NCBI GenBank assembly: GCA_050251945.1
Contig: JBFWLW010000009.1
Span: 1-64,000, forward strand
Reading direction: 5' to 3'
DNA from: Deferribacterales bacterium
GTDB lineage: Bacteria; Chrysiogenota; Deferribacteres; Deferribacterales; Geovibrionaceae
Length of the DNA: 64,000 bases
Both the position numbers and the translations under genes were made by a program. Under the pieces are notes generated by a model that did not search any database, had not been told where the DNA came from, and saw only the letters and a program-made list of their open reading frames with translations. Shown piece by piece: positions 1-64,000 of this stretch (position 1 is the stretch's first letter; the number at the start of each line of letters is the position of its first letter).

Positions 1-179
1 TCGCAGCACAATTTTACTCATCAATAGGGTTTGGTTTATCAGTACAAAAAGCATTTGATCAATCTGTAGCATTATTAATGCTTGAAGACATGCATGAAGA
101 AGATACACCTAAATTATTTCACAATGAGAATGTTGACACAAACAAGACATTTTTAATAAAACCTAGCATAGAAAACTAA
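1..179 (+). CDS. 3' end of CHAT-domain (caspase-like) protein, truncated by window start
   Basis: Frame 3 reads AAQFYSSIGFGLSVQKAFDQSVALLMLEDMHEEDTPKLF...KPSIEN* (TAA 177-179). This resembles the C-terminal FAAQFYSxIGFGxSVxxAFxQ motif of CHAT proteins. Absent from the supplied ORF track. Confidence 0.7.
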   Translation, partial: AAQFYSSIGFGLSVQKAFDQSVALLMLEDMHEEDTPKLFHNENVDTNKTFLIKPSIEN

Positions 180-288
180 AGCGATATTCCTGCAATAATC
201 GAATCACCATGCCCGTTATTATAAGTAAATTAAATAGTTAACATGAACTCCTCCCCCGTCACACATCTTCAGATATGGGTCTTTTGTA

Positions 289-473
289 TTTGGTGGACTC
301 GAACGACTGCGAACGCCGACCAAAACCACGACACTATTGTATGGAATGGTTTCTGAACCGAACTTGTTGAAAACAGGGAGGATCAGCCGACAGGATGTCG
401 GCGGAAGTGAGCAGACTGGTCTTTTTGGCTGACTGCACGACGCAGGCAGACAAAAAGCGAGTCCCCCACCAAA
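289..473. repeat. GC-richer palindromic element with tRNA T-arm-like inverted ends
   Basis: TTTGGTGGACTCG (289-301) pairs imperfectly with CGAGTCCCCCACCAAA (458-473). Internal hairpins GCCGAC-AGGAT-GTCGGC (386-402) and CTTTTTG...CAAAAAG (421-457). Confidence 0.5.
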
Positions 474-502
474 GACATAAAAATGTACTGAAATTAAAAT
501 AA

Positions 503-1894
503 TTAATTTTCTAAAACCTTTTTAAGTTCTATAAGATTATATGCATATGAAAGTTTGAAATATGCAAAAGGGTGACCATCTGATGTAGCTTCTCTCATCC
601 ATTTTGTCATATTCCAACCAGCCTCAATCAAATCAGATGTTGCAAATATAAATTCAAGTGTATCAGTAAAAAATACAGTTATATCTGGGTTCTTACTATA
701 ATCAATTTCAGTTTTCGTACCATGAACATAGTATTTTCTACATTTAACTGCATGTTTCACTACAATGTCTAAATCTTTAAAATAATCACCCACTTTTTCT
801 TTTATAAGTCCTACTCTTTCGATAATTTTAGCTTCTAGGCTCTTTTCTCGTGGAGATTTCGATTTTATTAGAATATCAAATATATTAGCCGCACCAATTA
901 AACGGTCAATGTCATATTTTTTACCTTTTGAAATGCCATTAATATACCTAACCCTTGCATTCCTTTTATCTTCATCACATTTCAACCAATTTGAAAGTAC
1001 AGACCCAAAAATTTCTGGCTCTATTGCTGCTTGTATTGGGATATCTGTTGGATGAGGGATATGAAAATCATTAATACTGTCTCTTTTTGGAGGCATGCAC
1101 CAATACACTGTTAGCTGAACTGGTCTTTCTTGGGTGTTTGATAAGTTTAAAATTAAATCAGATACATTCTGCCGCCTGCCAGCAATAATTTCAATAAAAT
1201 TTAACAAAACATATATGTTTTCAATAGCTTCACTTATTGTCTTAGGCATCCCAAAAGTTATATTAAGCTTTATTGAATCTATGACTTTTATTCCATGTAC
1301 TCCTGGAAATTTTATCTTTGGGTTATGAGTCGCAGAAATAACTCCTAACTCTGTATCAACACTAAAAATCTGATATTTTCCTGTGTAATAAAATATCCAA
1401 GGGTTTTCACCTACCTCTATGTCTCTACCAATGCTTTCAGATTTCTTTTTTATAATGTCTTTTATTAATGGCGTTGAAGTATGAATTGAGCCGTATACAT
1501 CAAAATCATAAAAAATATTATGTGCGTCATCAATAATAAATGAGACCTCATGGATTACTTTTTCAGTAGCATATATATGACGATTACCAAAAATTACATA
1601 TCGAGGAAAAGTATCTAAAAAATCATGATTTTCGTATTTTGGAGGTACTACATCATCAATTAATATGCCTATTGACCCAGAGCTTTGATTAAAACAATCA
1701 ATCAAAGTTACTTTTGTACCATCATGTAGAGTACCAATAATTTCTGAGACATTTTGATATGTGCAACATTCGTCAGTATATAATGTCAGCTTTGTAGTCT
1801 CTGCATTAAGATGCAACTCACCTACTAGTTCCGAACTATCTCCAATTACAAATTTTCCTGTTTTACTCAGTTTTTCAATATCAATCATAATCAA
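503..1894 (-). CDS. ApeA-like HEPN-domain protein (putative anti-phage RNase)
   Basis: N-terminal beta-rich region (GTLHDGTKVTLIDC) resembles the ApeA N-terminal domain; C-terminal HEPN Rx4H motif RKYYVH; very AT-rich DNA. Confidence 0.75.
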   Translation of the reverse strand: MIMIDIEKLSKTGKFVIGDSSELVGELHLNAETTKLTLYTDECCTYQNVSEIIGTLHDGTKVTLIDCFNQSSGSIGILIDDVVPPKYENHDFLDTFPRYVIFGNRHIYATEKVIHEVSFIIDDAHNIFYDFDVYGSIHTSTPLIKDIIKKKSESIGRDIEVGENPWIFYYTGKYQIFSVDTELGVISATHNPKIKFPGVHGIKVIDSIKLNITFGMPKTISEAIENIYVLLNFIEIIAGRRQNVSDLILNLSNTQERPVQLTVYWCMPPKRDSINDFHIPHPTDIPIQAAIEPEIFGSVLSNWLKCDEDKRNARVRYINGISKGKKYDIDRLIGAANIFDILIKSKSPREKSLEAKIIERVGLIKEKVGDYFKDLDIVVKHAVKCRKYYVHGTKTEIDYSKNPDITVFFTDTLEFIFATSDLIEAGWNMTKWMREATSDGHPFAYFKLSYAYNLIELKKVLEN

Positions 1895-2046
1895 ACATCC
1901 ATAAGATACAAATTAGACTATTTTCATAAAGTTTATTTAAATTCAATTTCCAAAAAACTTCAATATGATTTCCCCCCCCCTCCCGTTATTCCCACTTGCC
2001 AACCAAAATTCATGGTAATACACTGACCTGAAAGGGAGGTTTCACC

Positions 2047-2781
2047 ATGCACGATTACAACGAACGCTACAGACGACAGATGATGATGATGGACTTTACG
2101 CCTGAGAAGCAGAAAAAACTGAAAAACGCATCGGTCTTCGTCGGCGGAATCGGCGGGCTTGGCGGCGCAACGGCGGCATATCTTGCCTGTGCGGGCGTCG
2201 GCAGGATAGTGATTTCCCATTACGGCAACCTCACCGAAACAAACATGAACCGTCAGCTGCTCATGGACATCAACCGCGTGGGCGAACCGCGCGTTGACAT
2301 TGCCTATGAAAACATGATGAAGATAAACCCCGACATGAAGCTTGAAATGCACAACGTGCGTCTGGATGAGGCAAAGGCAAAAGAACTTATCACCGGATGC
2401 GACATCGCAATGTCCGCACGCCCGAATTTTCCCGAACGCCTCGCTATGAACAAAGTATGCGTCGACCTCAATATCCCCATGGTGGAGGCGGCAATGGACG
2501 ATATGTTCGGATATCTTTTTACAGTGATGCCCCATAAAACTGCTTGTCTTGCATGCAACATGCCGGAAAACGACAAGGACTGGAAGGAACTAGGTTTCGG
2601 CGTTCTCGGCGCTGTTTCCGGCACGATAGGCTGTCTGGCGGCAGTGGAGATAATCAAGATAATCACGGGACACGGCGAACCGCTGAACGGGCGTATGATG
2701 CACATAGATTTCATGAAAATGCGCACGGTGATGCCAAAGCTCAGACGCAACCCCGCATGTCCGGTATGTTCACACAAATAA
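2047..2781 (+). CDS. HesA/MoeB/ThiF family adenylyltransferase
   Basis: GxGGLG, NMNRQ, CLAC and CPVC zinc motifs; SD GGAGG upstream. Confidence 0.9.
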   Translation: MHDYNERYRRQMMMMDFTPEKQKKLKNASVFVGGIGGLGGATAAYLACAGVGRIVISHYGNLTETNMNRQLLMDINRVGEPRVDIAYENMMKINPDMKLEMHNVRLDEAKAKELITGCDIAMSARPNFPERLAMNKVCVDLNIPMVEAAMDDMFGYLFTVMPHKTACLACNMPENDKDWKELGFGVLGAVSGTIGCLAAVEIIKIITGHGEPLNGRMMHIDFMKMRTVMPKLRRNPACPVCSHK

Positions 2782-2840
2782 GGTTGTAAATTCCTCCGTA
2801 TCCTTTATCCTTATGGTATGATTTATCTGGAGGAACAAAC

Positions 2841-4253
2841 GTGAGAAAAACAAAGATCGTCGCAACCATCGGACCCTCTTCGTGTGACAAAGAAACTCTT
2901 TCACAGCTTATAGATGCAGGGCTTAACGTCGCCCGCCTTAACTTCTCCCACGGGACTCATGAATCTCACGGCGAAATGATAGATACCATCCGCGAACTCG
3001 CAAACAAAAAAGGCACATCCGTAACCATTCTGCAGGATCTCTGCGGTCCCAAAATACGCCTTGGCATCCTGCCGGAATCAGGTATAGAGCTTAAATCCGG
3101 CGAAACATGCCAGCTGGCATCAGAGAACTATGCAGAAGGCGGCATCATGCCGGTGCAATATCCAAACTTTTCAGAAGACCTTAACATAGGAGACAGGGTA
3201 CTCCTTGCCGACGGAGCAATGGAACTCAAAGTTGAAACTATCGAGGGGCATATCGTCACCTGTCGCATTTTGAACGGCGGCATCGCGTACACCAAAAAAG
3301 GCGTTAACATGCCCTCAACCAACCTCAGCATTGTGGCATTCACCGAAAAAGACCGAGCCGACCTGATGTTCGGGCTTGAAAAAGGTGTGGACGCAGTTGC
3401 TCTTTCTTTCGTACGCGGAGCGGCAGACCTTGTTAAAATACGCTCAATACTGGCAAAACAGGACAACGCACCCCTGCTGATCGCGAAAATTGAGAAACCG
3501 CAGGCTGTACAGAATCTGGACGAGATACTCCCCATGGTCGACGGCATAATGGTTGCCCGCGGCGATCTCGGTGTAGAAATGCCACTTTACGAAGTACCGG
3601 TCATCCAGAAACAGGTTATAAAAAAAGCCCGCAAGGAGGGCAAAATAATCATAACCGCCACACAGATGCTGAAAAGCATGGTAGATAATTTCCGCCCCAC
3701 CCGCGCGGAATGTACTGACGTTGCGAACGCAATGTTCGACGGTACTTGCGGCATAATGCTTTCCGAAGAGACAGCATCGGGCGCATATCCCGTTGAGGCG
3801 GTAAACGTCATGAACAAGCTGGCAGAGGCTACTGAAAGCCATATCAACTATGAAATGGGTGTGGACAGTTCGTCAAGCGATACTCACACGAAGTCAGTTT
3901 CGTGGGCTGTGGGACGTTCGGCGAGCTGGCTTGCGAAGGATCTGGGTGCCAAAGCCATAGTGGCATATACGGAATCCGGATTCACGGTCTCTTCCGTGGC
4001 GCGTTTCCGCCCTGTCTGCCCTATTCTGGGACTTACCCCCAACGAACACACTTTCCGCAAGCTGAACATGTTCTGGGGTGTTATTCCCGGGCATTGCGGC
4101 GGATTTTCCGACCTTGACGAACTTTTTGCGAACGCGGCGGAATTTGCAGTGGCAAAAGGTCTGGCAAAATCAGGCGACAGAATAGTAATAACAGCCGGAA
4201 CACCTCTCGGTGTCCGCGGCTCAACAAATATGGTGAAGGTATTTGAAATATGA
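2841..4253 (+). CDS. pyk: pyruvate kinase
   Basis: RKTKIVATIGP, ARLNFSHG, IAKIE, MVARGDLGVE, TATQML motifs. Confidence 0.97.
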   Translation: MRKTKIVATIGPSSCDKETLSQLIDAGLNVARLNFSHGTHESHGEMIDTIRELANKKGTSVTILQDLCGPKIRLGILPESGIELKSGETCQLASENYAEGGIMPVQYPNFSEDLNIGDRVLLADGAMELKVETIEGHIVTCRILNGGIAYTKKGVNMPSTNLSIVAFTEKDRADLMFGLEKGVDAVALSFVRGAADLVKIRSILAKQDNAPLLIAKIEKPQAVQNLDEILPMVDGIMVARGDLGVEMPLYEVPVIQKQVIKKARKEGKIIITATQMLKSMVDNFRPTRAECTDVANAMFDGTCGIMLSEETASGAYPVEAVNVMNKLAEATESHINYEMGVDSSSSDTHTKSVSWAVGRSASWLAKDLGAKAIVAYTESGFTVSSVARFRPVCPILGLTPNEHTFRKLNMFWGVIPGHCGGFSDLDELFANAAEFAVAKGLAKSGDRIVITAGTPLGVRGSTNMVKVFEI

Positions 4254-4666
4254 AAGAACTGCACGACATAACAGGTTCGCTTTCAGTCGCACTTATAGTG
4301 TGCCTTGTGGTGCTGGGCATGGCTGTTTTTCAATATGCCCAGATAAAAGGGATCATAAACATTAAGCGCCCGCTGCTGGTAAAAATTCATTTTTACCTCA
4401 CCCCAGCTCTGCTCGCCGTGCTTCTGGTGCATTTTTTCACAACAGATAAGCACCCGCTGACACTTGTGGCAGGCGTTCTGATACTTGCCTTAACAGCGCT
4501 GACAGGCATTGCACTGCGGCTGAAAAAACTGCGCGCCCGCAACTTCAGACCCATAGTATATATGAAAGTAGCCCTGCTGTGCATCGCTATGATACTGACC
4601 GCGATAGGTCATAATTCTCTTGACGAACACAGGCAGAGCATAAACACGCAGGACACTGCAAATTAA
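4250..4666 (+). CDS. small membrane protein (about 4 TM segments)
   Basis: Hydrophobic segments; ATGA overlap with the pyk stop. Confidence 0.7.
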   Translation: MKELHDITGSLSVALIVCLVVLGMAVFQYAQIKGIINIKRPLLVKIHFYLTPALLAVLLVHFFTTDKHPLTLVAGVLILALTALTGIALRLKKLRARNFRPIVYMKVALLCIAMILTAIGHNSLDEHRQSINTQDTAN

Positions 4667-5681
4667 GGCGTTTCTGACCGCCCTCATACTTTTTTCGTTA
4701 TTTTCAGCAGCCGATGCAGCCGAAAGCTGGACATTGGCATTCTATCTTGCGGACGGAATAAATTTCTATCACGAACAGCAGGAAAACGTTCAGGAGATAT
4801 GCCGTAACAAACCGAAAAACTTCAAAATAATCTTTCTGCACGACCGCAGAAAAAACAGAGAGGACGTCTCGAATCTTAAAGATATCACATACGTTTCAGA
4901 CTGCGGCAAGTTCATTGATATACCGGACATTTCAACCGAAACATACAGTACGGACACTCTCAGAGCCTTCTTTTCTTATGTACGGAAAAACTATCCTTCG
5001 GACAGGTATTTCTATTCCATAACTGCGCACGGCGTGCCGCCTTATATGAACGACAAAGGTTCTCTGAATGCTCTTCAGATACGCGCGGCGCTGAAAGGCA
5101 ATGAACCCGATGTTCTTGGGCTTGATATGTGCTACATGGGGAGCATTGAGAGTCTGGTTATCCTGAAAAATACGGCAAAATATATAATTTCAGCATCCAC
5201 CACGGTTCCCGCGAAGGGCAATGATTATGCAGTGTTCACTGATTATTTTACAAAACATTCAGAAATCACTCCAAAAGATGCCGCAAGAGCATATCTGAAC
5301 GGTTACAGAAAATCGTACGAAAACAGCGATCAACCCCTTACAGTCTTCATTACGGACATGGGAGAACCGCTTAACAAAACAGTCGGTCTATTCCGCGACA
5401 GAATAAGCCGTCTGAACGTGCGTCCATACAATAACCTGCCTGAAAACGCTGTGACACTTTTCGGTATAAACGGAGATTTTAACGGACTTCTCGACGCGCT
5501 CAAAATTGGACATAAGAACATATTCACAGAAACTTACAGCAAAAATACGTCACTGAAAGGCGCAGGAATTTTCTTTCCGGTCAGGCGCACCATCCTGAAT
5601 CAGACACTTTACGGGTACAGGCTTTTTCAGAAACAAAACGGTCTCGGCACGGAATGGGCAGACATTCTCAGACTCTATTAA
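4662..5681 (+). CDS. clostripain-like (peptidase C11) secreted cysteine protease
   Basis: WTLAFYLAD N-terminal strand, TAHG (catalytic His) and DMCYMG (catalytic Cys). The frame extends upstream of the tracked TTG at 4734 into a signal peptide; probable start ATT at 4662. Confidence 0.75.
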   Translation: MKAFLTALILFSLFSAADAAESWTLAFYLADGINFYHEQQENVQEICRNKPKNFKIIFLHDRRKNREDVSNLKDITYVSDCGKFIDIPDISTETYSTDTLRAFFSYVRKNYPSDRYFYSITAHGVPPYMNDKGSLNALQIRAALKGNEPDVLGLDMCYMGSIESLVILKNTAKYIISASTTVPAKGNDYAVFTDYFTKHSEITPKDAARAYLNGYRKSYENSDQPLTVFITDMGEPLNKTVGLFRDRISRLNVRPYNNLPENAVTLFGINGDFNGLLDALKIGHKNIFTETYSKNTSLKGAGIFFPVRRTILNQTLYGYRLFQKQNGLGTEWADILRLY

Positions 5682-5742
5682 TAAGACAGATTTAGTACAA
5701 TTTATTCATTGATTTTTAACATTAAAGTCCGATATTAAATCT

Positions 5743-6108
5743 ATGATAATAAAACACAACACAGCTCAGATCGGCGGAAGTGTCATACAACACTGCACCG
5801 AAATAACTGATTCGGATCTACAGCTTGTTTTCGATTACCTCTTCCACAAGCAGTGCTTAAAAATATGGGAAGCTGGGGGCGGAATATGCAGGCGTGCAGA
5901 CTATACAATATACCCTTTGGCTGCTGACGATCCGGGATCACTATGGCAATTTGAATCGGTAAGAGACATGGTTTCAGTGCAGATCGAAAGGACATTCAAC
6001 CTCGGTGAAATGAGAAACATTGCAACGAAAGCGCTTACTGTGGCGCTGGCTTTGAGGATGCTGTCTGCTGACATGCTTCCGGCATCAGCCGGGCTTTACA
6101 ATATATAA
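5743..6108 (+). CDS. hypothetical protein
   Basis: Isolated 121-aa ORF with no recognised motif. Confidence 0.5.
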   Translation: MIIKHNTAQIGGSVIQHCTEITDSDLQLVFDYLFHKQCLKIWEAGGGICRRADYTIYPLAADDPGSLWQFESVRDMVSVQIERTFNLGEMRNIATKALTVALALRMLSADMLPASAGLYNI

Positions 6109-6717
6109 AATTATTTTATAAGCCCTAAAAAACAGACGGCATTATAAAAACACTGCCTTCGTTTAACTGCCTTAGAATCTAAGCCGGAAACCTATGGATA
6201 CTGTATACGGTATACGATAATTTTGAGCGTCAGAACCTTTGTGGTGCATAAATGTGCGCAAAACATGAGGAACACTGCCTTATCCTATATAACAAAGTTT
6301 TACTATGGCGTAAGCCTGAATTTTTAAATATTTTTTTAAACCACTCATTCTGAACACACGTAAATCATATTAATTATAAAATAGTATTACTAAAAAAGAT
6401 ATAACCCGCCAAATATAAGTAAAACCACTGTCAATAAGCATGTTTTTATGATTACATATTTAAAAGATATGAATTTAATAGAAAACAAAGAAAAACAAAA
6501 ACTATACTTTTGCGATTTTTGAAAACCGTTTGAATCGGTGTTTTAAAAAAAATCAACTTAGAATCGGCTATTGCATTAATTTATTTTGCATGTATTTAGA
6601 TACTAACGGTCACAAACACATATATAGACCGAACTATTCATTATTTGCATACGTTTGAAAGATTCCTATTATTGCTTACGTTTCAGATTCACTAATTTTA
6701 ACTTTTTGAGGTTTAAA

Positions 6718-7821
6718 ATGTCTGATAACACTCTGTTCAGCACAGGGCTCCACAGACGTGATTTCCTGCGTCTTACCGCAGGTCTGACCGCTCTGATGGG
6801 TCTTCCTTACGCTATGCACTCAAAGGTTGCCGAAGCGGCCACAGCGGACAACAGACCGCCCGTAATCTGGCTTCACTTTCAGGAATGTACAGGCTGTTCC
6901 GAATCCCTCATCCGTTCAGGACATCCGGATCCGGCAGCACTCATCCTCGACCTTATCTCACTTGACTACCACGAAACACTTATGATCGGTTCCGGTCACC
7001 AGGCTGAAAAATCACTTGAAGACAGCATGAAAGCAAACTGGGGCAAATACATCCTCGTTGTTGAGGGCGCGGTTCCACTTGCTGAAGACGGAATTTACTG
7101 CAAAGTTGCAGGCAAAAAAGCGGTCGACTCACTTAAAGACGCCTCAGAAGGCGCCGCCGCTGTAATCTGCATTGGTACCTGCGCTGCGTTCGGCGGTGTT
7201 CAGGCTGCAGATCCCAACCCAACACAGGCTGTTTCGGCTTCAAGCCTTGTTAAGGACAAACCCGTGATCAACATCCCCGGATGTCCTCCCAGCCCCTACA
7301 ACCTGCTTGCAACTATCCTTTACTACCTGACATTCAACAAACTGCCCAAACTCGACAAACTCGGCAGACCCGAATTTGCATACGGCAGAAGAATACACGA
7401 ACATTGCGAACGCAGACCCCACTTTGACGCGGGCAGATTCGCAGAACAGTTCGGCGACCAGGGTCACTCTGAAGGCTGGTGTCTTTTCAAACTCGGCTGC
7501 AAAGGTCCCGTTACATTTGCAAACTGCTCAGTACAGCGTTTCAACGACGTTGGCGTATGGCCTGTTTCCATGGGTCACCCCTGCATCGGCTGTACAGAAC
7601 CCGACGTTATGTTCCACACATCAATCTATGACAAAGCGCAGATCCATGAAATTACTCCGCCCGATTTCTACCCCAACGCCAACCCCGCACCCCGCGGCAA
7701 AGGTGCTGATCCGGTCACAACCGGCGTTATCGGTATGGTAGCAGGCGCCGCTATCGCAGCAAGTGCGATCATGGCGAACAAGCTGCCTAAAGGAGGGGAT
7801 GATGAAGAAGACAAGGCGTGA
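6718..7821 (+). CDS. hybO: [NiFe]-hydrogenase small subunit (Tat-exported)
   Basis: RRDFL Tat motif, ECTGC, GCPP, CLFKLGCKGP, CIGC, C-terminal TM. Likely start ATG 6718 after GAGG. Confidence 0.93.
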   Translation: MSDNTLFSTGLHRRDFLRLTAGLTALMGLPYAMHSKVAEAATADNRPPVIWLHFQECTGCSESLIRSGHPDPAALILDLISLDYHETLMIGSGHQAEKSLEDSMKANWGKYILVVEGAVPLAEDGIYCKVAGKKAVDSLKDASEGAAAVICIGTCAAFGGVQAADPNPTQAVSASSLVKDKPVINIPGCPPSPYNLLATILYYLTFNKLPKLDKLGRPEFAYGRRIHEHCERRPHFDAGRFAEQFGDQGHSEGWCLFKLGCKGPVTFANCSVQRFNDVGVWPVSMGHPCIGCTEPDVMFHTSIYDKAQIHEITPPDFYPNANPAPRGKGADPVTTGVIGMVAGAAIAASAIMANKLPKGGDDEEDKA

Positions 7822-8773
7822 TTTCCTGAAAACTGCCGCAGTAGGCGGAGCGCTGATGATTGCGCCCCTTTCTGCATCCGCGCAGCAAGAAATCAAAGCC
7901 GATGACGAAGCCGTAGGCATGTTCTATGACTCAACACTTTGCGTCGGCTGTAAGGCGTGCGTTTCAAAGTGCAAGCAGGTCAACGACATGGCGGCAGCAC
8001 CTATGCCCGGCGACAGCGACAGGGTATGGGACGCTCCCGAGGATCTTGACTACCGCACAAGAAACATCATCAAACTTTATAAAGATGAAAAAGACCCGGA
8101 AAAGCACGCATATGTAAAATACCAGTGCATGCATTGCATCAAACCTTCATGCGTTTCCGCATGTCCCGTTTCCGCAATGCAGAAAGAAAAAGGCACAGGT
8201 ATCGTTTTCTATGACAAAAACATCTGCATAGGCTGCCGTTACTGTCAGGTTGCCTGTCCGTTCAACATACCCAAATTTGAATGGCCGGAGACATTCCCTA
8301 AAATAGTAAAATGCGACCTTTGCAAATTTACCAACCTTAAACTGAAGAACATCCCCGCATGCTGCGAGGTCTGCCCGACCAACGCCGTTATCTACGGAAA
8401 ACGCAAAGACCTTCTGGCAGAAGCAAAACGCCGTCAGGCAGAAAACCCCGGAAAATATGAAAAACATATCTACGGCGAGTTTGAAGTCGGCGGAACTAAC
8501 GTTATCTACCTTGCGGGAACAGACTTCAACAATCTCGGATTCCCCGAGCTCGAAACAGAATCAGCGGCTCTTGTGTCAGAACACGTTCAGCACACGCTTT
8601 ACAAAGGCTTCATAGCCCCCGTTGCACTGTACGGTTTCCTTGCTTTCGTTGCTCTGCGCAACAGGAAATCTGCTGAAGAAGTGGCTCACGAACACGAGAC
8701 TGAGCACGAGCTTGCGATTGAAATCGAACACGAGCTTGAGAAGGAGAAAGAAGGGAAGGAGGGCAAACACTAA
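7799..8773 (+). CDS. hybA: hydrogenase-2 Fe-S (4x[4Fe-4S]) subunit
   Basis: TRRDFLK Tat motif; CVGCKAC, CMHC...C, CIGCRYCQVACP, CDLC...CCEVCP. Confidence 0.92.
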   Translation: MMKKTRRDFLKTAAVGGALMIAPLSASAQQEIKADDEAVGMFYDSTLCVGCKACVSKCKQVNDMAAAPMPGDSDRVWDAPEDLDYRTRNIIKLYKDEKDPEKHAYVKYQCMHCIKPSCVSACPVSAMQKEKGTGIVFYDKNICIGCRYCQVACPFNIPKFEWPETFPKIVKCDLCKFTNLKLKNIPACCEVCPTNAVIYGKRKDLLAEAKRRQAENPGKYEKHIYGEFEVGGTNVIYLAGTDFNNLGFPELETESAALVSEHVQHTLYKGFIAPVALYGFLAFVALRNRKSAEEVAHEHETEHELAIEIEHELEKEKEGKEGKH

Positions 8774-9984
8774 TGGCCGGACATCAAGACGAATATCAGG
8801 TACATAGGGCGAAGATCCTTACTCCTGCCTTTTATGTGCTTCTTTTCTTTACAGTTCTCGGCTTCCTGCTCATCGCATACAGATTTGTGATGGGTATCGG
8901 AGCGGTTTCAAACCTTTCAGACGGCTACCCGTGGGGTATCTGGATTGCTTATGACGTTGCGACCAGCACGGCTTTCGCGTGCGGCGGCTATGCCATGGCG
9001 CTTGTCATTTACATCATGAACAGGATGAAATATCACCCGCTTATCCGTTCGGCTCTGGTTACAAGTATGTTCGGTTACATGCTTGCCGGTATGTCCGTTA
9101 TGGTTGACGTCGGGCGTTACTGGAACGCGTACAGCTTCTTCATCCCTTCGCGCTGGCAGCCGAACTCGGTAATGTTTGAAGTTGCGGTCTGTATCATGGC
9201 ATACAACGTGGTTCTTATCATCGAAGTTCTGCCTGCGATACTTGAGCGCTTCATACATATGAAGAACGACAAGTTCCCCAAACTGAAACATTACGCTATG
9301 ATCATCTACCCCAAACTTGACAAGGTGCTGATCTTCATAGTTGTTCTCGGTATCACCCTGCCCTCTATGCACCAGTCTTCACTCGGTTCGATGCTCATCA
9401 TCGCCAAGTCTAAACTGAACCCCATATGGCACACAGAGATGCTTCCTCTGCTGTTCATCATCAACGCCCTTTACATAGGCTATTCAACAGTAATCTTTGA
9501 ATCCTTCGCTTCCTCGATGGCATTCAGAAGACCTTTTGAAAAAGAAGTACAGCAGCTTTCAAAAATAATTCCTTATGTAACAGGCATATGGCTGGCAGTT
9601 CGTTTCATCGACCTGTACGTAAGGGGTCAGCTCAGCTCAGCATTCGCCGGCGACTTCTATTCATGGATGTTCATGGCCGAAATGCTCCTGATACTCACAG
9701 GTACATACATACTGATGTGGAATCAGTACAGAAGATCCCCCAGAATGGTTTTCATCGCTGCGATGTTCCTTCTGATAGGCGGCGGCTGGTTCCGTTTCAA
9801 CGTTTACCTTATCGGATTCAAGCCTCACGGCAACTGGAGCTATTTCCCTTCACTGCCTGAGTTCTTTATCACCGTAGGTCTCGTTGCATTTGAGATACTC
9901 GGATACATGATACTCGTAAAACTGTTCCCCATCATGCCCAAACTGCACGGACAGCATGGCGCGGAAGCAGCGAAGGCTCATTAA
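8773..9984 (+). CDS. hybB: hydrogenase-2 NrfD-family membrane subunit
   Basis: NLSDGYPWGIWIAYDV, MHQSSLG; polytopic membrane protein. Confidence 0.92.
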   Translation: MAGHQDEYQVHRAKILTPAFYVLLFFTVLGFLLIAYRFVMGIGAVSNLSDGYPWGIWIAYDVATSTAFACGGYAMALVIYIMNRMKYHPLIRSALVTSMFGYMLAGMSVMVDVGRYWNAYSFFIPSRWQPNSVMFEVAVCIMAYNVVLIIEVLPAILERFIHMKNDKFPKLKHYAMIIYPKLDKVLIFIVVLGITLPSMHQSSLGSMLIIAKSKLNPIWHTEMLPLLFIINALYIGYSTVIFESFASSMAFRRPFEKEVQQLSKIIPYVTGIWLAVRFIDLYVRGQLSSAFAGDFYSWMFMAEMLLILTGTYILMWNQYRRSPRMVFIAAMFLLIGGGWFRFNVYLIGFKPHGNWSYFPSLPEFFITVGLVAFEILGYMILVKLFPIMPKLHGQHGAEAAKAH

Positions 9985-10004
9985 TTTTTTAGGAGAAAAC
10001 GAAG

Positions 10005-11687
10005 ATGTCCAATAGAATCACAATTGACCCTATCACACGAATTGAAGGACACCTCCGCATTGACTTTGAAGTGGAGGGAGGCAAGGTTTCCAAAGCATGG
10101 TCTTCCGCACAAATGTGGAGAGGTATCGAAAAAATCCTTCAGGGACGCGACCCCAGAGATGCGTGGGTTTTCGCACAGAGATTTTGCGGCGTTTGCACAA
10201 CAGTACACGCCATCAGCTCCATCCGTTCACTTGAAAACGCACTGAACGTCGACGTTCCGCTTAACGCTCAGCTCGTGCGTAACATTATCATCGCACAGCA
10301 CTCCGTTCAGGATCACATAGTTCACTTCTATCACCTGTCAGCACTTGACTGGGTTGATATTGTTTCCGCTCTTTCCGCCGACCCCAAAAAGACGGCACAG
10401 CTTGCACAGTCTATTTCAAACTGGCCCGGAAACAGCGAAACTGAATTCAGAGCCGTTAAAGAAAAACTGACTGCATTCGTACAGACAGGCAGACTCGGTA
10501 TCTTCGGCTCAGGATACTGGGGACACCCCGCAATGAAACTTCCGCCCGAAGCAAACCTTATGGCTGCCGCACACTATCTGAAAGCACTTGACTATCAGAA
10601 AAAAGCTGCCGCTGCAGTCGCTATTCTCGGCGGAAAGAACCCCCACATACAGAACCTCTGCCTCGGCGGTGTTGCCACGGCTATCAACATGGATAACGAA
10701 GCCGCTATCAACATGGAGCGTATCGCACTGCTCAGAAGCCTTATGACAGAAACAAGAGACTTCGTTAAAGAAGTTCTTTTCAACGACGTTGTGGCTATCG
10801 GTTCAATGTACAAAGACTGGTTCACATACGGACGCGGTGTGGATAACTATCTCGCAGTTCCCGAGTTCCCCCTTGACACCAAAATGACCAAATTTGACAT
10901 GTCAGGCGGTATCATCCACGGAGGAGACCTTAAAAACTTCCGCAAACTTACCAATCATACTGACGAAGCGCTCATCAAAGGCATCACTGAATCCACTGCT
11001 CACGCATGGTACAGAGACGACAAACCGAAACACCCCTTTGAAGGCGTTACAGAACCCGAATACACAGATTTCAACCCCGACGGCAAATACACATGGTGCA
11101 AGGCGCCCAGACTTGACGGCAGACCCGTTCAGGTCGGGCCGGTTGCGCAGATTCTCGCTTCCTATGCAGCAGGCGACAAAGAGGTTAAAGCCCTTGTCGA
11201 CAGCGTATGCAGCAGACTGGGCATCAGCGTTAACGCTCTTCAGTCCACTATGGGCCGCCACGTTACACGTGCAATCCGCTCCGTCATCATGGCAGAGAAA
11301 TCACTTAAATATCTCGATATGCTTATCGAAAACTACGCCAAAGGCGACACAGTGTACGCAAACCACACTGAAATGCCCAAAGGCGAATACCAAGGCGTTG
11401 GTTTCCACGAAGCACCCAGAGGCACACTGTCACACTGGATGGTTATCGAGGATAAAAAACTTAAAAACTATCAGGCTGTTGTTCCCTCAACATGGAACGC
11501 AGGGCCCAGAGACGAAAACGGCGCTGCCGGTCCTTATGAAGCAAGTATCAAAGGAAACCCCGTTGCAGACGCACACAAACCTCTGGAAGTTATCAGAACC
11601 GTTCACTCTTTCGACCCCTGTATAGCTTGCGCTGTGCACTCTATCGACCCCGAGGGCAAAGAGATCACAAACGTGAGGGTTAGATAA
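10005..11687 (+). CDS. hybC: [NiFe]-hydrogenase large subunit (group 1, Hyb-type)
   Basis: RIEGH, L1 motif QRFCGVC, L2 motif DPCIACAVH followed by a cleavable C-terminal tail. Confidence 0.95.
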   Translation: MSNRITIDPITRIEGHLRIDFEVEGGKVSKAWSSAQMWRGIEKILQGRDPRDAWVFAQRFCGVCTTVHAISSIRSLENALNVDVPLNAQLVRNIIIAQHSVQDHIVHFYHLSALDWVDIVSALSADPKKTAQLAQSISNWPGNSETEFRAVKEKLTAFVQTGRLGIFGSGYWGHPAMKLPPEANLMAAAHYLKALDYQKKAAAAVAILGGKNPHIQNLCLGGVATAINMDNEAAINMERIALLRSLMTETRDFVKEVLFNDVVAIGSMYKDWFTYGRGVDNYLAVPEFPLDTKMTKFDMSGGIIHGGDLKNFRKLTNHTDEALIKGITESTAHAWYRDDKPKHPFEGVTEPEYTDFNPDGKYTWCKAPRLDGRPVQVGPVAQILASYAAGDKEVKALVDSVCSRLGISVNALQSTMGRHVTRAIRSVIMAEKSLKYLDMLIENYAKGDTVYANHTEMPKGEYQGVGFHEAPRGTLSHWMVIEDKKLKNYQAVVPSTWNAGPRDENGAAGPYEASIKGNPVADAHKPLEVIRTVHSFDPCIACAVHSIDPEGKEITNVRVR

Positions 11688-11688
11688 T

Positions 11689-12177
11689 ATGCAGGTGGTG
11701 GTCTTCGGAGCAGGAAATATGCTCCTCAGCGACGAAGGGCTTGGCGTTCACCTTGTAAAAAGGATGAATGAGAAATATGAACCTTCAGATGATGTCGAGT
11801 TCTATGACGGCGGGACTATGGGTATTCTTGCCACCCATAAACTTGAGGAGACCGCCCACGTCATTATCGTAGACAGCCTCGACGCAAAGGGTGTTCCCGG
11901 TGAACTGAGGGTCTACAAAAAAGAAGATATCATGCTGGAAAAAATTCCCGCAAAGATGTCTCCTCACCAGATAGGACTTCAGGAAGTGCTTACCCTCAGC
12001 GAGCTGAGAGAAAAAGCCCCCGAAACGATAACATTTTACGGTGTTATCCCCGCAAGCCTCGACAGCTCGGTGGAACTAAGCCCCGAAGTTGAGCAGAGAC
12101 TTGACGAAATAGAAGCTCTTATCATTGACGAACTTAAAAGGATGGATATTGTTCTGTCGCCCGTTATAGCGGCATAA
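11689..12177 (+). CDS. hybD: hydrogenase maturation endopeptidase
   Basis: GNMLLSDEGLG, DGGT, SPHQ motifs. Confidence 0.93.
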   Translation: MQVVVFGAGNMLLSDEGLGVHLVKRMNEKYEPSDDVEFYDGGTMGILATHKLEETAHVIIVDSLDAKGVPGELRVYKKEDIMLEKIPAKMSPHQIGLQEVLTLSELREKAPETITFYGVIPASLDSSVELSPEVEQRLDEIEALIIDELKRMDIVLSPVIAA

Positions 12178-12195
12178 TTTCCCATACCTCTTCTT

Positions 12196-12230
12196 AAAGC
12201 GGCAGAGATAACCCCCCTCTGCCGCTTTTT
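12196..12230 (+). terminator. intrinsic terminator of the hyb operon
   Basis: AAAGCGGCAGAG-loop-CTCTGCCGCTTTTT. Confidence 0.85.
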
Positions 12231-12231
12231 A

Positions 12232-12355
12232 TTTTTCAGGTTATTTACTTCGTTCTGCAGCGTCAGATTTCGCTCACCCGCATCACATACATATTTGTAT
12301 GCTCACGCCCGACTCACTCAATCTTCCTTGCACAACTCGCATCTAACCTGAAAAA
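12232..12355. repeat. palindromic repeat family 2, copy 1
   Basis: Outer inverted repeat TTTTTCAGGTTA/TAACCTGAAAAA. Shares CGTTCTGCnnCGTCAG and CTTCCTTGCAnAACTCGCATCTAA with 18111-18231. Confidence 0.7.
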
Positions 12356-12370
12356 ATAATTATTTCTTTC

Positions 12371-12398
12371 GTCTCTGCGAGCGCACGCGAAGCAGTCT
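12371..12398. repeat. single REP-like palindrome
   Basis: GTCTCTGCGAG...CGAAGCAGTCT, the same unit found inside the MITEs and at 32464. Confidence 0.7.
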
Positions 12399-12457
12399 CA
12401 TACTTATTCTTTGTCTTTTCAACTCTTTTCCTGTATATTCCCACATCAGAAAAAGGA

Positions 12458-13660
12458 GTGAACATGCCGCCAATAGCACCCTCAGTGTCGGTTCAGGTGA
12501 CGCCTGCCGCAGAAAAAAGCATAAAGAAAGGACACCCGTGGGTATACGCAGACGCAGTGGCTAAAATCAGCCGCGAGGCAAACACAGGCGACATAGCGGC
12601 AATATTCAGTTCAAAAAGGGATTTCATAGGTCTCGGACTTTATGATCCGACATCCCCCATAAGAATCCGCGTACTCACAACCAAGCCCAAAACCACAATA
12701 GATAATGAATGGCTGAAAGCCGCCATACAATATTCAATTTCTGTCAGACAGTCTCTTATAAACGATAAATCCACCGACGGGTTCCGTCTTCTCCACGGAG
12801 AAAACGACGGCATCCCCGGACTGGTGGCGGATATTTACCGTCATGTGCTGGTGATAAAACTGGATACATCGGCGTGGATTCCCCATCTGGAGCTTATCTG
12901 CAAAATATTTGAAGAGCTGGTCAGCCCGCAGACAATGGTTTTGCGTCTGTCCAGAACAGTCGCACCCCAAGGGTCATATTCCGACGGATGCATTCTTTAC
13001 GGCGAACCTGTCAAAGGGGCGGTTGTTTTTTCCGAAAACGGGATACTCTTTGAAGCCGACCCTGTGAACGGACAGAAGACCGGATTCTTTCTTGACCAGC
13101 GGGAAAACAGAGCCAGAGCCGGCAGGCTGGCAAAAGGCAGGGACGTACTGAATATATTCGCCTACAACGGCGGATTTTCGCTCTACGCGGCAAAAGGCGG
13201 CGCAAGGTCTGTCATAAGCCTTGATATAGCTCCGCAGGCGCTTGAGGCGTCAAAACGCAACTTTGCACTGAACCCCGACCTCAAATGTCCTCATGAGACA
13301 CTCTGCGCGGACGCTTTCGCGGCGATGAAGGAGCTTGCCGACAAGGGCAGAAAGTTCGGTATGGTGATAGTCGATCCGCCCTCTTTCGCGCGCAAACAGG
13401 CGGACATACCAAACGCACTGGCAGCTTATGAAAAACTCACAAAACTGGCTGTAAACCTGACTGCGAAGGACGGTATACTCATCTGCGCGTCATGTTCCGC
13501 GAGGGTCAGCGCCGATGATTTTTTCACAACCGTGCTGAAAACTGCCAAACGTTCAGAACGGAAATTTATTGAAATTGAAAGAACACTGAACGCTCCTGAC
13601 CACCCAGTTGGATTTGCCGAGGGCGCGTATCTGAAATGTATTTATATGAAAGTCAGTTAA
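12458..13660 (+). CDS. RlmI-like class I SAM-dependent rRNA methyltransferase (PUA domain)
   Basis: GHPWVY, GQKTGFFLDQRENR, DPPSF motifs. Confidence 0.88.
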   Translation: MNMPPIAPSVSVQVTPAAEKSIKKGHPWVYADAVAKISREANTGDIAAIFSSKRDFIGLGLYDPTSPIRIRVLTTKPKTTIDNEWLKAAIQYSISVRQSLINDKSTDGFRLLHGENDGIPGLVADIYRHVLVIKLDTSAWIPHLELICKIFEELVSPQTMVLRLSRTVAPQGSYSDGCILYGEPVKGAVVFSENGILFEADPVNGQKTGFFLDQRENRARAGRLAKGRDVLNIFAYNGGFSLYAAKGGARSVISLDIAPQALEASKRNFALNPDLKCPHETLCADAFAAMKELADKGRKFGMVIVDPPSFARKQADIPNALAAYEKLTKLAVNLTAKDGILICASCSARVSADDFFTTVLKTAKRSERKFIEIERTLNAPDHPVGFAEGAYLKCIYMKVS

Positions 13661-13777
13661 GCATACATGCTATTCTGCGTATTTTTATCCATCCATGGAA
13701 AAAATACGTCAGCGCTCAAATAGGCAGAAGCCTCCTTTCGCTCACGCTATGTTCGTTTCACCTGCTAAAGCAGCCCG

Positions 13778-13958
13778 GACTGATGCCAAAGTCAGTAAAA
13801 TGCGGGATCGCGTCGTCGATTTATTCGATAAATAGTTTAAAGTGGACTCATTCAGCCTTCGGCTAGTGCTCCTCGCGAAGACAAAAAAACGTCTCTGCGA
13901 GGGTTTTAACCCGAAGCAGTCTAATGTGAGTCTGTGTAAATTTAGTTTGTCAACAACC
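13778..13958 (+). mobile_element. IS1182-like MITE, copy A (with internal insertion)
   Basis: Ends GACTGATGCCAAAG and GTTTGTCAACAACC; flanked by a repeated hairpin CTGCTAAAGCAG (13762-13773, 13963-13974). Confidence 0.8.
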
Positions 13959-14007
13959 TGAACTGCTAAAGCAGTCTCAACAAACTCCGCGAATCTCATC
14001 CTGAGAT

Positions 14008-14448
14008 TCAGTTAAGCATCACCTCTATGTCTTCGAGTGTCTGGGAGCCGTATTCCTCGTCGCTGACTTCGCCTTTGCTGTTGTAAATCTTCGTGAAAGG
14101 CACAGCGTCTATCTTCATAAGCTCTTTGTGCAGAGCAACCGATCCGGTGAAAAATTTAAAAGGGAACTTTTCCTCTTTGATGGTGGATTCGGCATATCTT
14201 TCGTCGGCTGGTTTTGTTATGCCGATAACCTGAATATTGTTCTTTTTTATAAATTCCGGACTGTTTCTGAGCAGGCGCATCTCACGCATACAGTGCGGAC
14301 ACCACGGCGCCCAGAACACGACAACCGTCTTTCCGTTAAAGGATTTTGACATTCTGACTATGTCGTCAGCTTCAATGGTTTTTAGAGGTGCGGCGAAAAG
14401 CTGAGCCGCAAGAAGTACCAGAAGGGTAATAAAAAATATTTTGCGCAT
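14008..14448 (-). CDS. TlpA-like thiol-disulfide oxidoreductase
   Basis: Signal peptide; FWAPWCPHC motif. Confidence 0.88.
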   Translation of the reverse strand: MRKIFFITLLVLLAAQLFAAPLKTIEADDIVRMSKSFNGKTVVVFWAPWCPHCMREMRLLRNSPEFIKKNNIQVIGITKPADERYAESTIKEEKFPFKFFTGSVALHKELMKIDAVPFTKIYNSKGEVSDEEYGSQTLEDIEVMLN

Positions 14449-14510
14449 ATTTCCCTCAACAATAAAATATACGCAAACATACCCCTGAGTAGGAATTAAA
14501 TCAATATAAA

Positions 14511-15512
14511 CTATTTTCTATATACTGAATATCCTACATACGCCAGTATCAGCACCCAGATCACGGCAATCGGCACAAGCACCTTAAGATAGAACGGCCA
14601 TTCGGAAAAGCCCATAAACGATTTCTTCTCATAAAGCCCTATGTCAAGCGAGCGCATCAGTTCGTATATGCTGATATAGCTGACGGGCATTATCCATCCG
14701 GCATAACTGCTGTCTTTAAGCAGCGGCGCATCGTGAGGGATATTCGTCATGATGTTCTGAATGTCCGTAACGACCTGTTCCGGCACATCCTTTCCAACCA
14801 TAAAAGCCCATTCGGGATAAAGTTTTGTGCTGTGCAGAAGCGGCAGTCCATCTGAAACGCTGTTCAGCACCTTCACATCTTTCAGATCAATTTTACCTTT
14901 CTTTGCCATGTTCTCAAGTATGCCTGAACGGACGCTCCCGACATCTGCCTTGCCTGAAAGGACATAATCCACAACCTTATCCTGTGTCCCCGTGAACACA
15001 ACACGGAAGTCCTTGCCCTCTTTCAGCCCCACGTCGCGCACTTCTTTCAGTCCCATCCAGTACGCTCCGAACCCTTCGGGGTCTATCCCTGCGAATATTT
15101 TTCCTTTTATGTCCTTAAATTTGTTTATATCGCTTCTGTCTGCGCGGGTGAAAACGGCAGAAGAAAAATACGAAACTGTCTTTCCGTTGTATTCTTTAAG
15201 CTCTGTCAGTATTATACGCGCGCCGTACCTCTCTTTCAGAATAACCGCTTCCGCGGGTTGTGTTATGACAAGATCAATCTGCCCTGTTTCCATAAGTTTG
15301 CGCATCTGCTCAAAGCCGAAAACAGGCATCAGATAAAAAGAGTATTTGTTTTGGTGCTGTTCGAGATATGCAAGAGTCGGCGACCACATCTGATAAGCTT
15401 CCTGAATACCATTGTATGCACGAACCCCGACAGTGTAGACTTTTTCCCTGTCAGCATGGGCTGAACCGCCAAAAAGCAATGCAAAAACAGCCAGAAGAAT
15501 CATTTTACGCAT
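14511..15512 (-). CDS. PhnD/phosphonate-binding-fold periplasmic protein with C-terminal TM anchor (TtrS sensor-domain-like)
   Basis: Signal peptide; FGAYWMG, ADVGSVRSG, STKLYPEWAF motifs; one C-terminal TM segment. Confidence 0.75.
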   Translation of the reverse strand: MRKMILLAVFALLFGGSAHADREKVYTVGVRAYNGIQEAYQMWSPTLAYLEQHQNKYSFYLMPVFGFEQMRKLMETGQIDLVITQPAEAVILKERYGARIILTELKEYNGKTVSYFSSAVFTRADRSDINKFKDIKGKIFAGIDPEGFGAYWMGLKEVRDVGLKEGKDFRVVFTGTQDKVVDYVLSGKADVGSVRSGILENMAKKGKIDLKDVKVLNSVSDGLPLLHSTKLYPEWAFMVGKDVPEQVVTDIQNIMTNIPHDAPLLKDSSYAGWIMPVSYISIYELMRSLDIGLYEKKSFMGFSEWPFYLKVLVPIAVIWVLILAYVGYSVYRK

Positions 15513-15524
15513 AAAATTCCTCGC

Positions 15525-17483
15525 CTAAGCAGTGAATTTCGGCAGCAGTACAGTAAGCATGGCACCATCTCTTGTGTTGGATGCGGTGATACTGCCTTTC
15601 ATATGGTTCTCAATAATGGCTCTGGTCATATACAGACCTATACCCGTACCTTCCTCGTTCTGTTTTGTGGTGAAATACGGCTCAAACATCCTTTCTATCA
15701 CGGCATTGTCTATTCCGCCGCCGTTATCTGATATGGAAAACGAGATACGGTCTCCATCCACCTCAAGTATTATATCAATTATACCCTCATTTATTTTTCC
15801 GGCGCGTATTTCTTTGAGGATAGCATCCTTTGAATTCTGTATTATGTTCAGAACCGCCTGCTTCAATTCACCCGGAAACCCGCTGACGATAGCAGTTTCA
15901 GCCATTTTTCCCGGATTTTCGCTGATACCTTCAGCATATACGAATATCTCGCTTCCGCTTCTGCATGTGTAGTTCAGTATTATACCATTATACTTCATCT
16001 GAGCGCTTATAAGCCTTATTACCTCTATCATACTGGTGATAATGGAAAATTGCTTTTCCGTCTTGTCCGAGCGGAAGAAGTTTCTGAAATCGTCTATTGT
16101 TGTAGACATATGCTGAAGCATCGTCATTATTTTTTCTTCAAAATCTGCCGCCTCTTCCACATCAAACCGCCCGTCGCGCTGACTTATCAGATAACTCTGA
16201 ACTGCAAGCCCTATGATGTTGAGCGGCTGGCGCCACTGGTGCGCAATGGCGTTAACCATTCGCCCCATGTCCACAAACTTCTGCTGCTCAAAGAGAAGCT
16301 GTTCGTTTTTCTGTCTTAGTCCGGTCTCAAGCTCCACCATGTTCTTAAGTCTGCCGTTGATATCCTGCAGTTCGTTCTCACGCTGTTTTATCCGCTTGAT
16401 AAGCTCGTTGTATGCTGACACAAGCTCACCTATATCATCACTCCTCTTTATGGGCAGAAACTGGTCATAATCCAGAGACTCGGCTTTGCGCACCGCGGTC
16501 TGAAGCTCTTTCAGAGGTTTTGTCACGGCTAGATTCAGCAAAAACAGACTGACAGGCACCACAAGCACCATAACAAAGAAAGATATCATTATGAATCCCA
16601 TAAGAATGCTCTGGCGGATATCGCGCACAGCATAATCGTGGGCGGAAAAACCGAAATCCACCGAAGTGTCGCCGTCTATAACCCATTTCTGGAAATATAT
16701 GTTCATTCCGTCCGCACGCTGCATGCGTTCTGCTGTAGTGAAGCTTTCAGGGAAAAGAGTGGTGTACTTATCATCAGGTCTTATTGTATCGTTAAAGACC
16801 GTCCAGCCGTTTATGTAATATGTGAAACCCATGCCGGTGGCGGCCTCAACCTGACGCACGAAGGTGCTGTCCAGAAAATCAGCGGACATAACAGTCATTC
16901 GGTTGCCGTTTCTGACAGCCTCCGCCGAATACTGAACCGTGAGTATGCCTGAAATATTGCTGAAACTGTAGCCTCTGCGTATGTGTTTTGAATTGGACAA
17001 AAAATCTTTTACGAACAACACGTTGCCAAAATCAAGAAGGATGTCGCCGTTTCTGATTATGACTGGTTTTCCGGTAGAATCAATATAACCGCCGTAATAA
17101 TCGCCGTTTTCCCTAAAGGCGAACACGCGAAGTTTCATCTGTCCGTCATAAACTGCAAGTGCGCCGACGTTGCCGAGATTCGCCATCTCAGAAAGTTTTG
17201 ACGCCTCTTTGAAAAGCCCCGTTTCCGAAGAAAAATCCATTATTCCGAAATAATCCGAACTTGATATCACATCGGTGTATTTGAGAAGATCCACCTGAAG
17301 ACTTTTGATCTTTTCGTTGAGAACGGCGAAAGAAGTTCTGAAAGAAGAGGCAGTGCGCCAGTTTATATTTGACACGGTCATAGTGTACAGAGTAACTGCA
17401 AAAACGGCACACATAAGCAGTATTGTGAGCATCACAAAAATGAAAAGTTTTGTTCTGACGCTCTTAATTTCAGGAATAATCAT
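15525..17483 (-). CDS. membrane sensor histidine kinase with HAMP domain
   Basis: Two TM segments, HAMP, H-box IAHQWRQPL, DNGGG, FEPYFTTK, GTGIGL. Confidence 0.92.
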   Translation of the reverse strand: MIIPEIKSVRTKLFIFVMLTILLMCAVFAVTLYTMTVSNINWRTASSFRTSFAVLNEKIKSLQVDLLKYTDVISSSDYFGIMDFSSETGLFKEASKLSEMANLGNVGALAVYDGQMKLRVFAFRENGDYYGGYIDSTGKPVIIRNGDILLDFGNVLFVKDFLSNSKHIRRGYSFSNISGILTVQYSAEAVRNGNRMTVMSADFLDSTFVRQVEAATGMGFTYYINGWTVFNDTIRPDDKYTTLFPESFTTAERMQRADGMNIYFQKWVIDGDTSVDFGFSAHDYAVRDIRQSILMGFIMISFFVMVLVVPVSLFLLNLAVTKPLKELQTAVRKAESLDYDQFLPIKRSDDIGELVSAYNELIKRIKQRENELQDINGRLKNMVELETGLRQKNEQLLFEQQKFVDMGRMVNAIAHQWRQPLNIIGLAVQSYLISQRDGRFDVEEAADFEEKIMTMLQHMSTTIDDFRNFFRSDKTEKQFSIITSMIEVIRLISAQMKYNGIILNYTCRSGSEIFVYAEGISENPGKMAETAIVSGFPGELKQAVLNIIQNSKDAILKEIRAGKINEGIIDIILEVDGDRISFSISDNGGGIDNAVIERMFEPYFTTKQNEEGTGIGLYMTRAIIENHMKGSITASNTRDGAMLTVLLPKFTA

Positions 17484-17729
17484 GCAGCTTTCTCCGGGCC
17501 AACCGCTTTTCAAAGCGGTACGGAAAGTAGTAAAAAAGCCAACGTTGTCTGTGTATGCTATAATTGAATCTTATATCATTTTGAGGATATTCACAATAGA
17601 TTTAGAAATAATTCCATCGGTAAATGAAATGCACGGAACTTTAATTAATCATTGATTCATAAAATACACTCAGAATTATAAAAAATATTCTTCAATAGCA
17701 ATAATATATATAATTATTACGATGCTTGC

Positions 17730-17786
17730 TGGCGAAAAACAGCCAACATAAAATCAACGAGGAGACTTATTGGCAGATTTTCGCCA
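17730..17786. promoter_or_regulatory. pair of palindromic enhancer (UAS) sites, TGGC-N8-GCCA
   Basis: TGGCGAAAAACAGCCA (17730-17745) and TGGCAGATTTTCGCCA (17771-17786), 41 bp apart and 100-155 bp upstream of the sigma54 promoter. A third copy lies at 19708. Confidence 0.7.
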
Positions 17787-17883
17787 CATAAATAACGGGA
17801 TAATAATACGCATTTACCGATAAATAAAAAAATATCCGTTACTTTCCAGACATTTACGAATGTAAAACAAAAATCTATCAATT

Positions 17884-17900
17884 TTGGCACATGCATTGCT
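17884..17900 (+). promoter_or_regulatory. sigma54 (-24/-12) promoter
   Basis: TTGGCACATGCATTGCT matches TGGCAC-N5-TTGCW, with GG at 17886-87 and GC at 17898-99. Confidence 0.8.
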
Positions 17901-17910
17901 CTAATAAACA

Positions 17911-18100
17911 CTGAAACGTACGCAATAGGTATCAGATTTAAACATGGGTTCGGCGTAAGCCGAGGGGGAGTGTCTTTTCGGCGGGCGGATTGCCCGCTGA
18001 CAGGACAGAAAGAAGCAAATAGCCACAAATAAATAGATGCATAGGCGGTATCAACCGCTTTTCGCCCTGCTGAGGTCTCCAATACCGGCAGGGCTTTTTT
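17911..18100 (+). ncRNA. candidate sigma54-dependent small regulatory RNA (~190 nt)
   Basis: Lies between the sigma54 promoter and a U-tailed terminator; three internal hairpins; no credible ORF. Confidence 0.65.
18064..18100 (+). terminator. intrinsic terminator of the candidate sRNA
   Basis: GCCCTGCTG...CGGCAGGGC followed by TTTTTT. Confidence 0.8.
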
Positions 18101-18110
18101 ATCTCCTCTC

Positions 18111-18231
18111 TTTGTGCTTATATGCTGCGTTCTGCTTCGTCAGTTTCCGCTCGCTCGCAACGTGTACATTCGAGTACACTTTTGCTCGTCTCACAGAAGC
18201 CTTCCTTGCATAACTCGCATCTAAACACAAA
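18111..18231. repeat. palindromic repeat family 2, copy 2
   Basis: Outer inverted repeat TTTGTGnTTA/TAAACACAAA; core shared with 12232-12355. Confidence 0.7.
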
Positions 18232-18271
18232 TTACTTATAAACTGTCAGAATCCCGCATAGTGGTTTTGTA

Positions 18272-19636
18272 TCACACCAGTCCGTATTTTTCCAGCTTAT
18301 ACCTTAAAGTACCTCTGGGAATATTCAGAAGTTTGGAGGTGCGCAGAACGTTTGCGCCTGTAAGAACAAGAGCTTCCGAAAGAAGCTGTTTTTCGATGCT
18401 TTCCATGGCGGCTTCAAAATCCATACCTTCGTGAGGGATATGCAAATTATTCTGAACCCCGTTCTTAGGCTTTTCACCCGAAATCTCGCGGGGCAGCATG
18501 TCGGGAGTGATTATCTCCTTGCTGTACATAATACAGATGCGTTCCACAATGTTCTTCATTTCGCGGATATTGCCCGGCCACTGATATGCCTTGAAAAGCT
18601 CCAGAGCCTCTTTTGAAACCTCTTTAATATTTTTTTTAAACTCAGAGTTGTAACGTTTTATGAAATGATCCAGAAGTGGCGCTATATCCTCCGTGCGTTC
18701 CCGCAGCGGCGGCAGAGACAGAGGGAACACGTTGAGTCTGTAGAAAAGATCCTCTCTGAACTCCTTATCGTTTATAGCTGTGTGCAGGTTTTTATTCGTT
18801 GCCGCGATTATACGTACGTCTATATCAATGTTGCGCGTACTGCCCAGCCTGCGTATCTTTCTCTCTTCCAGAACCCGCAGGAACTTCACCTGAAGGTTCA
18901 TGTCCATTTCGCCTATTTCATCCAGAAATACGGTTCCTCCGGCGGCATCCTCCAGAAGACCTATCTTTCTGGTCTTAGCGTCGGTGAACGCGCCTTTTTC
19001 ATGTCCGAAAAGCTCGGACTCCAGCAGATTAAACGGGAGTGACCCGCAGTTTATATCCACGAACGGCTTATCCTTGCGCGGCGAAAGGTTGTGTATCGCT
19101 CTGGATACCACCTCCTTTCCCGTACCGCTTTCGCCGGTAATAAGCACTGTCGCGGTTTCGTGCTTCGCCACTTCGCGTATCTTCATGAAAACGTCGGTCA
19201 TAGCGGGGCTGACACCGACCACTTCCGGCAGAACGGAGCCGTCACGTTTATATGATTTGAGTTCCCGCTTGAGGCTTCTGGTCTCAAGGGCAAGCCGCAC
19301 TATGAGGTGAAGCGCATCAGCTTTGAACGGTTTTTTGATATAGTCGTAGGCGCCCATCTTAAGCGCCTCCACGGCACTTTCAACGGTTCCGTAACCTGTT
19401 ATGATTATTACAAGAATTTCTGGATCGACCTCTTTCATCTCCCTCAGGATATCAAGTCCGCTGTCCCTGCCGAGATTAAGGTCGAGAAGCACAAGATCTA
19501 TATCCCCTTCTGTGAGCATATGAATGGATTCATGCCTGTTCTGTGCGACAGCAACGTCATATCCTTTAAGCGTGAGAGTTCTTTCGAGGTTTTCGCGAAT
19601 AAATATTTCATCATCGACAACGAGTATTTTTTCCAT
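18272..19636 (-). CDS. NtrC-family sigma54-dependent response regulator (REC-AAA+-HTH)
   Basis: Receiver domain; GESGTGKE, ESELFGHEKGAFTDA, FLDEIGE; C-terminal Fis-type HTH. Confidence 0.95.
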   Translation of the reverse strand: MEKILVVDDEIFIRENLERTLTLKGYDVAVAQNRHESIHMLTEGDIDLVLLDLNLGRDSGLDILREMKEVDPEILVIIITGYGTVESAVEALKMGAYDYIKKPFKADALHLIVRLALETRSLKRELKSYKRDGSVLPEVVGVSPAMTDVFMKIREVAKHETATVLITGESGTGKEVVSRAIHNLSPRKDKPFVDINCGSLPFNLLESELFGHEKGAFTDAKTRKIGLLEDAAGGTVFLDEIGEMDMNLQVKFLRVLEERKIRRLGSTRNIDIDVRIIAATNKNLHTAINDKEFREDLFYRLNVFPLSLPPLRERTEDIAPLLDHFIKRYNSEFKKNIKEVSKEALELFKAYQWPGNIREMKNIVERICIMYSKEIITPDMLPREISGEKPKNGVQNNLHIPHEGMDFEAAMESIEKQLLSEALVLTGANVLRTSKLLNIPRGTLRYKLEKYGLV

Positions 19637-19707
19637 ATCCGATCCATGCAAATAAATGTGGGTGAAAATCAGTATAGGATATTATGGGAATATAGCAAGG
19701 AAAAACA

Positions 19708-19723
19708 TGGCGGTTTTTCGCCA
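19708..19723. promoter_or_regulatory. third TGGC-N8-GCCA site, upstream of the activator gene
   Basis: TGGCGGTTTTTCGCCA, next to a possible minus-strand sigma70 promoter TTGCTA-N16-TATACT (19698-19671). Confidence 0.65.
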
Positions 19724-19726
19724 TAT

Positions 19727-20638
19727 CTATAAATTGAAAGTGATGCAGAAGTCTGTACCCTTCCCGGGTTCGCTCTCAACAGCGATTTCGCCTCCGTGCC
19801 TGCGGACAATATCACGAACGACGGAAAGTCCTATACCTGTTCCGCCTTTTTTATCGGTAAAGAACGGTTCAAAGATCATATGTTGCTTTTCCGTGGATAT
19901 TCCTGAACCTGTGTCCTTAAAGTGAATATTGATACGGCTGTCCACCACCTTTGCAGTCACTGTCAGATTTCCGCCACTTTCCATTGCCTGAACAGCGTTG
20001 ATGACAAGATTATGAAAAGCCTGACGCAGTTTACTGCCGTCGGCGAGTATGTGCGGGATATCCGGTTCGATATCGGTCTGGACGTTAACTCTGTGGATAA
20101 CACACAGCTTGCGGTTAAGCATCAGAACTTCGGAAAGCACAGCCGCAATATTCTCTTCGCTCATGGCGCGGATATCGCCGCCGGAATATGTCAGCACGTC
20201 GGTAAGCATCCTTTCCAGCCGCTCAAATTCTGATATCGCCATACGGAGAAGGTGTCTTTCGTTCTCTGCACAGCTCATTCTGTCGTGGATATCGTCAAGA
20301 AGAACTTCTATACCTGTCAGAGGATTACGCATTTCATGCGCCAGAGAGGGCATTATTTCGCCAAGTGACAAAAGCTTAGACGCTCTTTCACGTTCGCTTA
20401 CATTCTCAAGGATGATCAGCCTGTAGCCGCTGTCTCCGACCTTTTCCGATGCAACGGAATAATCTGAAGCGATGGAGTTTTTCACGATGCTGATAACGGT
20501 TCCGTCACCGGCATCTTTAAGTTTTGAGGCGGCGTCACTCTCGTTTAAAAGCAGTTTGCCGACTTCATCCGCATAGACAGTGTCTCCGTTCTTATCAATA
20601 ATAATGACCGCTCTGTAAAACTTAAGAAATCTGCTCAT
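19727..20638 (-). CDS. soluble sensor histidine kinase (NtrB-like)
   Basis: LAHEMRNPL H-box, NAVQAM, DTGSG, GTGIGL; no TM segment. Confidence 0.92.
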   Translation of the reverse strand: MSRFLKFYRAVIIIDKNGDTVYADEVGKLLLNESDAASKLKDAGDGTVISIVKNSIASDYSVASEKVGDSGYRLIILENVSERERASKLLSLGEIMPSLAHEMRNPLTGIEVLLDDIHDRMSCAENERHLLRMAISEFERLERMLTDVLTYSGGDIRAMSEENIAAVLSEVLMLNRKLCVIHRVNVQTDIEPDIPHILADGSKLRQAFHNLVINAVQAMESGGNLTVTAKVVDSRINIHFKDTGSGISTEKQHMIFEPFFTDKKGGTGIGLSVVRDIVRRHGGEIAVESEPGKGTDFCITFNL

Positions 20639-22257
20639 TACACCCTGAATTTGTCCACCATGGCGTTTAAGTGTGTCGCCTGCTGAGCAAGCTGATCTAT
20701 GGTGCTGTTCACCTCTGTCATGGTGTTTACGTTCTGTTCCAGTCCCTGCGACATCTGCACGGCATTTTCGTTTACGTTCTGTATGCCTTCGCTCTGCTCA
20801 CCTATGGCAAGGCGTATGGCGCCGTTGCTGAGGTTCACATCATTAATGGCGTCCACTATCTTTTTAAAAGAAGCGTCAGTTTCTTCAATAAGTTGATTGC
20901 CGGTATTTATGTTCTTTTCGGCGGTACCCATTTCGCTGGATGCAGATTTTGTATCCGCCATAAAAGTTCTGATAATTGAATCTATCTCCGATGTGGCAGA
21001 CTGTGTTCTCTCCGCAAGTTTACGCACCTCGTCGGCAACAACGGCAAAACCTCTGCCCGCTTCCCCTGCCCTTGCAGCTTCTATGGCGGCGTTAAGAGCA
21101 AGAAGGTTCGTCTGGTCAGCGATATCGCTGATAACGTTCAGTATCTCGCCTATCTGACTTGATGATGTCGTAAGGCTTTCAATGGTCTCCGAAAGTTTCG
21201 CCGTCGAACGGGTTATGCTCCCCATTCCGGATTTGACCATCTCAAGTTTGTCTGCGCCTTCCTTTGTGTTACCGACAGCTTCGTTCAGCGGAACGGAAGC
21301 CTGCTGAATGTTATCGACCATAACGTCGCTGGTGGCGCTTATCTGGCTTATTGCAGACGCGATGGATTCAACCTGACGCGAGCGATCCATGAACGCTTCG
21401 GTCATGTTGCGCATGGTGGAATTAAGCTCTTCCGCACTGACACTCAGTCCTGAGGCGTTCTCTTTAACGTCGGAAACTATCTCCTGAATACTGCCGACAA
21501 AACTGTCGAAATAACCGGACATCTCTCCTATCTCGTCTTTCGTCTTTATATTGATACGACGCGTAAGGTCTCCCTTGCCGCTTGTGAAATCTTTAAGAAT
21601 GTGGATAAATCCATAAAGTCTTTTAATAACCGACGTGTAAACAAAGAAATATATCAGACCGGAAAGGATCGCTATGGACACCGACGTCACATATACCCAG
21701 AAAGCAGCGGAACTCACCGCCTGTCTGTTTATGTCGGACGCGATCTCATATTCGTTCGTTATAGATGACACAAGCGTGTCAATCTCAGAGCTGTTCTCGC
21801 TTGCTAAACCGTCTATTTTGTCATCCAGCGCAGCAAAAACATCGTCTGCAGCACCGTTTTTAACGGCAGGAAAGAGTTCGCCTTCAATGATTTCTTTCTG
21901 TTTCGCAAACAGAGCAAGTATCTTTTCAATAGTCTCTTTTTCCTCTCCTGTGTCCGCATAGGCGCGGAAACCGGAGGTCATCTCACCAATATCTTTGTAG
22001 TGAGCGCTGATCTCATCAATGAGTTCAGGGGCAATCTGCATTGAATCTTTGTCGACAATAATATCCATTGCCGCAAGAGCAATGCCGCTGTTGTAAGTTT
22101 TCAGGAGGTTAACATCAAGAATCTGACGGGTTCTGGAATCCTGCACCTCGGAAGCGGATTTCGCTCCAGAGAGTTTGACGCCAAGATATACGGCGGTAAA
22201 TACGGAAACTGCGAACAGTACAGCGAAAAATAAATTCAGCTTCACCCTTATACTCAT
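20638..22257 (-). CDS. methyl-accepting chemotaxis protein
   Basis: Two TM segments, [42 protein letters not shown]. Confidence 0.95.
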
Positions 22258-22334
22258 ACGGCACCTCAAATAAAGACTCAGTTGCTAATTGAATATACCG
22301 ATTCCGTCTGAATTTAACAAGTGAATGTTCTGTG

Positions 22335-23528
22335 TTATATTCTCCCTTTCTTTCTGAGCCACATAAAGAGAAAAGGCCATATTATAAGAACAACAAGCGA
22401 AATGGACATTATCATATAACCGTAATAGCGCAGAGGATCGGGGTGAGGCAATGTCACAAGCCACATGCAGAGCGCGCCCGCCATGAACTGATAAAAAACC
22501 ATGAAAGATGAGGCGGAACCGATGTCTGTGCGTACCTGTTCAAGGACAAGACTTGAGCTGACCGGTCTGTTGAAACCCATAAAAAATGCAAATATAAACA
22601 TTCCCGCGGCAAAAAACTCGTAGCCGAGGTGGTTGAAAAGCAAAACAAAAAGTCCGCCCACAAAAGTACCTATAAAACCCGCTGTAAGCATTCTGGACTG
22701 CTTGAGCTTTATAGAAAGCTTTGCGCTGGCAAACGAGCCGGCCATGGCACAAACCGCATTCAGACCGAAAAGAACGCTGAAAAGCTGACCGGAAAGCCCG
22801 TATACCTTAATGTAGGCAATGGGCGAGAACGCTATGAAACCGTAAAACGGGGAGATGGAAAGTCCCATCACTGTCGTCGCCACAGCATATTCTTTATTGA
22901 ACAGTAATGACTTATAGCGCAGAAAAAGTGATACGATGCTCCCTTTTATGAACTCTTTCGAGGTCTCTTCATAGCCCATCGCTATTATCGACGTGATAAG
23001 CACCATAGAGCCCTGCGCGAAAAATATGAGCCTCCATGAGCCAAGCCCGAGGAGCATTGTGCCTATCGAGGGCGCAACCATAGGCGCAACGGCAAGGATT
23101 ACTCCTATATATGCCAGTGCTTTCTGGCGTTCGGCTCCTTCGTATCTGTCCCTGCATATAGCCATAACCATGGCGGACGGCGCAGCTGCACCCATCCCCT
23201 GTATAATGCGGAAAAGGATAAGCATATGCGGATTCGTTGCAAGTCCGCACAGAAAACTGGAAACAACGAAAAGCCAGAGACCGAAAAGCAGTACAGGTCT
23301 GCGTCCGAATTTATCTGAAAGCGGTCCGAATATCAAAAGAGACGAACTGAAAGAGGCAAACCAGAGAACCAGAGAAAGATTGACCACAGAAACGTGAACG
23401 TTCCAGTCTGCCGCTATACTGGGGATAGCAGAAAGATACATATCCGTTGCAAGAGGCGGGGTTGCTCCGATCAGTGAAAGGAATATAATATAAATTGACG
23501 GGTTTTTTATTCTGAATGAACTCAACAT
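22335..23528 (-). CDS. Bcr/CflA-family multidrug MFS transporter
   Basis: ATDMYL, GPLSDKFGRRPV; about 12 TM segments. Confidence 0.9.
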   Translation of the reverse strand: MLSSFRIKNPSIYIIFLSLIGATPPLATDMYLSAIPSIAADWNVHVSVVNLSLVLWFASFSSSLLIFGPLSDKFGRRPVLLFGLWLFVVSSFLCGLATNPHMLILFRIIQGMGAAAPSAMVMAICRDRYEGAERQKALAYIGVILAVAPMVAPSIGTMLLGLGSWRLIFFAQGSMVLITSIIAMGYEETSKEFIKGSIVSLFLRYKSLLFNKEYAVATTVMGLSISPFYGFIAFSPIAYIKVYGLSGQLFSVLFGLNAVCAMAGSFASAKLSIKLKQSRMLTAGFIGTFVGGLFVLLFNHLGYEFFAAGMFIFAFFMGFNRPVSSSLVLEQVRTDIGSASSFMVFYQFMAGALCMWLVTLPHPDPLRYYGYMIMSISLVVLIIWPFLFMWLRKKGRI

Positions 23529-23601
23529 GAAAATCTTCTCTCCAAAATAATAATAGAACGCTTAGACTATATCAGGTATACTCTTTTTGAGGTAATATTC
23601 A

Positions 23602-24582
23602 ATGGATAAGTCATATATCACATATAGTTTTATACTATCGGACACCAACGGATGGATTGACACTGACCGCACTCATCCGTCTGTCAACGTAAAAAGAAAG
23701 CTCTCGTGGGTACACATGGAAGCGGACAGCGAAAGAACGCTGAACTGGCTGAACGAACAGGAAAACATAGACTCTCTGGCGATCGACAGTCTTCTGGAAG
23801 AGGACACACGTCCGCGTACGGCTTTCTATCAGAACGGATATATGGTCAACCTGCGCGCGGTGAACCTGAACTCTGAAAGGGATCCCCACGATATGGTTTC
23901 CATCCGTATGTTCGTACAGCCCGACAGAATAATCTCTACATCAAAACGCCAGTGCCACGCTGTTGAAGACCTTGCGGCGGCACTTAAAACTGACGAGGCT
24001 CCGCGCACTGCCGGCGAATTTGTTACACTCCTGCTGGAGCTTCTCACGGAGCGGGCGGAAAGCTACATCACCGATCTGAAAGACAGCACATACGAGCTTG
24101 AATACAAGATTATAGACGAATCCGACATAAACCAGCGCAGGCAGATATCCGAGATACGGCGCGCTGTAATAACTTTCACACGCTATTTCTCCCCGCAAAA
24201 GGATGCGGCGGCAAAACTTGCGGCGGCAAAAGGAAGTCTTTTCAACGGGGCGGAAGAACAAAGGATTCAGGAGTGTATAAACAAGATCAGCAAATTCATA
24301 GAGGATCTGGATGCACTGGATAACAGGTGCTACGTTCTTCAGGACGAAGTGGCGGCAATAACCAACGACAGAATAAACAAAAACATGTATTTTATATCAA
24401 TGCTGGCGGCGGTATTTCTGCCCGTGACATTTCTGACAGGTCTTTTTGGAGTCAATCTCGGCGGAATCCCCGGCGGAAAGAGCGAAAAAGGCTTCATCAC
24501 ATTTATTATTGTGCTGGTGCTTATAATAGTAATACAGATAGTTGCGTTCAAAAAACTGGAACGTTTCAACAGGAAGCAGTGA
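23602..24582 (+). CDS. zntB: ZntB/CorA-family divalent metal transporter
   Basis: EDTRPR, DMVSIRM, FLTGLFGVNLGGIPG; two C-terminal TM segments. Confidence 0.85.
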   Translation: MDKSYITYSFILSDTNGWIDTDRTHPSVNVKRKLSWVHMEADSERTLNWLNEQENIDSLAIDSLLEEDTRPRTAFYQNGYMVNLRAVNLNSERDPHDMVSIRMFVQPDRIISTSKRQCHAVEDLAAALKTDEAPRTAGEFVTLLLELLTERAESYITDLKDSTYELEYKIIDESDINQRRQISEIRRAVITFTRYFSPQKDAAAKLAAAKGSLFNGAEEQRIQECINKISKFIEDLDALDNRCYVLQDEVAAITNDRINKNMYFISMLAAVFLPVTFLTGLFGVNLGGIPGGKSEKGFITFIIVLVLIIVIQIVAFKKLERFNRKQ

Positions 24583-24829
24583 CAGAAGCCAGCCGGAAAT
24601 CCTTTCCAAGGGTCAGACCCGCTTTTTCAAGGGCATCCGCCGTGCGCTTTTCCGTGTTTTTATGTCCGCATTCAGACGTGACATAAAATAGCTTCTCCGT
24701 TATGACAAAGCTCACATCTACAATTCCATTCTGCTTTTTCATTTCATCTATGAAGGCAAACACGCAGGGAACACAGACCGTTCCGTATTCAAACCCCATG
24801 CCTTCAACATTTACTTTATATTTTTCCAT
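24566..24829 (-). CDS. small HMA-like CxxC protein
   Basis: VEGM...CVPC pattern in an 87-aa protein. Confidence 0.55.
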   Translation of the reverse strand: MEKYKVNVEGMGFEYGTVCVPCVFAFIDEMKKQNGIVDVSFVITEKLFYVTSECGHKNTEKRTADALEKAGLTLGKDFRLASVTASC

Positions 24830-25031
24830 TCAATCCACCGTTATGAAAATAAATATATTATTTCAGACGGAAAAGCAAACAGGACTTTTTCAGTCCTGTT
24901 TCAGCTTGATACTGCTGTCAAATATTTTTCCAACCCTGCTACCACTTTCTGTGGCGGTTTTAAACTTTTTTTCTGCGGACAAACGAAAAGATTTTTGTTA
25001 TTATCAAATCAACACAAAATGAGGTTTTCTT

Positions 25032-26630
25032 ATGAAATTAAGCATTATGAAAAAGCTCTTCATTCCTACCTCTGTAGTTTTTCTTATTGTTATCATATCT
25101 TTTATAGCTAATTGGATGGTTATCGAAGGTCAGGAGAAAGATGCACTGATCGTCAATCTTGGCGGTCGACAGCGTATGCTTACGCAGAAAATGACCAAAG
25201 AGGTACTCACATATGAGCTGAGTTCCGGTTCTGCAAAAGATGATACAAAAAAGAATATCATGAATTCCGTCAAAAATTTCGATATCACGCTTAAAGGTCT
25301 TCTGAATTCGGGTAAAGTTCCCGTTTCAAACGATCCTGACGGGGAAAAGGTCTTCATCTATGCGGTGGACGAACCTGCCCACACTCAACTTTTAACAGTC
25401 GAAAAGATGTGGAGCGATCTCTCCGCAAACATATCAAAATATCTTGAAGCCGGAGACAAACAGGCGCTCGCGTATATAATGCAGAACAACATGCCCCTTC
25501 TGGCAGAAATGAACAAAGCTGTTACCATGCTCCAGAAAAGCTCTGAGGCAAAAGTTACAAATATGCTGAGGCTTCAGCTCTTTTTTACTGCTGTGATAAT
25601 CATATCGGTACTGCTGCTTATGCTTGCAGCAAAAATAATGATAGGATTCATAAATATTTTCAAAGCCAGACTGCGCGACATATCCGAGGGCAACGGCGAC
25701 CTGAGACTGAGGCTGAACGTTAAAAGCCATGACGAGATAGGCACTGCGGCAACCTATGTCGATCACTTCATCGACACAATTCACAGGGTTGTTTCCTCAA
25801 CAATGCGCAACGCGGACGAAACCTACGAATCGAGCATCAGGCTTTCATCAACAGCCGAGTCTCTGTCTGACAACATTCATCAGCAAATGGAGCTTGTTTC
25901 AAAAAGCGGCGAACTTACATCCGAAGTGGGACAGGAGCTTGATGTAACCGAAGAAATGGCAGTAACCACCACTGAAGTCATTGAAAAAGGGAACAAACAA
26001 CTTGAGGAGTTTACCGTTCATCTCAACACTTTTTCCGCTTCAATCGTTCAGGACAGCAAAAGACAGTCGGAACTTTCAGAACGCATCAAAGCGCTTAACG
26101 AGCAGATGGCACAGATATCATCCGTTCTGGGCATGATAGCCGACATCGCAGACCAGACAAACCTGCTGGCGCTGAACGCATCCATTGAGGCGGCAAGAGC
26201 TGGTGAACACGGGCGGGGTTTTGCCGTTGTAGCCGACGAGGTCCGCAAACTGGCGGAACGCACACAGGCTTCACTCGGCACCATAAACGCAACCACAAGC
26301 GAACTGGTCAACAGCGTTGAATCCATCAGCAGGGAAACCGATAAACTGTCCAAAAAGATACTCGGAGTTGCAGATCAGTCGAACGACCTGATAAATCTGG
26401 CGACTAACACAAAAAACGAACTGAGCGTTTCGCTGAACACTTCCGCCACGCTGGTGGGCAAGACAACACTAATCGCCACCAGAACAAAAGAGCTGATACT
26501 TATAATGCAAAAGCTCTATAAGCTCTCCGAACAGAACACACACGCAGGTGATGACGTCAGCCAGATCGCCGCGTCGCTGAACGCGAAGGCGATGGAGCTT
26601 TCATCCATGCTGAAACACTTTACGGTATAA
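25032..26630 (+). CDS. methyl-accepting chemotaxis protein with NarX/PilJ-like sensor domain
   Basis: P-box-like [21 protein letters not shown] signalling hairpin. Confidence 0.9.
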
Positions 26631-26658
26631 AGCGAAGGCGGTATCACACGCCGCCTCC

Positions 26659-26794
26659 GGTTGTTGACAAACTAAATTTATACAGACTCACATTAGACTG
26701 CTTCGGGTTAAAACCCTCGCAGAGACGTTTTTTGTCTTCGCGAGGAGCGCATGCGACGACGCGATCTCGCATTTTCCTGACTTTGTCATCAGTC
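26659..26794 (-). mobile_element. IS1182-like MITE, copy B
   Basis: Reverse orientation of copies A and D; flanked by a perfect 21-bp direct repeat AGGCGGTATCACACGCCGCCT (26636-26656, 26797-26817). Confidence 0.85.
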
Positions 26795-26804
26795 TGAGGC
26801 GGTA

Positions 26805-28154
26805 TCACACGCCGCCTTTTTTTATCAATTCAATCTTTCTTATATATCCGTCCACATCAAACTTTGAACGGCATCCGTTGCGGTTCATATATCTTATCTT
26901 GCCGTAAACCGGACGCTCCGCCCAAGCCCTGTCATGCACACCAGCAACACTCCATGCAACGCCGACACAGCCGTTCGGGTCGCGCCCGTCCAGAGCATAG
27001 GTATCGTTCAGAAGCAGAGCATATTTAAAAGCAGTCTCAGGACTTTCAGTCCATTCCAGTATCTTCTTCGCCCAGTACATCCGCATATATCCGTGCATCC
27101 TTCCCGTCATCTTCATCTGAATCTGCGCCGCATTCCAAAGGGAATCGTGCGTCTGCGCCGCCTCAAACACTTCATACGGGTAGACGTATTCCCGTCTGTC
27201 TGATCGGTGTTCGTCCAAAGTTTTCAAAGCCCACGGGTCAGCACCCTCTATGCTGTCGTATCTGTCGTTATACAGGCAGTAGTTATCAGAGAGTTCGCGG
27301 CGGACTATCAGCTCTTCAATGTAAGCATCCTTATCAGCATCCGGAGCGTCTGCCGCCAGAACGTCAAGCGCCGCCCGCTGGGGCGCTGCCTGTCCGAAAT
27401 GGAAATAAGGTGACATCGTGGACTGAGCATCTTCATTCGGGTCGTTTCTCTTTTCGTTGTAAAAACAAAGCCTGTCGTTAACAAAACATTGAAGAACTTC
27501 CTGCGCCGCTTTCGCACCTGAAACAATCGGAAAATGACCGCTGTATGGATAAAGCGCCTCAGCTCTTGTCCAGTCTGGTTCCTGCACAGCATCCGAAAAA
27601 ACAGCCTTCTGCTTTTGCATCTTTGGAAATTCCGTCAGAAACTCTCCCAAAACCCGATGTATCTTCGGTCTGATTGTTCTGGCGGCATACTCCTGTTTCG
27701 GCGATGTGAAACGGCACGGAACAACGTTGTGCGCATCCACTTCTATAACGGGGATGTCGAGCGCCGACGCCACATCCGCACGCCATGCCATAGGCACTTT
27801 TAAAGGCATAAAATCGCATATCAGTGTGTCTGCATTGTGGTATCTGACAAATTTAGGGATCTCTTCCTGCGGTCTGCCGATAAGCAAATAGAAAGGTATG
27901 TTCAGGGCTTCAAGCTCTTTCGCGGTCTCTTTCAGCCCGTTTATCATAAATCTGTAATGGAATGAATTGCCGTTGGGAAAATCGGGCGACAGACAAAAAG
28001 CCACTGCGAAAGCACTGCCCGCCGCCTCTGCCAGCTTTGCGGCATAAACAAGCGCCCAGTTATCTTTTGCGCGCTGGTCTCTGGACATCCAGTAAATAGT
28101 TCTGCCCGCCTGCGCCAGTCTGTCGTTAAGTGAAAAAGTACGCCTTATATCCAT
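26805..28154 (-). CDS. phrB: class II CPD DNA photolyase
   Basis: YWMSRDQR, DAHNVVP, MSPYFHFGQ, RRELSDNYC, MHGYMRMYWAKKILEW, DGRDPNG. Likely start ATG 28154. Confidence 0.93.
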   Translation of the reverse strand: MDIRRTFSLNDRLAQAGRTIYWMSRDQRAKDNWALVYAAKLAEAAGSAFAVAFCLSPDFPNGNSFHYRFMINGLKETAKELEALNIPFYLLIGRPQEEIPKFVRYHNADTLICDFMPLKVPMAWRADVASALDIPVIEVDAHNVVPCRFTSPKQEYAARTIRPKIHRVLGEFLTEFPKMQKQKAVFSDAVQEPDWTRAEALYPYSGHFPIVSGAKAAQEVLQCFVNDRLCFYNEKRNDPNEDAQSTMSPYFHFGQAAPQRAALDVLAADAPDADKDAYIEELIVRRELSDNYCLYNDRYDSIEGADPWALKTLDEHRSDRREYVYPYEVFEAAQTHDSLWNAAQIQMKMTGRMHGYMRMYWAKKILEWTESPETAFKYALLLNDTYALDGRDPNGCVGVAWSVAGVHDRAWAERPVYGKIRYMNRNGCRSKFDVDGYIRKIELIKKGGV

Positions 28155-28165
28155 AAGGCATTGTA

Positions 28166-28762
28166 CTATATTATGAGCGAAACCGCCACTCCCCACATTG
28201 TACAGCACACAAGCCCGTCCAGAATTCTCCAGACGACAGGTCTGGCGAACACTCTTGCCAGAGCGGAACCGAACAGCACAAGGGCGAAGAACCACACAAC
28301 GGAAGCAGTTGACGCACCAAGTCCGAAAACATAGCGTCCGCTGCCGATGAATCCGGCGCTGATGCTCCCCACCAGAAGCACGGTGTCAAGGTAGACGTGG
28401 GGGTTAAGCACTGTCACGGCGAGAGTTGCAAGGAGAGTTTTTTTTATGCTGGAATCGGTATTTTCGTTCAGCTCCATTTTGCGGACGGAAAAAGCTGACC
28501 TTAAAGACAGAAAACCGTACCAGAAAAGAAACGCCGCGCCGCCCCATGTGGCAATCTTCATCAGGGTCGGGTTTGATGCAACAAAAGTTCCCACACCTGC
28601 AACGCCTGTCATAATGAACAACACGTCGAATATGGCACATACCAGAGCAACCTTAAAATGATGATTCCTCTTAACACTCTGGGTCAGAACAAACGCGTTC
28701 TGCGCTCCTATCGCAACTATCAGTCCGGCTCCTGTTGAAAATCCACTAACAAATGCAGTCAT
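28166..28762 (-). CDS. argO: ArgO/LysE-family amino acid exporter
   Basis: LIVAIGAQNAFVL, LNPHVYLDT; divergent from an ArgP-type LysR gene. Confidence 0.88.
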   Translation of the reverse strand: MTAFVSGFSTGAGLIVAIGAQNAFVLTQSVKRNHHFKVALVCAIFDVLFIMTGVAGVGTFVASNPTLMKIATWGGAAFLFWYGFLSLRSAFSVRKMELNENTDSSIKKTLLATLAVTVLNPHVYLDTVLLVGSISAGFIGSGRYVFGLGASTASVVWFFALVLFGSALARVFARPVVWRILDGLVCCTMWGVAVSLII

Positions 28763-28855
28763 TTCACTCTCCTTTCGTAAGAGAACATATGACATGGCAG
28801 ATCAAAAGTAAAATTAATTGTTTTCATAATACATAAGTTTTGCTAATATTAGCTT

Positions 28856-29737
28856 ATGTACGATTACAAACTTCTGGAAGCCTTCTGCGCTGTTGTTGAA
28901 CATGGTGGATTTGAAAAGGCGGCGGAAAAACTTTTTATAACACAGTCGGCAGTTTCCCAGCGGGTGCGCCAGCTTGAGGATGCGGCGAAATCCGTTCTTC
29001 TTGTGCGCTCCAGCCCGCCAATGCCCACGGACACAGGCAAGGCGTTCATGGCGCATTTCAATAAAGTGCGTTCTCTTGAGGACGAGCTTGAAAAAGCGCT
29101 CAGCCACGACGAGGACTGCGGTTTTACAAGCATATGCATAGGTCTGAACGCGGACACCCTCGCCACATGGTTCTTTGATGCCATCGAAGAAACGGTGAAA
29201 CGTGAAAGGATACTTTTAAAACTTCGGGTGGACGATCAGGAAGTCACCCATTCAATGCTGAAAAACGGCGAAGCGGCAGGCTGTATCAGCACCAGAAGCA
29301 CGCCCATGCAGGGATGCAGCGTACATTACCTCGGCAAAACAACCTACAGAATGTACGTCTCCCCCGAAAAACATAAAGAGTGGTTCCCCGAAGGTTTCAC
29401 AGAGAAAGCTTTGCAGAGCGTGCCTGTAATCATATACAACGAACGGGACACACTGCATACCCAGATGTTCCGAAATGCGCTCGGCAAAGATAGTGTCGCC
29501 CATCCAGAACTTTTCATCCCGTCCGTCGAAAAATATCTGGATGCTGTCGTACGCGGGTTCGGTATCGGCATGATGCCCGATCAGCAGTGCAAAGCATATC
29601 TCGAACAGGGAATGATAGCCGATGCGGCGGCTCCTCACACGGTTGAGGCGCATCTTTACTGGCACAGATGGAACATAGATTCAAAGCCTCTGGATGCACT
29701 TACAAAAGCTCTGATTCGCTATTGTAAAGATGCATAA
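28856..29737 (+). CDS. argP: ArgP/LysG-family LysR regulator
   Basis: ITQSAVSQRVRQLE HTH, NADTLATWF, LYWHRW. Confidence 0.9.
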   Translation: MYDYKLLEAFCAVVEHGGFEKAAEKLFITQSAVSQRVRQLEDAAKSVLLVRSSPPMPTDTGKAFMAHFNKVRSLEDELEKALSHDEDCGFTSICIGLNADTLATWFFDAIEETVKRERILLKLRVDDQEVTHSMLKNGEAAGCISTRSTPMQGCSVHYLGKTTYRMYVSPEKHKEWFPEGFTEKALQSVPVIIYNERDTLHTQMFRNALGKDSVAHPELFIPSVEKYLDAVVRGFGIGMMPDQQCKAYLEQGMIADAAAPHTVEAHLYWHRWNIDSKPLDALTKALIRYCKDA

Positions 29738-29779
29738 TGTGATATATTCTGAAAATTATTTGTTTGTTTGGAGGCATCT

Positions 29780-30802
29780 ATGAACGTTCATGACATAATC
29801 AGAAAAGTACGCGACAGAGAAGCGTTTACACACACCGAAGTGGTTTCAATGCTTGAAACAGACCCCAAATCCAGAGAGGCACACCTGCTTATGGGTGAAG
29901 GCGCCGAAATCTCCCGCAAACTGACAGGCAACACCGCCGAGGTACACGGACAGTTCGCACTTAATCTTGCACCCTGTCCCGTAAACTGCCGGTTCTGCGC
30001 GTTCGCCGCAAAATACGGCATTTTTAAAGAACCCAAGGAACTCACAGTTCAGGAATCCATAGACTATGCAAAAGGCTTTGACAACGCACCCGAAAACGCC
30101 GCGGTATTCCTTATGACCACTGCGAATTACGATTTCGGAAAATTCATAGAGATATCGCAGGAGATCAGAAAGATACTCCGTCCCGAAACACTTATGATAG
30201 CCAACGTAGGCGACATGTCGCCCGAACAGGCGGTTAAGATGAAAAATGCAGGGTTTAACGGCACATACCACGCAATCCGCATGGGCGAAGGTGAAAAAAC
30301 CAACGCTCCGGTGAAACAAAGGTTGAAATCCATACGCGCGTTTCAGGATGCCGGACTCATCGTAGGAACCTGCGTGGAACCCATCGGACCTGAACACACA
30401 AACGACGAAATAGCTGAAAAGATACTCCTTGCGGCATCATTCGACCCCGCTTTCAGCGGTGCCATGCGCAGGATAACCATCCCCGGATCCGACCTTGAAC
30501 AATACGGAATGATATCCGAACTGCGTCTGGCGCAAATTGTTGCGGTCACACGCATTGCCACCCCCATGAACGTTCTGGGCAACTGCACCCACGAGCCGAA
30601 CGTTCTCGGTGCATCATCCGGTGCAAACCTTTTCTGGGCGGAGGTCGGCGCAAACCCGAGAGACACTAACGAAAAAACGGAAGACAACAGAGGGATGTCC
30701 GTTGCAGACTGCTCCAAACTCTTTACGGAGGCAGACTGGCAGGTTGGCAAACGTCCTTCAGCATACTATAATAAAAATCACAGCATTTTTGCAGAGGTAT
30801 AA
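29780..30802 (+). CDS. radical SAM protein of the BioB/PylB/HydE-like group, function unknown
   Basis: CPVNCRFC (CxxxCxxC); SD GGAGG upstream of ATG 29780. Confidence 0.85.
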   Translation: MNVHDIIRKVRDREAFTHTEVVSMLETDPKSREAHLLMGEGAEISRKLTGNTAEVHGQFALNLAPCPVNCRFCAFAAKYGIFKEPKELTVQESIDYAKGFDNAPENAAVFLMTTANYDFGKFIEISQEIRKILRPETLMIANVGDMSPEQAVKMKNAGFNGTYHAIRMGEGEKTNAPVKQRLKSIRAFQDAGLIVGTCVEPIGPEHTNDEIAEKILLAASFDPAFSGAMRRITIPGSDLEQYGMISELRLAQIVAVTRIATPMNVLGNCTHEPNVLGASSGANLFWAEVGANPRDTNEKTEDNRGMSVADCSKLFTEADWQVGKRPSAYYNKNHSIFAEV

Positions 30803-30805
30803 AAC

Positions 30806-31432
30806 ATGCTCGACAGCACACAGATCATCCTTTTCTGTTCAACATCGCTCCTGCTTGCAATCACCCCGGGACCGGATATCATTTATGTCATAACCCGCGG
30901 CATAACACAGGGGCACAAAAGCGGCATGGCGGCGGCGGCTGGGTTTTCGCTCGGCAACATAGCACACACCACCTTTGCCATTGTGGGTCTGTCGGCGATA
31001 ATCCGTTCCAGTGCGCTGGCGTTCACCGCCATAAAGTTTGCAGGTGCCGTTTACCTTATCTACATCGGCTGGAAAACCTTCACCAGCAAGGGCGGCGCAT
31101 CTGCGGAAAAAGACACTAAGATATTAAGCCCGAAGGCTGTTTTCGTACAGAGCATCACTGCAAATATCTTAAACCCGAAGGTGGCGCTGTTTTTCATAGC
31201 TTTCTTCCCGCAGTTCGTAAAGCCGCAGAACGGACACCCCGCCATTCAGATGGCGCTTCTTGGGCTGCTGTTCATCATATGCACCTTCATAGTGTTTTCT
31301 GCCTGCGCTCTTTTCAGCGGACAGATAGGCGAAAAGCTCAAACACTCTAGAGGCGCGGGTTATCTCAACAAAGCGGCGGGTGCCGTACTGATGGGACTGG
31401 GCGTTGCGCTGGCTTTTTCAAAAAGATCATAA
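30806..31432 (+). CDS. LysE/RhtB-family translocator
   Basis: ITPGPD, NILNPKVALFF. Confidence 0.9.
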   Translation: MLDSTQIILFCSTSLLLAITPGPDIIYVITRGITQGHKSGMAAAAGFSLGNIAHTTFAIVGLSAIIRSSALAFTAIKFAGAVYLIYIGWKTFTSKGGASAEKDTKILSPKAVFVQSITANILNPKVALFFIAFFPQFVKPQNGHPAIQMALLGLLFIICTFIVFSACALFSGQIGEKLKHSRGAGYLNKAAGAVLMGLGVALAFSKRS

Positions 31433-31476
31433 AAACTTGATGTAATTTTTATTACAAAACTGTATAATCCTTTCCG

Positions 31477-32157
31477 ATGAATACGAATTATCAGGCATTC
31501 AAACTCGGAATCAAAGAGGGATTACCCGTCGCCGTGGGCGTTGCGGCATACGGCGTCGTATACGGCATGCTCACACAGGGTGTTCTGACCACATGGGAAA
31601 CCGTCATGTCCTGCATGGTGGTCTTTGCCGGCGTATCGCAGATCATGGCGCTTGAAATGTGGAATTCCCCGCTGCCTGTTTTCGCAATCATCCTCTCAAC
31701 CTTCATAGTGAATATCCGCCACATACTCATGGGCGCATCAATATATCCATATGCCGAAAAAGAGAAAAAATGGGTGAGCTACATCAGTCTGTTCTTTATG
31801 GTGGACGAGGGCTGGGCGCTGACCATGGGCAAAATGGCACGCACTGCCGAACGCATAGGCTATCTTGCGGGAACGGGATTCATCCTCTATTTTCTCTGGC
31901 TTGCCTCCGCCATGCTAGGCAGACAGGCTGGCGCGTATATACCCTCTCCCGAAAAACTGGGGATAGACTTCGCTCTGTCGGCTGTGTTCATAACAATGGC
32001 AGTGTCGGGCTTCCGCGGCAGAAAGGACATACCTGTCATAGTGGTCGCCGTCATCGTTTCATGCCTCTTTGAGCATTATGTGGGCGGCAAATGGTACATA
32101 CTGGCGGGCGGCATAGCAGGCGGAATAACAGCATGGATAAGCTATGGACAAGACTAG
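31477..32157 (+). CDS. azlC: AzlC-family branched-chain amino acid exporter subunit
   Basis: VFAGVSQ, VNIRHILMG, VDEGWA, GIDFAL. Confidence 0.88.
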   Translation: MNTNYQAFKLGIKEGLPVAVGVAAYGVVYGMLTQGVLTTWETVMSCMVVFAGVSQIMALEMWNSPLPVFAIILSTFIVNIRHILMGASIYPYAEKEKKWVSYISLFFMVDEGWALTMGKMARTAERIGYLAGTGFILYFLWLASAMLGRQAGAYIPSPEKLGIDFALSAVFITMAVSGFRGRKDIPVIVVAVIVSCLFEHYVGGKWYILAGGIAGGITAWISYGQD

Positions 32158-32440
32158 TTTTCTGACCATCCTCGGAATGGGGATAGCGACATACATCACG
32201 CGTGTTCTCGGGTTCTACATAGCGGGCAAAGTGAAGCTTACTCCAAGATTCCGCTACGCACTGCAGAGCATACCGATAGCAATTCTGGTCTCCATTATTG
32301 CTCCGACGATAATAAAAGGTACAATTGCTGAGATACTTTCGGCGATGGTGGTGGTCGGTACGGCGATTACGGGACGCGGACTTCTTTTCTGTCTCGCTGT
32401 GGGTATTCTCGCCATCAACTTCTTTCGATATGTTTTTTAG
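32144..32440 (+). CDS. azlD: AzlD-family exporter subunit
   Basis: ILGMGIATYITR; overlaps azlC. Confidence 0.82.
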   Translation: MDKTSFLTILGMGIATYITRVLGFYIAGKVKLTPRFRYALQSIPIAILVSIIAPTIIKGTIAEILSAMVVVGTAITGRGLLFCLAVGILAINFFRYVF

Positions 32441-32463
32441 ATTATTTTCAAAACAGGAATCAT

Positions 32464-32574
32464 GTCTCTGCGAGGAACACCAGTCGAAGGCTGGGTAAAG
32501 TGACGAAGCAGTCTGAACCGTATATTTATGCCATGTATGGCAGATCGCGTCGTCCTTACAGTCCTCGCGAAGAC
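32464..32574. repeat. REP-like doublet between convergent genes
   Basis: GTCTCTGCGAGG...CGAAGCAGTCT (32464-32514) and the inverted unit AGATCGCGTCG...CCTCGCGAAGAC (32542-32574). Confidence 0.75.
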
Positions 32575-32595
32575 AGCACATATAGGCAAAATCTT

Positions 32596-33417
32596 TTAAA
32601 ACGGCAGTGTTTCCAGCAGTTTTCCTATCTTTTCAACGGATTTTTTTACTTTCGCATCTGTCATAAGGTCGCGTTTATCTTTCAAAATCTCCGACAATTC
32701 CTTACCCAGAGTGTTGCGCAGACTTTTACCCGCCTCGGAAACTGATTGAGGCAGAGCGTTCTTTGCCGAAAGCAGACGCATGGTGTCAGCCACGGCAGTC
32801 ATTTCCGGAATAAGCTTTTTTACAGCATCCACAAAAAGCTCGTTCGCATTTACGAATTTGCGCACTGTTTCAGCCTTTTCAAGAGCCGACGCGTAGCGCT
32901 TTGCGAGCGAATCGAATTCTGTCAGCACAGCCTCTAGCTTTGCCACCTGCTCTTCTGACGCCTCTGACGTTTCAGCGTTCAGCTTTTCCGCCATGGCGTT
33001 CACAGAGCCGGCAAAGGACTTTGCAACTTCATCAAAATTTCCGTCCTGCTCCATAGCGCCCATGAAGAGCGGATTCTCCGTAAGCACCTGATAAAGTTCC
33101 TGCTCGGCTTTTTTAAACTCAGCGTCGGTGAAGAACATGGCTGTTTTTGAGTAAATATTCGATATCCTCTTTCCGAAGCAGTCGCCTGTTTTCTCCGCCA
33201 TATCGCACAGTTCTGCGCTTGCCGTGCCAAGTGTCATAAGCTCCGCGTATTTCTCACTGACAGCTTCTAGGTCTTTGTACTGCGCCTTGACCTCCTGCGC
33301 ACAAGCCTTCATAGCAGAGATGAATTCCTGTTTTTCCCTCGCCGCCTCCATTGCCGCGGCATACTTTTCCGCAGTCTCATGGTGACGCTTCATAACTTCG
33401 GTAACATTCGCGCTCAT
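32596..33417 (-). CDS. hypothetical alpha-helical protein with internal duplication
   Basis: SD GGAGG upstream; halves share AEKYAAAMEAA and AKRYASALEKA. Confidence 0.75.
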   Translation of the reverse strand: MSANVTEVMKRHHETAEKYAAAMEAAREKQEFISAMKACAQEVKAQYKDLEAVSEKYAELMTLGTASAELCDMAEKTGDCFGKRISNIYSKTAMFFTDAEFKKAEQELYQVLTENPLFMGAMEQDGNFDEVAKSFAGSVNAMAEKLNAETSEASEEQVAKLEAVLTEFDSLAKRYASALEKAETVRKFVNANELFVDAVKKLIPEMTAVADTMRLLSAKNALPQSVSEAGKSLRNTLGKELSEILKDKRDLMTDAKVKKSVEKIGKLLETLPF

Positions 33418-33477
33418 AACGCACCTCCGCTGTTTCAGAAAAAAGATGATAACGTGTTATGCTTTATACTGCAAGGG

Positions 33478-34314
33478 TTAATGAATCATAACGCTGTCGC
33501 CTATCAGAAGCAGGAAGAACAGAACAGCCGACAGGTTCAGGGAATTGAATCGAAACATAGGTTTTTTTGCATAGCCGAAGATAAAAAAGATGGCAGGTAT
33601 CACAGCGGCAATATTGAGCGCGGCGGCAAATCTGGTGTTGTACACTTCCGAAAAAGAGATGAAAAGAAGTGCCGTAAGGTACCCGACAGCCCAGACCAGA
33701 ACAAAAAGCCTGCTCTTGTCCGCTCCGTATGAAAACGTCAGTGTCTTAAATCCTGCGCGCCTGTAGTCGTCAGCATAAATATCAGCCAGCACGGCAAAAT
33801 GAGGCGTCTGCCAGAGGTAAAGCACAGCTGTCACAAGCAGTATCTCTCTGTCAAACGGATTTCCGCCCGCCATGCAGTAACCAAGCATGGGCGGCATAGC
33901 GCCTGTCAGCGCACCCAGCATAACGGAAAAAGGCGATACCCTTTTAAATGGCGTATAGATAAAATTATAGCCTATAACAACCGCCAGACTGATTACCAGC
34001 GCGGCGGCGCTTCCGCTTAAAACGACAAAGCAGAACCCAATAAGTATCAGCACAACGGCAAGCATCAGCGCCTCTTTGGGCATTATGAAGCCGCTGGGAA
34101 GCGGGCGTTTCATGGTGCGCGTCATCATCCCGTCCATCTCCCGCTCCTGATACTGGTTCAGTGCCGAACAGCCGAACGAAAGAAAACATGCCGCACATAC
34201 CGCAAGAAGATGTGCCATGCCGATATGGTGAAAAGAAAGGCAGGCCCCCGCAAAAGCGGAAAGGCCTACCATTGATGATAATCTTACTCTTACAAGATGC
34301 TTTATGCTTCGCAT
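33478..34314 (-). CDS. cyoE: protoheme IX farnesyltransferase (heme o synthase)
   Basis: NQYQEREMDGMMTRTMKRPLPSG, WQTPHF, DDYRRAG. Confidence 0.9.
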   Translation of the reverse strand: MRSIKHLVRVRLSSMVGLSAFAGACLSFHHIGMAHLLAVCAACFLSFGCSALNQYQEREMDGMMTRTMKRPLPSGFIMPKEALMLAVVLILIGFCFVVLSGSAAALVISLAVVIGYNFIYTPFKRVSPFSVMLGALTGAMPPMLGYCMAGGNPFDREILLVTAVLYLWQTPHFAVLADIYADDYRRAGFKTLTFSYGADKSRLFVLVWAVGYLTALLFISFSEVYNTRFAAALNIAAVIPAIFFIFGYAKKPMFRFNSLNLSAVLFFLLLIGDSVMIH

Positions 34315-35532
34315 CTATTTCAGCGTGCTGATGTACTCTATCAGCGCTTTGATATCGTCGTCGCTGAGGTTTTCGTATTCGGGCATTGAAGGCTCGAAAC
34401 CGTCAACGATATATTCCGACGGATGTTTGATGGAGCTTATTATATACTCCACGTTTGCCGTGACCTCCATCTTTTTGCCGTCTTTCTGTACAGTTGTCTT
34501 TCTGTCCATCAGACCTTTAAAGCTTGGTCCGACCATCTCGCTTCCGTCAACAGAGTGGCATCCGGTACAGCCTTCGCGTTCGGCAACCTCTGCGCCATTT
34601 GCTCCCAGCTTAACCGCCGGTTTGCCGCCGCCCTTGAAGTATTCAAGCATTTTGGCAAGTTCCTCTTTGGTCACGCTGTCTTTGAACGGAGGCATCATGT
34701 CTTCATAGCCTTTTACGATATCCGCGCCGGGCTCAATTATGGACTTTTCGAGATAAGCGTCATCGGCTTTAACTGTCTTCTCTTTGCCGTTTTCGATAAC
34801 AACCGTATCGCGTCCGTATATGTCTTTAAAGCTGGGTCCCACAAGCTCTGTTCCGTCTGTTGTGTGGCAGTCGAAGCAGCCGTGTTTCTTCATCGCCTCT
34901 TCGCCTTCGTTCGGCGCTTCCGCAGCGGATGAAGAGGCGTTCAGCCATTTCTCAAACTCATCTTTAGGCACGACAACGACTTTTGAAAGCATGTAAGAGT
35001 GACGCACGCCGCAGTATTCGGCACACTGTATCTCATATTCTGCCGGTTCGCCGCTGTTAAACCATACATACGTGTGCATGCCGGGAACCGTATCCATCTT
35101 CACGCGAAACGCTGCCACATAAAAGCTGTGGATAACGTCTACCGACGTCAGGTCAACCTTTACGGGCGTGTCCGCAGGCACATACAGCTTGTCGCTTGTC
35201 TTTCCGTTAGGATACTCAAACTTCCATGACCACATGCGGGCTGTGCACTTCACTTCATAACTGTCGGCGGGCGCTTCACGAAGAGCCTTGTAGCCTACCC
35301 AGCCGTACCAGAACATTGCGCCGACTATTATGCACGGCACGATGGTCCAGATAAGTTCCGCAACTAAATTGCCCTCTATCTGCGAAGGTTCAGGATTCCT
35401 TTTTCTGCTGTACCTGTAAAGGAAATACAGCGTCACCGCCGTTATCAGAAACAGGATGACAAAGGATACCCCGAATATAAATTTAAATGCCGTGTCAACT
35501 TTGCTTACGGCATCAACCAGTGTCGTATCCAT
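34315..35532 (-). CDS. coxB: cytochrome c oxidase subunit II with two fused c-type heme domains
   Basis: DVIHSF and CAEYCGVRHSYM CuA ligands; CFDCH and CTGCH heme motifs. Confidence 0.93.
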   Translation of the reverse strand: MDTTLVDAVSKVDTAFKFIFGVSFVILFLITAVTLYFLYRYSRKRNPEPSQIEGNLVAELIWTIVPCIIVGAMFWYGWVGYKALREAPADSYEVKCTARMWSWKFEYPNGKTSDKLYVPADTPVKVDLTSVDVIHSFYVAAFRVKMDTVPGMHTYVWFNSGEPAEYEIQCAEYCGVRHSYMLSKVVVVPKDEFEKWLNASSSAAEAPNEGEEAMKKHGCFDCHTTDGTELVGPSFKDIYGRDTVVIENGKEKTVKADDAYLEKSIIEPGADIVKGYEDMMPPFKDSVTKEELAKMLEYFKGGGKPAVKLGANGAEVAEREGCTGCHSVDGSEMVGPSFKGLMDRKTTVQKDGKKMEVTANVEYIISSIKHPSEYIVDGFEPSMPEYENLSDDDIKALIEYISTLK

Positions 35533-35533
35533 C

Positions 35534-35833
35534 TCAGCCTCCCCTGTATGCCAGATCGAAGAACGTCATGCCTATAAAGATGGCAAGAAGCAGGAAACAC
35601 AGGAAAACTATCATCTGCATAAACCTGCTCTCATACTTCATGTGCATGAAGAACAATATGACCAGCAGAGCCTTTGTAACAGCCAGCGTAAGCGCCGCCG
35701 CAACGTTTAAAAAGCCAAGGTCGATGCGCGACACAGCAACTGTTGTCGCCGTCAGCAGAAGCAGCAGAACAAGGATTATTCCCGATGTCTTTATGCTGAG
35801 TATATGATGTTGATGTTCATGATTTTCGCTCAT
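35534..35833 (-). CDS. coxD: cytochrome c oxidase subunit IV
   Basis: KALLVILFFMHMKYE. Confidence 0.88.
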   Translation of the reverse strand: MSENHEHQHHILSIKTSGIILVLLLLLTATTVAVSRIDLGFLNVAAALTLAVTKALLVILFFMHMKYESRFMQMIVFLCFLLLAIFIGMTFFDLAYRGG

Positions 35834-35841
35834 AACAGACC

Positions 35842-36441
35842 TCACAACACAAGATAGAACAGGGGAAACAGGAATATCCAGATAAGGTCAACTATGTGCC
35901 AGTAAAGACCTGCATTTTCCAGTTTCACAAAATCCTGTTGATTGATAATGTCCTTCTTCATGAACCACACCATGACCGAAAGCAGGATAGCTCCGATAAT
36001 GACGTGAACGGCGTGAAGCCCCGTCATGAGGAAATACAGCCCGAAGAAGATGTTCTCCCCGTTGGACATCTCGCGAAGGTGCGGCGAGTCCGGCCAGATA
36101 CCGTGGTGGAATTTGGCGCGCCACTCTATCGTCTTGTTTATGACAAATATGCCCGCACAGGCTATCGTCAGATATGTAAAGTTAACGGCAAGTTTCTTTT
36201 TTCCCTGCTGGATAAAAGTTATCGCCGCCGCTATGGCAAAGCTGGAGAACAGCAGCACCACAGTGTTAAGTGTTCCGATGAACACGTCCAGCTGTTTTCC
36301 GCCCACATGGAAATCCGCCCTGTATTCGTGCAGGTATGCGGCATAAAGCACGAACATACCGCCAAAAAGCAGAACTTCCGTAAACAGAAACAGCCACATG
36401 CCGAGCTTTGCGCCGGCGTAATCCTTATGTGTATTACTCAT
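35842..36441 (-). CDS. coxC: cytochrome c oxidase subunit III
   Basis: GMWLFLFTE, TGLHAVHV, YWHIVDLIW. Confidence 0.92.
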   Translation of the reverse strand: MSNTHKDYAGAKLGMWLFLFTEVLLFGGMFVLYAAYLHEYRADFHVGGKQLDVFIGTLNTVVLLFSSFAIAAAITFIQQGKKKLAVNFTYLTIACAGIFVINKTIEWRAKFHHGIWPDSPHLREMSNGENIFFGLYFLMTGLHAVHVIIGAILLSVMVWFMKKDIINQQDFVKLENAGLYWHIVDLIWIFLFPLFYLVL

Positions 36442-38050
36442 CAGGCGTTATCCCCCTGAAATCGTATGGTTTGCGGGAAGTGTCGGGTTCTTCGTCAAAG
36501 TTCAGAAGAGGCGGAGGCGTGGGGGTAGCCCATTCCAGTGTGGCGGCACCCCAAGGGTTGCGTCCGACCTTTTCTCCCTTGGTAAAGCCTCTCCAGAGGT
36601 TGACAAGCATTATAATTATGCCCACGGCAAGAATCCATGATCCCACGGTGGAGATAACATGTCCTTCCTGATATTGCGGCAGGTAGTCGTAGTAACGTCT
36701 GGGCATACCTTCAAGCCCGATGATGAACAGCGGGAAATAAAGGACATTAAAGCCCACGAACAGAATATAAAAAGCTATTTTTGCAATTGTTTTGTTGTAC
36801 ATTCTGCCGTAATACTTCGGAAGCCAAAAGTGAGCCGCGGCAAACATACCGAATCCGGTGCCGCCGAAGATAACGTAGTGGAAGTGGCTCACAACAAAAT
36901 AGGTATCGTGAACGTGTACGTCCGTTCCGGCAGAACCGAGGATAAGCCCCGTAAGACCGCCGACGGAAAACAGAAAAATGAATCCCAGCGCATAAAGCAG
37001 CGGGGGTTCAACGGATATGGAGCCTTTGTAAAGGGTCGCCGTCCAGTTGAACACTTTTATAGCCGACGGAATAGCGACCACGAATGTCAGAAGCGAGAAG
37101 ATAAGAACCGCCGTATCGCTCATACCCGATGTGAACATATGGTGCGCCCAGACCAGCGAACCTGCAAAAGCTATCATAAGGCTGGAAAAGGCTATCGCTT
37201 TATACCCGAAGACAGGCTTGCGGGCAAAAACAGGGATAATATCGGAAACAACGCCCATCGCGGGAAGTATCATGATGTACACCGCAGGGTGAGAGTATAT
37301 CCAGAAAAGGTGCTGGTAAAGGATCGGGTCGCCGCCCTTGTTCGGGTCAAAAAGCCCGACACCCAAAACTCTTTCGGCAAAAATCAGAAGCACCGTAATA
37401 CCAAGCACAGGGGTCGCCAGAACCTGAATCCAGCCTGTGGCATATAGCGACCATGTGAAGAGCGGAATCTTCGTCCATGTCATGCCCGGTGCACGGAGCC
37501 TGTGGATGGTAGTGATAAAGTTAAGTCCTGTAAGTATTGATGAAAAGCCGAGGATAAACACCGCTATGACGGCAACGGACACGTTTGTTGTGGTGAACTC
37601 CGAAAACGGGACATAGAACGTCCAGCCTGTGTCCGGTGCGCCGCCGCCTGTGAAAAGGGATACTAGAGCAAGTACGGTTCCGCCGGCATAAAGGTACCAT
37701 GAAAACAGGTTAAGCCGCGGGAAAGCCACGTCTTCCGCCCCAAGCTGTATGGGCAGCACAAGGTTGCCTATGGCGGCTGGTATGCTGGGGATCACCACGA
37801 TAAATATCATTATCACCCCGTGGAGGGTGAAAACGGTGTTGTACGTCTGAGCATCCATTATTGTTCTGCCCGGCGCAATAAGCTCAAGTCTGATCGCAAG
37901 TCCGAGGCACAGTCCGGCAATGAACATCGCCAGAATGATATACATATACATAAGCCCGATGCGCTTATGGTCGGTGGTGGTCAGCCATGCCATAATACCC
38001 GTACGGCTGCTTCCCGAGTCCTCCCAGAACGAAAGAGAGTTATTGCTCAT
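36434..38050 (-). CDS. coxA: cytochrome c oxidase subunit I (A2 type)
   Basis: TTDHKRIG, YSHPAVY, WAHHM, HFHYV, GMPRRY. Likely start ATG 38050. Confidence 0.95.
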   Translation of the reverse strand: MSNNSLSFWEDSGSSRTGIMAWLTTTDHKRIGLMYMYIILAMFIAGLCLGLAIRLELIAPGRTIMDAQTYNTVFTLHGVIMIFIVVIPSIPAAIGNLVLPIQLGAEDVAFPRLNLFSWYLYAGGTVLALVSLFTGGGAPDTGWTFYVPFSEFTTTNVSVAVIAVFILGFSSILTGLNFITTIHRLRAPGMTWTKIPLFTWSLYATGWIQVLATPVLGITVLLIFAERVLGVGLFDPNKGGDPILYQHLFWIYSHPAVYIMILPAMGVVSDIIPVFARKPVFGYKAIAFSSLMIAFAGSLVWAHHMFTSGMSDTAVLIFSLLTFVVAIPSAIKVFNWTATLYKGSISVEPPLLYALGFIFLFSVGGLTGLILGSAGTDVHVHDTYFVVSHFHYVIFGGTGFGMFAAAHFWLPKYYGRMYNKTIAKIAFYILFVGFNVLYFPLFIIGLEGMPRRYYDYLPQYQEGHVISTVGSWILAVGIIIMLVNLWRGFTKGEKVGRNPWGAATLEWATPTPPPLLNFDEEPDTSRKPYDFRGITPDE

Positions 38051-38987
38051 GCGAACCTCGTTTTTTTCTCTTTTTTCCGCCAAAAAACAGATATGAAGCA
38101 AAAACGGCTATCACCAGAAGAACGATGATGCCTGAAACCTTCATAACATCAAAAACGTATTTTTTCCCCTGCGGGTCGTAGCTGAAACAGTATGCAACCA
38201 GCTTTTTAACGGAAAGCCCCGGGGTTTCCTTCTCCGCCTCAACAACCGACATGGTCATCTCAAAAGGAAGAATGTCCGTTCCGTATAAATATCTGACTAT
38301 CTTTCCGCTCCGGGATACCGCCATGACAGAAACAGGGTGAAGAAAATCCCTGTCCTTTCTCTGGAACCTGAAACCGAGAGCGTCCATAAGTTTGTCTATA
38401 TTCTCTTTGGAACCCGTCAGAAATATCCAGCCGTTATCGGGAATGGCGCCGTTTGCCGCCTTCATATAATTGACCTTCTTTTCCGCCGCTGTTTTCGGAG
38501 TATCAAATTCGTCGAAGCTTACGGAGACAACCTGAAAGGTCTCCCCAATCTTCATCTTCATCTGCGGGATAATATCGGCGAGCCTCGACTGGAGAAAATT
38601 GCACACGTTCGGGCAACTGTAGTAAACAGGTGCGAACAGAGTGGGCTTATCCACGATCTCTTTCAGCGTGACGGTGCGCCCGTCGGACGTCTGAAACTCA
38701 AGGTCAAGCGGTATTATCGAACCGAGATGCTCCGTTACACCGACGTTCGACTGCTCCTGCTTTGCGGGTTCCTTGTGAACATGCTCATGTTCTTTCGCCA
38801 TGTCGTCATGATCCATGTTCTGCATGTCGCCATGGTCGTTATTATCCTGTGCGGACATATCTTCATGCTGCATATGTTCGGCAGGGGCGTCACCATCCGC
38901 CGCAAAAGCGGAACGGAGAGTGAACGAACCCGCCAGACATAATACTGTCAGAAAAATACCCGCAAACTTTAATGTTTGCTTTATCAT
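38040..38987 (-). CDS. SCO-family copper chaperone
   Basis: CPNVC (CxxxC); His/Met-rich N-terminal region; C-terminal TM. Confidence 0.9.
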   Translation of the reverse strand: MIKQTLKFAGIFLTVLCLAGSFTLRSAFAADGDAPAEHMQHEDMSAQDNNDHGDMQNMDHDDMAKEHEHVHKEPAKQEQSNVGVTEHLGSIIPLDLEFQTSDGRTVTLKEIVDKPTLFAPVYYSCPNVCNFLQSRLADIIPQMKMKIGETFQVVSVSFDEFDTPKTAAEKKVNYMKAANGAIPDNGWIFLTGSKENIDKLMDALGFRFQRKDRDFLHPVSVMAVSRSGKIVRYLYGTDILPFEMTMSVVEAEKETPGLSVKKLVAYCFSYDPQGKKYVFDVMKVSGIIVLLVIAVFASYLFFGGKKRKKRGSHEQ

Positions 38988-38991
38988 AGGC

Positions 38992-39291
38992 TTATTTCAG
39001 TTTTGAAATATAGTCTGCAAGAGCCTTGATCTCCTCTGGAGTCAGTTTGGCAACCTGAGACTGCATTATAGCTTTTTTAGCACCGCCTTCACCAGCCTGA
39101 TAGCCTTTCAGATCGGCTTCAATGTCTTTTGCAGACTGTCCCTTAATAACTCCGCTGACACCGAGAGCCTTCTTTGACCCGTCGGCGCCGTGGCAGCCTT
39201 TGCACTTTGCATAAAGTGCGGCGCCGTCGGCAGCGGCAAACGCTGTTGAAACTGCAGTGAGAAACACAATAAATCCGATAGTCTTTTTCAT
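38992..39291 (-). CDS. monoheme cytochrome c (c553-like)
   Basis: Signal peptide; CKGCH; distal Met. Confidence 0.92.
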   Translation of the reverse strand: MKKTIGFIVFLTAVSTAFAAADGAALYAKCKGCHGADGSKKALGVSGVIKGQSAKDIEADLKGYQAGEGGAKKAIMQSQVAKLTPEEIKALADYISKLK

Positions 39292-39377
39292 GGTTATTTA
39301 CCTCGCTAACAAAAATAGGAGACGTATTTTATTTTATATTTTATAACGCCTTTCGTCAAATAAACATTGTAAAGAAA

Positions 39378-40013
39378 TTAAACGATATGTTTATTCAGCC
39401 GTTGAAACACCGCTTCCGTTATCTCAAAACTGCGGCAGTCAATACCCATGTCCTTCAGAGCGTCCGCAAGCCCGATGAAAGCGGAATCGCATATGCTTTT
39501 CTGAAGAATATTCATTGGTATGAAAGCGTTTTCCTCACAAATGGACATTGTCATCGCCCTTCTGCACGCATCTGCATCGGCGCTTGTGACCGAACGGCAT
39601 ACGAGCGGACGCACAGAATGTATCGTACATTCGCCCTCGCTGCCGAGAAATCCGCAGGGGATATTGGCAACGATGCGTTCCTGCTCGTCATATCCGGCTA
39701 TATGCACCTTGATATAATGAAGTTTTTTCTTAAGTGTTTCAAGACTGTCCGCGGAAAGGGATGATAAAAGATACTCTGCGATGGTGTCCGCCTCAAGGCA
39801 CAGAACCGGAACGTGGACACGGCAGCAATGGCTGCAGCCTCTGCGGCACTTCATGTAGGATGCCTCCTCACGGGAGATATCCTCAGCCGCCCTCTGCTGT
39901 GTCAATTGATGTATCCTGTCCATAGTTTCGGCGGGGCTTTCGCCTGCTTTCACCGAACCGGTGACGGATGAATAAACTGTTTCGTGGAAGTCATATATTT
40001 TTATGCCTGCCAT
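39378..40013 (-). CDS. YkgJ-family cysteine-cluster protein
   Basis: CRRGCSHCC, CGFL, CTIHSVRPLVCR. Confidence 0.88.
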   Translation of the reverse strand: MAGIKIYDFHETVYSSVTGSVKAGESPAETMDRIHQLTQQRAAEDISREEASYMKCRRGCSHCCRVHVPVLCLEADTIAEYLLSSLSADSLETLKKKLHYIKVHIAGYDEQERIVANIPCGFLGSEGECTIHSVRPLVCRSVTSADADACRRAMTMSICEENAFIPMNILQKSICDSAFIGLADALKDMGIDCRSFEITEAVFQRLNKHIV

Positions 40014-40119
40014 GAAACAATTATAACATGGCGAATCCTCGCTGTACAGTATTGATAATAATGAATTTCAGTTCAGTTAAAATAATAAATAAATGATAAA
40101 TAACTTAATCATTTATTAA

Positions 40120-41685
40120 CTACAGTTCATTATACTCAACAGACTCCTCGTCTGCGATGCTCTTTGAGACGTACACACGGAAAAGAGAGCCTTTATTCTG
40201 TTCCGATACTATTTCCAGTCTGCCTTTGTGTCCTTCCACTATGCGCGAGATAATTGACAGTCCCAGACCTGTGCCGGAAAATTCCCTTTTAACGTTTGTC
40301 GCTCTGTAAAAACGCTTGGTTACCTTCTCTATCTCGTCAGCGGGAATACCGACACCAGAATCTTCAACCTCGATAATGCTGAACTGCTCACTGTCTTTCA
40401 GCCTGACTTTTATGAATCCTCCGCCGCGTGAGAATTTCACGGCATTTGATATCAGGTTTGCAAACACATGACGGAATGATTCCGCATCAGCGCACACCAT
40501 TGCATCGTCGGGAATCTCTATTTCAAAGCTGATGTTCTTGTCAGCTATCTCTTTTTCATGTTCAGCGGCAATCTCTGAAGCCAGTTTGCTGATTTTCAGA
40601 GGCATAAAGTGATAAGGATACTGATTACTGTCCAGTCTGGACAACGTTATTATCTCACTGAAAAGGGTGTTAAGAAGTCTTGCGCTTTTCGCGATTGTAG
40701 CAAGGGACTTTTCCTTAACATCCGGCGAGCAGTCAAGTCCTTGTGTAATAAGCACTTCTGAATAAGAGATTATCTTTGTCAGCGGAGTTCGCAGTTCGTG
40801 AGCCAGCGAATCAAGTATATCCGATTTGAATGAATTTATGGTTTTCAGTTCGTCGTTTCTTGTTTGCAGAACCTCAAGAACGGTTTTATACTGTTCCGTC
40901 ACTCTGGCGAGCTGTTCTTTCAGCCTGTCTTCGTTTTCAAGTATGCTGTGGCGCATCATCTCAAAAGCTTCTGAAAGCTCCTGAATCTCGTCTCCGGTTT
41001 TTATGTTGACCTTTTTGGTGAAGTCACCCGTTTTATAGGAAACGGCCGCATCCGTGAGCGTTGACAGGTTTTTAAGTACCATCATGCGCAACAGGAGCGT
41101 AAGGGTAAAAACTATTCCGAGGAATGCTGCAAAGCCTGTTATCAGATAGTTCCGGTTATTCACAGCCATCGCCTTTTCAAGCGCTTTCATAGGGATGGTG
41201 ACAGATATCCCGCCCCGCAGGTCGCCTATCCTGTATCCCTGATAATCGTGACATTCCATACATGCTTTATTGACATACAGAGGCGCCATATATCGGTAGA
41301 ACCTGTCTTTGCCGATGGTTATTATCTCCTGATGTTCTTTCGCCCCTCCGGCAAACAGCCCCAGAGCTTTAACCTCGTATTCGTCCGGTGCATTCTCCGG
41401 ATTTATAAGCTGCATGCTGGTTATGTGAAACCTGAAATCGGTCATGCGTTCCGCGTATTTTGAAAGTTCCTTGGTGGCAACGGCGGGAACAGGCTTTATC
41501 TGATCCCTGTTCTCAGCCACCCATTGGCGGGTAACCACTATCATATCGAACATGGTCTTTGCCTGTGCGTGTGCCTGCTGCAAAAGAATTTTCTTCTGAT
41601 TCTCAATGAAGACGTTTGTCATGGCGAGAATAATAACGATTGTCACCAGCGTAATGCTGATGATGAGTTTTACGGTGAGTTTCAT
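40120..41685 (-). CDS. sensor histidine kinase with heme-c-binding (DUF3365-like) periplasmic domain
   Basis: NPENAPD, CMECH, GDLRGGIS; HAMP; AHELRTPL; GTGLGL. Confidence 0.9.
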   Translation of the reverse strand: MKLTVKLIISITLVTIVIILAMTNVFIENQKKILLQQAHAQAKTMFDMIVVTRQWVAENRDQIKPVPAVATKELSKYAERMTDFRFHITSMQLINPENAPDEYEVKALGLFAGGAKEHQEIITIGKDRFYRYMAPLYVNKACMECHDYQGYRIGDLRGGISVTIPMKALEKAMAVNNRNYLITGFAAFLGIVFTLTLLLRMMVLKNLSTLTDAAVSYKTGDFTKKVNIKTGDEIQELSEAFEMMRHSILENEDRLKEQLARVTEQYKTVLEVLQTRNDELKTINSFKSDILDSLAHELRTPLTKIISYSEVLITQGLDCSPDVKEKSLATIAKSARLLNTLFSEIITLSRLDSNQYPYHFMPLKISKLASEIAAEHEKEIADKNISFEIEIPDDAMVCADAESFRHVFANLISNAVKFSRGGGFIKVRLKDSEQFSIIEVEDSGVGIPADEIEKVTKRFYRATNVKREFSGTGLGLSIISRIVEGHKGRLEIVSEQNKGSLFRVYVSKSIADEESVEYNEL

Positions 41686-42380
41686 TTTTTGATCTTGTAG
41701 CCCACGCCGGAAACCGTTTTGATGATATCGGGATTTTTCGGGTTGATCTCAACTTTCTGGCGCAGATTCTTGATATGCACATCGAGGCTTCTTGACCACG
41801 AATAGATGGAATTTTTACCCCAGATGTCGTTGACTATCGTATCGCGTGAAAGCACATGCCCCGCCTTTTCTATGAAATAGAGCAGGATATCGTATTCCTT
41901 CGGCGTAAGGCTCACCTTTTCACCCTTGATAAACACCTGTCTGTTCGCCCTGTCGACATTCATGTGGTGAAAAACGGCGCTCTCGCCATCCTCATCCTCA
42001 TGAACGGATGAAGTTTTTTCCGCGCGGCGCAGAATCGCCTTAACACGTGCAATCAGTTCTATGTTTTCAAACGGTTTTGTCATGTAATCGTCGGCACCGT
42101 ATTCAAGACAGACGACCTTGTCGGAAACGTTGTCGCGCGCCGAAAGAATGAGTATGGGTACGTCCAGTTCGCTCCTGATTATCTTGCATATCTGCTGACC
42201 GTCTATGTCGGGCAGATTGAGATCCAGAATTATCATAGCGGGATTGTTGTCTCTTGCAAGTGAAAGCCCTGTCATGCCGTTGGGAGCGGTAAGTACGTTA
42301 TATTTTTCGAGATTTAAAAGGAGTTTAAGGATATCAAGGATTTCCTGATCGTCGTCAATCACCAGAATAGTCGTACTCAT
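41682..42380 (-). CDS. OmpR-family response regulator
   Basis: Receiver domain plus winged helix (LTPKEY, DVHIKNLRQK, TVSGVGY). Confidence 0.95.
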   Translation of the reverse strand: MSTTILVIDDDQEILDILKLLLNLEKYNVLTAPNGMTGLSLARDNNPAMIILDLNLPDIDGQQICKIIRSELDVPILILSARDNVSDKVVCLEYGADDYMTKPFENIELIARVKAILRRAEKTSSVHEDEDGESAVFHHMNVDRANRQVFIKGEKVSLTPKEYDILLYFIEKAGHVLSRDTIVNDIWGKNSIYSWSRSLDVHIKNLRQKVEINPKNPDIIKTVSGVGYKIKK

Positions 42381-42442
42381 CTGTCACCCTGTATATTAAG
42401 TTATGGATAAGTTTAACATTATTTTCTCAGAAAAGCAAAATT

Positions 42443-42477
42443 CTCCGCATGGACTGATTTTCACAACCCATGCGGAG
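42443..42477 (-). terminator. hairpin terminator downstream of the MCP gene
   Basis: CTCCGCATGG...CCATGCGGAG, with a T-rich tail on the minus strand. Confidence 0.6.
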
Positions 42478-42481
42478 TATA

Positions 42482-44167
42482 TTAACCTCTGGTCTTGAAT
42501 CTGCTCACCATTGAATGAAGATCGTCCGCCTGTTTCTGGAGGTCGGCAACTGTTGTTGTCACCTGTGCCAGAGCGTTTGAGCTTTCGTCGATACCCGACG
42601 ATATCACCTGTGCGTTATCGTTAATATTGGCAATAGCTGTGACCTGTTCCTGAATGGAGCTGTTGATGGTCTGGTTGGTCGCGTTGATACTTCCCACAGA
42701 ATCCACTATCTGCTCAAAAACCGCTTCCGTGCTTTCTATGGCTTTTGCACCGGAAACAACTTTATTCGTTGCTTCCTGCATGTCTTTGGTCGCCGTTTTG
42801 GTTTCGTTTTGCAGACTTACGATAATGTTCTCAATCTCTTTTGTGGCGCTCTGCGTGCGTTCGGCAAGTTTGCGCACCTCGTCGGCAACAACTGCGAAAC
42901 CGCGTCCGTGTTCCCCTGCCCTTGCCGCTTCTATGGCAGCGTTGAGGGCAAGCAGGTTCGTCTGGTCGGCAATGTCGTTGATAACGTTTGTAATATTACC
43001 TATTTCAGAGGATGAGTTCGCAAGGCTGTCAATGGTCTTGCCCAGTTTCTCAACCTTTTCTCTGATGCCCATGACCTCGGAAACGGAGCTTAAAAGCTGT
43101 TCTTTTCCACTCTTGGTGAGCTGTTCGGCATTTGCCGCCTGATCGTTCGCCTCACTTATGGACTGCATAACCTGCTGAGAGGTGACGCTTATCTCTTCTG
43201 TCGCGCTGGCAACGGATGTCACCTGACTTGCCTGATCCTGAAATGTTACGGTAAGTTCTTCGGTTGTGCTCGCAAGCTCGGTGCTTGCGGAGGCGACATT
43301 CTCTGAACCTTCTTTTACTATTGAGATTATCTCGTTAAGTTTTCCTATGAACTTGTTGAAATGTTTTGCCATCTCTCCCATTTCATCGTTGGAGAGAACT
43401 GCCAGATCACGGGTGAGGTCTCCTTCTCCGTCTGAAACTTCCTTAAGGAACTGATTTATGGCTTTAATGCTTTTTGTAAGTACACTTGAAAGTACGAATG
43501 CCACAATCACAATACCGAGAGTTATAAGAACGGACATACCGACAATGATCATAATGGTTCTGGCGATAACCTTTTTAAGTCTCGCCTCTTTTGAGTTGAC
43601 GGCATCCTGTATGTCATCGACATAGAAACCGGTTCCCATTACCCAGTTCCACTTTTTAAGTGCAACCGCATAGCTGAGTTTTTCTACTTCCGTATTTTTT
43701 GATGATTTATACCACTGATAGCTGACATAACCGCCGCCTTTTTCCGCAGCAGCGATAAGGTCTTTAAAAATGTATACACCGTTCTTGTCCTGCATATCTA
43801 TCAGGTTTTGACCTATAATCTCCGGTTTCGCCCTGTTCGCCAGAGCAATACCGTCGGTATCGTTAAGGAACACATAGCCGTCGGCACCGTAATAAAGAGA
43901 CTGTATCTTTGCCGCCGCTTTTGCTTTTGCATCTTCATCACCGGCGGATGCGTTATCATATATATCTTTAATGGAAGAAAGAGCCAGATCGATATACTGT
44001 TTAAGTTCCTGCTCTTTCGCGGCTCGCATACTCTCTCTGAAATCCGTGATCTCAGACTCTCCAATTTTCTTAAGCTGATAATAGGTAAAAATGCTGAGGA
44101 ACAATGCTGTAAGAAGAACTGGAACCACTGCCATCAAAGCAATTTTGTATCTTATGGAAAGGTTCAT
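42482..44167 (-). CDS. methyl-accepting chemotaxis protein with Cache domain
   Basis: [31 protein letters not shown] hairpin. Confidence 0.95.
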
Positions 44168-44276
44168 CGTGCCTCCGGAAAACAAATAATTGTATATATT
44201 TATTCTGACAATTGTTACTTTTTATTTAATAAATTTCAAGTAAATATTACTATGACCTTGAAATAATCATCCAATT

Positions 44277-45470
44277 ATGGTGAATAGAGGAATGAAAACT
44301 GTAACACTCAAAAAACTCAAAGACAAGCTGGCAAAAAACAAGAATCCATGGATATTTTCCGGTGCGATACACTCCGCAGACAAGGGGATCATAAACGGCG
44401 AAACAGTAAAAGTGGTTGATTCTGAAAAACGGTTCATTGCATACGGATTTTACAGTGAATTCAGTGCGATAACCCTGAGACTGTTCTCATGGAACGAAGA
44501 GGAAACCTTCGGTGCGGAATTGATCAGAAAAAGGCTCACATCGGCACTCGCCGCCAGAAAAAAGTTAATTGACGGCGAAACAACAGACAGTTACCGCCTG
44601 CTTTACGGCGAGGCGGACGGACTGCCCGGCTACATCGCCGACATATACAGCGGACACGTCGGACTTCAGGTAAACACCGCCTCGGCGGTTTACTATCTGC
44701 CGATGATGAAAGAAGCTCTCACAGAAGTAATAAGCCCGCTATCTATATATGTCCGCCCCGCAGACGAACTGGCAAAAAAAGAGATGATACGCTATCCTGA
44801 GCAGTGCATATACGGAAACACGCCCGACAGCATCATTATAAAAGAGAACGGACTTAAGATATCCGCAAGCCTTATAAGCGGACAAAAAACAGGATATTAC
44901 TTTGACCAGCGCGAAAACAGGCGCATAGCGGCGGCTTATGCGAAGGGTCAGGACGTTCTGGACTGTTTCTGCTATACAGGCGGCTTTTCTCTGAATGCAG
45001 CGGCAAACGGCGCAAAGTCAATCACAAGCGTGGACTCCTCGGCTGACGCGCTTGCCAACCTTAAAGAGAACTTCGCCCTTAACGGTCTTGAGGCTCCGGA
45101 AACCGTAAAAGCCGACATTTTTGAGTATCTTCGCGAAAGAAACACGGATTCACAAAAACACGACATCATAATTCTCGACCCGCCCAAACTTGCCAAGTCA
45201 CAATCCTCTGTGGAACAGGCTTTGCGCGCTTATAAAGACCTGAACATGCTCGGCATGAAAAAGATGAAAAATAACGGAATTTTCATTTCTTTCTCGTGTT
45301 CCGGCAGGGTTTCCAGAGAAGATTTCATAAAATCCGTCGCATGGGCAGCAAAAGACGCAGGCAGAACCTTAAGAATAACAGGTTTTCTCTCCCAGAGCTG
45401 CGATCATCCGATAAACCCGTTTTTCCCTGAATCAGAATACCTTAAAGGGATTGTCGGCATAGTTGAATAA
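44277..45470 (+). CDS. rlmI: RlmI-like rRNA methyltransferase (second paralog)
   Basis: PWIFSGAI, GEADGLPG, GQKTGYYFDQRENR, LDPPK, FSCSG, EYLKG. Confidence 0.85.
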   Translation: MVNRGMKTVTLKKLKDKLAKNKNPWIFSGAIHSADKGIINGETVKVVDSEKRFIAYGFYSEFSAITLRLFSWNEEETFGAELIRKRLTSALAARKKLIDGETTDSYRLLYGEADGLPGYIADIYSGHVGLQVNTASAVYYLPMMKEALTEVISPLSIYVRPADELAKKEMIRYPEQCIYGNTPDSIIIKENGLKISASLISGQKTGYYFDQRENRRIAAAYAKGQDVLDCFCYTGGFSLNAAANGAKSITSVDSSADALANLKENFALNGLEAPETVKADIFEYLRERNTDSQKHDIIILDPPKLAKSQSSVEQALRAYKDLNMLGMKKMKNNGIFISFSCSGRVSREDFIKSVAWAAKDAGRTLRITGFLSQSCDHPINPFFPESEYLKGIVGIVE

Positions 45471-45574
45471 TGCTTTTGTTATAATTTTGTGATTTCTTGC
45501 TTTTCTGGTCAGTTTTTTATAGACTGCTGCACATTATTTGTATTATAAGTACAGATTCTTTTACTCGGTGGATA

Positions 45575-46669
45575 ATGAGCAGCGAAAACGACATAGTAAA
45601 ACTGGAAAGCATCTCTAAATCATTCGGCGGACACGGTGTTGTCTACAACCTCGACCTGTGCATAAAGGACGGGGAGTTCGTGACACTTCTCGGTCCCTCC
45701 GGATGCGGAAAAACAACTCTTCTTCGTATAATAGCCGGACTTGAAACACAGGACTTCGGCAAGGTGTTCATCGGCGGCAAGGATGTCAGCATCATCCCCC
45801 CGAACAAGCGTGAAGTGAATACCGTTTTCCAGAGCTATGCACTCTTCCCCCATATGACGGTATTTGACAACGTAGCTTTCGGACTTAAAATGAGCAAAGT
45901 TGCGAAATCGGAGATAAAAGAGCGCGTTAAAGAGGCGCTTGATACCGTCATGCTCTCAAACTTCGCAGACCGCATGCCGCAGAACCTTTCCGGCGGTCAG
46001 CAGCAGAGGGTAGCCATAGCAAGGGCTATCGTAAAACGTCCGAAGGTGCTTCTTCTGGACGAACCGCTCTCCGCACTGGACTACAAACTGCGCAAACAGA
46101 TGCAGACTGAGCTGAAACACATTCACCGCAAGCTCGGCATCACATTCGTTTTCGTCACGCACGATCAGGAGGAGGCTCTCTCCATGTCCGACCGCGTGGT
46201 GGTAATGAACGAAGGCGTTATCCAGCAGGACGGCTCGCCGAAAGAGGTTTACGAGAACCCCAAAAACATGTTCGTAGCAAAATTTGTGGGCGAGATTAAC
46301 GTCCTTCAGGCGGTCATAGAAAAAACCGTTAACGGCAAACTGCGCGCCAATGTCGAGGGCAGACAGTGCCGGCTTACCAAAAAACATACTTATGTCGAAG
46401 GCGACAGGGTGAAACTCCTTCTGCGCCCCGAAGACATCAGACTTGAACATATCAAAGACGCCGACAGCGACTATCCGCTTCAGGGCATCATAGAGGAAAC
46501 CACATACAAGGGAGCTACGCTCGATTCCACAGTCCGTTTGGACAGCGGAACACAGATAATGGCGAGCGAGTTCTTTGACGAGGACGACCCCGAATTTGAA
46601 TATAAGACAGGTGAAAAGGTCGCCGTCAAATGGGTTGACGGCTGGGAGGTACTGCTTCCCGATGACTGA
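45575..46669 (+). CDS. potA: spermidine/putrescine ABC transporter ATPase
   Basis: GPSGCGKTT, LSGGQQQRVA, LDEPLSALDYKLR. Confidence 0.93.
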   Translation: MSSENDIVKLESISKSFGGHGVVYNLDLCIKDGEFVTLLGPSGCGKTTLLRIIAGLETQDFGKVFIGGKDVSIIPPNKREVNTVFQSYALFPHMTVFDNVAFGLKMSKVAKSEIKERVKEALDTVMLSNFADRMPQNLSGGQQQRVAIARAIVKRPKVLLLDEPLSALDYKLRKQMQTELKHIHRKLGITFVFVTHDQEEALSMSDRVVVMNEGVIQQDGSPKEVYENPKNMFVAKFVGEINVLQAVIEKTVNGKLRANVEGRQCRLTKKHTYVEGDRVKLLLRPEDIRLEHIKDADSDYPLQGIIEETTYKGATLDSTVRLDSGTQIMASEFFDEDDPEFEYKTGEKVAVKWVDGWEVLLPDD

Positions 46670-47513
46670 AAAAAACCGTTTTAAAACTTTTTCCGTAACG
46701 CTTATCTCCGTCTGGCTCATCCTCCTGGTTCTTGTGCCGACGCTGATGGTTATAGCGGTCAGCTTCATGACCAGCAACACACCGGGGGAAATATCTCCGG
46801 TTTTCACTCTAAGCAATTACAAGGCTATCAGAGACCCGCTGTTCTTGCAGGTTCTGGCGGATTCGTTCGAGATGGCGTTCATAACGACGGCTCTCTGCCT
46901 TATGGTGGGCTATCCGTTTGCGTATAATCTTTCAAAATATAAAGGAAAATTTAAAAGCCTCCTGCTGGTGCTTATCATTATCCCGTTCTGGACAAGCTCA
47001 CTGATACGCACCTATGCGATAATCATAATAATAAAGACCAACGGAGTTCTGAACAGCGTGCTTATGGCTGTCGGCATCATAGACGAACCGCTCAGGCTCA
47101 TGTACACGGAAACTGCCGTTCTGGTGGGGATGGTCTATTCACTTCTGCCCTTTATGATACTCCCGCTGTATGCCGTGCTTGAAAAGCTGGACGGCAAACT
47201 TATCGAAGCGGCAAAGGATCTCGGTGCGGGGCGTATGCGCACCTTCTGGCATGTGGTGATTCCGCTCTCAATGCCCGGCGTGATAGCCGGCAGTATGCTT
47301 GTTTTCCTTCCGACCCTCTGTCTGTTCTACATATCGGACGTACTGGGCGGCGCAAAGTCCCTGCTGATAGGAAACTTCATAAGAAACCAGTTTCTGCTCA
47401 CCCGCAACTGGCCCATGGGCGCGGCAGCAAGCATGATACTCACAGTGCTGATGTTCATCGTCATATACATTTACTATAGAAGCACCAAGAAAACAGGCAG
47501 GGAAGCCATATGA
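46662..47513 (+). CDS. potB: spermidine/putrescine ABC permease
   Basis: IPFWTSSLIRTY, EAAKDLGA. Confidence 0.92.
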   Translation: MTEKNRFKTFSVTLISVWLILLVLVPTLMVIAVSFMTSNTPGEISPVFTLSNYKAIRDPLFLQVLADSFEMAFITTALCLMVGYPFAYNLSKYKGKFKSLLLVLIIIPFWTSSLIRTYAIIIIIKTNGVLNSVLMAVGIIDEPLRLMYTETAVLVGMVYSLLPFMILPLYAVLEKLDGKLIEAAKDLGAGRMRTFWHVVIPLSMPGVIAGSMLVFLPTLCLFYISDVLGGAKSLLIGNFIRNQFLLTRNWPMGAAASMILTVLMFIVIYIYYRSTKKTGREAI

Positions 47514-48277
47514 TGCGTTCACTGAAAATAGGATATTCAACATTAGTTTACGCTTTCCTGTATGTACCGATATTCGTGCTTATAGTCTATTCGTTCAACG
47601 CGTCAAAGTTCGGAACGTCATGGCAGGGGTTCACATTCAAATGGTATGAAAACCTGCTGAACAACACATCCCTTATGACGGCGGCGGGCAACTCGGTTCT
47701 TGTGGCAACACTCTCCGCAACCTGCGCAACGATAATAGGTTCGCTTGCGGCTGTTGCTTTTTACAGATACACGTTCAGGGGCAAAAAAGTGATAATGTCG
47801 CTGGTGTACATTCTTATGATGGCACCCGACATAGTTATGGGTATCAGTCTGCTGATACTTTTCATTACGATTCATATGGAACCGGGGTTTATCACCCTTC
47901 TGCTTTCGCATATAACGTTCAACATCCCTTTCGTGGCTGTTACGGTCATGTCGCGCATGAAGGGGTTTGACAAAAACCTTTTCGATGCGGCGGGGGATCT
48001 CGGCGCAACAGAGTTTCAAACCGTCCGCCACGTTCTGTTTCCTATGATGCTTCCCGCCGTGGCGGCAGGATGGCTGTTGGCATTTACACTTTCTATGGAT
48101 GATGTTATCATAAGCTTCTTCGTAACCGGTCCCGACTTTGAGATACTGCCACTGCGCATATACTCAATGGTCAGGCTGGGAGTTAAGCCGGAGGTGAACG
48201 CCCTCTGTACGGTGATGTTCACCCTTTCGCTTGTGATAGTTATGATATCTCAAATACTTAACAGGGAGAGAAAATGA
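47510..48277 (+). CDS. potC: spermidine/putrescine ABC permease
   Basis: DAAGDLGA, SMDDVIISFF, PEVNAL. Confidence 0.92.
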   Translation: MMRSLKIGYSTLVYAFLYVPIFVLIVYSFNASKFGTSWQGFTFKWYENLLNNTSLMTAAGNSVLVATLSATCATIIGSLAAVAFYRYTFRGKKVIMSLVYILMMAPDIVMGISLLILFITIHMEPGFITLLLSHITFNIPFVAVTVMSRMKGFDKNLFDAAGDLGATEFQTVRHVLFPMMLPAVAAGWLLAFTLSMDDVIISFFVTGPDFEILPLRIYSMVRLGVKPEVNALCTVMFTLSLVIVMISQILNRERK

Positions 48278-49302
48278 AAAGACTGATCTTTGCTATTGTT
48301 CTTTGCCTTTTGGCATCTTCAGCTTTCGCCAAAGAGGCGGTCTACGTCTACAACTGGTCGGAATATATCCCCGAACAGGTTCTCAGCAATTTTGAAAAAG
48401 AGACGGGAATCAAGGTGATATACACCACCTACGACAGCAACGAGGTGATGTATTCAAAAGTGAAAGTGCTTGGCGGCAAAGGATATGATGTTATCTTCCC
48501 CTCCACCTATTATGTGAACAGGATGCAGAAGGAAGGACTCCTTACCCCGCTTAACAAAAAGCTTCTGCCCAATATCAAAAACATGGAACCCTCGCTGATG
48601 AATAAGCCTTATGACGAAGGCAACAAATACAGCGTTCCCTATCTCTGGGGTTCAACGTCCCTCGCCATCAACTCCGACTTCGTTGACGCGAAAAAAGCGA
48701 ACACCTACCGCATCCTCTGGGATTCCAAATATAAAGGCAAAGTGATCCTCACCGACGACCTGCGCGAAGTATTCCACATAGCGCTCAGAATTCTGGGTTA
48801 TTCCGGAAACGAAACCGATCCGGAGAAAATTAAGAAGGCATACGAACTTCTGCGCAAACTGCGCCCAAACGTACGGGTTTACAACTCGGATTCGCCCAAA
48901 ATACCGTTCATCAACGGCGAAGTAACTCTGGGGCTGACCTTCAACGGCGAAATGTATGCCGCAGCACAGGAAAACCCCGCTATCAAATACATCTATCCCA
49001 AAGAGGGAGCTATCTTCTGGGTGGACAGCATGTGCATACCCAAAGGCTCAAAGAACGTTGCAAACGCTCATAAGTTCATCAACTATATAATGAAACCGGA
49101 AGTTGCAAAACTGATAAGCGAAGAGGTGGGATATCCCAGCCCCAACAAGGCGGGCGTGGCTCTGCTGGACAAATCCGTCCGCACAAATCCGACAATCTAC
49201 CCTCCTCTGAACATCATAAAACAGGGCGAGTTTCAGCTTGATGTCGGCGACTCTATCAAAGTTTACGAAAAATACTGGAACCTGCTGAAATCCGGAAAAT
49301 AA
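48274..49302 (+). CDS. potD: spermidine/putrescine-binding protein
   Basis: YNWSEY, YDSNE, PYLWG, PKEGAIFWVD. Confidence 0.92.
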   Translation: MKRLIFAIVLCLLASSAFAKEAVYVYNWSEYIPEQVLSNFEKETGIKVIYTTYDSNEVMYSKVKVLGGKGYDVIFPSTYYVNRMQKEGLLTPLNKKLLPNIKNMEPSLMNKPYDEGNKYSVPYLWGSTSLAINSDFVDAKKANTYRILWDSKYKGKVILTDDLREVFHIALRILGYSGNETDPEKIKKAYELLRKLRPNVRVYNSDSPKIPFINGEVTLGLTFNGEMYAAAQENPAIKYIYPKEGAIFWVDSMCIPKGSKNVANAHKFINYIMKPEVAKLISEEVGYPSPNKAGVALLDKSVRTNPTIYPPLNIIKQGEFQLDVGDSIKVYEKYWNLLKSGK

Positions 49303-49308
49303 TTAAAC

Positions 49309-49339
49309 AAAGCGGAGGCAAAAACCTCCGCTTTTTTTT
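49309..49339 (+). terminator. intrinsic terminator of potABCD
   Basis: AAAGCGGAGG-CAAAAA-CCTCCGCTTTTTTTT. Confidence 0.88.
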
Positions 49340-49436
49340 CTACCCTTTTGGGTAGGTGACAAATTTTTTACACCGCTTCTGTTGAGATTATGTCCATTTT
49401 AGTGGATAATTCATCATCTCTTCATTACGGTGTTAT

Positions 49437-52430
49437 ATGCGTTATTTTAAACTGATTGCTATCTTTTTCCTTACTGCTCTTCTTGCATCGTGCGGCGGCG
49501 GAACAACCTCGTCAAAGACCAGAACAAGCTTGGAGATCAAGCTTCAACTGCCGAGCGATACGAAAAAACGCACAAAAAGTTCGCCAAGGTTCACCATTGG
49601 CAACACAAGCATATCAAAAGTTCAGATAGGATATGGACTTACAGGCGAAAGCATGACCGCTCTGGACGTCACCACAGAGGCTGAAAACCAGTCGTCCGTC
49701 ACTATTTCCCAGCTTGAGGCAGGAAAAGAGTACAGCTTCACCGTGGCGGCATACAGCGGCACGGATACCCTCGTCTGTCAGGGCGGCGACACACTGACCA
49801 TAGTAGCCAACACAGAATCGGATTTAACACTCACATGCAGTTTTCAGGATAAATACGCCCTTGAGAATTTCGTTTTCGGCATAGAAACCGGAATGATAAA
49901 CGAAACCATAACGGAATCCGACATGGAAGACTACGTGGCTGACAGCGCAGATTTCGGCGTTTACAACGGCATGGACAGGGACAGTTTCATATCCGATTTC
50001 ATCGCAAAACGGGTTGAGATGAAAGATAACGGTTTGAGTCTCATCTCCGTGCAGATGCTTGATCCAAGATCGAAAAAAACGGCGGAAGACACATCCACTG
50101 CAAAGGTCAAATATATATACAGTGACGGTTCGTACAGGTTTCAAGAACTTTGGGCGGCAAAAATAGACGATGAATGGAAGCTGGTGGGCAACGGACACAG
50201 CTATGACCTTTCGGTGCAGAATCAGGCGGCACAGCTTTTCAGCACTGCCAGCCAGACAGAGCCTGATAAGGTTGCCGGAATAACAGTCGGTTCGGGAACA
50301 ACGGCACGGGACAACATAGCATCGTTCACCCTGTCGGGAGACGGCATAAGCAGCACCAACTACTCAATAGTCACGGATTCCGACCCGATATATGCAAAAC
50401 TTACCTCTCCCTCGTCCTCTTACTATTTCAAAGAGATAAACGAGAACATGACAATGTACGGCAGTGCATCAGCCGTTAATGACGGCGACCCGTACGTTTT
50501 CGCGATAACAACCGTCAACAGCGAATCTGAAACCGACACGCAGTATATTGATGGAGAAGGCATAACGGCTGCTGAAATGGAACAGGATGTTTTCCCCGCG
50601 GCAACCGTTACAGTGGATAACTACTGTACAAAAACCGTAAACCTTACAATGCCGACGGCATACACACCCAGCTGGGTTCAAATAGATATTTTAGTTTTAA
50701 ACAGTTCTTCAACGGCAATAACAAGCTCTGTGAAAGTTCCTCTTAACGGGACAACAGCATCAGTCGATATGTCCGATGCACTCGGCAGCACGCCGCAATA
50801 TTCTGAATTCAAGTTAACGGCGTATGACTCCGCGGGAAGAGCTTTTTCAACATATTACTCCTTTGAAAATCTCGGCATATCCGTTGACAGCGGATGTACA
50901 TCTGGTGGAGGCTCAGGCGGCAGCGGCGGCGACATTGTTGTTGACGGGTATTACAATCTGGCAAGCCTCTCTGTTGATGGAATGAATTATTCAGTAAAAT
51001 TCAACGGAATAAGGGTTAATTCAGATAATTCCTTCTACGGGATGCTCAGCAGTGAACTGTTCACCAGCGACTATATGGAAAGCAGCTATTTTGAACCGAT
51101 AGTAGCCAATTTCAACAGCGACGGCACAGCCGCAAGCGCTTATTCAGTTCAGCATACGAATGCAAACTCAGAAAACACCATGTTCAGAGTGAAAGTGTTT
51201 AAAACATCCGACGGCTCACAGTTCATCGTTTCCGGCAACAACGACAATAACGACCGTTTCGTCAGTGTTATGAAGATAAATGCCGCCGGCAACGATATCG
51301 ACTGGATAAAAAAATATCAAAGTAGCGACACAGGCAATAACGAATATCACAAGTTCATCGACGCGTCGGTGATATCGGATTCAGTTGACGACACCGACAG
51401 CACGGAAGAGATTCTGCTGCTTATCAAAGGTCAGAACGCGGATGAGCAATTCAACTCGACCGTCATGATACTCAAAGTATCTTCAGAGGACGGAAGCATT
51501 CTCAACAGCAGTATAACAACCGTAACAAACTCCAGCGGCGGTATAGTTCCGATAAAAATGGCGGTAATTAAACCTTACGATACAGTTGCCGTTCTGGCGT
51601 ATACATGTGCAGACGACGGCACGACTCATTCGTCCATGTCGCTTCTTGCTTTGGATTCAGAGCTTACACTGCAGAATGCAAAAGAACTTTATGAAGGTTT
51701 CGACACTGTCATGTATTCCATCAGCGACAATATGGCGGATGAAACATTGCTTAATAATATTGATATGGCGGCAGGCATCAACGGCAAAATATACATCACA
51801 TTTACCGAAGATTATCTCAACGTATACATTGCTGAGATATCCACCGACCTTGATGAATACGGTTCCGCCTATGACATACAATCTATCTCGTTTATAAAGA
51901 TGGACAACGGATACGCCGGTTATTATAATTACATCCCAAGGATAGCTGTCGTGACGTCTCCTTCCGAAACGGAAAATCTTATATACTATTATTCCATGAC
52001 TATAGGGTCAACAAGCGGAGATATAGTTATAATGGTTTATTTGCCGATACTTGCGCAGCTGACAGAAGCAGCTTTCGACGGCTCAAGTCTCGCAAACGGC
52101 ATCGGGTATAACTGGGCGATAGAAATTCCAAATATGCAGATGCCAGGCGGACAGCTCACAGGCGGTGCGGCATCGTCCGTTTTCCTGACAAATACGAGCA
52201 GTTTTGTCAGTGTGAATGTTGACGGAGAATCCGGAGACAATCCTATAGACAGCGCAACCAACACGTTGTCATTCTCAAGTTATTCCATGGGAGACCCGTT
52301 GAACAACCTGACTACAATAGGATTTGATAACGCAGGGATAAACGACATGAATGTTGAGGATATAGACGTAAGTTCCTTCAGCTTAACCCAAAGAGAACTT
52401 TCTATTATGGATCTGGCCGACATGCCCTGA
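49437..52430 (+). CDS. large acidic Ser/Thr-rich surface lipoprotein (paralog 1)
   Basis: Lipobox LLASC; FN3-like LEAGKEYSFTVAAY; co-linear with 57909-60746. Confidence 0.85.
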   Translation: MRYFKLIAIFFLTALLASCGGGTTSSKTRTSLEIKLQLPSDTKKRTKSSPRFTIGNTSISKVQIGYGLTGESMTALDVTTEAENQSSVTISQLEAGKEYSFTVAAYSGTDTLVCQGGDTLTIVANTESDLTLTCSFQDKYALENFVFGIETGMINETITESDMEDYVADSADFGVYNGMDRDSFISDFIAKRVEMKDNGLSLISVQMLDPRSKKTAEDTSTAKVKYIYSDGSYRFQELWAAKIDDEWKLVGNGHSYDLSVQNQAAQLFSTASQTEPDKVAGITVGSGTTARDNIASFTLSGDGISSTNYSIVTDSDPIYAKLTSPSSSYYFKEINENMTMYGSASAVNDGDPYVFAITTVNSESETDTQYIDGEGITAAEMEQDVFPAATVTVDNYCTKTVNLTMPTAYTPSWVQIDILVLNSSSTAITSSVKVPLNGTTASVDMSDALGSTPQYSEFKLTAYDSAGRAFSTYYSFENLGISVDSGCTSGGGSGGSGGDIVVDGYYNLASLSVDGMNYSVKFNGIRVNSDNSFYGMLSSELFTSDYMESSYFEPIVANFNSDGTAASAYSVQHTNANSENTMFRVKVFKTSDGSQFIVSGNNDNNDRFVSVMKINAAGNDIDWIKKYQSSDTGNNEYHKFIDASVISDSVDDTDSTEEILLLIKGQNADEQFNSTVMILKVSSEDGSILNSSITTVTNSSGGIVPIKMAVIKPYDTVAVLAYTCADDGTTHSSMSLLALDSELTLQNAKELYEGFDTVMYSISDNMADETLLNNIDMAAGINGKIYITFTEDYLNVYIAEISTDLDEYGSAYDIQSISFIKMDNGYAGYYNYIPRIAVVTSPSETENLIYYYSMTIGSTSGDIVIMVYLPILAQLTEAAFDGSSLANGIGYNWAIEIPNMQMPGGQLTGGAASSVFLTNTSSFVSVNVDGESGDNPIDSATNTLSFSSYSMGDPLNNLTTIGFDNAGINDMNVEDIDVSSFSLTQRELSIMDLADMP

Positions 52431-52485
52431 CCGGCAGAACCCTATTTAAAACAAAAAAGGCGGAGAGCATGAACTCGCCGCCTTA

Positions 52486-52620
52486 GACTAATGACAAAGT
52501 CTTATAAAGACGGGATTGCTTCGCTCAGCTCGCAAAGACGGAAAGAAAAAACGTCTCTGCGAGGAGCTTAGCGACGAAGCAGTCTCATTGTTTTTTGCTA
52601 AGCTTAGTTTGTTAACAAAC
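52486..52620 (+). mobile_element. IS1182-like MITE, copy C (divergent interior)
   Basis: Ends GACTAATGACAAAG and GTTTGTTAACAAAC; flanked by a 26-bp hairpin direct repeat AGGCGGAGAGCATGAACTCRCCGCCT (52458-52483, 52623-52648). Confidence 0.85.
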
Positions 52621-52670
52621 TGAGGCGGAGAGCATGAACTCACCGCCTATTATTTTTTCACAAAAGATTT

Positions 52671-54350
52671 CTATCCGTTGCTCTGCGCTTTCGCCCAGCT
52701 GTCTTTAAGACCGACAGTCTTGTTAAAGACAGGTTTTCCGGGTTTTGAATCCTTGTCGCTTGCGAAATAACCGACGCGCAGGAACTGATACTTCTGCATC
52801 GGTTCAACGTCTTTAAGCGACGGTTCCGCAAGACATGTGGCAACTTTCAGCGAATCGGGGTTGATGTTAGCTGTAAAGTCCATGCCCTCCGGCGCTTTGT
52901 CGGGGTTCGGAGTGTTGAAAAGGTGTTCGTACATGCGTACTTCCGCCTCAACGCAGTGTCTGGCGCTTACCCAGTGGGCAGTTCCCTTGACCTTGCGTCC
53001 ATCCTCCGTCCAGCCGCCGCGGCTTGCGGGGTCATATGTACAGCGAAGCTCAAGGATATTGCCGTCGGCATCCTTAACGACCTCTTCGCATTTGATATAA
53101 TAAGCGTGTTTAAGCCTCATCTCCTGCCCGGGAGAAAGTCTGAAATACTTTTTCGGCGGGTTTTCCATAAAGTCATCCCGCTCAATGTATACCTCGCGGC
53201 AGAAAGGCACCTGTCTTGAACCGTCCGCTTCGTTTTCAGGGTTGTTCTCCGCCTCAAACCATTCCTCTTTGTCCTCAGGATAATTGGTTATCACAACCTT
53301 AAGCGGGTCTGTTACAACCATAACTCTTTGGGCTGTCTTGTTTAGGTCTTCGCGCAGGCAGTATTCAAGCTGACCGTAATCGACAGTGCTGTTGCTTTTG
53401 GCAACGCCTATCATTTCGGCAAAGTTCCTGATGGATTCGGGAGTAAAACCTCTGCGGCGAAGTCCGGCTATTGTGGGCATACGCGGGTCGTCCCAGCCGT
53501 TCACAAAATTTTTCTGAACCAGCGTAAGGAGTTTCCTTTTGCTCATAACGGTGTATGTGAGATTAAGCCTCGCGAACTCTATCTGTTGTGGATGAAAAAC
53601 GCCCAGTTCGTCAAGGAACCAGTCGTAAAGGGGTCTGTGGTCTTCAAATTCCAGAGTACAGATAGAGTGTGTTATCTTTTCAAGTGAGTCTTCAAGCCCG
53701 TGCGCAAAGTCGTACATGGGATATATGCACCATTTGTCGCCTGTGCGGTGGTGGTGCGCATGTGCGATGCGGTAGATAACGGGGTCGCGCATATTCATGT
53801 TGGGAGACGCCATATCTATCTTTGCGCGAAGGACTTTTTCACCGTCGCCGAACTCGCCCTTTCTCATGCGCTCAAACAGATCAAGATTTTCCTCAACGCT
53901 CCTGCCTCTGTAGGGGCTTTCCACGCCCGCCTCTTTCAGATTACCGCGTGTCTTGCGCATCTCTTCGGCGTTCAATTCGCAGACGTACGCCTTACCCTTT
54001 TTGATAAGGTTAACGGCGCACTCGTAGAAAAATTCAAAATAGTCGGAGGCATAGAACTCTCTGTCCTCCCAGTCAAATCCAAGCCAGCGCACGTCTTCGC
54101 GGATGGAATCGACATATTCCACATCCTCTTTAACGGGGTTGGTGTCGTCATAGCGCAGGTTGCACTTGCCGCCGAACTCTCTTGCCAGCCCGAAGTTGAT
54201 GCAGATGGACTTTGCGTGCCCTATGTGCAGATATCCGTTGGGCTCCGGCGGGAAACGCGTATGCACACGGTTTTCGTTCTTGCCCTCTTCCAGATCCTTA
54301 CGGATTATTGTCTTTATAAAATTGGACGGTTTAGATACTTCTTCTTCCAT
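52671..54350 (-). CDS. glnS: glutaminyl-tRNA synthetase
   Basis: [32 protein letters not shown]. Confidence 0.96.
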
Positions 54351-54361
54351 GTATCAATCCT

Positions 54362-55828
54362 TTATACGTTTTTTTCTATCCATGCAGACGCCGCAGCAAC
54401 TCTGCGTTTAACACAGTCCGACCCAAGAAGTTCCAGCATATCGAACAGATCCGGACCGCCGCCAACGCCTGTAACGGCGAGCCTTACAGCGGAATTTATC
54501 TTTCCGGCGGACATACCCAGTTCGTCTGCTATGCCGTGAAAAAGCTCTTCCAGAGCCGCTCTGTTCCATTCGGCAACGCTGTCCGCCTTTTCAACAATCT
54601 TATCAAAAGCAGGTTTAACAGCCGCAGTGAACTGTTTGCCCGCCTGTTTCGCGTCGTAATCTTCGGGGTCTTTGAAGAAATAACCGCCGTTTTCACCGAA
54701 TTCTGTCACTTTTTTACAGCGGGTTTTGAACAGCGATACGACGCGCTCTTTATACTCTGTGCTGAAATCTGCAACGGGAAGACTTTTCTCCGCCCACATG
54801 GGTTCTATATCCGCCAGCAGTTTGGAGGAATCGTAATGCTCCATATACTGACCGTTCATCCACTCAAGCTTCTGCTCGTCGAAAACAGAGGGTTTTGCGG
54901 ATATGCGGTGCATATCGAAAGCTTCCGTAATCTCTTCGACGGGCATTATCTCCCTGTCGTCGCCGGGGTTCCAGCCCAGCAATGAAAGGAAGTTCAGAAG
55001 CGCTTCCGGAAGAAAACCGGCGCGCTTGTAATCCATTACCGATGCGGCGCCCTTGCGTTTGGAGAGCTTTCCGCCGTCTGGTGAAAGGATAACGGGCAGA
55101 TGCGCTATAACCGGCGGCTGCCATCCGAACGCTTTATAAAGCAGGACGTGGCGTGGCGTGCTGGCAATCCATTCGTCACCGCGCAGAACATGCGATATCT
55201 CCATCAGGTGATCGTCCACAACGCTTGCAAGGTGATACGTCGGGTAGCCGTCCGTTTTCATAAGCACGGTGTCGTCAACCATTGTGACCGGGGTCTCTAT
55301 CTCTCCGCGGATACCGTCTATGAACGAGATACTGCCTTCCAGAGGCGCTTTCAGCCTGAGAACGTAGGGTTCTCCCGCCTCAATGCGTTTCATCGCCTCG
55401 TCTTTTGAGATATCGCGGCACCTTCTGTCATATCCGCCGTGTATTTCTTTGCGCAGTTCTTTCTCTTTGCGCATCTTTTCCAGACGCTCCGGCGTGCAGA
55501 AACAGGGATAAACCTGCCCTCTGTCCCAGAGTATCTGAGCATATTTCTTATATATGTCAAGCCTTTCAGACTGGATGTACGGACCGTGGTCTCCGCCCTT
55601 TTCAGGACCCTCCGTCCACTCTATCCCCATCCATCTGAGGCTTTCAAATATCTCTTTAAGAGAATCTTCCTGAAAACGTGTTCTGTCCGTATCCTCGATA
55701 CGAAGAATAAACGTTCCGCCTGTTTTCTTAGCAAACAGGTAATTGAAAAGGGCTGTTCTTGCGCCGCCGACGTGCAAATAGCCTGTGGGCGAGGGAGCAA
55801 AGCGCACCCTGATACGATTTTCGCTCAT
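54362..55828 (-). CDS. gltX: glutamyl-tRNA synthetase
   Basis: RFAPSPTGYLHVGG, RIEDTD, KLSKR. Confidence 0.96.
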   Translation of the reverse strand: MSENRIRVRFAPSPTGYLHVGGARTALFNYLFAKKTGGTFILRIEDTDRTRFQEDSLKEIFESLRWMGIEWTEGPEKGGDHGPYIQSERLDIYKKYAQILWDRGQVYPCFCTPERLEKMRKEKELRKEIHGGYDRRCRDISKDEAMKRIEAGEPYVLRLKAPLEGSISFIDGIRGEIETPVTMVDDTVLMKTDGYPTYHLASVVDDHLMEISHVLRGDEWIASTPRHVLLYKAFGWQPPVIAHLPVILSPDGGKLSKRKGAASVMDYKRAGFLPEALLNFLSLLGWNPGDDREIMPVEEITEAFDMHRISAKPSVFDEQKLEWMNGQYMEHYDSSKLLADIEPMWAEKSLPVADFSTEYKERVVSLFKTRCKKVTEFGENGGYFFKDPEDYDAKQAGKQFTAAVKPAFDKIVEKADSVAEWNRAALEELFHGIADELGMSAGKINSAVRLAVTGVGGGPDLFDMLELLGSDCVKRRVAAASAWIEKNV

Positions 55829-55968
55829 TTTGACTCCTGAAAAAGAAAAAACTAATTCACAATACCGATTAACCTGTTATACTAACGTATTCCCAGTTTA
55901 TTTTCAACATCGGAAGCACCATATTATTTTTATCTGCGGGACAGGATTTTTTGTACGTTGGAGAACAA

Positions 55969-57321
55969 ATGGATCATAAACTTGATTCAGACCCTTTTGA
56001 TATATATGTCACAGCATCATTTGACATAGCCTACGCCCTTTCAAGGGCGCTCGACCTTGTCAATCCCATGATAAATAACCACCATCAGCGTGTTGCATTC
56101 ATAGCGGGAAGCATCGCATCCGAAGCTGGTCTTCCTGTGAAAGATATAGAAAACATAGTCCTTGCATCCCTGATACACGACATAGGCGTAGTTATGGAGA
56201 ACGAATTCCTTGAGCTGGCAGATACCAGCGACAAAAAAGGCGATTCGGAATTCTGCCACGCAATTGTCGGTTCCCACCTGCTCACCAGCCTTAAACTTTT
56301 TCCTGAACTTCCGGCACTTGTGAAATACCACCACTCACCATACGGGGGCGAAATAAACCATCTCGCAGAGACCTGCGACGAGGTTATCCCCGAAGGCGCA
56401 ATGGTGATACATCTGGCAGACCGCATAGACGTTCTTCTGAACCGCTCGGAGCCGTCGCTCGACCAGAAAAACGGCATAATTGAAAACGTGAACCGTTTCG
56501 GCGGTACAAAATTCAATCCGGATCATCTCGCGGCATTTAACAGGCTGGCAGAGAGAGAATCCTTCTGGTTCGACATAGAAGAACAGGAAAAATATAAGCT
56601 TCTGAAATACAAATTCCGCTTTTCCCACATAAACATGGATATCGACAGCATACTGGAGACCGCGAAACTTTTAAGCCGCATAATAGATTTCCGCTGTGTG
56701 TTTACTGCAAACCACTCCGCTGGAGTTGCCGCTGTGGCAAAGCTCATAACTGAAAAACTCGGATTTCCGGAACGCGACTGCAAATCCATGATGATCGCAG
56801 GATATCTGCACGACATAGGCAAGCTCGCCATCCCGTCGTCCATCCTTTACAAGCAAAGTGCTCTTAATGAAGACGAAATACTGATTCTGCGCAAGCACCC
56901 GTATTACACCTATTCAATACTGAACACCTTCCAGATATTTGACAAAATAAAAAACTGGGCGGCTTTTCACCACGAATGTCTCGACGGAAGCGGATATCCG
57001 TTCCATCTGACAGACGACAAGCTCGATCTGGGATGCAGAATACTTGGACTGGCTGACATTGTCACGGCGCTCACAGAGGAACGCCCATACAGGTCTTCCA
57101 TGCCGAAAGACAAGGTGGCACAGATAATACAGGAAATGGTTCAGAACGGAAAAATGGACAGGCAGGTCGCCTCAACAGTGCTTGATAATTTTGAAGAGAT
57201 AAACGATGCCAGACAATTAAGTCAGGCAGATGAAATGAAAACGTTTGAACTTTTCAAAGATGCGATAATGAATAATAAAATATGTAAAAAGAACATTAGG
57301 TTCATCACGGCACTGCAGTGA
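55969..57321 (+). CDS. tandem HD/HD-GYP domain protein (cyclic dinucleotide phosphodiesterase-like)
   Basis: HDIG twice, HHECLDGSGYP, RPYR. Confidence 0.9.
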   Translation: MDHKLDSDPFDIYVTASFDIAYALSRALDLVNPMINNHHQRVAFIAGSIASEAGLPVKDIENIVLASLIHDIGVVMENEFLELADTSDKKGDSEFCHAIVGSHLLTSLKLFPELPALVKYHHSPYGGEINHLAETCDEVIPEGAMVIHLADRIDVLLNRSEPSLDQKNGIIENVNRFGGTKFNPDHLAAFNRLAERESFWFDIEEQEKYKLLKYKFRFSHINMDIDSILETAKLLSRIIDFRCVFTANHSAGVAAVAKLITEKLGFPERDCKSMMIAGYLHDIGKLAIPSSILYKQSALNEDEILILRKHPYYTYSILNTFQIFDKIKNWAAFHHECLDGSGYPFHLTDDKLDLGCRILGLADIVTALTEERPYRSSMPKDKVAQIIQEMVQNGKMDRQVASTVLDNFEEINDARQLSQADEMKTFELFKDAIMNNKICKKNIRFITALQ

Positions 57322-57342
57322 TGAACCGTGATATTCCTTTCG

Positions 57343-57552
57343 TCAGGCGGTTTTGTCGTCGAAGAAATGGAGCATTGACGTCTGCTTCTCTTCCTGTGCC
57401 ACCTGTTTGGGGATCACTTTCTTTTTGGATTCTTTTTTGATTTCAAAGTAGCATTTGTAAATTGCGCCGCAGTTGTCGCAACGTACCGCACCGGCCTGTT
57501 TAACGGTTATCTTTGTGCCGCAGTCTTTACATTCAAAGGACTTTTTAGCCAT
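57343..57552 (-). CDS. small zinc-ribbon protein
   Basis: CKDCG...CDNCG; SD-like GAG upstream of ATG 57552. Confidence 0.6.
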   Translation of the reverse strand: MAKKSFECKDCGTKITVKQAGAVRCDNCGAIYKCYFEIKKESKKKVIPKQVAQEEKQTSMLHFFDDKTA

Positions 57553-57720
57553 CTTCTCAACTCCGCATTGATCAGAATACATGGTTTTTGACGATATTCG
57601 TCACTTGATATCGCACAATATCACATCCGTTCCAAAATTAATGTCAAATTAATGCAATATTTGTTAAACCTGTTAAACAATAGAGAAATGGGACATATAC
57701 AAAACATATGTCCCATCAGA

Positions 57721-57858
57721 GACTGATGACAAAGTTAGTAAAATGCGAGATCGCTTCGTCGCATGCGCTCCTCGCGAAGACAAAAAAACGTCTCTGCGAT
57801 GGGTTTTAACCCGAAGCAGTCTAATGTGAGTCCGTGTAAATTTAGTTTGTCAATAACC
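57721..57858 (+). mobile_element. IS1182-like MITE, copy D
   Basis: Ends GACTGATGACAAAG and GTTTGTCAATAACC; flanked by a 36-bp hairpin direct repeat (57685-57720, 57860-57895; 2 mismatches). Confidence 0.85.
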
Positions 57859-57908
57859 TGAAATGGGACATATGCAAAACATATGCCCCATCAGAAGATA
57901 TATGACAT

Positions 57909-60746
57909 TTAATAACCGAATCTTATTTCTGACTTAACAGTTACAGGCTGGATATCCTCCATCTCCGTATCAGCAGCAGCCGCATTCACTGTCGGTACAA
58001 AAACTGATGCAGTGATGTTTGAGGCTGAAACAGGCGTAATTGTGGTTGTAGTGAACTGAAGCTCTGAAGTTACGTCCTCAATGCTGTAACCGTTCACCTC
58101 GCCTTCGGCGCTGAGGTTAAACAGCCAGCTTCCCGCTGACATAAGGAGCGAATCGCCGGAAGCCGGAGACATTGCCGAAACCCCCATAATATCCATGAAA
58201 CTCTTTATCCATGGCACGTCGCCGCTGGTCATATCCACCGCCGCAACAGCCTGATATGAATTCAGTGACTGAGAATCGTCGTCAGCCCCCGCAAAGAACA
58301 TATAGAGCATATCCCCGCTCTCCTGAAGCTTCGTGTAATAAGATTCAACAGTAAGCAGCGGATCGGCAGAGGTCAGAACGTTATGGTATACTAAGCTGAA
58401 TGCGTAAGTTTCGTTATTCGTACTGAGGTTATGTTCAAGATCATCCAGAACTGGCTGATAAACTGAGCCGTTGTCAGGTTTTTCCGAATAGGAAAGGTAT
58501 ATCTTGTCGTTTGAACTGCCCACAACCAGATTCAGGTCTTTAACAGCTCTGTCATCTATAACGGTACTGTTGCCGATAAGATTAAGGTCGGAATCGAACA
58601 CAAGCATATTGCATGTGCTTTTTTCTCCCGAAGTCTCCTGCTGTGTCAGAAGAACCACTCTGTTCTTACTTTTTACAACACCCATCGCAACGGGCGTGAT
58701 ATCAACGCCAGCCTCAGCCAGATGAGTTGCTGAAAGGGTCTCTCCGTTCGCTGCGGATATCTTGATCATATTCGCGGTCTTAACGCCGCCCTGATAACCC
58801 TTCATGAGAACAGCAACTTCCGTTGAATTCTTGATGAGCGCCATTGAAACGAATCCGGAAGCTGACGATGTTTCATCGTTTCCGTTTGAATAGGTGTTGA
58901 CCCATTTTATTGTTGAAAGGTCTGATGAAATCCGCATGACAACGACCTTGTTGGTATCTTTAATACCCGCCGCAAGCAGAATTTCGTTTCCGAGAACACC
59001 CTCAACCTGTGCGTTATAAAGCTCCATGTCATGCTGAGACATCTTTATCAGTCCCGCGTTTATGCTGTGTCCTCTGGATGTGAAACTGCCCTTCATAACA
59101 ATGGGGTTATAGTTTACATCATCGGATGTGGTCAAACCTGAATATCCCACTGCAAAAACACTTGAAGAAGAGCTGTAGTAGATGTCATTCAGGGTGATTC
59201 CTGACTCGTCGGCCGCTTCAACATGTGAAAGCGCAGTGGAGAAACCGCCGCCAAGCGCCGGGAAGGAATCATCGGTCAGCTCGCCGTAAACGGCGTTATT
59301 CGTAAAATAGCTGTATGGCATATAAATAGTATAAACACTGTCATTGCTGTCATAAAAATTGAAAGTTAACGCACCGTCCGATATACCTGAGATTGTAAGA
59401 GAAGCAGTATCAATATAGAATGAGGGTCTCTGCATCGAAAGCCAGCTTTCGCCATCGTCGCTTTGCCCCTGTCCGTCTTCCAGCTTATAATGTACGTCCG
59501 CGCGGATGACCCACGAGGGAAGCTGAACCAGAAACGACATTTTGTCGGCACTGGTCAGGGGAGATACGGTGGGGATTTCGGAATATGCGGGAGCGTCATA
59601 ATCGTGGCTGCCGCGTATATGGTATGTTTCACTGTCTGTACCGGAACCTTCCGTTATGCCGAACGCAACAGATGCACCGCCTGCAACATTGCCCGTGTAG
59701 GGTATGAGCGAATAATTTATTTCATCCGGTATCGAAAGGTTTTCATCAAAGGCCGTAGCCTGACGCATATAGTAATCGCCTGTGTCGGGATTAAGCGTTT
59801 TCGTATATCCGGTCGTCGTTATCCCGTCGCCTGAAACCGACAGGCTGTCTATATTGTCCGAATCGTCGTCATAGTTTTTGTATACTTCAAGACCGTATAT
59901 GGTCGTCTCCGGATCGTCAACAAACTCAATTGCGGCATGGCGTATTTTCATTCCGTACTGCATGCCGTTGCCTGCTATCTTCCACTCGTCGTTCTCTATA
60001 ACAAAGTTGATATCGTCGAACTCGACTGAACCGTCGGCATAGATAAATTTCATAAGATAACTTGCCTGAGACAGTGTTCCGTCGTTTTGGACGTCAGTTT
60101 TGGCTGTGGCGCTTCTGCTCCATGAAACAAGCTCCACGCGGGAAAGGCTTATCCCCGAATCGAAAGCGAATTTACCGGAGTCCTCTTCCATCATATCGCT
60201 TATGAAAGCGCTTCTGTCCATTCCGTCCTTAACACCGAAATTTGCGGCTACGACTGCGTCAGCTTCCGCAGAGGTCAGCGTACCGTCCATTCCTTTTGAA
60301 GCCACATCGAGAACCATGTTCTCAACCGCATATTTATCTTTAAATGTACAGATGATGTTGACGTCGACAACCTGCCCGGGAATTATCGTGGCTGTGTCCC
60401 CGCCCATGCAGACCATGCTGCCTGAGGGTCCATATGCCGACACGGTAAAACTGTATTCCTGCCCCGGTTCAAGTCCGTTGATGTAAATATCGCTGTCATT
60501 CTGAACGCTGGAAATTACTTCTTTTGTGCTGAGGTTCGATCCGTAGCCGTAACCTATGATGATTGAGTTAATGAGAGTGCTGCCGACCTGCATTCTGCTT
60601 GTTACGCCGCTTTTTGAAGCGGTAAGGTCTTCAAATTCCAGCTTAACTTTCGCCGAATATCTGCTTTTTGAGGCAGTGGTGCCGCCGCCGCATGAGACCA
60701 GCAGAACCGAGAAAATACACAACAAGATCAACCTGACATTAAACAC
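57909..60746 (-). CDS. large acidic surface lipoprotein (paralog 2)
   Basis: GTG 60746 after GGAGGAG; lipobox LLVSC; LEPGQEYSFTVSAY. Confidence 0.85.
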   Translation of the reverse strand: MFNVRLILLCIFSVLLVSCGGGTTASKSRYSAKVKLEFEDLTASKSGVTSRMQVGSTLINSIIIGYGYGSNLSTKEVISSVQNDSDIYINGLEPGQEYSFTVSAYGPSGSMVCMGGDTATIIPGQVVDVNIICTFKDKYAVENMVLDVASKGMDGTLTSAEADAVVAANFGVKDGMDRSAFISDMMEEDSGKFAFDSGISLSRVELVSWSRSATAKTDVQNDGTLSQASYLMKFIYADGSVEFDDINFVIENDEWKIAGNGMQYGMKIRHAAIEFVDDPETTIYGLEVYKNYDDDSDNIDSLSVSGDGITTTGYTKTLNPDTGDYYMRQATAFDENLSIPDEINYSLIPYTGNVAGGASVAFGITEGSGTDSETYHIRGSHDYDAPAYSEIPTVSPLTSADKMSFLVQLPSWVIRADVHYKLEDGQGQSDDGESWLSMQRPSFYIDTASLTISGISDGALTFNFYDSNDSVYTIYMPYSYFTNNAVYGELTDDSFPALGGGFSTALSHVEAADESGITLNDIYYSSSSSVFAVGYSGLTTSDDVNYNPIVMKGSFTSRGHSINAGLIKMSQHDMELYNAQVEGVLGNEILLAAGIKDTNKVVVMRISSDLSTIKWVNTYSNGNDETSSASGFVSMALIKNSTEVAVLMKGYQGGVKTANMIKISAANGETLSATHLAEAGVDITPVAMGVVKSKNRVVLLTQQETSGEKSTCNMLVFDSDLNLIGNSTVIDDRAVKDLNLVVGSSNDKIYLSYSEKPDNGSVYQPVLDDLEHNLSTNNETYAFSLVYHNVLTSADPLLTVESYYTKLQESGDMLYMFFAGADDDSQSLNSYQAVAAVDMTSGDVPWIKSFMDIMGVSAMSPASGDSLLMSAGSWLFNLSAEGEVNGYSIEDVTSELQFTTTTITPVSASNITASVFVPTVNAAAADTEMEDIQPVTVKSEIRFGY

Positions 60747-60839
60747 AATGCTCCTCCGATCAACGCCTGAATAATACCCGAAGTATATACTTGTCGAAAG
60801 AACTAAACAAGACAACTTGTGTTTAAATGATGGAAAAAA

Positions 60840-61625
60840 TCATACTTTTTTAAATATCGCAGAGAGGTTTTCAAGACACGGCAGAACCTCTCTGACAGAT
60901 GATACTTTGTCGACATCTATGTCAGCATAGACAACACATTCGTCGGTTCCCGCCTCCGTTTCGCAGAGACCGAACGGCGAATATACTGCTGAATGACCGG
61001 AAAAACTGCCGCCGCAGATATCCGCACATGCAAAATAGGCTGTGTTTTCAAGTGCGCGCGCAGAAAGAAGTGTTTTAAGGTGGTGTAATTTATGTTCACC
61101 GGAATACCATGCGGCGGGAACAAGAAAGAGCTGAACACCGCTGAGCGCCGCACCGCGAAAAACCTCCGGAAAGCGCAGGTCGTAGCATATACCGAGACTG
61201 CATCTCACTCCGCATACTTCAAATTCCTGCGGAAGTATGCTTCCGGCGATCATATCGTCCGATTCCTTAACCGACAGAGCATCGAAAAGGTGCAGTTTGC
61301 GGTAAACTGCCTTCGTGCCTCCGTCGGGAGCAACCACCACGGCAGTGTTATAAACTTTTTCGGCTGCTGTCTTTTCCCAGAGGCACACACAGGCGTGAAC
61401 CCCCGCCTCTTCGCAGGCTTTCCGCACCTCTGTGATGAATTCACCTTTATCTATATCCTCCGCCATATCGGAGAGCGACACCGAATCGGTTTTCACCCCC
61501 ATACAAGTCTCTGGAAAAAGGATAAGGTCGCTGCCCAGCCCGTAGCGTTTAATTGCCGATAATATCTTATCGAGGTTCTCTTTTTTGTTCTGTCCGTGTT
61601 TTATCTGTGCTATCGCCAGTTTCAT
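60840..61625 (-). CDS. carbon-nitrogen hydrolase (Nit1/YafV-like amidase)
   Basis: FPE, YRKLHLFD, ICYDLRFPE catalytic-triad motifs. Confidence 0.92.
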   Translation of the reverse strand: MKLAIAQIKHGQNKKENLDKILSAIKRYGLGSDLILFPETCMGVKTDSVSLSDMAEDIDKGEFITEVRKACEEAGVHACVCLWEKTAAEKVYNTAVVVAPDGGTKAVYRKLHLFDALSVKESDDMIAGSILPQEFEVCGVRCSLGICYDLRFPEVFRGAALSGVQLFLVPAAWYSGEHKLHHLKTLLSARALENTAYFACADICGGSFSGHSAVYSPFGLCETEAGTDECVVYADIDVDKVSSVREVLPCLENLSAIFKKV

Positions 61626-61798
61626 ATATCACCGTTTTAACAAGTCTTTGTTTGCATTATGCTTCAAAAGCTGATAAAAACCTTGCAGTTACTCCGGTTG
61701 TTCATATTGTATGAGGCAGGCTTTTTAAAAGCAAGCACACAAATTCGGAATAAAATAACCTTTGTTATTTTTTTATAAACAAAAAATGAGGTGAAACT

Positions 61799-62089
61799 AT
61801 GGGCTGCTGCGGCGGAAACAACCATAAGGAAGACAAATGCGGCTGTGAAAGCGACGGTTGCGGAACTCCCGAAGAGATGATGAGCTTCGCGTTCAATCTT
61901 GAAAAATCAATGTTTGAAGAGCTGAACGAAGCTGCGAAAGCAAACGAAATGAGCTTTGAAGAGTTCATCTACAACTGTATGGAAGTGGGCATTGCCATCA
62001 CAAACGGCGAACTCGCTCTCATAGACACAGATCAGCTTAACTGCTGTGAAGAAGGCGAAGAAGAGGAAGGCGGCTGCGACTGTAAATAA
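61799..62089 (+). CDS. small acidic Cys-rich protein with RHH-like core
   Basis: SD GAGGTG; Cys clusters at both ends; central strand-helix-helix pattern. Confidence 0.75.
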   Translation: MGCCGGNNHKEDKCGCESDGCGTPEEMMSFAFNLEKSMFEELNEAAKANEMSFEEFIYNCMEVGIAITNGELALIDTDQLNCCEEGEEEEGGCDCK

Positions 62090-64000
62090 TACCACGGCTG
62101 GATCTCGCGGTATATCGCCACGGTACGTGTGCGGATGTCCGTAACCAGTCTTAAAGGTTTTTTGGAGAATCTGAAGTAGCCCACGACCTTTTCAAGCCCT
62201 TCAGGTTCTTCAACAGCCTTTCTTATCATATTGACAGCCTTGACTATTGTATCGTCCATAAGAAAATTATCCTTATCCTCAAGCACACAGATATAGGTCA
62301 TATTCGATTCCACAACCTCGTGGAAAAAATGCGTTCCGTATGACATCTCCGGCACCAGCCCGCGCTCAATCCTGCCTATCTCGACAACTGCCTGCATTCC
62401 GTCTATATCCGAGAAACTCACCGGAACACCAAGCGACGTGACGCTGGAACCCCACCTGCCGTAACCCATAAGCACACTGCTGAACCCTTTCTCTTTCACC
62501 CGCTGATTCAGGATACCGATTACTCTGGCACATTCCTTCTTTTTTTCCGGCGGCAGAAGGACGTATTCGTCCCAGTTCACATATATCACCGTATCAATTG
62601 GTATTGAGTTGTTGCCGCCCAGAAACGTTCCCTTCGCCTTGAATACGGTATATTCGCGGCTTCCGGCGCGGTTGTCCTCGTCGCTGATACGCTGAACCTG
62701 AACAGGTCTGCATTGCAGGATATTTATAAAATACTGCTGTTCATCCTGAAAGCTGATGGTAAACTCTATCTCCACAGGGCTGTTGTACTCCGTTTCAAGG
62801 GTTTTCAGCACCTCGGCAAGGGTCTTTATCACAGAAGTTTTGTTTATCACGTGGTCAAGGTCAACCATCCATGAAGTTATATTGGAGCCTGTGGCGCGGT
62901 AAATGGTCTTCTCGGTCTCAATATCTCTCGACGCTATCAGGTTCAGAGACGGTCTGAACGACGTCTGGTCAAGGTCGGAAGGTTTTATTTCACGTATCCT
63001 GTTCGCAACCGTGTCAACCACGTCCATAAGCCGCTGGCTGTATACTCTCTTGTTCTCGGCACCGGGCATAGGGTTATCGTTTGGTCTGTTGACGGCTATC
63101 ATCCGCGCATAATCTGTCCCGCACCGGCTGACAGCCCTTGTGCCAAGCCCCGCAACCATACGCAGAAGCCCCGATTCGGGGTCTATTTTTTTATCCCATA
63201 CGAACGAGTTATAAGAATGTCCCACTCCAGCTATGTGAGGGAAGAAAAAATTTCCCTGATACACGCCGGAAACGCGCTGTATCACCACAGACATGACATC
63301 CGCCCTGTCGTGGAGTCTCGCCGCTTTTTTATAACTCTGCGCCTCGCGGGCAAAGGTGCTGGCGAAAACTGATTTGACAACGTCCGCAAGCTGGGAAAGC
63401 ATCTGCGCGTCGTCACCCGAAAGGATGCAGAAACGGCTTTCGTATCTTCCTGCGTACGAACTGCGGAAGCTGTCCTCCTGCAATGAGCTTGAACGCACAA
63501 TGATGGGAAAGTGACCGTAATAGTCTACAAGGTCTTCCAGACGTTCCAGTATCTCAGGAGGCATCCTGCCGTTCATGACAAGCCTGTGGAGCCTTCTGCT
63601 CTTGTTTCCGTCGGGATCGTGGGAAAACGAGATATAATCGTCCCATAAGCTGTTGTATATCAGAAAAGTATAGAAAGCATCCGCGCCCAGAAAAAAGCTG
63701 TCGTCGCTTTCCGCGAAGTATTTAAGAAGGTGCGGAAGTTTTTTGCGGATTATCTTTCTGGCGATAAGCATACCCGCCGCCTTTCCGCCTATGAAGCCGG
63801 AACCTATTGTACGCTTGCGGATTATCTTCATCTCTTCAAGGGTGAAGTTGTTCGCAGCAAGCTCAAGTATGCGCTCGTCCATGCCGAGAAGAACGCGGCA
63901 CAGTCTGTTCACAGCCTCCTGCTCTTCCGAGTCCCCGTCACCGAGGAACAGATCGTCCAGACAGGTGAAATACTGCATGTCGCTCCGTCTGTCCGGCGGA
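62032..64000 (-). CDS. PEP/pyruvate-binding (PPDK_N) domain protein; 5' end probably outside the window
   Basis: IGGKAAG, IVRSSSLQED, GLGTRAV, LQCRP, GRWGS, SYGTHFF. Confidence 0.85.
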   Translation of the reverse strand, partial: PPDRRSDMQYFTCLDDLFLGDGDSEEQEAVNRLCRVLLGMDERILELAANNFTLEEMKIIRKRTIGSGFIGGKAAGMLIARKIIRKKLPHLLKYFAESDDSFFLGADAFYTFLIYNSLWDDYISFSHDPDGNKSRRLHRLVMNGRMPPEILERLEDLVDYYGHFPIIVRSSSLQEDSFRSSYAGRYESRFCILSGDDAQMLSQLADVVKSVFASTFAREAQSYKKAARLHDRADVMSVVIQRVSGVYQGNFFFPHIAGVGHSYNSFVWDKKIDPESGLLRMVAGLGTRAVSRCGTDYARMIAVNRPNDNPMPGAENKRVYSQRLMDVVDTVANRIREIKPSDLDQTSFRPSLNLIASRDIETEKTIYRATGSNITSWMVDLDHVINKTSVIKTLAEVLKTLETEYNSPVEIEFTISFQDEQQYFINILQCRPVQVQRISDEDNRAGSREYTVFKAKGTFLGGNNSIPIDTVIYVNWDEYVLLPPEKKKECARVIGILNQRVKEKGFSSVLMGYGRWGSSVTSLGVPVSFSDIDGMQAVVEIGRIERGLVPEMSYGTHFFHEVVESNMTYICVLEDKDNFLMDDTIVKAVNMIRKAVEEPEGLEKVVGYFRFSKKPLRLVTDIRTRTVAIYREIQPWYYLQSQPPSSSSPSSQQLS

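Follow-up and report, generated by a model that had tools for sequence, protein, structure and literature searches.

A predicted sigma54-driven small RNA in the place of a transporter gene in Deferribacterales, with a hydrogenase leader as its candidate target

The window analysed here is the whole stretch of 64,000 nucleotides from a Deferribacterales bacterium, and the locus of interest within it (table 1) comprises a sigma54 promoter followed by about 190 nt of structured sequence, a convergent gene for a sigma54 response regulator and the gene for the cognate histidine kinase, directly upstream of which lies a chemotaxis-receptor gene. The original prediction had described the promoter, the hairpins, the A-rich linker, the terminator and the convergent activator, and all of these were found where it had placed them. 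The kinase is the best match in this genome for the kinases of 807-820 aa of relatives, two of which carry dCache_1; its shortness here recurs in G006 (309 aa) and G003 (216 aa), while G009 retains 807 aa.

Counting does not by itself single out the promoter, as strict copies of its motif number 17 in the genome vs 8 and 11 in two shuffles, which is not beyond chance; we judge the site real because it is conserved. Three of the five strict activator boxes in the genome lie at the RNA locus, and just one of the 17 strict sigma54 sites, the RNA promoter, has boxes within 300 nt. The box before the activator gene is also present at the same position in G003, G006, G013 and G015, and behind activator orthologues a box of this kind stands ahead of the sigma54 promoter, be the output the RNA, a DASS transporter or a TRAP transporter. 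On these comparative grounds the neighbouring activator very likely drives the RNA, through boxes that travel with its target promoter, as the proposed wiring of the two had implied. What has to be given up is the quorum-type role suggested by the likeness to LuxO and Qrr: the activator scores 364 against the LuxO model, the cutoff of which is 800, and the activator of relatives controls a DASS or TRAP transporter. An Atlas search returned generic sigma54 activators. Two other sigma54 sites were noticed in the same survey, one at G000:C7:108182 (-), after which come a short ORF, probably with a signal peptide, and a terminator, the other at G000:C2:106484 (+), followed by a leader of ~310 nt, possibly structured or a riboswitch, and an 802-aa gene.

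Table 1. Features of the RNA locus, of the predicted target and of the second RNA class (positions in the window unless a locus is named)
Feature	Position	Strand	Remarks
Activator box 1, TGGC-N8-GCCA, putative enhancer	17730..17745		12/16 invariant in 5 genomes
Activator box 2	17771..17786		14/16 invariant in 5 genomes
Sigma54 -24/-12 promoter, TTGGCAC-N5-TTGCT	17884..17900	+	precedes all 8 RNA copies; putative +1 about 17911
sRNA gene, predicted	17911..18100	+	~190 nt; 185-200 nt across 8 genomes
5' single-stranded segment	17911..17933	+	predicted seed for hydrogenase leader; limited to five-genome class
Small hairpin TCGGC-GTAA-GCCGA	17950..17963	+	class-specific
G-rich run GGGGGAG	17964..17970	+	7/8 copies
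Long stem	17971..18007	+	pairing of the inner 7 pairs complete (100%) in 7 copies; loop differs among copies
A-rich linker, possible Hfq site	18008..18034	+	length and sequence vary; drawn to 18036 in the original prediction
Invariant core AGATGCATA	18035..18043	+	8/8 copies unchanged
GCGG/CCGC hairpin	18043..18060	+	paired in 98% of cells; both sides changed in one pair
Intrinsic terminator, C/U-rich loop	18064..18100	+	5 pairs with two-sided changes
Sigma54 response regulator (REC-AAA-HTH), putatively DctD-like activator	18272..19633	-	Pfam REC, Sigma54_activat, HTH_8
Third activator box, before activator gene	19708..19723		putative autoregulation
Cognate histidine kinase	19727..20638	-	303 aa; HisKA + HATPase alone, dCache/HAMP sensor part missing
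Predicted 5' leader of hydrogenase operon	6606..6717	+	putative start; 5' hairpin of differing sequence in all 8 holders
Leader motif TTATTTGCATA	6641..6651	+	8/8 RNA holders vs 0/7 non-holders examined
Predicted target site, tandem second copy of motif region	6661..6686	+	5/5 genomes with RNA 5' end vs 0/10 others, the five being close kin, so that the co-occurrence of site and RNA counts as one event
Hydrogenase-2-type [NiFe] operon, predicted target	6718..12177	+	11 kb from RNA
Second RNA class	L098:4587-4701, L099:1913-2016, L110:4587-4798		same slot behind related activators
Second RNA class	L124:4196-4313, L127:4548-4629, L106:2487-2569		same slot behind related activators

The sequence behind the promoter is strongly conserved in the five close genomes, where 178/202 columns of the RNA (88%) and 15/17 of the promoter are invariant, against 18/98 in the spacer and 29/138 downstream (about 20%); at 17914-17945 the invariance is complete (32/32 columns). 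Folding of the 192-nt stretch gave z = -3.82, equalled by 0/200 shuffles, and six base pairs, five of them in the terminator, have changed on both sides (0/500 shuffles). A search of the window with Rfam 15 gave 0 gathering-level matches, and the RNAs of G003 and G009 gave none at E up to 5, in agreement with the view that the RNA lies outside known families. On the evidence of its sequence we regard an activator-driven sRNA gene as highly probable at this place. A 349-nt contig covers 17894-18123, but starts inside the promoter and comes from one of four runs that consist of contigs only and are flagged as probably DNA, and it thus carries no weight for or against transcription. One might still see in the locus a non-functional remnant, that is, a promoter and a terminator left after a transporter gene had moved off, since the 5' halves differ among three classes of copies and, in those genomes of this genus that were seen, the kinase is cut short; yet such a remnant would account neither for the contrast in invariance and the two-sided changes just given, nor for the promoter and boxes being retained when the RNA gene was inverted relative to the activator, and we consider it very improbable.

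Nor does the RNA look like a message. No ORF is common to the eight copies. A small peptide, alone or in dual function with the RNA, could begin at a GTG behind the G-rich run, since in 4/8 copies this run is followed by a GTG opening 13-25 codons; however, G005 has no ORF of at least 8 codons in that frame, G001 and G003 would use another start, G009 has no ORF and the stops are not conserved, all of which leaves the peptide scarcely credible. The titration of CsrA that had been proposed fares no better: although csrA is present in this genome and one looped GGA occurs here, each copy has just 2-4 GGA, ANGGA is found in none of the eight, loop GGA in 2/8, and all 4 GGA of G009 are mostly paired, so that an RNA of the CsrB/RsmY type is the least probable of the readings weighed in this work. 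The GGATT loop on the long stem is thus real here and not a conserved trait. Two other details share this fate in part. The small hairpin with its GNRA loop is present in the window, its stem being unchanged and its loop variable in the five genomes (other than GNRA in G004), and it is missing in G001, G003 and G009; CUCC in the terminator loop, also present, recurs in 5/8 copies only, all of one near-identical class. Three features had escaped the original prediction: the core AGAUGCAUA, unchanged in every one of the 8 copies and the only family-wide invariant, the invariant 5' end, and the match of this 5' end to a hydrogenase leader. The A-rich linker before the core has a mean unpaired probability of 0.57-0.81 over the 8 copies.

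A DNA search of 61 relatives returned four matches of 89-94% identity, three of which start at the promoter, and two of 72-74%; the eighth copy was found behind the activator orthologue of G009, a member of a different genus. The holders amount to 8/16 genomes of the family and 8/68 in the phylum, one weak match having been rejected, according to covariance models that were trained on the 8 copies, so that these searches show a lack of further copies in the genomes covered and not an independent detection. The copies fall into three classes, in which the 5' halves differ and a 3' module is common (the A-rich linker, AGAUGCAUA, the GCGG hairpin and the terminator): the five close genomes share one class, and diverged copies occur in G001, G003 and G009. 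Among rejected candidates, the match of model R1 in G013 lies inside a coding sequence, presumably purM-like, and that of model R3 in G057 lacks promoter and core hairpin; of 19 pattern matches in the genome collection, 13 came from unrelated taxa, scored at most 16.6 bits and were also discarded. Past the terminator, at 18122-18232 of the window, there is a REP-like repeat; related copies in the genome number 6, including that at 12248-12346 of the window; in some relatives other sequence takes its place.

How did an RNA come to stand behind this activator? Activator orthologues occur in 15/61 genomes, all within the same family, and are followed by boxes, promoter and RNA in 8 of them and by boxes, promoter and a DASS-like gene in the other 7 (the family was confirmed on two proteins). 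Relative to the activator, the RNA lies in tandem in G001, G003 and G009, and the five-genome class has it inverted. A sigma54 site is found at 11/11 DASS copies of non-holders vs 0/6 of holders, and the displaced transporter persists elsewhere without promoter in 6/8 holders. In a tree that is a quick version, midpoint-rooted and without a clade test, built on 64 rows of 95 loci after length and identity filters, all 8 activators linked to the RNA group in a single clade (SH-aLRT 100) amid those linked to DASS. From this pattern we infer that the RNA replaced the transporter once. The RNA may even descend from the transporter gene: when 12 chosen loci were searched with the 3'-module model, its best two matches fell at DASS 3' ends (rough E values of 0.011 and 0.025), while 5 other DASS ends were missed and local alignment of the RNA to DASS is weak; the evidence for such an origin is suggestive only.

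The ancestral arrangement would be reminiscent of DctB/DctD, which control dicarboxylate transport, as in relatives a DASS or TRAP transporter is preceded by a dCache kinase and a sigma54 activator; unlike that system, the output here is an RNA and the kinase is without its dCache part. In Geobacter, dcuB is sigma54-dependent (PMC2725144). For the swap itself the closest parallel is OxyS of Enterobacteriaceae, which is an sRNA in place of a protein gene beside a regulator, with the regulator sites kept and with homology to the 3' end of the parent gene (PMC8825220). Here, too, the RNA stands where relatives have a protein gene, next to a regulator whose binding sites are retained; the differences are that its sequence link to the parent gene is only suggestive, that it is under sigma54 two-component control and that the displaced transporter survives in 6/8 holders. 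Three peculiarities of DASS regions deserve mention: a tandem DASS duplication with a sigma54 site per copy (L049:9636-13689, in 4 genomes of genus g3), a tRNA-like gene after a degenerate partial copy, near phage-like genes downstream of DASS and possibly an integration site (L055:13230-13480), and, behind DASS in G007, ~2 kb that lack long ORFs but contain a number of long repeated elements (L050:10480-12500).

The predicted target lies on the same contig, in an operon whose HybA and cytochrome b subunits score above NCBIfam cutoffs; the matches of its small and large subunits to Hyd-2 models stay under the equivalog cutoffs. When four RNA segments were first scanned against 2,723 predicted start regions, the hydrogenase leader came third for the 5' segment. 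With the 5' 25 nt it reached -25.2 kcal/mol and rank 1/2,722, with a hybrid-only margin of 0.9 kcal, a rank obtained post hoc, after the segment had been shortened to 21-25 nt and the leaders, for which heuristic gene starts were used, had been lengthened to 112 nt. When accessibility was included, which was done for the top 80 only, this leader was first by 2.9 kcal (-13.0 vs -10.1 for the next), and 0/150 shuffled RNAs reached its score. The pairing is kept in 5/5 genomes of the class (-13.0, -13.1, -12.4, -11.5 and -7.5), with a C-to-T change in G002 and G005 that retains a G-U pair, whereas four rival top matches lose strength in the majority of those relatives in which they were traceable; RNA segment and leader site are both retained while adjacent sequence drifts. 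The leaders of paralogous hydrogenases have the motif TTATTTGCATA in 0/13 cases. A further copy of this motif occurs at G000:C2:130031 (+), 136 nt ahead of a small gene.

Outside the five-genome class the complementarity fades: it is moderate in G001 (linker and G-run), reduced to an occluded G-run in G003 and missing in G009, and with accessibility no favourable leader pairing is predicted in G003 (-1.6) and G009 (+0.8). The G-run against the C/U-rich stretch of the leader ranks 43 in G001 and 14 in G003, and 1534 here, where it does not pair. The best duplex of linker and core is anchored on the leader motif in 7/8 cognate pairs; on the leaders of this genome, however, it ranks 453 with the RNA of the window, 46 with that of G001 and about 2,300 with those of G003 and G009, and some non-cognate pairs outscore cognate ones. 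An ancestral pairing in the linker register was rejected as statistically unsupported. Taking this evidence together, we lean towards the hydrogenase leader as a true target of the RNA, with a chance slightly better than even.

A competing possibility is that the RNA acts by base pairing chiefly on other mRNAs, through its core, its G-run or its terminator loop, and that the hydrogenase match is the relic of a local inverted duplication or of a shared DNA operator. The core, sole invariant of the family, forms just a 5-bp helix with the leader; the counterpart of the RNA in Desulfuromonadales, described below, keeps an anti-Shine-Dalgarno loop; and activator and hydrogenase genes adjoin in non-holders too. 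The single mismatched position is different in each of the three motif copies, as in a degenerate DNA site. On the other side, the core has no standout target among the translation-start regions of this genome, the DASS leaders show no conserved pairing with the RNA (exact core complements are present in five relatives), and the joint retention of 5' segment and leader site amid drift would go unexplained; we regard this alternative as unlikely, if worth keeping in mind. Less probable again is a decoy in the manner of CrcZ or GlmY, in which the A-rich linker and UGCAUA would titrate Hfq, a tandem Hfq-like protein, or an sRNA or protein that binds the hydrogenase leader. It draws on the sequence TGCATA, common to core and leader motif in the same sense in 8/8 holders, and on a second protein with two Hfq domains in 16/16 genomes of the family. 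Sponges usually repeat their site, however, and this RNA has one A-rich tract and one copy of the core, while the invariance and the complementarity of its 5' end would go unaccounted for. The Hfq-like protein in question (G000:C3:272074-272598, ~174 aa, two tandem domains) exists besides canonical hfq and is divergent from a run of genes that we take to be dnaN-recF-gyrB-gyrA-like.

The reading that we favour, with a probability slightly over one half, is that of a trans-acting and probably Hfq-assisted sRNA pairing with the hydrogenase-2-type leader; hfq itself is present in 16/16 genomes of the family, and the RNA has a terminator with a U tail and a conserved seed predicted to be single-stranded. 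The RNA would have captured the promoter and enhancer through which a two-component system ancestrally turned on a DASS transporter of organic acids. Once phosphorylated, the activator would bind the paired boxes and fire the sigma54 promoter, and the RNA would then pair with the hydrogenase leader, in this genome via its 5' 23 nt, aided by the linker and the AUGCA core. Such pairing would most probably loosen a stem over the ribosome site and the start codon: with the target site blocked, the ribosome footprint is computed to open at a cost lower by 0.5-4.7 kcal in 5/5 genomes, although an equal or larger gain comes from blocking any window closer to the start codon, so that the direction indicated is weak. 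Activation of the hydrogenase by pairing is therefore only weakly favoured, its chance lying a little over half and that of repression or decay a little under. The circuit would make sense in that hydrogenase-2 feeds the respiration of fumarate. GlmZ, DsrA and ArcZ are activators that open leaders, and the predicted pairing resembles theirs in lying 30-60 nt upstream of the start codon and in engaging an arm of the occluding stem; they differ in having no sequence relation to this RNA, for which activation is only weakly favoured.

Among RNAs linked to sigma54 activators, qrr1 adjoins luxO. Qrr1-4 of Vibrio are base-pairing sRNAs driven by the sigma54 activator LuxO (PMC13501541); the RNA described here differs in being single copy, without Rfam match and with an activator below the LuxO cutoff. 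Pxr of Myxococcus xanthus is an sRNA of 108 nt with several stem-loops, which lies downstream of the sigma54-dependent response regulator Nla19, has its own sigma54 promoter and gates development (PMC5568312). Its layout is shared, in tandem as in G001, G003 and G009, whereas our RNA has no Rfam match and measures ~190 nt. CrcZ, linked to CbrB (PMC5113210), has an A-rich stretch in common with it. Unlike CrcZ and the CsrB/RsmY sponges, the present RNA has by eye one A-rich tract and no repeated A-rich or GGA motifs. Such repeated motifs characterize those sponges. The RNA would work most like an Hfq-type leader-pairing sRNA and would have arisen like OxyS, and it belongs to neither the Pxr/Nla19 nor the Qrr/LuxO group. 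A literature search that reached few subscription papers gave no regulatory RNA for Seleniivibrio and none naming Deferribacter or these genera; within the same reach it gave no sRNA acting on a hydrogenase-2 leader, one 2026 review being without mention of hydrogenase.

A comparable situation is met in Desulfuromonadales. Metagenome loci with related activators, 44 of 80 of which were covered, have as outputs 3 DASS genes, 7 TRAP genes (one of each confirmed by family) and, in 7 cases (six distinct), a non-coding stretch, the remainder having no such output or being incomplete. The stretch measures 80-210 nt and ends in a covarying terminator with a C/U-rich loop, mostly CCUCCU, this anti-Shine-Dalgarno loop being well conserved, and makes up the second RNA class of table 1; the three loci that were checked fall in Desulfuromonadales. 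Rfam has no family at threshold for these RNAs, with sub-threshold anti-hemB matches on the terminators only. At L104 one DASS gene ends in the same hairpin as the Desulfuromonadales RNA. Cross-searches did not establish homology of the two RNA classes, since model R2 missed the window and model R3 missed the free-standing Desulfuromonadales RNAs; R2 gave raw matches in family genomes (E 4e-4 to 0.04) and in L133.

The most far-reaching scenario would combine these elements: an organic-acid-sensing sigma54 system exchanged its transporter for an sRNA born from the 3' end of the transporter gene, separately in Deferribacterales and in Desulfuromonadales, and in Seleniivibrio this RNA co-evolved with the hydrogenase leader, through a duplicated site and a new 5' seed, to switch on an H2-uptake hydrogenase post-transcriptionally. 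As a whole we hold this scenario only tentatively, for it is rather unlikely to be right in every part. If true, it would show new sRNAs arising by the OxyS route in a second phylum, with intermediate states visible among living genomes, and would let the birth of an sRNA be traced together with that of its seed and target, in a circuit that links the use of electron donors to organic-acid sensing in anaerobes; it would also offer one precise, testable pairing and an RNA layer on H2 oxidation in anaerobic respirers. In some of the metagenome loci HypF follows the activator (confirmed for two), the adjacent HypF alone providing the linkage to hydrogenase there. At L111, L129 and L138 what we take to be a c-di-GMP-I riboswitch-like sequence stands before a response-regulator gene, behind the activator.
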